From: Candidatus Thorarchaeota archaeon
Lineage (GTDB): Archaea; Asgardarchaeota; Thorarchaeia; Thorarchaeales; Thorarchaeaceae
NCBI GenBank assembly: GCA_048884785.1
Contig: JBHLQM010000033.1
Coordinates: 1 to 34,821 of the forward strand
Reading direction: 5' to 3'
DNA length: 34,821 nucleotides
Shown piece after piece: positions 1 to 34,821 of this stretch. The notes under the pieces are model-generated. The model saw only the letters and a program-made list of their open reading frames with translations, was not told where the DNA came from and searched no databases. Position numbers and translations under genes: made by a program. Positions within the stretch are counted from its first letter, which is position 1. The number at the start of each line of letters is the position of its first letter.

Positions 1-2120
1 TCAATTAATAGAGCAGCTACACCTGCAGCTACTGGAGCAGCCTGACTGGTTCCAGAGAATACAGTGTAGTTGGCATATGTGGATCCAGGTTGCCAGTATG
101 GCACCCAGTATTCCGCCCACCATGGTACAGCTGAATAGCCAGCAAGACCAGGAGCGAGAACATCAGGCTTTGGATAGCCAGAGAATGATGGACCCCTGCT
201 TGAGAACGATGCGATACCATTTGCATAGGTATCAACAGATGGACCGTATAAGGACTCTAGCCATTTACTGGATGTTGATGCACCAACAGTAAGAACGCTT
301 GTTGCAGCACCAGGTGGAGCAATGGTCATGTAGCCTGCGCCTTCATTACCAGCTGAGAAGACATGGAGTACTCCTGGGTATCCAGCCTTAATGTAGTTTG
401 GCTGAGAGAGAATCTCCCAAGTGAATCCCAGATAGTCAAACTGACTTGCAGGAGTGGTTACCCAACCCCAAGAGTTGGTCACTAAATCTGCCCTGTGATT
501 ACCTGTGTAGTAGAAGTAATCAGATGTCTCATTGTAGTCGAAACCACAGACCCATAGGTATGAACCCCAGTTACCACCAGCAGTGATAGCCTTGGCAGAG
601 ATGAGGTCTGCACCAGGAGCGATACCTGTCATCTTGAATGTAGAAGCAGTACCTGCGTCATAGTATGTCCCAGTACCATCAGCAGCAACGTGGGCTGCAG
701 TAGCGGTACCGTGAGTACCAGCGTCATGGTAGAGACCAAAGGCCATACCGTCTGACCTGAACCTGTAGACATACTCTTCCGTGAACGGCAATCCTGGAAG
801 GTCCGAGAAATACGGATCAGTAGCAATTAGGTCATAGACATATCCAATGCTACCGATTGAGTAGTCATCGATTCCATCACCAGTGTAGTCGTGTGCGAGG
901 TGTGGGTTGTTTATATCGTAGACCTCATCTGCAATATCATCAGTGAAGTCATGGTCAAACAAGGCAGCCATTGGAGCCCAGTTTGCAGACACGTTGAAGT
1001 CAAGTGTCCTGTATCTCCAGGCACCCTGGAAGAACCTGTTCCATCCTTCTGCACCCTCCCAATCAACTGCCACCTTCCACTGCTTGTCAACAGTAGAATT
1101 CCAGAGCAGGACAGGAGTGAATATCCTTGGTGCACCACCAGATGTAGTCGGTTTACCCTGCAGCACATATCCAAAGTGAATGTCACCATAGGCTGCTGCA
1201 GCATCAGGTATCTTGTAGTCCTTCCAGACATATTGCTCAAAGAAGTCTGTTGCATTAGCGGCATTCCTAGCACCAGTGTTGTAGATATAGTACTGTGGTG
1301 AGAGAATGTTCAGACCATTATAGTTCGAGTCAACATCGAAGTCAAGAGTGATGTTCATGAAAGTTCCAGATGCATTCACATATGTCAGAACATTGCCATC
1401 TTCTAACCAGGCTGTTATGTTGCTGACATAGGTCATATTTGCGAGTGCCTTTGTCAAAACGACACCAGCACTTGTTGGGTCAAATGAATCAGCACTGTAT
1501 GCACCCTGAATATCTGGGTTTCCGAAATCACCACCAGTATCGATGTGACCTACTAACACGCCTGCACCAGTATAGTCAGTTGCAATTGTGCCAGAAGCTT
1601 GAACTATGTCTCGGAACTCAGTCATGTCGATTGTTGGTTCACTAGGCATAGCCTCGTCTAGATTTGGTGTGCCTCTAATATAGGTGTCAGCTGTGACCCC
1701 TGTGACACCATCAAGGCCTGTGATCAAGTCCAAAGCAGCTGCGTCGCTGATTCTGACCTGAGCGACCCTGAAGAGCTTGAGGTCTACCCACCAAGCTAGG
1801 TCAACTATTTCTCTTAAGCCCTCGATGTCCATCCAGGGAGCGCCATATACCAGTACATTTGGTCTTCCGCCTACGGCTACCATAGAGTCACTTATGACTC
1901 CGGTGTCTCGCCACTCGGCGAGTGCCATATCTACTCCGGGTCGGAAACCAGGTTGAGCAACTTCCCTATAGAAGTTCTCAATCTGTTCGACTTGTTCAGG
2001 AGTAAAAGTAGAAGGAGTACTGGTCTCGGCGTTCCTAACTGGTGCCATGGGCAACATAAACATAGACAAGCTCATGGCAAAAACGAGGAACAAAGCGAGA
2101 GCAATTCTCTTATTATTCAT
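1..2120 (-). CDS. Secreted pyrolysin-like S8 (subtilisin) serine protease, 3' end beyond the window edge
   Basis: Absent from the ORF track because it is open at the left edge. Manual translation from ATG 2120 gives signal peptide [27 protein letters not shown], then catalytic Asp VGHIDTG, His [18 protein letters not shown], oxyanion [20 protein letters not shown] and Ser [18 protein letters not shown]. Long insert between Asp and His. SD-like GAGGAG upstream. Confidence 0.93.
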   Translation of the reverse strand, partial: [706 protein letters not shown]

Positions 2121-2270
2121 TTTTTCTCTTTCTCCTCACAATTCTATAGAGAACAGAGATACCGAGCACAGAGGTGTTATCATGTGCTCTGAAGCAATAA
2201 CCTCGGTGCCTGCCGAGAACGCACCCCGTCGGGTAGCAAGCACTCTCCTCATTCCGCGTTCTCTACATAA
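2121..2270 (-). promoter_or_regulatory. Structured 5' leader of the S8 protease; candidate cis-regulatory RNA switch
   Basis: Several complementary segments in the minus-strand RNA: UAGAGAAC(GC) 2265-2256 pairs with GUUCUCUA 2154-2147 or GCGUUCUC 2222-2215; GUGCUUGCU/GGCAGGCAC 9-bp stem; GAGCACA/UGUGCUC; UCUCU(G)UUCUCU can pair with the SD region GGAGAAAGAGA 2135-2125. Confidence 0.5.
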
Positions 2271-2519
2271 TGCGTGATTAATTACGTCGGACCTCGAAAG
2301 CTCTATTAAGCATTGTGCCAACCTGATATGAAGAAAAGAGTTATGAGATGCCTGAATTTCATAATGGGATGTATGAGCACTCTCATAAGTTCGTAATGGA
2401 TTTCTTAGAGCCCGGATTCGTTCGTTACTTGTGTCATATGCCTGACCATATATCCATTTACAATAATTGATATTTTACCTAAATCTCAAGCAGATAACTG
2501 GGAGCTAGGATTCCACAAC

Positions 2520-3647
2520 CTATTTCCTTGCCAGCTTCTTGACTCCATCGACAATCTCATGAACCATCATTATGGCTCCAATAAGCTCGACCTTTGGTGC
2601 TTCCCTTTCATCGTCCGGTCGTCCTGATATCCGTCCCATTGCTCTGCCAAGTCCTTCAATAAGACCCGAAAGTGCCTTCTTGGTTTCATTATCGAGACCA
2701 CTTGATCCAATCTGAGATATGAGTTCAGCCAGATCCGAAATCACGCTATCAGACACTTCAAGAGCGGTTTCAGATCTTCGAGTATAATCGTTAATCAAAG
2801 ATTCTGTTTTCTTTAGTTTCTCTTCAAGTTGTTGCATCTTTGAAGCAAGCTCACTATCCGGCAGCCCTGAAGGAGCTTGAGCCTGAGGTGGTGCTTTTGC
2901 CCCCGAGCTTTCTAACATGAGCTGAAGGTCGGCGATTTCAGACTGCAATCTACTTATTGTTTGGTCTTTCTTTGAGATAGTTGTCAGAAGCTCCTCTTCA
3001 GCAGAGGAATCAGGAGTTTCTCGCAAACGCGATTCCATTTCGGCAATTGAGGAATCTCGTTCTCCAACCGAAACTTTCAGTGCTTCAAGTTCTGAATTAA
3101 GTAAGGAAAGTGACTCCTCCTTCTCTTTGAGAAATTCATTGAGTCTCTTGTTCTCAGCCGAGAGTTCTCGATTCTCCTTAGCCTTTGACTCAACTGAGGA
3201 GGAAATTTCCTTCATTTGACCTCGTAGTTGCTCAAAATCAGGATTCGGTGGATGAATGACATATCTAGCCATAAGTGTAAAGATGACGACTACACTGAAG
3301 AGATAGATCAATGAATACACTATGCTATAGGCGAACGCCATATTTGAAACACGCTGAAGAATTGCAATGAAGACATCGTATGACCCAAAAGTTAATCCTT
3401 CGGGACCCCACCACATCGAGCCAAATCCAGCATATAGGACAAGAACTAATGATGATACTACACCAAGTATACCTATAGCAAGAGTGGCGTTCCTTCTACG
3501 CTCTTCTCTTGGAAGGTATCGTTGATAAAGGAGGAACAGTATACTACCCATTAGCATGGGAAGAACATAAGGGAGCACCGCCACAATATTGCTCCCAATT
3601 TCTGTAAATGTTATGAGCGCTTCAATTTCATGAGTCGGATTTATCAT
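2520..3647 (-). CDS. Membrane protein with 3-4 N-terminal TM helices and a long coiled coil
   Basis: 375-aa ORF with AGGAGG SD. Hydrophobic segments in the first 130 aa, then a heptad-rich E/K/L/S region. Confidence 0.85.
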   Translation of the reverse strand: MINPTHEIEALITFTEIGSNIVAVLPYVLPMLMGSILFLLYQRYLPREERRRNATLAIGILGVVSSLVLVLYAGFGSMWWGPEGLTFGSYDVFIAILQRVSNMAFAYSIVYSLIYLFSVVVIFTLMARYVIHPPNPDFEQLRGQMKEISSSVESKAKENRELSAENKRLNEFLKEKEESLSLLNSELEALKVSVGERDSSIAEMESRLRETPDSSAEEELLTTISKKDQTISRLQSEIADLQLMLESSGAKAPPQAQAPSGLPDSELASKMQQLEEKLKKTESLINDYTRRSETALEVSDSVISDLAELISQIGSSGLDNETKKALSGLIEGLGRAMGRISGRPDDEREAPKVELIGAIMMVHEIVDGVKKLARK

Positions 3648-3781
3648 ACCATATCCTCCTAAACGAGCTAAACAGGCTTGTAAGAGAAGTTCTAGAAATA
3701 TATCTCTTCTTGCATTATATTCCCCTCCGAGTAAATTGAAAAAACCACTCGTTAAGAGGGCCTAGACAAAACCAATAGAGG

Positions 3782-4072
3782 TTATTTTCGCCATAACTCT
3801 GCTTTAACGGCTTCATGCTCTTGAACAATCAGTTCCAAGGATTTGAAGAGGCGGCATACCTCATCAATACTAAGGAGAAATGCGCCTTTAATGTCTCTAT
3901 CCTCACCAAGCGAAATACGTACTTTTCCATCATTAACCCAGCCTTCATCACTCTTCACTGGAGGAGACATTTGTACCTCAAGCCAAGTTCGCCTCTTGGC
4001 GCCACTTTCTCTATCATCAAAAAAATGCTTGATTTGTAGACGTCTTTCATAATTTGCTTGTGTTTCACCCAT
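3782..4072 (-). CDS. Small hypothetical protein, possible Whirly/PC4-like ssDNA-binding fold
   Basis: 96-aa ORF with GGAGTG SD. Pattern of beta strands followed by a C-terminal helix (WLEVQMSPP...DGKVRISL...FLLSIDEV). Confidence 0.7.
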   Translation of the reverse strand: MGETQANYERRLQIKHFFDDRESGAKRRTWLEVQMSPPVKSDEGWVNDGKVRISLGEDRDIKGAFLLSIDEVCRLFKSLELIVQEHEAVKAELWRK

Positions 4073-4253
4073 CTAGTAATACACTCCGTGTAGTGGTTGC
4101 TTGCACTACAATATAATATACACCTCAATCTTTCTTTACGTCACTTCTCGTTGAATCCGAGCTTAACCAATTACCTCCATTTTTGCTGTCTCAGCCTTCA
4201 AGCAAAACCTTAACTTATATCCAATGAACCCACGTTCTGAAGGACGTCCTACA

Positions 4254-7154
4254 ATGTCACACATCACCAGAGCCCCATATAGCCTATTTGCACTTGCAGT
4301 AGTTCTTGCACTACTGGTTATTCCTATCTCTGTACCAAATGCCTACGGTACAGGGAGAGAGAATACCTCATCTACAATAATAGAGCCTGTTCTTCAGGAT
4401 ATGATAGCTGCGAATACAGACCAAGAGAAGCTCGCAATCATAATTCAATTTCCTGATTCATTTGATTCTGTGCAAATGACTGAAACCCTAAGGAACGCTA
4501 ACGTAAAGGGACTCGACATCAGAACGGTCTTCGATGTAATTCCCGTTACATCAGCATACGCATCACCGGAGGCAATACAGGATCTCACTCATATTGAAGG
4601 GATTACTGCACTCAGCCTTGACAGGAAAATTATCATTGACACATCCTCCGATGTATTTGAATTATCTCAAGTTGCTGGCACCAATGGCTATGTCCATCCA
4701 GATAAAACACTTGGAGTTGATCCTCTTTGGGCTCAGGGATTCAATGGTACAGGCATAACCGTTGCAATAGTTGATAGCGGGGCGGACGGGTCACACGTTG
4801 ACTTTCAAGACAAGATAATTGGTTTCATTGACCTTGTTGGTGGGTTGACTGATACAGATCCATCCGATGGAATCAATGCATATGATGATAATGGTCATGG
4901 AACTGCATGTGCATGGCTAGTTGCCGGAAGTGGTGCCGGGACGGATGGCAAATATACTGGGCTTGCACCTGGTGCTGATCTGCTAATTGTCAAAGCCCTT
5001 GATTCTACAGGAGTGGCAGATGACTCCGTGATTGCCGAGGGAATTCAAGCCGCAATAGATTTCGGAGTGGATGTTATCAGCTTGAGCGTTGGTGGGGAAT
5101 GGATGGATAATCCATTGATACCAGAACCCTCAGCCCAAGTTGTTAGAGCAGCTATCGATGCAGGGATTGTGGTTGTAGTTGCAGCCGGGAACTCGGGTCC
5201 TGCTACAGAAACAATAACCACCCCAGGTGTAGTTGAACACGCGATAACAGTGGGAGCATCAATTGACTCGATTGACTCAGTTCCCTTTAGTAGCCGAGGG
5301 CCTGTTAAACGAACTTTCAGGGACCCCCTCGGATACTTCACAAAACCAGACGTACTTGCTCCGGGATACTTCATACTATCAGGTATCATTGATAATCCTA
5401 ATCCAAACGAATACCCGATTTATAATGAATCCCAGTTTTCGGCCAAATACACACTTTGGTCTGGAACGTCTGCATCCTGTCCTCAGATTGCCGGACTTGC
5501 AGCCATTCTCTTGGATAAATATCCAGCTCTAACACCGATTGAAGTAAAGGCATTCATTATGGCAGGAGCAACAGACCTTGGAATTGATGCAATGGAGCAG
5601 GGATATGGTTTAGCCAATGCTACTAAATCATCAGAACTAGTTAGCTCTACTTCAGGCATTATCACAATTGTGTCACCACTTAGATATCCGACACTGCCAG
5701 GAACAGACCGGGTGTTTGTAATTGGGGATGATAGACCACCCCAAAATGTGACCGTTATATCAACTGTAAACAGAGGCTACGTGGATCTGCAAGCAACTGG
5801 GAATGCGTCTGATTTTATTGTGACTGATGAGCAAACTTTCGTGACCGTGGGCCAGACTTACTTTTCAATCAAACTTGAGGTTCCATTGAATCTGCCACTT
5901 TCTGCTCTGGGTAGATACACAGGGAAGTTGGAGATGGTGGATGATAGCACGGTGGTTGCATCCATGGAGCTCAATCTATATGTGACTGCCTATGGAGGCC
6001 GACTTCTTGTCGATATGGGCCATCATTCGTCACAAGATCCAGATGATCCAACATACTATCGTTATTTTGGAAACTATCTGCGCGAACAGGGAATGAACAT
6101 AGAAACCTATCCCACGAACTGGCAAGACACCATCTCAATTAGGCCTATTGACACAAATGCTCTTGCCACGTCTGAAGTGTTCATGATAATGGACACGGAG
6201 AATTCATATTCGGACTCCGAAATCTCGGCCATTCATGCATTTGTAGAAGATGGAGGCACTCTTCTGATTCTATCTGAAGGCTTTGATGTGACGAATAATG
6301 TACCTGCTTTTGCCATTGACTCATACAACAAGATTCTGGAACCCTATGGTATTCAATGCGAAGAAAACTGGATTGGAGCTGGTGCAGGTGGTGTCTATGG
6401 AGCAGACGCTGGAGGTGCAGTTGAGAATGATACCCTCACTGAAGGTGTTAGAAATCTGTTCATTCTAACCGGAGGAACGTTGTCAGTAGACTCTTCAGTT
6501 GCAGGAGCTGAAGGTCTCATATGGACTGATGCAGCAAGAACCCATGCGCTGCTGGCAACTGCTAGTATGGGCAAGGGGAAAGTAATCGCCCTATCAGATG
6601 GTTCTATTCTTTATGATACCACAATCTATGATGCCATTACTCTTGGCGCGGACAATCTTAGACTTTTGAGAAACATAGCGCAGAATGTACTCTCCGGAAT
6701 TCCCAAGATTTACGATGTGCAATTCAAATATGGAAACATCGGAGAGCCTGCGAACTTCACTGCATTCATCTTTGATGAGAACATTGAAAGTGTCGAGATA
6801 TCTCTCCATGACTCAAACGGGCAGGAAATTGCAGCTCCTGTAGTTGAATCACTAGGATACAAGTACTATGTTGGTTTCACACTGGAACAAGCAGGCTTCT
6901 ATGAGATCGCGATTACTGCTACCGACGTTGACGGGAATGTCAGATCGTATATCAAAACATTCCTTGTTCCTGTGCCTGCCCTTGATGATACTGTATTGAT
7001 GGGAGTCTTATATGGACTTCTTGCAGTAGTTGGTGTTGCACTAGCCTATGTTGCTATTCTGAAATTCGGAGGAAACCGGAAAAGAAGGCGAATAGTGGAA
7101 AGAGAATGGTCCCCGCAATGGGAAGATGAATCAGGTCCACCATCTATTGAATAG
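4254..7154 (+). CDS. Membrane-anchored S8 serine protease with Site-1-protease-like architecture (prodomain, catalytic, Ig-like, DUF4350/GATase-like, Ig-like, TM)
   Basis: Triad [22 protein letters not shown]; oxyanion AAGNSG; signal peptide; C-terminal TM plus RKRRR. Start at 4254 or 4224. Confidence 0.92.
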   Translation: [966 protein letters not shown]

Positions 7155-8430
7155 GACCAAGAGTCTGTTCCAGTAGTTCCTTCATCCTCTTGTGTTGAGG
7201 CTCAAGGAGAGGTCGTTCCTCTAATATGGCTCCTGACTCAATACGTTCAAGTATTTGATAGCCAATTCTTGCTCCAAGCCGAGATGCAATTACCTGCCCT
7301 CCAATCAGACGACCAGAATTGTCCGTGACCAATGCCACCTTGGAGAACTCAGCCGAATCCTCAAGATATGTGACCTGGGTACCTTGTCCCAGGGTTTTGG
7401 CAGAACTCGATGAGTGACCTACACAGACGATATCAATACCAAAAATACGGTCATATTGAAAGAGGAGTGAGGTGTCATCATATACTTTCTTTCCACCTAC
7501 GGCTGCCACTCCTGCCTGTCTACCTGCCCGTGCAGCTACGCTCCCAATAGGCATCAGTATTGATTTGCCAGTCAAAGAATCTATCATTTCAGTGCAATCG
7601 CCAACAGCATATACTCCTGGAATCGAAGTTTCCATATTTTCATCTACCTTTATGCCTCCGAGCTCGCCAATGGCAATATTCAGGCTTTTTGCAACCTCGG
7701 TACTAGGTCGCACACCTGTCATGAAAAGAACAGCATCCGTTTCGAGTACCTCATCGTTGCTCAATTCAATTCCAGTGACTGTGGCATCACCCAATACTAT
7801 TTTGGGAGATGCACCCTCATGCAAAACAAGCCGAGAAGGCAAGCGAGATTGCAGTTCCCTGCTCATTTCGTCTTCAAGCTGCCTTCTCATAAGGCGGGAT
7901 CTAATAACCATATGAACCTCTTTTTCGAGAGAAAGCAGACGTTCTGCAGCTTCTAATCCGCTGAAACCAGCTCCAACAACAACAAATCTATGCAACCTAT
8001 TCAGATTCATTCCTATCCTGCTGGTATCAGTCATATCCTTGATGGTGTAAACGCCATCCAGATGAATTCCGGGTATATTCGGTAATGCAGGGATGCCTCC
8101 TGTAGCAATGACAAGCTTATCAAATTCAACGTCGGAGGAATTTCCGTGTTCATCCAAAACTGCAAGAGAATGGCGTTTGAGACTACCACTTACGACTCTG
8201 ACACCCGCAACGACTTGTATCCTTTTCTTGGAGAGGGAATCGAATGACCACTCATTTATCGACAAGGCATTTGTATTTGGAAACTCGAAGGCCATTGAAG
8301 CTCCTGGTTTCTTGTGAGCATCGATTGTCTCACCTGTCAGGATTGTTATCTTAGCATCCCTGTCAAACGACCTTGCTGCTGTTGCAGCAGCGACTCCGCC
8401 AGGACCGTATCCAATAATGACGATTCTCAG
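7144..8430 (-). CDS. FAD/NAD(P)-dependent oxidoreductase (NADH oxidase/CoADR/rubredoxin reductase-like), probable CTG start
   Basis: The frame extends upstream of the track's start (8295) to include the FAD motif RIVIIGYGPGGVAAA. Also ATGG, NADH motif VVVGAGFSGLE and TSIPGVYAVGD. GGAGGT SD lies 6 nt before CTG 8430; in-frame TAG at 8460. Confidence 0.88.
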   Translation of the reverse strand: MRIVIIGYGPGGVAAATAARSFDRDAKITILTGETIDAHKKPGASMAFEFPNTNALSINEWSFDSLSKKRIQVVAGVRVVSGSLKRHSLAVLDEHGNSSDVEFDKLVIATGGIPALPNIPGIHLDGVYTIKDMTDTSRIGMNLNRLHRFVVVGAGFSGLEAAERLLSLEKEVHMVIRSRLMRRQLEDEMSRELQSRLPSRLVLHEGASPKIVLGDATVTGIELSNDEVLETDAVLFMTGVRPSTEVAKSLNIAIGELGGIKVDENMETSIPGVYAVGDCTEMIDSLTGKSILMPIGSVAARAGRQAGVAAVGGKKVYDDTSLLFQYDRIFGIDIVCVGHSSSSAKTLGQGTQVTYLEDSAEFSKVALVTDNSGRLIGGQVIASRLGARIGYQILERIESGAILEERPLLEPQHKRMKELLEQTLGPIQ

Positions 8431-8446
8431 ATTCAGACCTCCAGTT

Positions 8447-11400
8447 TCAAGAGATTCCTATGTCGTCATCTCTTCTCGTACGAGTTCCATATCTTCGTGC
8501 GACATAATAAATGATAACAAGAGCTAATCCAATACCCCCTATAAGGATTGCATTGGAATAGTCCTGAATCACAGTAATAGTTCCCATATGCTGTGACAGT
8601 GTACCGCCAACTTTAGCGACAGCCACTGCAAAGACACTATAGGTGGAAACTGCAAGACCTGATGGTGATATATCGAAATCATAGATACCATCATTTCCAT
8701 TCAAGGTCAGGTTTAATGACGAGCCGAAGTCCGGTACAAATGAGAGCCCAACTTCTTCAGCAAGAAGGTGTCCTTGAACGACTATCCTACCTGTAATCCT
8801 CTCGGATATAAGAAATCCAATTCTGACAATGCTCTGATCTAATGTTGCTTCGAGGATTTTAAGCTGCAATGCACCTCCACTTGATAGCATTATTGGAGGC
8901 AAGGTTAACTCATATGACTCGTCATTGATACTGAGTACCAAGGATAGAACGCTGGTTTCGATGTATTCGGATATGTTGAAGGTTTTGATGATTGTATAGA
9001 CTCCTGTTTCTGAAATGGTGTCAATAACAGAGATGCCACCATCTACGATATTGAAATCAATATCCAATAAATCAGGATTAGAGTCCTTGTCCGAAATAGT
9101 AACATTGACGGAGAAGAGAGTTCCTTCATACAATATCTTCACATCTTCTATCAGAGGGCCCCACTGATTTTGCAGTACTATCTCTGGCGTGTCATCCAGC
9201 AATTCATCCGTTTGATTGCCCGTGATAATCTGTAGGCTCCCATGAGTAATGGAAGAATCATGTTCAACGGTAATATACACCGCTGTGCTTTCGTTGTACC
9301 ATGAAGCATAGCCTGCTGGAGTAAATGAACTGCCGGACCACTCTAAGACTGATGCTTCACCATCTGTGAGCACTACTTTCATGTCAATTCCAGTTTGACC
9401 AGATGCCATCGAAGAATCCAGATTCCATTCAATCGTCAGCTTATTTGATGAATTGAAATTCGCCGTACCATCCATTTCAATTCTAAACCTTGTTTCTTCG
9501 GTCTGCAAGTATGCTTTTACATTTAGAATATCAATTCCCGGATTGATGGATGGCTCCGTGGACTCAGAATGAACCGATGGTACATCATTCCAGTAAATTG
9601 GACCATCTGACGGTGTAAGTAGATATTGCGAAGACAACAGAGGAGAACAAAGACCATACCCCCAGGAATTTGAGGGAGGGGTGAAGTGAGAATCATATCC
9701 ACCAGCCCCTTGAAGCAGGGCTGAGAGTGAATTCCAACCCTGTCCGTTGCCTGATGCTTGTTGAAGAAGTGCCATGACTCCGGCCACATGAGGAGCAGCC
9801 ATGCTAGTTCCGCTTCTAGTAGTCCATAATGAAGACAGACTGTTGAATGCTGCACGTATTACGTCCCCGGGTGCCGTAACCGTAGGTTTGGCTACACCAT
9901 CAATTCGTGGTCCAACACTTGATGATGAGCTTATTCCCTGAGTCTGTTCATTATAGGATGCAACTGTGATTCCTAGATCTGAGGTTCCTGGTGAGCTTAT
10001 TGTTCTTGAATAATCCAGATTGGATGCGAACCTCATACCTGTTCCGTCCCAGAGGTTGTCCCATGCGTATCCGTCCACCCATATACTATTACCGCTTGGA
10101 TTAGTCATAGTAACGGTCCACGATCCAGTGACCCAGTCATGGTACTCTTCTGATACTTGAATTATAATCCGATTTGTGCCCCTGTCACTGATATCAGGAA
10201 AAACGTTGGCAGTAATATTTGGCTCATTCAAAACAAAAGGGGAGTTGGCAATTGATTCGAATGCACCCAGGTCGATATCATCCCCTTCTGGCGGGGTCAG
10301 AATGAGGTGCTCATCATTATTATCGCTTCTCCACAGTATGTTAAGGAAGGAGTTGTCAGGAGGACTATGTACTGATAAGGTTGCACTAACCTGACTTCCG
10401 GATGGAACTTCAAATCGCGCATGTTTTGGCCTAGTACCAAGATTACCAGCAGCCAATGTACAAACTGCTCCTCTCGTATTTAGTGCCTCACTTATCGCGA
10501 GATCTTCGAGGTCTGTACCATCAAGAAAACCCAGATAGCTTGAGAATGACATATTGATGACACTTGCCCCGTTTTCAATTGCAAACGCTATTCCATCGAG
10601 AACATCTGCAGAAGTTAGAGGACTTCGAATTATTACGAGATCGGCGCCTGGCGCAACCCCCACCCATGATGTCATGCCAATTTGACCACCGGCAACTATG
10701 GATGCAACATGAGTTCCGTGACCTATAGTGTCCGTATTTGTAGGAGCCGATGTGAGGTTCACTCCTCGATAATACACATTGCTGCTATGTTGGTCATATA
10801 ATACGGCTATTTTCGACTCGCCAAGAACTACTACTGGTTCTGAAGATAGTGATATGAAGCTGTCATTATTTAGGTCTATACCGCCGATCCACCGATCACC
10901 CTCTGAAAATTCAAATAGACCACTCCCATCAACATCTATGAACATATAGTCATCCGAATAATCGATAGTTGAACCTGTTTGTCCAGTCACGGTACTTATT
11001 GGACCTTCATTTGGATCGGCAAAAAAATCTCCATCAATGTCAACATAGAAATCTGAGCCGCTCGGTATCACCGTCAATTGCCCTGTACTTGCCCTCCAGA
11101 ATGCTGGATGAAGCCAGGTCGCTCCAGTATCAATCACTGCAACGGTTATGCCTGTTCCATCTATGGGCAACCCATCACGCTCTAAGCCTGTCCATACTTC
11201 AGGAACATCGATGGCAGGAACTGAAGAAGATAATGATGGGAAAAACTGCTTAGAGCCAGAAGAAGCTTGAAGAAGTCCAATAGTACCGAGACTATCTAAG
11301 GATGTTATATCTCCGACATGTGCAAGATAGAGAGATCCTACATGAACAGGATTTCCATTCCTTCGACTAAATGATATTCCCATAGACTCGATTAATGAAA

Positions 11401-11629
11401 TTTGATCTGAAGAGAGTTCGTTTTCGAATTTTAGAACTGCCTGAATTCCAGATTGATGTGCCAAAGTTTGCCCCGTTTCATAGCGAGATAATTCCATTCT
11501 CAGCATGGATTCGATATGTGGTGACGAAGGAACCTGGGAGTTTGAAGACACTATTACTCCAGTCGAAATGCCCATGGGTACTTGAATTGCTGATAATATA
11601 AGTAAAATTACTAGTAGTCTCCTGTACAT
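8447..11629 (-). CDS. Secreted, C-terminally anchored S8 protease with a DxDxDG-rich insert and a second internal insert
   Basis: VAVIDTG, HGTHVASIVAG, AAGNLG, SGTSMAAPHVAG. Signal peptide MYRRLLVILLILS with GGTGGAG SD (start 11629 preferred over 11698). C-terminal TM and basic tail. Confidence 0.93.
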   Translation of the reverse strand: MYRRLLVILLILSAIQVPMGISTGVIVSSNSQVPSSPHIESMLRMELSRYETGQTLAHQSGIQAVLKFENELSSDQISLIESMGISFSRRNGNPVHVGSLYLAHVGDITSLDSLGTIGLLQASSGSKQFFPSLSSSVPAIDVPEVWTGLERDGLPIDGTGITVAVIDTGATWLHPAFWRASTGQLTVIPSGSDFYVDIDGDFFADPNEGPISTVTGQTGSTIDYSDDYMFIDVDGSGLFEFSEGDRWIGGIDLNNDSFISLSSEPVVVLGESKIAVLYDQHSSNVYYRGVNLTSAPTNTDTIGHGTHVASIVAGGQIGMTSWVGVAPGADLVIIRSPLTSADVLDGIAFAIENGASVINMSFSSYLGFLDGTDLEDLAISEALNTRGAVCTLAAGNLGTRPKHARFEVPSGSQVSATLSVHSPPDNSFLNILWRSDNNDEHLILTPPEGDDIDLGAFESIANSPFVLNEPNITANVFPDISDRGTNRIIIQVSEEYHDWVTGSWTVTMTNPSGNSIWVDGYAWDNLWDGTGMRFASNLDYSRTISSPGTSDLGITVASYNEQTQGISSSSSVGPRIDGVAKPTVTAPGDVIRAAFNSLSSLWTTRSGTSMAAPHVAGVMALLQQASGNGQGWNSLSALLQGAGGYDSHFTPPSNSWGYGLCSPLLSSQYLLTPSDGPIYWNDVPSVHSESTEPSINPGIDILNVKAYLQTEETRFRIEMDGTANFNSSNKLTIEWNLDSSMASGQTGIDMKVVLTDGEASVLEWSGSSFTPAGYASWYNESTAVYITVEHDSSITHGSLQIITGNQTDELLDDTPEIVLQNQWGPLIEDVKILYEGTLFSVNVTISDKDSNPDLLDIDFNIVDGGISVIDTISETGVYTIIKTFNISEYIETSVLSLVLSINDESYELTLPPIMLSSGGALQLKILEATLDQSIVRIGFLISERITGRIVVQGHLLAEEVGLSFVPDFGSSLNLTLNGNDGIYDFDISPSGLAVSTYSVFAVAVAKVGGTLSQHMGTITVIQDYSNAILIGGIGLALVIIYYVARRYGTRTRRDDDIGIS

Positions 11630-11839
11630 TGTTCTCCACCGATTATTATTGAAGCGAAGCAAATATTGAACAGATATGCTTTCTGTTTCCCGAATCATTG
11701 AATGAACGGATCAATATGTGTCTTAGTTCTGCCGTGAGCAGGTCAATATGAAGTTTATAGAGTTTGGCCCCTTGATTTCAATTAGATAACCGCAAGACCC
11801 ATTACAGATTTATGCATCGGAGAGAGCTAGTGCTTTGAC

Positions 11840-13855
11840 TTGAGTAGCATAGATGTCCCACCTGAATTTATGCATATGAGGCAACGCGCCAACATTCCTT
11901 GGAATGAAATCCTAGATGGTACTAGAAAAAGAGTGAAAGGTGGACAGGGCAACTTTGCAGCCTTCACTGATGTTTCGATTGATTTTGCAACAAAGGAATG
12001 CATGAGGGAGGAGCAATCTTCAGATTTAATTGTCCTGGGAGTCCAAGCATGTCTAACACGAGGTAGACTCGCTGAAGCATTATTCCTCTCCACGGGATCC
12101 AAAAGTGTAGAGGTCCTTAGTCTTAGGTGCATCGTCCTATTTGCCCTGTCGGACTCAGAGGGACTGAGAGATGCCTTTCAGGAAATTGAACAGGCGGTCA
12201 ATCAGGACTCTCCTCCTTCTGACCAAGTGCGACTAAGTACAGCCAAGGTTTTACTTGCTGCGGCTGAAAGGGACACGAGCGTCATTGTGGCGGTAATGGA
12301 GTTTGACAATCTTCTCGAGACCTACCCAGAACAGGTTGAAGATCCTCTAACTGAAACCATGTTCACACTCTATGTTGTCGGAGACCTTCTGCGCGTTGTA
12401 GGTCAAGAAGCTCGAGCTTCAAGAATTAATGATACTCTTCAAGAAATGGCTCTAAAAGGCAATCACAGGATGTTTCTAGCTTTATCTGAAAATCTTAGAG
12501 GAAATGTATGTAATCTATCAGGTGATTTTCAAGGCGCTGAGAAACACTATCTTCGAGTTAAAGAGATTAGTGAAATGCTATCGTTCAATCTGGGACTGGG
12601 GATGGCCTACAATAATCTGGGAACATTGCGTGCGAATTCACTGAAATTCGAAGATGCACTGGACTTTTTCAAGAAGGCATACAAACTAATGGAAATGGAT
12701 GTTGCGAAAACCGCTCCATTGGCGAATATGGGAGAAATAGCTCTAAAGCTCGGGAGATACAAAGAGGCAGAAGAGTACCTCAAAGAAGCAGTTCGCATCG
12801 AGGAGAAAACGAAGTTTGGGACAATTGAGGTCTATGCTTGGTACATTATGCTTCTCCTAAAAACAAACCGGGATAAAGAAGCAAAGAAGATTCTCAAGAA
12901 GACCAAAGATCTGATAGAAACATCAGAAAAGCCGCTTCATAAGGCCGCGTTCTTGATGGCCAAAGGATCCTATGATGCCTTCCGAAAGAAATGGAAATTG
13001 GCAATAAAATCCTTTGAGGGAGTTGTAAGAATAGGCAGGGAGAAGTCGCTATTTGAGCTACTTGTGAAAGGTGAAACATACCTTGCAGAAACTCATCTTC
13101 AAGCCTATCTGGACGAACAGAGCGAGGAAGAACTAAACCGAGCCATTTCTCATATTGATGATTTAATCCAAATTGCTAAGGAACAGGGTCTCCAGCACCT
13201 ATATGCCGAATCTTTACTGTTGAGAAGTGATATCTTCAGGCAGACTGACAAGAAGATGGAAGCCAAGGGGTCTGCAGAGCGTGCATTAAGTGTTGCGAAA
13301 TTTGTTGAAGACATAAGACTTCAACAACAGGCGGAGCAACGAATCAACCAAATTGAAGGCATAACAGATAAGGTATCCATCGCTCCCGACATCACAAAGA
13401 AGATGCAGAGAGTTGGAGCTTTCAAGCCAGCAGGACAGCTAAAAGTAATACCCAGACCTGATCTGCACTTCCTGCTGACCCTTAGTAGGGAATCAGGACT
13501 CTCCGAGTATGTGTATCATTTTGACTCAGAGATTGAAATGGACAGCGGTCTAGTTGGAGGATTCATCTCAGCTATTACAACATTCTCAAGCGAGGTAATG
13601 GGAAAGATAGGAATGCTCAGATCCATTAATCATGAGGGGTTTACTCTGATGATGGAACATACAGAAACGCGAATTTATGCATTAATTGCCGAACAGGAAT
13701 CATTTGATACAAGATATCTTCTTCGTGAGTTTGCTCAACAGTTCGAAGAGCTCTATCCTGAAGTGCAACTGGAAGCTCTCAAAGAAGACACTTTTGCAGC
13801 TGCGGATGATCTTGTCATTGAGATGTTCACAATCCGTCAAGATGTTGCAGAATGA
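11840..13855 (+). CDS. TPR-repeat protein with C-terminal longin-like domain
   Basis: TPR repeats (AYNNLGTL...FEDALDFFKKA; LANMGEIALKLGRYKEAEEYLKEA). C-terminal SGL...DSGLVGGFISAITTFSSEV...LREFAQQFEELY matches the Asgard longin pattern. TTG start. Confidence 0.85.
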   Translation: MSSIDVPPEFMHMRQRANIPWNEILDGTRKRVKGGQGNFAAFTDVSIDFATKECMREEQSSDLIVLGVQACLTRGRLAEALFLSTGSKSVEVLSLRCIVLFALSDSEGLRDAFQEIEQAVNQDSPPSDQVRLSTAKVLLAAAERDTSVIVAVMEFDNLLETYPEQVEDPLTETMFTLYVVGDLLRVVGQEARASRINDTLQEMALKGNHRMFLALSENLRGNVCNLSGDFQGAEKHYLRVKEISEMLSFNLGLGMAYNNLGTLRANSLKFEDALDFFKKAYKLMEMDVAKTAPLANMGEIALKLGRYKEAEEYLKEAVRIEEKTKFGTIEVYAWYIMLLLKTNRDKEAKKILKKTKDLIETSEKPLHKAAFLMAKGSYDAFRKKWKLAIKSFEGVVRIGREKSLFELLVKGETYLAETHLQAYLDEQSEEELNRAISHIDDLIQIAKEQGLQHLYAESLLLRSDIFRQTDKKMEAKGSAERALSVAKFVEDIRLQQQAEQRINQIEGITDKVSIAPDITKKMQRVGAFKPAGQLKVIPRPDLHFLLTLSRESGLSEYVYHFDSEIEMDSGLVGGFISAITTFSSEVMGKIGMLRSINHEGFTLMMEHTETRIYALIAEQESFDTRYLLREFAQQFEELYPEVQLEALKEDTFAAADDLVIEMFTIRQDVAE

Positions 13856-15540
13856 GAAGCCCACTTAGGAATCACCCGATCCTGAAAAGCAATCTCACAT
13901 CGAACCAAATTCCTAGTTGATGATATGTTAATAATTGGGAATACCATTTCATCACTATTGATCGTCTGGAGAAAGCGATTATACCATATTGAGGGTGCAC
14001 TCAGAATTGCGTATTTTGCTTTTTCTGTGTTAAAGATTGTTGCTTCAAGTACATGCTCTTCGATACGTTTCATGATTGCCTGGTCGCTGCTTATTAGAAG
14101 AAGGTTTGAATTGATACCAAGATGAGCGAAATCAGGGAGCAATGCTATGCATCCTGATGCAATCAGTGATTCGACCCTCTCAGGGGAACCTATCAAAGTG
14201 TTTGAAATCACATCAAGCTTACCGGAACACAATCTTTCCAATACTGCTTTCTCCGCCTCACTGATCTTTTTTGGCTCCATTTGAAGAGAGGTTTCATAGA
14301 CTGCATCTTTTGGCAATGAATGGCCTAGTATTTTCAATGCCCATCGAACTATGTCTTTCCCCGAGGTGTATATGCCTCCTGTCTTTGGTAATATATCGGA
14401 TAATCGCAAGAAATAATCAATCGATGTGATTGTGGAGCCTCTAGACTCACAGACTTCGAGGTATCGCCTGGAGGTTGATTCTTGATAGTCGAGTCTCAAC
14501 CAATCTGCTTTTTCCGATGAACTATTCTCACTTAGTTCTAGTCCAAGAGAAATACCGAGAGGAACAGGATTACAGAGAATTCTTGGAGCCAAGTGAATTG
14601 CATCCAGGGCATGATGTCTCAAAACTAACCTTTTTGGTTTAGAGAGTGTCTTGATGAATCCATCAATAGTAAACCAAGATTCAGTTCCTAGAGTAACTTC
14701 AAAGGAGGAATGCAGCATATCCAGAACTGCAATCCATTGAGTCGGTGAAATTTTAGCCGGGGCAGTTTCAAGTATCTCCAGAATTCGCCGAAATCCATTT
14801 GGCCAGTATGTTTCGATATGCTGCATTAGATGGAATGCTATTGGACCTAGGCTGCTAGTCTTACTGTTTTCAATCCACTTCTTATCCCACTGTTTGCCAT
14901 TCTCGCCTTTCAGGAAATGGGACGCAATTGCATTTCCAATGCAGCTACTGTATTCTTCCGTCGAATGATCCTTATTCAGCAGTGCCAAGAAGGCACTCCT
15001 GAGTGTTAGTCCTTCAAAGAGGGAAGAACCTATCATTTTATCATGGAAAAGATGTGAACCGTCCTCGCCAATTGTCAGTCCAAAAGACTGCGATTGAAGA
15101 GGTTCCTGAACAGGAATCACATAGATAATTGGGAATTCCGGCTCTTTTACATTGAGAAACCGTGCTATTTTTTTCATGGACTTGGATAGCGCATTTCTAA
15201 CCTCTTCCGTTGCCTCCATTCGAAGTTCCAACTCAGTAGGTGGTCTGGGTTTCTCAAATTTCCTCAGAAGTTTGGATGTGGTGCGAATCTTTGAGTATCT
15301 CTTGTGTTCGATATTTTCTGCAATCAACATCACACCAGCCTCATTGAAGAAATAAACACGAACACGATCGCTTTCAATAACCGACACAAGAAACGAAATT
15401 CCTCGCAAATTCGCCCATTCTTTTCTTATTGTCGATGCTTTTACTCTAAGTACTTCCACTGCTTGGGCGCCAGTTTCTCGGAATTGCCTTTCGCCAAAAT
15501 CAGCAAGTCCGCGCGGTATTTCTCGAGAAGACCGAGACAA
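13837..15540 (-). CDS. Hypothetical protein, possible degenerate C-terminal Lrp/AsnC-like HTH region
   Basis: 567-aa ORF. C-terminal ISEAEKAVLERL...ERVESLIASGCI..LPDFAHLGI resembles the Lrp/AsnC HTH-to-RAM junction. Confidence 0.7.
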   Translation of the reverse strand: MSRSSREIPRGLADFGERQFRETGAQAVEVLRVKASTIRKEWANLRGISFLVSVIESDRVRVYFFNEAGVMLIAENIEHKRYSKIRTTSKLLRKFEKPRPPTELELRMEATEEVRNALSKSMKKIARFLNVKEPEFPIIYVIPVQEPLQSQSFGLTIGEDGSHLFHDKMIGSSLFEGLTLRSAFLALLNKDHSTEEYSSCIGNAIASHFLKGENGKQWDKKWIENSKTSSLGPIAFHLMQHIETYWPNGFRRILEILETAPAKISPTQWIAVLDMLHSSFEVTLGTESWFTIDGFIKTLSKPKRLVLRHHALDAIHLAPRILCNPVPLGISLGLELSENSSSEKADWLRLDYQESTSRRYLEVCESRGSTITSIDYFLRLSDILPKTGGIYTSGKDIVRWALKILGHSLPKDAVYETSLQMEPKKISEAEKAVLERLCSGKLDVISNTLIGSPERVESLIASGCIALLPDFAHLGINSNLLLISSDQAIMKRIEEHVLEATIFNTEKAKYAILSAPSIWYNRFLQTINSDEMVFPIINISSTRNLVRCEIAFQDRVIPKWASHSATS

Positions 15541-15652
15541 GATGAGTTCCTCATCATGCAGTATTTAGAAGAGCTTGATAAAGAAGACGAAATGAAATGC
15601 ACGGTACGTTAGGCTTAATATGATTCATACTTCACAAAGCCAAGATGCAACG

Positions 15653-15814
15653 ATGATGCAAATGGATGCCGCACTGTTCTATTTAATTTGGTGGATAGTT
15701 CCACTCGCAATACTTTTCGGCAGAGCTGCTTTGGAAGCTGACAAAGCTAGAAAGAGACGAAACGAACTCCGTGCACTCGAAGAGCGAGTCACACCCTTCA
15801 CGAGAGATCTCTAG
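15653..15814 (+). CDS. Small single-pass membrane protein
   Basis: Hydrophobic helix AALFYLIWWIVPLAILFG followed by a basic helix. Fills the intergenic gap. Start at 15620, 15653 or 15662. Confidence 0.6.
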   Translation: MMQMDAALFYLIWWIVPLAILFGRAALEADKARKRRNELRALEERVTPFTRDL

Positions 15815-15819
15815 GTTTG

Positions 15820-16299
15820 TTAAGCAACCTCTGTAACTGTGGCTTCCCTTGCTTCATACGTAGGTAGGAGAATATCCCTGGTTGGAGCTGTATTCATTAC
15901 AACATCCAGTACTTCCTGATTTCTAAGTAAAATACAACCTAGAAATTCATACTCAAATTTGTCAAGGCGGATATTTACTCCGCGTCGAGGAATCTGCGTA
16001 AGCAGCAGGACAATTGAAAAATCGCCTCTGGGTAACTGGTTTAATATTCCACGCTTCATGTCAGGTTCGAGGTCTCCCTCAAGTTGGCGTGTCATTGCGC
16101 CTCGTTCAATGAAGTTGTATAGAATTCGCTCAAAATCCCCGGAAGAGCTCTTCTTCGGCCTAATGAATGATATAGAGTAACCAAGTCGTTTAAGGGAATT
16201 ATATCCTATTAGAGTGCGAAAGAGAGGTGGACTCAATGTCTCAAGCTCCACTTTACGCAATTCTATGGTGTCCCCGTTTCTTCGTACTTTTAAGTTCAA
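15820..16299 (-). CDS. Hypothetical protein
   Basis: 159-aa ORF with TTG start that fills the gap; no motif recognised. Confidence 0.65.
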   Translation of the reverse strand: MNLKVRRNGDTIELRKVELETLSPPLFRTLIGYNSLKRLGYSISFIRPKKSSSGDFERILYNFIERGAMTRQLEGDLEPDMKRGILNQLPRGDFSIVLLLTQIPRRGVNIRLDKFEYEFLGCILLRNQEVLDVVMNTAPTRDILLPTYEAREATVTEVA

Positions 16300-16373
16300 T
16301 CAACATCACGTCCGAATTGCTGTCGGTCCCGTTTCATGGAAATACATTATATAGAATAAAAGGTTATGAGAAA

Positions 16374-16886
16374 TTAATCCGCGAATGCGCCTTCCCTTTT
16401 TAAAAGCGCCTCCTTTTTCGCTATTCCCTCACCATATCCGCCAAGGTATCCACCTATTCCATTGGATGATACAACCCTATGACATGGTATTAATGGAGCA
16501 AACCGGTTCTTTGCCATAACATTGCCCACAAATCTTGCCGCATTAGGAATTTTGGCGTTTGCAGCAACTTCACCATAGGTTCTTGTTTCACCTTTAGGAA
16601 TCTCAAGAGTGGCCTTTAGGACATCAATCTGTTTTTCTGTAAGGTTGGAGAAGTCATAGGGAATACTGGTGTTTGGTACATTCTTTCCCTCAATCATATC
16701 GAATATTAATTCAAGAATCGTAAGATCATCCGGATTTGAGTGAATAGGAATATTCGCACCTTTTACTGCATCTATGGCTTCGTCCCTTGACTTCCTTGGA
16801 ATACTACACTGAAAAAGACCAAGAGGGGAGAATACCCCAGCAACATATTCGTTGTCTCTTTTTAAAACAACCATTCGTTTCTGCAT
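16374..16886 (-). CDS. ogt: Methylated-DNA--protein-cysteine methyltransferase
   Basis: IPKGETRTYGEVA, AARFVGNVMAKN, active site IPCHRVV, KKEALLKREG. Confidence 0.95.
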   Translation of the reverse strand: MQKRMVVLKRDNEYVAGVFSPLGLFQCSIPRKSRDEAIDAVKGANIPIHSNPDDLTILELIFDMIEGKNVPNTSIPYDFSNLTEKQIDVLKATLEIPKGETRTYGEVAANAKIPNAARFVGNVMAKNRFAPLIPCHRVVSSNGIGGYLGGYGEGIAKKEALLKREGAFAD

Positions 16887-16904
16887 GTTAGTGGCTCCAA
16901 GGTT

Positions 16905-17789
16905 TCAATATTCAGAACATTTCTTGTAGACAAATGCAAGGATAGAAGACAATTCAGCATCACTCTTCTTTGATCCAATCGGAGCCCACCCTCCATCTGA
17001 TAGCTGAGTACTTCTTATCAGATCTAATCCTCTTTTCACCACTTCCCGTTCTTTTTCCGTCTTTGGGGCACCAACTGATATTAAATCGACCATGTCATAT
17101 GTCGAAGAGTGCTCCACTGATTTTACCAAATGTTGTAGCATTGCAGCGCGTCCATCTTGGTAGACCCTATGACTGTCATCTACACCTGCAGCAAGTAGTG
17201 CAGGAAGAATATTCCCTGTACCCAGTGGATCAGATTCTCCCTGTCCCTTAAAATCAGGCCAATTTCCATCTTCATGCTGGGCATACAAAAGAAAGTCTCT
17301 TGCCCGTCGAATCCTTTCTTCGTCATCATACTTTGAAAGAGCGAGAGCTTCAAGTGCTTTTCCTGTTAACCAAGTGATACTCTTCCCAACAGGGTACCAA
17401 ATTCGCCCTGTTGTCATACCGTATTTATCTTCAATTAATGGGTCGAGATTAAGAGTTTCAGCAAATCCACCATCCTGCTTTTGTCGATCCACAAGAAAAG
17501 ACATCATTCCTGAAACAACATTGGAGTGTTCTTTCCTGAATTTCAGAATAAGTGGTAATACCTCAGCAGTGATTTTTACAGAGCTAGGATTCCCCTTCAC
17601 AAGGTCAAAAGGAAGACCTCCATCTCGATTTAGGAGAGTTTTTAGTTCCTTCAATACTTGGGCAATGTTCTGCTTGGGTATCTCGTAACCTGCGGATATT
17701 AATCGAAGCTTATCTGCTGCTGTTCCTTTAGAAAATATGAAATCTGTAACATTATACAAGAGCGTTTCGTCACTTTTTATCAAAGTCAT
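16905..17789 (-). CDS. Prenyltransferase/squalene-cyclase-repeat (QW motif) alpha-barrel protein
   Basis: Repeats QKQDGGF, QHEDGNW and QLSDGGW, each preceded by a FL/L helix. Start at 17789 (GGAGGT immediately upstream) or 17798. Confidence 0.8.
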   Translation of the reverse strand: MTLIKSDETLLYNVTDFIFSKGTAADKLRLISAGYEIPKQNIAQVLKELKTLLNRDGGLPFDLVKGNPSSVKITAEVLPLILKFRKEHSNVVSGMMSFLVDRQKQDGGFAETLNLDPLIEDKYGMTTGRIWYPVGKSITWLTGKALEALALSKYDDEERIRRARDFLLYAQHEDGNWPDFKGQGESDPLGTGNILPALLAAGVDDSHRVYQDGRAAMLQHLVKSVEHSSTYDMVDLISVGAPKTEKEREVVKRGLDLIRSTQLSDGGWAPIGSKKSDAELSSILAFVYKKCSEY

Positions 17790-17926
17790 ACCTCCCATTG
17801 AATCTGAAGTCCTGTGGAATTGAAGTCAAAAAAGTAGGCATCGGCTCGAAAAGTCCATTTGCTCCACTAGATTCAATATAGTTGTTAGCTCAACTTAAAG
17901 GTTGTTCAGTGTGAGCTTCGTTGATA

Positions 17927-18184
17927 TCAATCCTCAGCCTCATAAAACTCTAGAATGGCCTTTCTACGCTCTCGGCGTTCATCTTCAGTTAGTTCTTCTT
18001 GAGGCTGATTCTCTTCTTCAACAACCACAATCTTTTCTTTGGGACTGTGTTTGACTCGGAATTCAACCTTGTAGCCATCTGTCTTCAATTGCTTTTCATG
18101 CCCACATTCTCTGCACTTGAGAGTGGTTTTCTTCTCAGTCTTGACGGGCAGCATAAGAGCGCCACATTTCTCACAGAACTCCAT
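17927..18184 (-). CDS. TFS/RpoM (RPB9-like) N-terminal zinc-ribbon protein lacking the C-terminal ribbon
   Basis: MEFCEKCGALMLP...LKCRECGHE is the N-ribbon of archaeal TFS. It ends in an acidic/basic helix instead of the second ribbon. GGGAG SD before ATG 18184. Confidence 0.8.
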   Translation of the reverse strand: MEFCEKCGALMLPVKTEKKTTLKCRECGHEKQLKTDGYKVEFRVKHSPKEKIVVVEEENQPQEELTEDERRERRKAILEFYEAED

Positions 18185-18356
18185 CTGTAGAACTCCCAAT
18201 ATGATTTGGCTCGCCCACACGCACTGGGTTTGAATTTAAGTTTGACGTTTTGGCAGTTGGTGTAGTCATTCTAATACTATGTATCGAAAGAAAGACTTAT
18301 GTCGTACATATGATGGCGAGGCGCTCAATAGCTATTTGAGTTGGGAGTGCTCAATC

Positions 18357-19688
18357 ATGGTTCGAGTTGTTCCGTTCAAGGCGTATAGATACAGTAAGGG
18401 AAAAGTCAAGGATATGTCAAAGGTTGTGGCTCCACCATATGATATAATCAAAGGCGAGATGGTAGATCGCATTCAATCACAATCGGAGTATAACATCGCA
18501 TGGATAACGAAGAACAAACCAGAAGAAGGCGACACGCAATCAAGGAACCAATACACTAGAGCTAGGGACTTGTTGAACGACTGGTTTGCAAACGGAGTAC
18601 TGGTACAAGATAAGAAAGAAAGCTTCTATGTCTACGGGCAGGATTTCGAAGTTCATGGGAAGAAGCTCTTCAGGTTTGGATTCATAGGTCTCATTGAACT
18701 GGAGGAGTTTGCAAAACAATCTCCCAAGGACGGGAGATTCAGTGGTGTGCTGCAGCATGAGGAGACTCTTCCAAAGGATATCATTGACCGTTTGAGCCTA
18801 TGCAGAGAGACCATGGCAAACTTTGGACAAATATTTGTTGTATATCCAGACCATGAGGGCAGCATTGATGCCATTCTAATGAAGGCAATGAAAGCTAACC
18901 CAATCATCGATGTCATAGACTATGAAGATGTCAGACATAGGATTTGGCAAATTGATTCCCGAGAAGACACAGATCGTATATCTTTACTCATGCAAGACAA
19001 GTATGTAATAATTGCAGATGGGCATCATCGATACAAGACAGCGCTTCAATTATCTAAGGAGAACCCTGAACTGGAATCAGCCAAATATCGGATGCTCACA
19101 TTTGTTAATATCTCAAATCCAGGACTTGTTGTACTTCCTACGCATAGACTAGTTCAGAATATTGATAATTTCAATGGAAAGGCATTATTGAGGAAGATTT
19201 CTGAGTATTTTGATGTTGAAACCTTTGATGCCAAAGAGTCAATGTTTAATGCTATGAATAAGAGATTCGAAGAGCAAAGGCATTCTTTCGGTCTCTTTAT
19301 AGATGATGGTAATTTCTATACAATTACGCTGAAAGATGTCAGTGTAATGAAAGAGATTATGCCTGATGGTTCAATAGACCTCAGGCAGCTTGATGTTTCG
19401 ATTTTGCATGCCCTCATTCTGGATAAGATGCTTGGCATAGATAAGGAGAAACTCAAACAAGGAACAATGAAGGGTGGCGGCTTTGTTGTTTACCTAAAAG
19501 GAATTGGTGATGCCGTAGAGGAGTCAATCAATTCGGTGAAAGGAGAGGCTCAGGCTGTATTCTTTATGAATCCCACAAAAGTGGAAGAGGTTGAAGAAGT
19601 TTCAAGGAACTTTGAAGTTATGCCTCAGAAGAGTACTTTCTTCCAGCCTAAAGTCTGGACCGGATTCACGATTTACAAACTTCGCTGA
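18357..19688 (+). CDS. DUF1015 family protein (ParB/Srx-like motif)
   Basis: VVAPPYDII, HEETLP, IADGHHRY, VLPTHR, C-terminal MPQKSTFFQPK. GGAGTG SD before ATG 18357. Confidence 0.9.
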   Translation: MVRVVPFKAYRYSKGKVKDMSKVVAPPYDIIKGEMVDRIQSQSEYNIAWITKNKPEEGDTQSRNQYTRARDLLNDWFANGVLVQDKKESFYVYGQDFEVHGKKLFRFGFIGLIELEEFAKQSPKDGRFSGVLQHEETLPKDIIDRLSLCRETMANFGQIFVVYPDHEGSIDAILMKAMKANPIIDVIDYEDVRHRIWQIDSREDTDRISLLMQDKYVIIADGHHRYKTALQLSKENPELESAKYRMLTFVNISNPGLVVLPTHRLVQNIDNFNGKALLRKISEYFDVETFDAKESMFNAMNKRFEEQRHSFGLFIDDGNFYTITLKDVSVMKEIMPDGSIDLRQLDVSILHALILDKMLGIDKEKLKQGTMKGGGFVVYLKGIGDAVEESINSVKGEAQAVFFMNPTKVEEVEEVSRNFEVMPQKSTFFQPKVWTGFTIYKLR

Positions 19689-19699
19689 AGGTGGTAATG

Positions 19700-20785
19700 A
19701 TGGCAAAACGAGTGTATAATTTCTATGCAGGACCTGCAACTCTCCCGTTGCCAGCGTTGAAGAAGGCACAGGAGGATTTGCTCGACTTTGAAGGAACTGG
19801 AATGTCAGTTATGGAAATCTCTCATCGCGCAAAAGAGTGGGATAAGGCAATGGCAGATGCGACAGCTCTTGTCAAAGAGTTGATGAATGTCCCTGAAGAC
19901 TACAAGGTTTTGTGGCTAAGCGGCGGGGCGTCTACTCAATTCTTCATGACACCTTTGAATCTCCAAATCCCTGGGAAACCAATGGATTATATAAACACAG
20001 GAGGATGGTCAACAAAGGCCATTAAGGAGGCAAAGCTGTATGGAGATGTGAAGGTAATCGCATCATCAGAGGAATCCAATTTCAAATACATTCCTAGAGA
20101 ATTCTCAATCGATGATAATGCAGCATTTCTTCACATTACTGGAAACAACACACTATATGGAACTGAGTGGCATGATTGGCCAGATGCTCCAAGTGATGTT
20201 CCTCTTGTTTGCGATATGTCATCCAATCTTATGGATCAGGTCATTGATGTCAAGAAATTCGCTGTTATTTATGCAGGAGCTCAAAAGAATCTAGGACCTG
20301 CAGGAGTTACTCTTGTGTTGGTACGGGAAGATCTGCTTGAGAGAGTCCCAGAAAAGACACCAACTATGCTGAAGTGGAAGACTCATGCAGAGAATGATTC
20401 GCTGTATAACACACCACCGGTCTTCCCAATCTATATGTGTAAACTCTCTCTCGAATACTGGAAGCAATTTGGTGGCGTGGCTAAGATAGAGAAAGTGAAT
20501 AAACAGAAGGCCAAGATACTATACGATGTTATAGATCGTTCTCATGGCTTCTACATAGGTCATGCGAGAGAAGATTCAAGATCACTCATGAATGTGACAT
20601 TTACACTGGCAAAGCAGGATCTTGAGTCAAAGTGTGTTGCTGAAGCTGAAAAACGAGAGCTGATAGGTCTCAAGGGGCATAGATCCGTCGGAGGAATGCG
20701 AGCGTCAATCTACAATGCAATGCCTGTTGAAGGAGTGAAGGCTCTCGCAGAATTTCTTAAAGAATTCAAGGAGAATAATCAATAG
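19700..20785 (+). CDS. serC: Phosphoserine aminotransferase
   Basis: YNFYAGPATLP, MSVMEISHR, GGASTQF, CDMSS, PLP lysine YAGAQKNLGPAG, NTPP, GLKGHRSVGGMRASIYNA. Confidence 0.97.
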   Translation: MAKRVYNFYAGPATLPLPALKKAQEDLLDFEGTGMSVMEISHRAKEWDKAMADATALVKELMNVPEDYKVLWLSGGASTQFFMTPLNLQIPGKPMDYINTGGWSTKAIKEAKLYGDVKVIASSEESNFKYIPREFSIDDNAAFLHITGNNTLYGTEWHDWPDAPSDVPLVCDMSSNLMDQVIDVKKFAVIYAGAQKNLGPAGVTLVLVREDLLERVPEKTPTMLKWKTHAENDSLYNTPPVFPIYMCKLSLEYWKQFGGVAKIEKVNKQKAKILYDVIDRSHGFYIGHAREDSRSLMNVTFTLAKQDLESKCVAEAEKRELIGLKGHRSVGGMRASIYNAMPVEGVKALAEFLKEFKENNQ

Positions 20786-20790
20786 AATTG

Positions 20791-20811
20791 GCAGGGGTCA
20801 TTTACCCCTGC
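20791..20811. terminator. Hairpin between convergent genes, probable terminator
   Basis: GCAGGGGT-cattt-ACCCCTGC perfect 8-bp stem 5 nt after the serC stop, followed by a T-rich tract. Confidence 0.65.
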
Positions 20812-20813
20812 AA

Positions 20814-21158
20814 CTATCTTTTTCGTTTCTTAGAGAAATCAGATACCTTCTTTTCAAGGAGGTCCTTCATCTCAGGTACAAGTGAGTCATCCATGACTCC
20901 TTTGTACGTACGGCGCATGAGATTACCTGAGGTCCTAACTCTCACAATTCGCATCCCATTGTTTTCAAAAAACGTCTTGAGTGTTGACGCAATCGGAATA
21001 AGCACACCCCCTGGGAGTTTGCTTGATAGTGTGTCTTCACAGCATTGGCAATCAAGTAGGACTACAGTATTCTCACGATCGACCAAGACTTCTACAGGCA
21101 TATCCTTTTGCGATCCGCCATCTTTGAAGCGAAGTGAGAATTCGCCAATCTTCTTCAT
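20814..21158 (-). CDS. Hypothetical protein with a CxCC motif
   Basis: About 114 aa from ATG 21158 (or TTG 21173). Contains DCQCCE and a basic C-terminus. Confidence 0.7.
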   Translation of the reverse strand: MKKIGEFSLRFKDGGSQKDMPVEVLVDRENTVVLLDCQCCEDTLSSKLPGGVLIPIASTLKTFFENNGMRIVRVRTSGNLMRRTYKGVMDDSLVPEMKDLLEKKVSDFSKKRKR

Positions 21159-21269
21159 GGGATTCTTCCTCAATCACAAACAGTCCAGTTTCGACTTCGT
21201 TCCTTCTACATATAAGAACATCTCATTTCTACTCAATATTTTGCCTTAATGTCTTTGATTTGAGTAGTT

Positions 21270-23897
21270 TCATCGCCTGCGCCTGCGCGAAATTAAACAT
21301 GCCACAACGATTAGTGCAAGAACAATCCCAAGCATCAATGAGAGCATTAGATAATCAGGTTCAGTAGGTGTTGTCGGTGTAGTTGGAGATGTGGTGGATG
21401 TTGGAGATGTTGTTCCAGTAGGCGTTGATGTTGTTGTTCCAGTTGGTGTTGTGGTTGTTGTGACACTCTGGACAGTGAATGTATAGTCGGGACTAACTGC
21501 TGAATTCCCAATAGTGTCATTTGCATGAATTCTGAATATCACAGTTACGCCCTCAGGAAGAACAGGAATCGATCCTGAGAAGTAAGTGCCCATATCAGCC
21601 ATCGTCACATTATTCCAGTGAGTTCCATTATAGAATTCTAGGATTACAGTGTCAACACCGCTAAAATCTGATACAACAACATTGATTGTTATAGGAGTTT
21701 CATTGTTGGGTATTGCTGGAACAGTTATGGGGACTCCAATCGCTGGAGGAGTCGTATCCGGACCTGGCATTACTTGTTGGACTGCCGCAGAAACATTCAG
21801 TTTGCCGCCTCCCCATATCGCATTTGGAGTAAGGCCTGTATCTGCATCAGAATTTGCAGCGTTCTTTATAATATCAGCAAACTCTGTAGCTCTTGAAGCA
21901 TTGACTTGCATCATCAAAGCTGCACACCCTGCAACGTGAGGGCCAGCAGCGCTTGTGCCGCTAAATAAGGCATATCCACCAAAACTCGGATTCAATGGCA
22001 GCTGACCAGAGGCATTATTCCATGATGCCCACGCGGATTCATTGCTGTAGGTAGATACAACGTCCCACCCACCAGGGGCCGCAACACCTTGCTTCGGGGC
22101 GCCATCGATTCTTGGTCCGATTCCACTATAGGCAGCAATTGAACCGGGCGTACCGAAAAAGGAACGCGTGTGGTATGATGCTACGCTAATTGCAGAGTCT
22201 GCGGTAGATGGATGTGTGATGAGGTATTCATTTTTTACATCAGCAGCCGTAGCCCATACCGCTCCACCCTGCCAGGCTGTGGAAGCATCTGCAATATAGC
22301 AATGAACTGTTGCATTGGAATTCAATGTCACATTAAGCTGATATGGTGGAAGAGGCGGTGAGGCAGGTAAACCCCCCGAAGCCCACATCTCTATGTACAT
22401 CATCTTGGTGCCGCGACTTGAGTTCAGAACGTATGAATTGAAAACAATTCCAGCAAGCACGTCCTGTCCATAGTTGCGATAGCCATATTTCGGATGCAAT
22501 AGAACACTGCCAACTGTTGGTACTGTAATGGTGAAGTTTCCCCTCATGAAGTCAGTCTCATTTCTACTCAAAACAGTAATCCAGACTAGTTCTATCTCCT
22601 GAAAATCCACGTTGGGAACCATGAAATCAATCAGGTGCTGAGGATACGAAGGGGCAATTGCATCAAACATGGCATGTCGAGATTGGCCGCCAAGATTGCC
22701 ACTGGGCACGATGACAGGAACTCCCAAACTGTCTAGTGTGTCTATGTATTGCTCAACCACGGAGGACCCATCAAGAAACACCTCAACCCATTGGCCTACT
22801 TCGATTATGATAACTTGGGCTCCAAGATTATATGACATCTGGAGTGCTTCATAGATATCTAGAGTAGTATTCTGAGTTCCAAAAATCTTCATCATGATTA
22901 GTTCTGCCATAGGAGCTACGCCAACATATTTTCTGAATCCTATTTGACCCCCAAGGAGGATACCTGAAACCGATGTTCCATGGCCAAAGCTATCTTCATG
23001 GGTACTTGCTGTGAGATTCGTCCCCCGCTCCCATACTTGAATTGTTGGAGACGGACCACCAGATCTTTCAACAATGTACTTTGTCTTTGGCGTCCTTAGC
23101 ATGATGAGCTTCTCAGAGAGATCAAGAGCATCATTGTGATTCGTGTCATTCACAACAAAGAAGGGCTCACCGGGTTGAATAATTCCATCCTGTGATACAT
23201 TTTCTGCCCACAGCCAATCTGTAGTAGCGTTGAATGTTCCATCTCTATCGATGTCAATTATTCTCAATCTCTCGTCAACTGTGCCAAATCCACTTGAATC
23301 AAGGTCTACCGAATCTGTACCATTGTCAACTACAAGATTCGTATTATTGTCAAACCATGAAAAAGAAAGTCCATCAGCAAACCATAGGTCCGGGTGCCTC
23401 CAGTCTACTCCGGTGTCCAAATCTGCGATCACAATCCCCTCCCCAGTGATGTTGCGGCCCAATCCATCAAGTGTTGCCCATATTCTATCAGCTCCAATCT
23501 CTGGAATTGATATATCTCTTGCAACTCGGAGTTTTTCTGATGATCCTCTTACTGAAATATCTTGAACATATGGTGAAGCAGAGAGCATTTGAAGCTCCAT
23601 TGCGCTCCCTTCTATGAGATAGAAGTTGCCCATGTTGCTTGATTTCGCGGTACCCAAGCTGAATTGTAGACCGAGAGATTCGACTAAATCTGAAACCACT
23701 TTCTGCGAGATTTCTTCAAAGGTCACGACAACCGGTATTTCTGATCCAAATTGAGCACTGAGATGTTCGAAACTCATTTCCCTGGGTGTGCTCATTGAAT
23801 GCGACCTCTCAATTTGAGAATGAGAAACTAAATTCGCTCCTGCAAAAACAGATTCAAGAATACAGAAGGCTATCAATGCGGCGCTCACTTTCTTCAT
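21270..23897 (-). CDS. Secreted, C-terminally anchored S8 protease, paralog of 8447..11629, with Thr-rich stalk
   Basis: IADLDTG, HGTSVSGILLG, PSGNLG, FSGTSAAGPHVAG. Signal peptide MKKVSAALIAF. Ig-like domain (DTTPPAI...), Thr/Pro linker, TM, RRRR. Confidence 0.93.
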   Translation of the reverse strand: MKKVSAALIAFCILESVFAGANLVSHSQIERSHSMSTPREMSFEHLSAQFGSEIPVVVTFEEISQKVVSDLVESLGLQFSLGTAKSSNMGNFYLIEGSAMELQMLSASPYVQDISVRGSSEKLRVARDISIPEIGADRIWATLDGLGRNITGEGIVIADLDTGVDWRHPDLWFADGLSFSWFDNNTNLVVDNGTDSVDLDSSGFGTVDERLRIIDIDRDGTFNATTDWLWAENVSQDGIIQPGEPFFVVNDTNHNDALDLSEKLIMLRTPKTKYIVERSGGPSPTIQVWERGTNLTASTHEDSFGHGTSVSGILLGGQIGFRKYVGVAPMAELIMMKIFGTQNTTLDIYEALQMSYNLGAQVIIIEVGQWVEVFLDGSSVVEQYIDTLDSLGVPVIVPSGNLGGQSRHAMFDAIAPSYPQHLIDFMVPNVDFQEIELVWITVLSRNETDFMRGNFTITVPTVGSVLLHPKYGYRNYGQDVLAGIVFNSYVLNSSRGTKMMYIEMWASGGLPASPPLPPYQLNVTLNSNATVHCYIADASTAWQGGAVWATAADVKNEYLITHPSTADSAISVASYHTRSFFGTPGSIAAYSGIGPRIDGAPKQGVAAPGGWDVVSTYSNESAWASWNNASGQLPLNPSFGGYALFSGTSAAGPHVAGCAALMMQVNASRATEFADIIKNAANSDADTGLTPNAIWGGGKLNVSAAVQQVMPGPDTTPPAIGVPITVPAIPNNETPITINVVVSDFSGVDTVILEFYNGTHWNNVTMADMGTYFSGSIPVLPEGVTVIFRIHANDTIGNSAVSPDYTFTVQSVTTTTTPTGTTTSTPTGTTSPTSTTSPTTPTTPTEPDYLMLSLMLGIVLALIVVACLISRRRRR
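21361..21462 (-). repeat. Low-complexity Thr/Pro/Ser coding repeat (surface-protein stalk)
   Basis: Encodes TTTTTPTGTTTSTPTGTTSPTSTTSPTTPTTPTE; degenerate GTT/GTTGGAGATGT repeats on the + strand. Confidence 0.85.
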
Positions 23898-23968
23898 TCC
23901 AATAACTCCTATGGCGATACCAATTACCTGAAATGATATGCAATGGAAAAAGAGGCAAATTAATCTAC

Positions 23969-25387
23969 CTAAAGACTGGTATTTCCTTTTTCTTCATGAT
24001 TCTTTTCATCCGGGTCATATGGATTTGCGCAATCATCAACAGAGATGAGTTGATTATCTGTTGGCTCATCGGCCAACCTGTAATATCCAGGTTCTTCGTC
24101 ATCTCGGCTGACTTTCTGGCCTTCATAGAGTGATGTTCCACCGCTCACCAAATAGGCTACAGAAATGCATAATGCAAGAGGTATGACAAGGTCAAAAGAA
24201 AGACTCATCTCCAACATCATAATTGTCGTCGCAACGGGTGTGTTTGTATTGGCTCCGAGAACGGCACCCATTCCTAGGACAATAAAGGCTCCAACCTCAT
24301 AAGGATAAAAAACCTCTCCAAATATAGCTCCAAGCATTGCTCCAACAAAGAGAGAGGAAGCCAACACACCGCCGGATACTCTTCCGGCCACTACTGCAGA
24401 GGATGCAAATAGCTTGCCAATTAGGAGCATCAGCAATATCATAATTGGAACTTGCGTGTCTACCAGGTTGTTTATGACCTCATATCCCATTCCCGCGATA
24501 GTTAATGAAGGGTCGATAAAGAGACCTGTAGCAAAGATTGTAATGCATGCCAAAAATGATCCTGCTATAGGGTCAAGCCAATCTGGAAGTTTGACTGTGA
24601 AAAAATTCCGTATAAGCATGAGAACAACAGCAAAAAAGATTGATAGCACACCGGCCACTAAACCAAAGATGATGAGCATTGGTATGACATCGATTGTCAA
24701 TATGAAACTAGCCTCTAGCTGAAGGATGGGCTCTATTCCCCATACCAACGCATATACAATGTACGAAGTCAGTGCGGCAATCACTGTGGGCACAAAATAG
24801 CCCAGCCTTGCGTCCCGTCTGTACGGAGCCTCAGTAGCAAATAGGGCGCCTCCAAGAGGAGCCTTGTAGATACCTGCGGTTGCAGCAGCCGAACCCATCA
24901 TTAGAAATACCCTTAGATGTGACGATTCATGAAATCCCAATCTTCTGCCAATTGAATTGCCTAAAGCTGCGCCAATGAGCACAGCCGGGCCTTCACGTCC
25001 TACAGGATTCCCAGATCCTATGGATACTGAAGTTGCAACCAATTTTGTTAATGCAGTGCCGCTTTTCAGACTCCCCGGCTCATGCGTCATCTCAATCGCC
25101 TTGGAGATTCCACTTCCCTGAATCTCGCGTCTACCAAAGTAAATGAGGATCCCAGAGAAAACCCCACCAATTATGGGAGCGATATACAAAGGAATTATTG
25201 ATAGTCCTAGGGTGATTGTGACTATGAGAAACTGAAAGACTATCATGGCAATCCCAGCAACAATTCCTATTGCAATAGCAGCTGGAACATAGAGTCTGTA
25301 GAATGATGTGAAGTGAGCGAAATGAAAAAGAGTACGCAATGGAATGACTTTCTCGCCAATGTTCTCATCTGACTCTACAACAGTCAC
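23969..25387 (-). CDS. ClC family chloride channel/transporter, no CBS domains
   Basis: GSGI, GREGP, GSAAATAGIYKAPLGGALFATE, TPVATTIMMLE, SLY; many TM helices. Confidence 0.93.
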   Translation of the reverse strand: MTVVESDENIGEKVIPLRTLFHFAHFTSFYRLYVPAAIAIGIVAGIAMIVFQFLIVTITLGLSIIPLYIAPIIGGVFSGILIYFGRREIQGSGISKAIEMTHEPGSLKSGTALTKLVATSVSIGSGNPVGREGPAVLIGAALGNSIGRRLGFHESSHLRVFLMMGSAAATAGIYKAPLGGALFATEAPYRRDARLGYFVPTVIAALTSYIVYALVWGIEPILQLEASFILTIDVIPMLIIFGLVAGVLSIFFAVVLMLIRNFFTVKLPDWLDPIAGSFLACITIFATGLFIDPSLTIAGMGYEVINNLVDTQVPIMILLMLLIGKLFASSAVVAGRVSGGVLASSLFVGAMLGAIFGEVFYPYEVGAFIVLGMGAVLGANTNTPVATTIMMLEMSLSFDLVIPLALCISVAYLVSGGTSLYEGQKVSRDDEEPGYYRLADEPTDNQLISVDDCANPYDPDEKNHEEKGNTSL

Positions 25388-25503
25388 TTGACTGAGCCCC
25401 TTGGTATTGTCGGAATCACTAAGATAAAATCCTTTGGCGTCTGCATGGCATTCTTAGGAGGATTTATCATCCATCAAATGGACGTAAGGATGGCTGAATA
25501 CTG

Positions 25504-25980
25504 TTGACCCCCGAACCTAAAGAAGATGATTCATCCGAGGATAGCCCATCATCTCTAACAATAGAAGAGCTTCAAAATAGACTGAAGGAGATTTCTTCAA
25601 GGCTTTCCCGATTGGAATCCCTAATGGAAAGAATTGGCCCGGGAATCGAGGAGGTTAGTGAATCAGCCAAGGTTATCAGAGAGGGCTTTGAATTCTATGA
25701 TGGTATGGTAAAACTCATGTCAAAGTTCACTCGAGCGGAACGGCTTGAATCGAGATACGGAGATCTGAAGAAGGACCAGATATCCTGGTTGATAGTACGA
25801 ATTCTCGATGCAAATAGACCTCTGAATATCAGTCAGCTCACAGCAGCTATCAGAGCAGAGAGAGGAACCGCATCACGAAGAATTGTAAGAGAAAGAGTGA
25901 ACTCACTCCTCAAACGAGGCATATTGAATGTCATTGAGGATGATGATGAGCGTGCCAGATTCTTCACTCTTGCGAAATAA
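25504..25980 (+). CDS. Coiled-coil plus winged-HTH putative transcriptional regulator
   Basis: N-terminal heptads; C-terminal PLNISQLTAAIRAERGTASRRIVRERVNSLLKRGIL...RARFFTL wHTH. Confidence 0.8.
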   Translation: MTPEPKEDDSSEDSPSSLTIEELQNRLKEISSRLSRLESLMERIGPGIEEVSESAKVIREGFEFYDGMVKLMSKFTRAERLESRYGDLKKDQISWLIVRILDANRPLNISQLTAAIRAERGTASRRIVRERVNSLLKRGILNVIEDDDERARFFTLAK

Positions 25981-26080
25981 GTAGAGTGTTTGAGTAGATC
26001 CCCATATATCCATGAGGGCTGCTACTGATTCTTTCTATGCAAGACTTTTTTATTGGGCGATAGACTCCCCTTTTTGTGAA

Positions 26081-27421
26081 ATGACAATGCTCGATGATGC
26101 TATCAGTCTCCTGAAAGAAATGATTCGCAACAAGTGCGTTAATCCTCCAGGAGGCGAAATGAGAAGCATTCATTCTGTGAGAAAATATTTGGACTCTCAT
26201 AATGTCGAATCAGAGGTCTTTGTTTCAGGAATTGATAGAGGAAACCTCCTTGCAGAGATTCCGGGATCAGGAGATGGACCAAGTCTTATGTTTGGACCAT
26301 CTCATGTTGATGTTGTACCGGTGATTGACGAATCCAGATGGAGTGTGCCGCCATTTGAGGGAATCATCAAGGATGGGTGTGTCTGGGGGAGAGGAGCACT
26401 TGATATGCTTTACATTGTTGCAGCTCAGACCGTTGCGTTTGTTCGATTGCACGAAGAGGAGTTCAAACCCAAGGGCACATTGAAGCTCTTGGTTGTAGCA
26501 GATGAAGAGGCTGCTGGTACGTATGGAGCAAAGTGGCTCGTGGAGAAATATCCTGAAAAGATGAAGGTTGATTATCTTGTCACTGAGCAGGGAGGGGAAC
26601 CTCTTGGAGAAGGCAGATTGGCATTCTGGTACGGCGAAAAAGGAACGGCATGGACACGCATAACATTCAAGGGCGATGAGCAACACGGAAGTGCCCCGTT
26701 TAAGAGTAACAATGCTGTTGTTAAATTAGCTGAGGCAGTGAGAAGAATTGACAGCTATCAGCCGCCCCGAGATACTCAATTCATAGAATCAATGCTAAAT
26801 AATCTGAAAGTAAGTGGAGTCACAAAGTTTCTTGCCGGAAACAAGTATACACTTCCCAGAGTGCTACAAGCCTACGATAAAAGGAACAGAGGAATGGCTC
26901 GTTTTCTTCACGCACTGACCCAGTTGACTATGTCACCAAACATAGCCCGAGGAGGTACAAAAATCAATGTTGTACCTGGAGAGGCAACACTCGATGTAGA
27001 TATCCGGCTTCTGCCCGGTCAAGATGAAGAATATGCCCGCAAACACCTCCGAAAGGCGCTAGGTCCATTGGCTGAAGAGGTCACAATCGACAGAATCCCC
27101 CAAGAAGAAGGCGGCTACATGTATCCTGGGACATCCAGTGATATAAAAAGCCCATTGGTTGATGTGATGACCAATCTCGCAAAAAGATTCAGAGGGCCCG
27201 ATACAATTCTTGTGCCGATGATGTCCACGGGCGGTACTGATGCTCGAGTCTTTAGGCTGGCATTTGGAACTCAGGCGTATGGGTTTGCATTATCTGATGG
27301 CTCTTTGGATTTGGCAACCCTTCAAGGATTATTCCATGGTGATGATGAGCGCGTTTCAATTGGTTCAGTTGAGATGTCGCTCAATGCTTATGTTGAAATT
27401 GCCAACCAATTCCTTGGGTAG
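26081..27421 (+). CDS. M20/M25/M40 family metallopeptidase/deacylase
   Basis: SHVDVVP, WGRGALDM, ADEEAAG, GEKG, HGS, NVVP, GGTDAR, HGDDER. TTTTTATT TATA-like element about 30 nt before ATG 26081. Confidence 0.93.
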   Translation: MTMLDDAISLLKEMIRNKCVNPPGGEMRSIHSVRKYLDSHNVESEVFVSGIDRGNLLAEIPGSGDGPSLMFGPSHVDVVPVIDESRWSVPPFEGIIKDGCVWGRGALDMLYIVAAQTVAFVRLHEEEFKPKGTLKLLVVADEEAAGTYGAKWLVEKYPEKMKVDYLVTEQGGEPLGEGRLAFWYGEKGTAWTRITFKGDEQHGSAPFKSNNAVVKLAEAVRRIDSYQPPRDTQFIESMLNNLKVSGVTKFLAGNKYTLPRVLQAYDKRNRGMARFLHALTQLTMSPNIARGGTKINVVPGEATLDVDIRLLPGQDEEYARKHLRKALGPLAEEVTIDRIPQEEGGYMYPGTSSDIKSPLVDVMTNLAKRFRGPDTILVPMMSTGGTDARVFRLAFGTQAYGFALSDGSLDLATLQGLFHGDDERVSIGSVEMSLNAYVEIANQFLG

Positions 27422-27491
27422 TACAGCTGGTCACTTTTTTCCAATTTGTCTATATTGAGTGACCACCTATACATTGTATTGTGAAACAATT

Positions 27492-27881
27492 ATGAGTAAT
27501 CACGAAAATGATAAAGATGAAGATCGAAAACGACGAAAATCCTCAGAGGAAGCAGAGGAACTACGTGAAATTGCCAAAACTCTTCCAGAACTATTCAATA
27601 CACTAAATGAAGCGATACCAAAAATGATCAGCGGAATCATTGGAAGTGTATACAGTCCCGAGGCTGCAGCAAACATGGGGGCCGCTGTTGGCAAGTTTTA
27701 CTCACAACTTGTCGCAGAAGGAATCCCTGAAGATGTAGCGCTTGAAATGACAAAGAAATTTGTTGGCGCGTTGGATTTCCAAAAGATTGTAGGGATGGTA
27801 TCGAGTGAAGTAGATAATAAGAGATTCAAGAAGAAAACTAGACTGGTAGATGATGATTGGGAAGAGGAAGATGACGAATAA
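27492..27881 (+). CDS. Hypothetical protein with FYxxLxxxGIPEDxAxEMT motif
   Basis: About 129 aa; helical; shares the motif with the next gene. Confidence 0.8.
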   Translation: MSNHENDKDEDRKRRKSSEEAEELREIAKTLPELFNTLNEAIPKMISGIIGSVYSPEAAANMGAAVGKFYSQLVAEGIPEDVALEMTKKFVGALDFQKIVGMVSSEVDNKRFKKKTRLVDDDWEEEDDE

Positions 27882-28165
27882 TGGTTGCTCGTTCTATAGG
27901 GTCCATTATGTTCACTTCCATGAAAGATGGAACCAAACTGCTAATCAAATTACTATTGGTTCTTAGGAAATCAAGAAGAACAGTAAAAAGAAGCTCAAAG
28001 CAATTCTATAGGACTTTAAGAGATTCTGGTATTCCTGAAGACTTTGCAAGGGAAATGACCTATGCATACACGGCCCCTGGTTTGCAGATGCTCAAAATGG
28101 GAAGCCTGCTCAAGATAGTACAAGAATTAAGTGAAGAGCAGCCGGAATTCAAGTACCTAGAGTAA
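27881..28165 (+). CDS. Hypothetical protein sharing the FYxxLxxxGIPEDxAxEMT motif
   Basis: TAATG stop/start overlap at 27879-27883; FYRTLRDSGIPEDFAREMT. Confidence 0.8.
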   Translation: MVARSIGSIMFTSMKDGTKLLIKLLLVLRKSRRTVKRSSKQFYRTLRDSGIPEDFAREMTYAYTAPGLQMLKMGSLLKIVQELSEEQPEFKYLE

Positions 28166-28168
28166 ATC

Positions 28169-28639
28169 TCAAACTACAATGACCGGACAGTCTGTCCCTT
28201 GAATCACTTGCTCAGTAGAGCTACCCATATCAATCCGTTTTCCGGACCGGGCTCCGCGTGACCCCATTATCACTAAATCCATGCCAGAATCATTGGCATA
28301 AGCAACAATTCTATCTGAGGGACTACCTTCATCAAGGACCAGTTCTACATCAATACCATAGCTTTCTGCAGCCTTTTTATATCCATCAAGAAGAATCCTG
28401 CCATTTTGTGAGTACTTCTTCTTTATTTCCTCAATATCTTCGCCTGTCATTATCGAGAATTGTTGAACTGAAGGTAGTGGGATAACGTGGATAATATGAA
28501 GTTGAGAACCTGTCATTTCTGCGATTTCAAACGCAACAGTAGCTGCTCTAGCAGCCCTTTCGCTTCCATCAACCGCCAGCATTATCTTCTTGGATCTACA
28601 AAAAATCCGCCCGGGTTCACAATAAAGAATATTCTCCAT
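28169..28639 (-). CDS. Universal stress protein (UspA family)
   Basis: KIMLAVDGSE, LHIIHVI, GSPSDRIV, DLVIMGSRG...MGSSTEQV, CPVIVV. Start uncertain (28639 or 28660). Confidence 0.92.
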   Translation of the reverse strand: MENILYCEPGRIFCRSKKIMLAVDGSERAARAATVAFEIAEMTGSQLHIIHVIPLPSVQQFSIMTGEDIEEIKKKYSQNGRILLDGYKKAAESYGIDVELVLDEGSPSDRIVAYANDSGMDLVIMGSRGARSGKRIDMGSSTEQVIQGTDCPVIVV

Positions 28640-28780
28640 ATTCAATATTGTTAAATTCAACGTTAAAAGTGATACTATGTGAACAAGATGAACATTTGCT
28701 AAGAGAGGGGCTAAGATTTAACTGAGCGGAGAGCTGATACTGTATAACGTTATTCGCTTTATAATGGAGTAGAGAGAGGA

Positions 28781-30154
28781 TTGACAGATATCATAAGTTA
28801 TTATGAAGAGAAGCAATACCCAAGTCATGCAAAAGCTATTGCAGGTATTGCTGTTGTTTTTGGTGCATTCATTATGGCTGGGATCTATTCTCTACTTAGC
28901 CTCTGGAATCAATATGGATCTGATATCTTGCTGCTGCTAGAGAGCACAGGACTTCCATCTTGGATTCTTGATAATTTGATATATGTTGCAGTATTCTTCG
29001 GAGCGATAATTGTGTTCACAGTGCTAGTGGCGATTGCAGCTGCGGCAATGGCAAAGAGGCTAGGGGGAACCCTGATTTATATTGGAGCACTTTTTATGAA
29101 CGTCATGGCCTGGATGGGCGTTGTGTTGCTGTTGATAGCGACAGGTTTCGACCTAGCAGTTTTAGCTGCATCTTGGCCAGTGATAATCCCGGGAGTGTTT
29201 ACACTAATCATTACTGTCCTACTCTTCACAGTATTCAAAGAGAGAGTCAGGAGAGCTGGAGAGATTATCAAATTAACAGGGCAGGTATGTCTGGATGAAA
29301 AAGGTTTGTTTGTTCCAACTCTTTTCACCATGATATTCACCTTGGTTTCTGCACTTCTGTTTGGCGGGATTATCTTCCAATTCACGCCTCTAGATGTTAT
29401 CCTTGGAAACACGCCCTTAACCCTAGAGAATGGTTGGCCAATGGCTGTTGGGCTGATTGCATTCCTATTTGTAACGATTTTCTTCTACAACTTTGCATAT
29501 GCAACATCGTCAGGAATGGTATATCTCTATATGAGAGGAAAAGACCCAGCACTTGGGGATGGCATAAGGAGCGCACTTGGTGTGATTGGGGGTTTGATTG
29601 CACTAGCCATCCTTAGCGTAATAGTTGCGATCATTCGTATAATAATTCAAGCAATCTTTAGAAGAGCCGGCCCAGGTGGAAGAATTGCTGGTGATGTTAC
29701 AAGTGGGATAATAGGCATCGTTTGGTTTTACATTAACTACTTCACAATCCCTGCTATGGTGGCAGAGGAACTTGGTGCAAAGGATGGCATCAAGAGAAGT
29801 GTTAATCTTGTCAGAAAGAACTTCGTTGATGTTATCATTAAGGAGACCGCCGTAAGATGGGGATTTGGAGTACTTGCATTCTTTGTGTTTCTCTCATTTG
29901 CACTAGGTGGTGCTGTCATCGGGTGGTTCATGACCAATGGTGACATCATCCTAACATTGGTTACCACTGTACTCTTCATCGTTTTCGCGGCAATTCCAAG
30001 CACATTGATTCTTAGAACCTTTGATATTGTCTATGTGACTTTGCTTTATGTCTTCATTCGAAGGAAGGAAGGTGAGATCACTGGAAAAACTGCTATACCT
30101 TCTGCTATGAATGAGGAGCTTGATTCTGCGTATAAGAGAGCTAGAAACCAGTAA
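28781..30154 (+). CDS. Polytopic membrane protein, SLC44/CTL (choline transporter-like)/DUF6159-like
   Basis: About 10 TM helices; amphipathic ERVRRAGEIIKLTGQV; INYFTIPAMVAEELGAKDGIKRSVNLVRKNF; FDIVYVTLLYVF. TTG start after GAGGA. Confidence 0.75.
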   Translation: MTDIISYYEEKQYPSHAKAIAGIAVVFGAFIMAGIYSLLSLWNQYGSDILLLLESTGLPSWILDNLIYVAVFFGAIIVFTVLVAIAAAAMAKRLGGTLIYIGALFMNVMAWMGVVLLLIATGFDLAVLAASWPVIIPGVFTLIITVLLFTVFKERVRRAGEIIKLTGQVCLDEKGLFVPTLFTMIFTLVSALLFGGIIFQFTPLDVILGNTPLTLENGWPMAVGLIAFLFVTIFFYNFAYATSSGMVYLYMRGKDPALGDGIRSALGVIGGLIALAILSVIVAIIRIIIQAIFRRAGPGGRIAGDVTSGIIGIVWFYINYFTIPAMVAEELGAKDGIKRSVNLVRKNFVDVIIKETAVRWGFGVLAFFVFLSFALGGAVIGWFMTNGDIILTLVTTVLFIVFAAIPSTLILRTFDIVYVTLLYVFIRRKEGEITGKTAIPSAMNEELDSAYKRARNQ

Positions 30155-30170
30155 TAGAAATACACATCAG

Positions 30171-30206
30171 GTGGGTGGCCTATCACCCACTTCTCTTTTT
30201 TCTTCC
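30171..30206 (+). terminator. Hairpin plus T-rich terminator
   Basis: GTGGGTG-gcctat-CACCCAC followed by TTCTCTTTTTTCTTCC, 16 nt after the stop. Confidence 0.75.
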
Positions 30207-30270
30207 TCTCAAATCATAAGAGTCTAAAGAGGATTAATTTAACGAATCAGCTAAAAGGAAGCATGAAATA

Positions 30271-31293
30271 ATGGAGCCAAAGAAAGCAGCTGCCAACGCA
30301 ATCGAATCAGTGCTAGAAGGAAGACCAGGTGAGTCCATACTCGTCGTGTCCGATGATGTTAGAGTTGATGTAGGACGCGCATTCGCGGATGGAGCTTTAG
30401 AACTGGGTCTCTGGACTCGAATGTTGGTATTGGAAACGTCAGAAACCGTCCATAGAAAGACACCACCCAGTCATCTTGTCGAAATCATCAATTCAAGAAA
30501 TCCGCCGGATATATACATCAATACCCTAAGGGGGTCCGCTCAAGAAACTCCATTTCGCATTAGTATTATTCACTTGGAAACTCGTAAAGGGCGTTCACGA
30601 CTCGGTCATTGTCCAGGAATTACGATGGACATGCTGACCGAAGGAGCGCTTTCTCTTACAAAAGAACAGAATTCCGAAATGCAAGAGAATGCCAGAATAC
30701 TTCTCTCAGCTCTCCAAGACACGGTTTCAGTACAAGTTACTTCTCCTTCAGGTTCGGACTTCTCATTCAGCGTTAAAGGAAGAACATGGTTTTCAGATAC
30801 ATTTCTTGATTGGAAGAACATGAAATGGATGAACCTTCCCACAGGAGAAGTCATTGTTGGCCCTATAGAGACCTCGATGAATGGGGTTCTCGTCTGTGAT
30901 CTTGCTGTCGGTGGTGTTGGTCCTCTTGATAGCCCAATGACTCTTGATGTAAAGGATGGCAGGGTATTCAAAGTAGACAGCAAGGATAGTAGAGCTCTCC
31001 AAATAGTAAGAGATACGCAAGCAACAGATGAAATGGCTAGGCATATTGGAGAGTTTGCGTTTGGTCTCAATCCGAAAGCGAGAATTGTTGAGGAGTTCCT
31101 TGAAAGCGAAAAAGTAGGGAATGCAATTCATGTTGCTTTTGGAAATAATATGGACTACCCAGGGATTGTAGCAAATAACTCAAGAAATCACCAAGATTTT
31201 CTTATTGGAAGTCCAACTGTCAAAATTGCATATGAGGATGGTCGGGAACGAGTTATCATGGAAGATGGAAAACTGATTCTTCATGAAGACTAG
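30271..31293 (+). CDS. M29 family (aminopeptidase T-like) metalloaminopeptidase
   Basis: NLPTGEV, IGEFAFGLNP, ESEK, IHVAFG, HQDF. Confidence 0.9.
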   Translation: MEPKKAAANAIESVLEGRPGESILVVSDDVRVDVGRAFADGALELGLWTRMLVLETSETVHRKTPPSHLVEIINSRNPPDIYINTLRGSAQETPFRISIIHLETRKGRSRLGHCPGITMDMLTEGALSLTKEQNSEMQENARILLSALQDTVSVQVTSPSGSDFSFSVKGRTWFSDTFLDWKNMKWMNLPTGEVIVGPIETSMNGVLVCDLAVGGVGPLDSPMTLDVKDGRVFKVDSKDSRALQIVRDTQATDEMARHIGEFAFGLNPKARIVEEFLESEKVGNAIHVAFGNNMDYPGIVANNSRNHQDFLIGSPTVKIAYEDGRERVIMEDGKLILHED

Positions 31294-31332
31294 CTTTAGG
31301 TGAGTAGCTAGCAATGAAGAGAAATAATGAAG

Positions 31333-31632
31333 CTAGCTTTTACCAACGACGAGAGACTGTTGCTCAGCAGGATTTTCAGCAATGAAAGCTGAGCTGTCTT
31401 CAGTGCCATCTTCTACGGATTTGACTGCATTCTCTGTACCCCGAACCAAGAACCGAAATCCATAGAGTAATTCGGGAAGAGCAAGACTAGCCCATAAAGC
31501 AATCAGAACCAGTATTTGCTCAATTGCCAATATTTCAAATGAAAACGAAGCGGAATATACCGAGAGGGTCATAAGAATTGAGATTAAGATTAGGAAACCT
31601 CCAAGAAAGTTATTCCATCTCGACTCTGCCAT
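31333..31632 (-). CDS. Small 2-TM membrane protein
   Basis: Two hydrophobic helices and an acidic tail. ATG 31632 or TTG 31647. Confidence 0.6.
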   Translation of the reverse strand: MAESRWNNFLGGFLILISILMTLSVYSASFSFEILAIEQILVLIALWASLALPELLYGFRFLVRGTENAVKSVEDGTEDSSAFIAENPAEQQSLVVGKS

Positions 31633-31841
31633 GCCGCCTATCCACAATTAACGTTTATCGCAAGCTCAATTATAAGTTGCGACAGCCCTAAATAGTCAGA
31701 AGTGTACTATAATTAGCCCTGCATTGGTCCCAAAAGCACCGAGGAGCCATTGGGACTAGTGACGGAATAACTTAATATGATAGAAAAACACACACCGAAG
31801 CGCAGACCTTTCAGGGCGATAAGAAAAAGGACGTAGAAGCG

Positions 31842-32258
31842 ATGGTGACAGACAGAGAGGGTGCAACCTCAGCAATCATTTTGCATTTCAGGCCAGGTGA
31901 GCCTGTTGAATTTCCGGCGGAGTTTGTGGCTGACATCAAGGAAAAAGCAGCTCTTACAGTTATGCATCACAAGGACCGCGTAATGAAGATATTCCCAGTT
32001 GCTTCAGATGATATCTACCTACTAAGAATAGAAATCAGTGATCTCTCACGCAATTTTCTCAAGCAACTGAATTTCAGCTTTAATGATGCAAAACTGAGCG
32101 ACATAATCTTCACCACTGGTGTATGTCTAAGAGGCGAGAAATGCTACTACGAGTGCTACTTTGTTCCGGATCAGCTTGTGGTTTCCCTTCAGGAACTTGA
32201 GGATAGTCTCAAGAAAATACCTGGAGTATCAAGAGTAGTCTTGAGGAAAGTATCATAG
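31842..32258 (+). CDS. Hypothetical protein, possible AbrB-like N-terminus plus ACT-like C-terminus
   Basis: C-terminal LLRIEISD...IIFTTGVC...LQELEDSLKKIPGVSRV fits the ACT beta-alpha-beta-beta-alpha-beta pattern. Confidence 0.7.
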   Translation: MVTDREGATSAIILHFRPGEPVEFPAEFVADIKEKAALTVMHHKDRVMKIFPVASDDIYLLRIEISDLSRNFLKQLNFSFNDAKLSDIIFTTGVCLRGEKCYYECYFVPDQLVVSLQELEDSLKKIPGVSRVVLRKVS

Positions 32259-32382
32259 AGTAATCAGTGCAGCTTTGCACAGATGCGATAACTTTCCCAT
32301 AAGAAGCTCCACCGCAGATTACATGGGGGAGCTCCTATAACCACCTTAAGATTATCGCCGCTTGAAGTTTTCAAGGTCTTCT

Positions 32383-32520
32383 CTAGACAATCTCCTGAGC
32401 AAACCATGAAGCCAATGGACTCCTCATATCAACTAATTGGGACGCTATATTCTCATATATCTCAGCTATTCTGCGCTCTGGAATCATATCATTTGATTCT
32501 TTGGATTTAGTTTCATTCAA
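32383..32520 (-). CDS. Possible 45-aa small ORF
   Basis: TTG...TAG encoding MNETKSKESNDMIPERRIAEIYENIASQLVDMRSPLASWFAQEIV, 25 nt downstream of the wHTH gene. Weak SD. Confidence 0.3.
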   Translation of the reverse strand: MNETKSKESNDMIPERRIAEIYENIASQLVDMRSPLASWFAQEIV

Positions 32521-32545
32521 CCTGAATTCAATCCCTTTCTTATCA

Positions 32546-32830
32546 TTATTTTCTCAGCATGAATGTGAGCTGAGAGCCAATAGGTGAATCAGACCCATAC
32601 GTGGTCACCATGGCTTCAGCGGTTTCGTAATTCGGTGAATATAGTGGTCGGCGCATGTCCTGAAGATTGGGTATCTTCTTGCAGAGTTCCTCATTCACTA
32701 ATCTCTTCAGTGCATGACTGACAGTGCGAGGTGCAAGACTTGCAGTCTTGGATATCTCTACTGGGCACATTGGACCACCTCTGACCAAATGTCGTAGCAC
32801 AATCACTGCGCTCTTTGGTAAATGCATCAT
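32546..32830 (-). CDS. Winged-HTH (MarR/TrmB-like) protein
   Basis: LPKSAVIVLRHLVRGGPMCPVEISKTASLAPRTVSHALKRL...NLQDMRRPLY. ATGA overlap with the upstream kinase; GGGGTGA SD. Confidence 0.88.
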   Translation of the reverse strand: MMHLPKSAVIVLRHLVRGGPMCPVEISKTASLAPRTVSHALKRLVNEELCKKIPNLQDMRRPLYSPNYETAEAMVTTYGSDSPIGSQLTFMLRK

Positions 32831-33654
32831 AGCAAATCACCCCTCTCTGATAGTTCTCTGTAGTTCCTGAGGTTCTTTGGGATGTATTCACCCAGGAACA
32901 CGTTTACAATGTAGTCAAAATCTCTGTACACTTCGTATGATTCGAAGTAGTCAAGGACATTCCTGATGTCCCTCCGCAGCATGGCTTCGGCCATATGCAT
33001 ATTGCAATGAGTGTCAACCTTGTAGGCTTGAGGCACGTCGATGATCCAAGGTCGGTTCTGCCACCAGAGTAAATTATACTTACTCAAATCACCGTGGACA
33101 TAATTGACATCTCTATACATTATGAGATAGTCATCAAGTATCTGGTCTAGTGCAATCTCTGGAGTGTGCAACTCAACATCCTTGAGCTGAGGAGCAGGAT
33201 CTTGCCCATCTCCAATGAATCTCATGGTAAGGTAGTTGCCAACACGTCCAATTGGCGTCGGTACATGCACTCCTGCCCTAAATAGATTTGAGAGCAGGTC
33301 ATACTCTAGAACTGCAAAGTTCTCCATCATGCCAGTAATGCAATAGGTTCGCTTCGCAGTTCCTGCAGGAATGAAACCCTTCTTCTTTGACAACTGATGA
33401 GATGATTGCCAGTATCTGTAAGCCTTCAGTATGATAGGATGGTTTTTCCACGTTGCACAGAAGATGGAAGCCTCCTTTCCTGCATTCATCTGGTAAAGCA
33501 CATCCGTTGCAAGTCCAAAGCTGATGGCATCCTCCCTCACCGACTCAAATGTTATTTCGGAAATATCGGGTTTTCCGCCCTGAGCTTTCTCCTTCTCTCT
33601 CTTGCGAACTAGTGCCCCTGCCTTCATAGGATTGTGTTTCTCTACACGGCTCAC
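32827..33654 (-). CDS. RIO1-like atypical Ser/Thr kinase (copy 2)
   Basis: AGKEASIF, ILKAYR, VPTP, LTMRFIG...PAPQLKD, VHGDLSKYNLL, IIDVPQA, LRRDIRN. GTG at 33654 overlaps the upstream TGA (alternative start 33663). Confidence 0.93.
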   Translation of the reverse strand: MSRVEKHNPMKAGALVRKREKEKAQGGKPDISEITFESVREDAISFGLATDVLYQMNAGKEASIFCATWKNHPIILKAYRYWQSSHQLSKKKGFIPAGTAKRTYCITGMMENFAVLEYDLLSNLFRAGVHVPTPIGRVGNYLTMRFIGDGQDPAPQLKDVELHTPEIALDQILDDYLIMYRDVNYVHGDLSKYNLLWWQNRPWIIDVPQAYKVDTHCNMHMAEAMLRRDIRNVLDYFESYEVYRDFDYIVNVFLGEYIPKNLRNYRELSERGDLL

Positions 33655-34454
33655 TTGATCCACACTCCTACATCCTCAGCATAATGGCGTAGATTATCAG
33701 GCACATATTCAGAAAGAAAAACATCGACTATGAAATCGGGGTCTCGGCGGATATTATAGTACTTCTTGAAATAGGATAGTAGATTTATGATATCACGACG
33801 AAGCAGAGAAACAGCTTCTTTCATATCAGTCCAGGGACCAATATGGAGGGCTTGCGGCATATCAATAATCCAAGGCTTGTCATTCCACCAGAGAATATTG
33901 TACGCACTGAAATCACCATGAAGGAAATTCGCCTTCTTGTACATGATTAAATACTGATCCAAAATCAAATCTAACGCAAGTTCAGGCTCTTCGAGGCGAA
34001 CATCTTTCAGCTGAGGGGCTGGTTTCGGACCGTCACCTATCAACCTCATGGTCAGGTAGTTTCCTACTCGACCAATGGGTGTTGGAACGTTCATCCCCTG
34101 AGTGAAACACACCAGAAGTACTTCATACTCCTTCGATGCAAGACCTTCCATTTTCACCGGGGCATACACTCCCTTTTTCTTGCTGGCCTGAGACGTTAAC
34201 CAAAATCTGTATGCCTTAAGCAAGATAGGGTGTCCCTTCCAGCTGGCTAGGAAGATAGATGCCTCTTTACCTGCTTTCATCTGATAGAGCACGTCACTCG
34301 CAAGACCGAATTGAATAGCATCTTGCCTTACGTCTTCTAGAGTGATTTCATTAATCTCGACTTCTTTTCCCCACTTGGATCCCTTGGCACTCTCTCTTTT
34401 CCTTGATAGAGCGCTGGATTTGAGGGGATTGAATTTTTCTACTGGAGCACCCAC
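33651..34454 (-). CDS. RIO1-like atypical Ser/Thr kinase (copy 1)
   Basis: AGKEASIF, LLKAYR, VPTP, PAPQLKD, LHGDFSAYNIL, IIDMPQA, LRRDIIN. Confidence 0.93.
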   Translation of the reverse strand: MGAPVEKFNPLKSSALSRKRESAKGSKWGKEVEINEITLEDVRQDAIQFGLASDVLYQMKAGKEASIFLASWKGHPILLKAYRFWLTSQASKKKGVYAPVKMEGLASKEYEVLLVCFTQGMNVPTPIGRVGNYLTMRLIGDGPKPAPQLKDVRLEEPELALDLILDQYLIMYKKANFLHGDFSAYNILWWNDKPWIIDMPQALHIGPWTDMKEAVSLLRRDIINLLSYFKKYYNIRRDPDFIVDVFLSEYVPDNLRHYAEDVGVWIK

Positions 34455-34821
34455 TACCTACACTCTCCGCGAGTGGAGCTCGAATTCGGTTTGATATTGT
34501 TAGTATGCAATTTTCTTGTTCACTCTCATGATCGAGCAGAATCACGCCTTACGTTAATAGCACATAATTTCCTGAATAGAACAAGACATCCACAGACTGA
34601 TACTTTCTTCCTGAAAGAATCAAGTCACGGCGTGTTGATAACTATCAACTACCAAGAAGAAGAGGGAGTTAGAATCTTCCCGCAGCACCAGTGCAGATGC
34701 CCATCGTAAAATCCATTCTTATCACTGAATACATTCCATTCTGCACCTCCATTGCTGTCATTACCGAATTAGGTAGGGGAGGCTTTGGAAAAAGGCATAT
34801 ATCATTTGTGGTTGACGCCAG

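Follow-up and report, generated by a model that had tools for sequence, protein, structure and literature searches.

Upstream of a large secreted protease gene of Candidatus Thorarchaeota archaeon lies a leader whose segments can pair with one another in several ways, raising the question whether it is a regulatory RNA and in which state it would leave the ribosome-binding site of its gene. The window analyzed here is the whole stretch of 34,821 nucleotides (contig JBHLQM010000033.1). An earlier note, made from its letters alone, had described the interval 2121-2270 on the minus strand as a riboswitch-like translational switch built from four segments (A to D), in which C could pair either with A or with D, the latter overlapping the Shine-Dalgarno (SD) sequence. 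Almost nothing is known about gene control at the mRNA level in Asgard archaea. A literature search, with thin coverage of subscription journals, found no cis-regulatory leader for them but only SECIS elements and rRNA expansion segments.

The gene behind the leader

The leader precedes an S8 subtilase gene, the 5' half of which is contained in the window (Table 1); for the 3' half, a tblastn search points most likely to contig C103. A full orthologue of 1,584 aa consists of a signal peptide, the S8 domain, a beta-sandwich stalk, a Thr-rich linker, and a C-terminal membrane anchor. Its beta-sandwich domains were modelled with a pLDDT of 86, and a fold search with the C-terminal half of the protease returned generic Ig-like matches only (TM-scores <0.2). 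By its predicted architecture, the protein is a membrane-anchored, surface-displayed S8 protease of ~1,600 aa. Such an enzyme resembles the STABLE protease of Staphylothermus marinus, a large archaeal surface-bound subtilisin tied to peptide fermentation (PMC5744192). The Thorarchaeota protease differs in a beta-sandwich stalk of its own and in being anchored to the membrane at its C-terminus.

Ranked by codon bias toward a reference set of five highly expressed genes, the protease is 7th of 1,753 ORFs (crude ORF calls), and a second measure places it 15th of 1,758, beside actin and EF-1a. An S8-like motif is shared by three other ORFs of the same genome, all of which rank below 1,100. Judged from its codon usage, the gene would thus belong to the most highly expressed ones of Thorarchaeota.

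In the orthologues, the gene has its own promoter and ends with a strong terminator, i.e., a GC hairpin followed by a U tract. This bacterial-looking arrangement (GC-rich hairpin, then a pyrimidine/U tract) is kept 3' of the protease stop codon in L081-L086, L175, L188, and L288. The gap between the protease start at 2120 and the upstream gene (3647-2520) measures 398 nt in the window. This upstream gene is uncharacterized and found at the same place in almost all orthologous loci; a family search with its 375-aa membrane/coiled-coil product gave nothing above the cut-off. Downstream of the protease, relatives carry a convergent 2-hydroxyacid dehydrogenase gene. Two further large S8 proteases are encoded within 12 kb, at 4224-7154 (plus strand) and 8447-11698 (minus strand, codon-bias rank 1,572 of 1,753), both without this leader, and a 671-aa TPR-repeat protein follows at 11840-13855 (plus strand). 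Paralogues of 2,300-2,600 aa (L029, L034, L039, L076-L078) carry a PF00496 ABC-type solute-binding domain fused to this S8 protein, which suggests that proteolysis is coupled to peptide capture. Asgard archaea have been reported to degrade peptides (10.1101/858530).

Promoter geometry and extent of the leader

The block AAUCAC follows the first T of the TATA box at a distance of 29-31 nt in 56/59 leaders, while the spacer between both is poorly conserved (0.61 in genus g1). The base at position -1 is a pyrimidine in all 59 leaders. Because the TATA spacing is fixed and the preceding base always a pyrimidine, transcription is predicted to start at the first A of AAUCAC (2279), 2 nt ahead of helix P0. 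From this predicted start it follows that the folded element would be the whole 5' UTR; positions 2279-2121 on the minus strand would hence represent the complete 5' UTR of the protease, with a predicted length of ~159 nt. The start that had been expected near 2280, behind a TATA-like sequence at 2310-2303, agrees with this promoter-based prediction. Likewise, the coordinates of A (2265-2256), B (2222-2215), C (2159-2147), D (2135-2125), and the ATG (2120) were all reproduced, as was a 9-bp stem, 2243-2235/2214-2206, with two G-U pairs. The interval 2121-2270 itself was right with respect to the segments but misses the first 9 nt of the transcript with the near-invariant AAUCAC (2279-2274).

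AAUCAC at +1 could also be an initiator, and conservation is higher in the 5' blocks than in the strands they pair with. Both observations would suit conserved blocks that act at the DNA level, as an initiator and as binding sites for transcription factors directly behind the promoter, with the RNA fold being of secondary importance. We regard this as very improbable since the spacing of the blocks varies, a conserved palindrome is missing, and G-U-preserving as well as compensatory changes point to an RNA on the minus strand.

Table 1. Features of the protease leader and its flanks in the window (positions are those of the window).
Feature	Positions	Strand	Observation
S8 subtilase gene, 5' half	3-2120	minus	Pfam PF00082; catalytic D, H, and S motifs in the translation; cut by contig end
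GUGA (P0 3' strand, 2139-2136), SD AGGAG (2136-2132), and segment D (2135-2125)	2125-2139	minus	SD free with probability >0.8 in 56/59
Segment C: pyrimidine linker and P1 3' strand (2154-2146), potential anti-SD	2146-2159	minus	pairs with A with probability >0.8 in 54/59
P3, variable hairpin, core 2189-2183/2170-2164	2163-2191	minus	cross-genus test 57/59; present in single-sequence folds
Linker J2/3: (G)GAGGU, U-rich run, UGC	2192-2205	minus	conserved in most genera; GA lost in most g1 leaders, kept here
P2 arm: stem 2243-2235/2214-2206, inner hairpin 2234-2223, bulged B 2222-2215	2206-2243	minus	8/8 modelled pairs with double changes
Purine block GAGGAG(A), unpaired and identical to the most common SD	2244-2250	minus	GAGGAG in 60/60 rows of alignment A3
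Segment A: P1 5' strand (2266-2258) and conserved GC (2257-2256)	2256-2266	minus	P1 95% paired; 5/9 pairs with double changes
P0 5' strand UCAC	2274-2277	minus	pairs with GUGA by the SD; 97.5% of cells paired; P0 probability median 0.93
Predicted transcription start, first A of AAUCAC	2279	minus	inferred from fixed TATA spacing and pyrimidine at -1
Archaeal promoter: BRE-like element (2319-2311) and TATA box CTTAATAG (2310-2303)	2303-2319	minus	conserved in orthologues
Upstream gene, 375 aa, membrane and coiled-coil protein	2520-3647	minus	syntenic in relatives; outside the leader

A leader restricted to Thorarchaeota and to one gene

A DNA search among relatives within the genus showed that the leader, not the coding sequence, is best conserved (74-80% identity). 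The leaders of orthologues selected by protein similarity share a common block order, i.e., BRE-TATA, ~23 nt, AAUCAC, GAGAAC-GC, GAGGAG, a variable arm, GAGGU, a second variable arm, GUUCUC, GUGA-GGAG, and AUG. In all, about 67 distinct homologous leaders were collected; most counts refer to 59 leaders. Of 86 family genomes, 56 contain a single copy each according to a covariance model (55 strong matches and one cut by a contig end), and among the best 24 genomes of the order, 22 were matched. One of the two missed genomes belongs to a sister family, the other is without a clear orthologue. Leaders outside the training set of the model scored 49-128 bits.

All complete ones among the ~67 leaders stand before this protease gene. 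No spread of the motif to a second gene family was seen, and blastn, nhmmer, and the covariance model revealed no second copy in the own genome. Within other Asgard families, the model gave six weak matches of 20-29 bits, compared with at least 57 bits for true members, and these were treated as chance. S8 homologues in other Asgard classes and the non-syntenic Thorarchaeota paralogues L036, L041, L079, and L080 are without the motif. Pattern scans were extended to genome and metagenome collections; among the matches listed, the strong named ones are Thorarchaeota, and the others derive from unnamed or Promethearchaeota-labelled bins of the same loci. A viral collection contained no match in the same type of scan, and a related-locus search using a single protein found nothing.

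An Rfam scan at E up to 10, covering the window and 16 homologous loci, gave chance matches outside the leader only, so that the cross-check proposed in the earlier note returned no catalogued RNA family. A previous description of the motif was found neither in Rfam nor in the literature searched. The comparison of these loci indicates that the leader is a real, new structured cis-element restricted to Thorarchaeota. Of the proposal made in the earlier note, the part concerning a new structured leader of a surface S8 protease is thereby borne out by ~67 homologous leaders and their covariation. Because its consensus is defined, its gene context clear, and both short and long variants exist in nature, this family-wide motif is testable in vitro without cultivation.

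The resemblance to the glycine riboswitch aptamer that had been noticed before did not extend beyond the window sequence, in which alone a local GGAGAG-stem-CACCGA likeness is found. The leader shares a three-stem junction and a GGAGA-like run before the second stem with RF00504 but remains below the 32-bit cut-off and does not conserve the pocket strands CACCGAAG and CUCUCAGG. In addition, it is single and always located before the S8 protease, with no tandem aptamer and no glycine-metabolism gene. RF00504 was not matched here at E up to 10 and in 0/61 family genomes, with the positive controls being detected; CACCGA occurs in only 2/59 leaders and CUCAGG in 0/59. That the leader is a degenerate glycine aptamer is thus scarcely conceivable.

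A closed fold predicted to leave the SD free

Fold energies were calculated with ViennaRNA (pseudoknot-free). Single-sequence folds agree on P0 (UCAC:GUGA), P1 (A:C), and a three-way junction bearing the hairpins P2 and P3. Folding above chance, which the comparison with shuffled controls was to establish, was confirmed with z = -2.3 for 2290-2110 and z = -3.3 for the predicted transcript; values below -2 were obtained for 52/59 homologues. The competing stems GAGG/CCUC and ACCGAG/CUCGGU that had been assigned in addition turned out to be peculiar to the window sequence.

In an alignment of 60 rows, fitted to the covariance model and therefore biased toward it, 91.7% of the cells are paired and double changes occur in 13/21 pairs. 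The covariation score of this alignment amounts to 0.418 compared with 0.178 +/- 0.010 in shuffles and ≤0.11 in slid registers. Because the alignment leans toward the model, strands were also swapped between genera in an alignment-free test. Native pairing was better than foreign pairing in 58/59 leaders for P2, 57/59 for P3, and 51/59 for P1. Even within nine g1 sequences the closed fold covaries (0/500 shuffles as high). P0 does not covary because it is nearly invariant. P1 forms with a probability >0.8 in 54/59 leaders, the SD is free with a probability >0.8 in 56/59, and opening of P1 costs a median of 5.7 kcal/mol (59 leaders). The covariation supports one fold, with the SD probably left free, over the alternative. 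The 3' end of the 16S rRNA in the genome of the window is GAUCACCUCCU, and AGGAG is found at -17 to -13 genome-wide. SD sequences of this genome are not generally accompanied by GUGA at -19, so that the simplest reason for its presence here would be that it pairs with the 5' end.

Based on these data, we tentatively favor, with slightly less than even confidence, a leader that is ON by default, stabilizes its mRNA, supports translation, and carries a conserved putative binding site. UCAC at the 5' end would pair just upstream of the SD and thereby bury the 5' end, while A would pair with C and keep this anti-SD-like strand off the SD. Two variable hairpins would branch off the three-way junction, and SD and AUG would remain single-stranded directly 3' of the stem. 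With SD and AUG exposed and the 5' end buried, we propose that the mRNA would be stable and well translated. The near-invariant unpaired GC, GAGGAG, and GAGGU would constitute a putative binding or tertiary site supporting the fold. This default-ON reading is in line with the computed dominance of the SD-free fold and the cost of opening P1, with the covariation and cross-genus pairing of P1, P2, and P3, with the occurrence before one gene family only, and with the codon-bias ranks. It also fits a predicted start just before P0 in front of a gene whose orthologues have their own promoter and terminator.

Two further observations in its favor come from outside the motif. In the sister family (G037), a plain hairpin also closes the 5' end. 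Furthermore, the slpA 5' UTR of Lactobacillus provides a precedent, its stem-loop stabilizing the mRNA and exposing the ribosome-binding site (PMC10221546, PMC6482533). Both are long folded leaders of a very highly expressed surface-protein gene with the 5' end paired and the ribosome-binding site exposed, here by prediction. The Thorarchaeota leader differs in being an archaeal three-way junction with near-invariant unpaired purines and a latent anti-SD; the likeness is one of analogy and does not imply homology. If the leader is static or protein-bound, it would show how Thorarchaeota sustain a high output of a protein-scavenging surface enzyme, and would flag this enzyme as a likely major component of the envelope. 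However, a merely static stabilizer has no need of invariant unpaired blocks. Neither does it account for the 5' strand of the P1 core, fixed though its partner mismatches, nor for the capacity of C to mask the SD and the retention of unpaired B in g1 (see below). An argument from the blocking of 5' exonucleases is weakened by the reported absence of aRNase J from Asgard archaea (PMC10946056).

Several minor features accompany the closed fold. An additional helix formed by the GC and U-rich linkers is suggestive in L049, L068, and L035 but reached only 28-30/59 in the cross-genus test, in which three g5 anchors were mis-set. Leaders of g6 (e.g., L043, L059, and L073) have an invariant ACCC just before A, unpaired in the closed fold, which might lengthen an alternative, g6-specific pairing that involves the start of P3. 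The sister-family orthologue L085 (G037), missed by the model, has one long 5'-terminal hairpin instead of the junction, with the 5' end still closed; its leader keeps the A:C core and has a repeat of A beside its SD. A conserved uORF or leader peptide was rejected as the distance from A to C falls into all three frames (32/16/11) and the upstream AUG of the window is present in 7/59 leaders.

An alternative state and its possible use in genus g1

The pairings on which the proposed switch was built can all form in the window, i.e., A:B with 8 bp, A:C with 8 bp (11 in the minimum free energy, MFE, structure), and C:D with 11 bp and one bulge. The fold combining A:B with C:D is indeed the best alternative, with -48.4 compared with -54.4 kcal/mol. 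Two near-isoenergetic states were thus not found, the A:C state being favored by 6.0 kcal/mol here and by a median of 5.7 kcal/mol across the family.

Of the supposed anti-SD/anti-anti-SD logic, the first part holds, with C being able to mask the SD region by at least five contiguous bp in 58/59 leaders and the SD becoming paired in 37/59 if P1 is forbidden. The second part does not hold for the family. B provides at least 7 bp in only 10/59 leaders, belonging to the genera g1, g2, g10, and g11, and is missing in most genera. Family-wide, A:B and C:D show no covariation, and the cross-genus test gave 24/59 and 23/59, respectively. Covariation is also lacking for these pairings within g1, where 163/500 shuffles scored as high.

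Genus g1 nevertheless preserves the elements of the alternative state. B is kept in 8/9 g1 leaders, A:B is 97% and C:D 88% paired, and bulged B is conserved at 0.93 compared with 0.77 for the flanking stem. In a nascent RNA of 66-70 nt, A:B is the MFE structure, and it stays near P2 in energy until C is made. A:B might also form as a pseudoknot on intact P2, with -45.1 being calculated for the open state and -11.7 for the A:B duplex before loop costs. A natural mutant is found in L361 (1331-1503, GCA_975965375.1), a second, non-syntenic gene copy beside a methylmalonyl-CoA mutase gene. In the leader of this copy, A and B are retained, the P2 stem is lost, and an altered GAGGAG block now pairs with pyrimidines before C. 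A kinetic switch is credible for genus g1, although it is not a family-wide rule.

These data bear on a reading in which a protein or a trans-acting RNA drives a translational switch. A factor on the GAGG repeats or on A would open P1 or trap A cotranscriptionally (on B in g1), and the freed C would pair with the SD and turn translation off. The C:D helix available in nearly all leaders, the pairing percentages of g1, and the competition of A:B with P2 throughout synthesis agree with it, as do the conservation of A and B in L361 after loss of the P2 stem and that of A, C, and the repeat of A by the SD in the G037 leader. Furthermore, the invariant GAGGAG is repeated at the SD. The switch would have to reach an OFF fold 6 kcal/mol uphill, through pairings lacking covariation and a segment B absent from most genera; as to CsrA and L7Ae as binders, the genome (91% complete) contains no CsrA and the leaders no consistent k-turn. 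We therefore judge this reading as rather unlikely, and the default-ON leader stays our tentative preference.

The invariant purine blocks and their candidate binders

Approximately 19 highly conserved nucleotides cluster at the junction (GAGAAC-GC, GAGGAG, and GAGGU). Internal GAGGAG is more conserved than the true SD and altered only in the duplicated copy L361. Similarly, the GAGAAC core of A is more conserved than its partner strand and fixed despite a partner mismatch in L038, L050, L051, and L068. A total of 45/59 SDs read GAGGAGA, representing a repeat of the internal block. The duplex of internal GAGGAG with the 16S 3' end amounts to about -7 kcal/mol, equal to the real SD, whereas the invariant first G of the block is not explained by 16S pairing. 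No sign of GAGGAG pairing with the early coding region or the 3' UTR was observed. The conservation pattern indicates that something reads the invariant unpaired bases, and a cellular protein or the 30S anti-SD would be a more likely binder than a metabolite.

Aptamers usually show conserved junction nucleotides between covarying stems of variable length, an arrangement that the ~19 conserved nucleotides of this junction and their flanking arms match. Together with the position adjoining the SD, this led us to consider a new class of metabolite riboswitch, which would be the first in Asgard archaea. Its pocket, e.g., for an amino acid or peptide, would be the purine-rich three-way junction. 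Exchange between A:C (SD free) and C:D (SD hidden) would match the output of the main surface protease to nutrient supply, a protein-scavenging enzyme being a plausible target of such feedback. If metabolite binding holds true, the leader would add a new class to the very few riboswitches of the archaeal domain. With the GC-to-GAGGAG spacer varying from 2 to 9 nt and GAGGU being eroded in most g1 leaders, the junction is loose for a small-molecule pocket. The P1 fold, moreover, dominates without ligand and leaves an ON switch little to stabilize. Given also the single gene family, the lack of an Rfam relative, and the absence of c-di-AMP and c-di-GMP synthases from the genome (91% complete), we consider this possibility improbable. 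The leader shares conserved junction nucleotides, covarying variable stems, proximity to the SD, and an SD-masking strand with translational riboswitches, represented in archaea mainly by TPP and fluoride types. It differs from these in the lack of an Rfam match or known ligand and in an alternative fold that is uphill and devoid of covariation. As of 2021, tests of natural archaeal riboswitches had been confined to the fluoride riboswitch of Thermococcus kodakarensis (PMC8241225).

Known binders of similar leaders were examined as well. A c-di-GMP or c-di-AMP riboswitch was discarded as Rfam gave no match and no GGDEF or DAC domain was found in the genome (G000, 91% complete). Control by CsrA/RsmA was rejected in the same way; GGA repeats are present, but this genome, at 91% completeness, contains no PF02599 match. 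A k-turn bound by L7Ae was dismissed with the 3-nt-bulge geometry occurring in only 11/59 leaders, over three registers, none of which fits the window. The l7ae mRNA leader is likewise an archaeal 5' UTR, and tandem G-A pairs near the SD are possible in the Thorarchaeota leader. The l7ae leader, however, has no structure before it is bound, upon which the SD becomes hidden (PMC6298567), whereas the Thorarchaeota leader is folded with the SD free and has no 3-nt bulge consistently framed by helices. The cry3A STAB-SD of Bacillus thuringiensis, which blocks RNase J1 (PMC4113751), is comparable in that an SD-like block lies a long way upstream of the start codon and could pair with the 16S 3' end; the difference lies in the aRNase J reported to be absent in Asgard archaea (PMC10946056).

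Diverged proteases behind the same leader

To compare alleles, the window protease (3-2120) was set against L002, L005, L376, L377, L378, L043, and L059; in the protein tree, row L364 was discounted owing to a wrong reading frame. Between L005 and L377, identity amounts to 92% where the upstream protein ends, to 85% in the leader, but to 36% at the protease N-terminus. The same pattern is found for L002 and L376 (leader 94%, protease 36%). At least three deep protease allele groups (28-45% identity) occupy one syntenic locus and are spread across genera, whereas leader and upstream gene follow the genus. Most likely, then, coding cassettes of a major surface protein are exchanged while its promoter and leader stay in place, which is what one would expect of a protein exposed at the cell surface. 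The leader would accordingly work independently of the allele.
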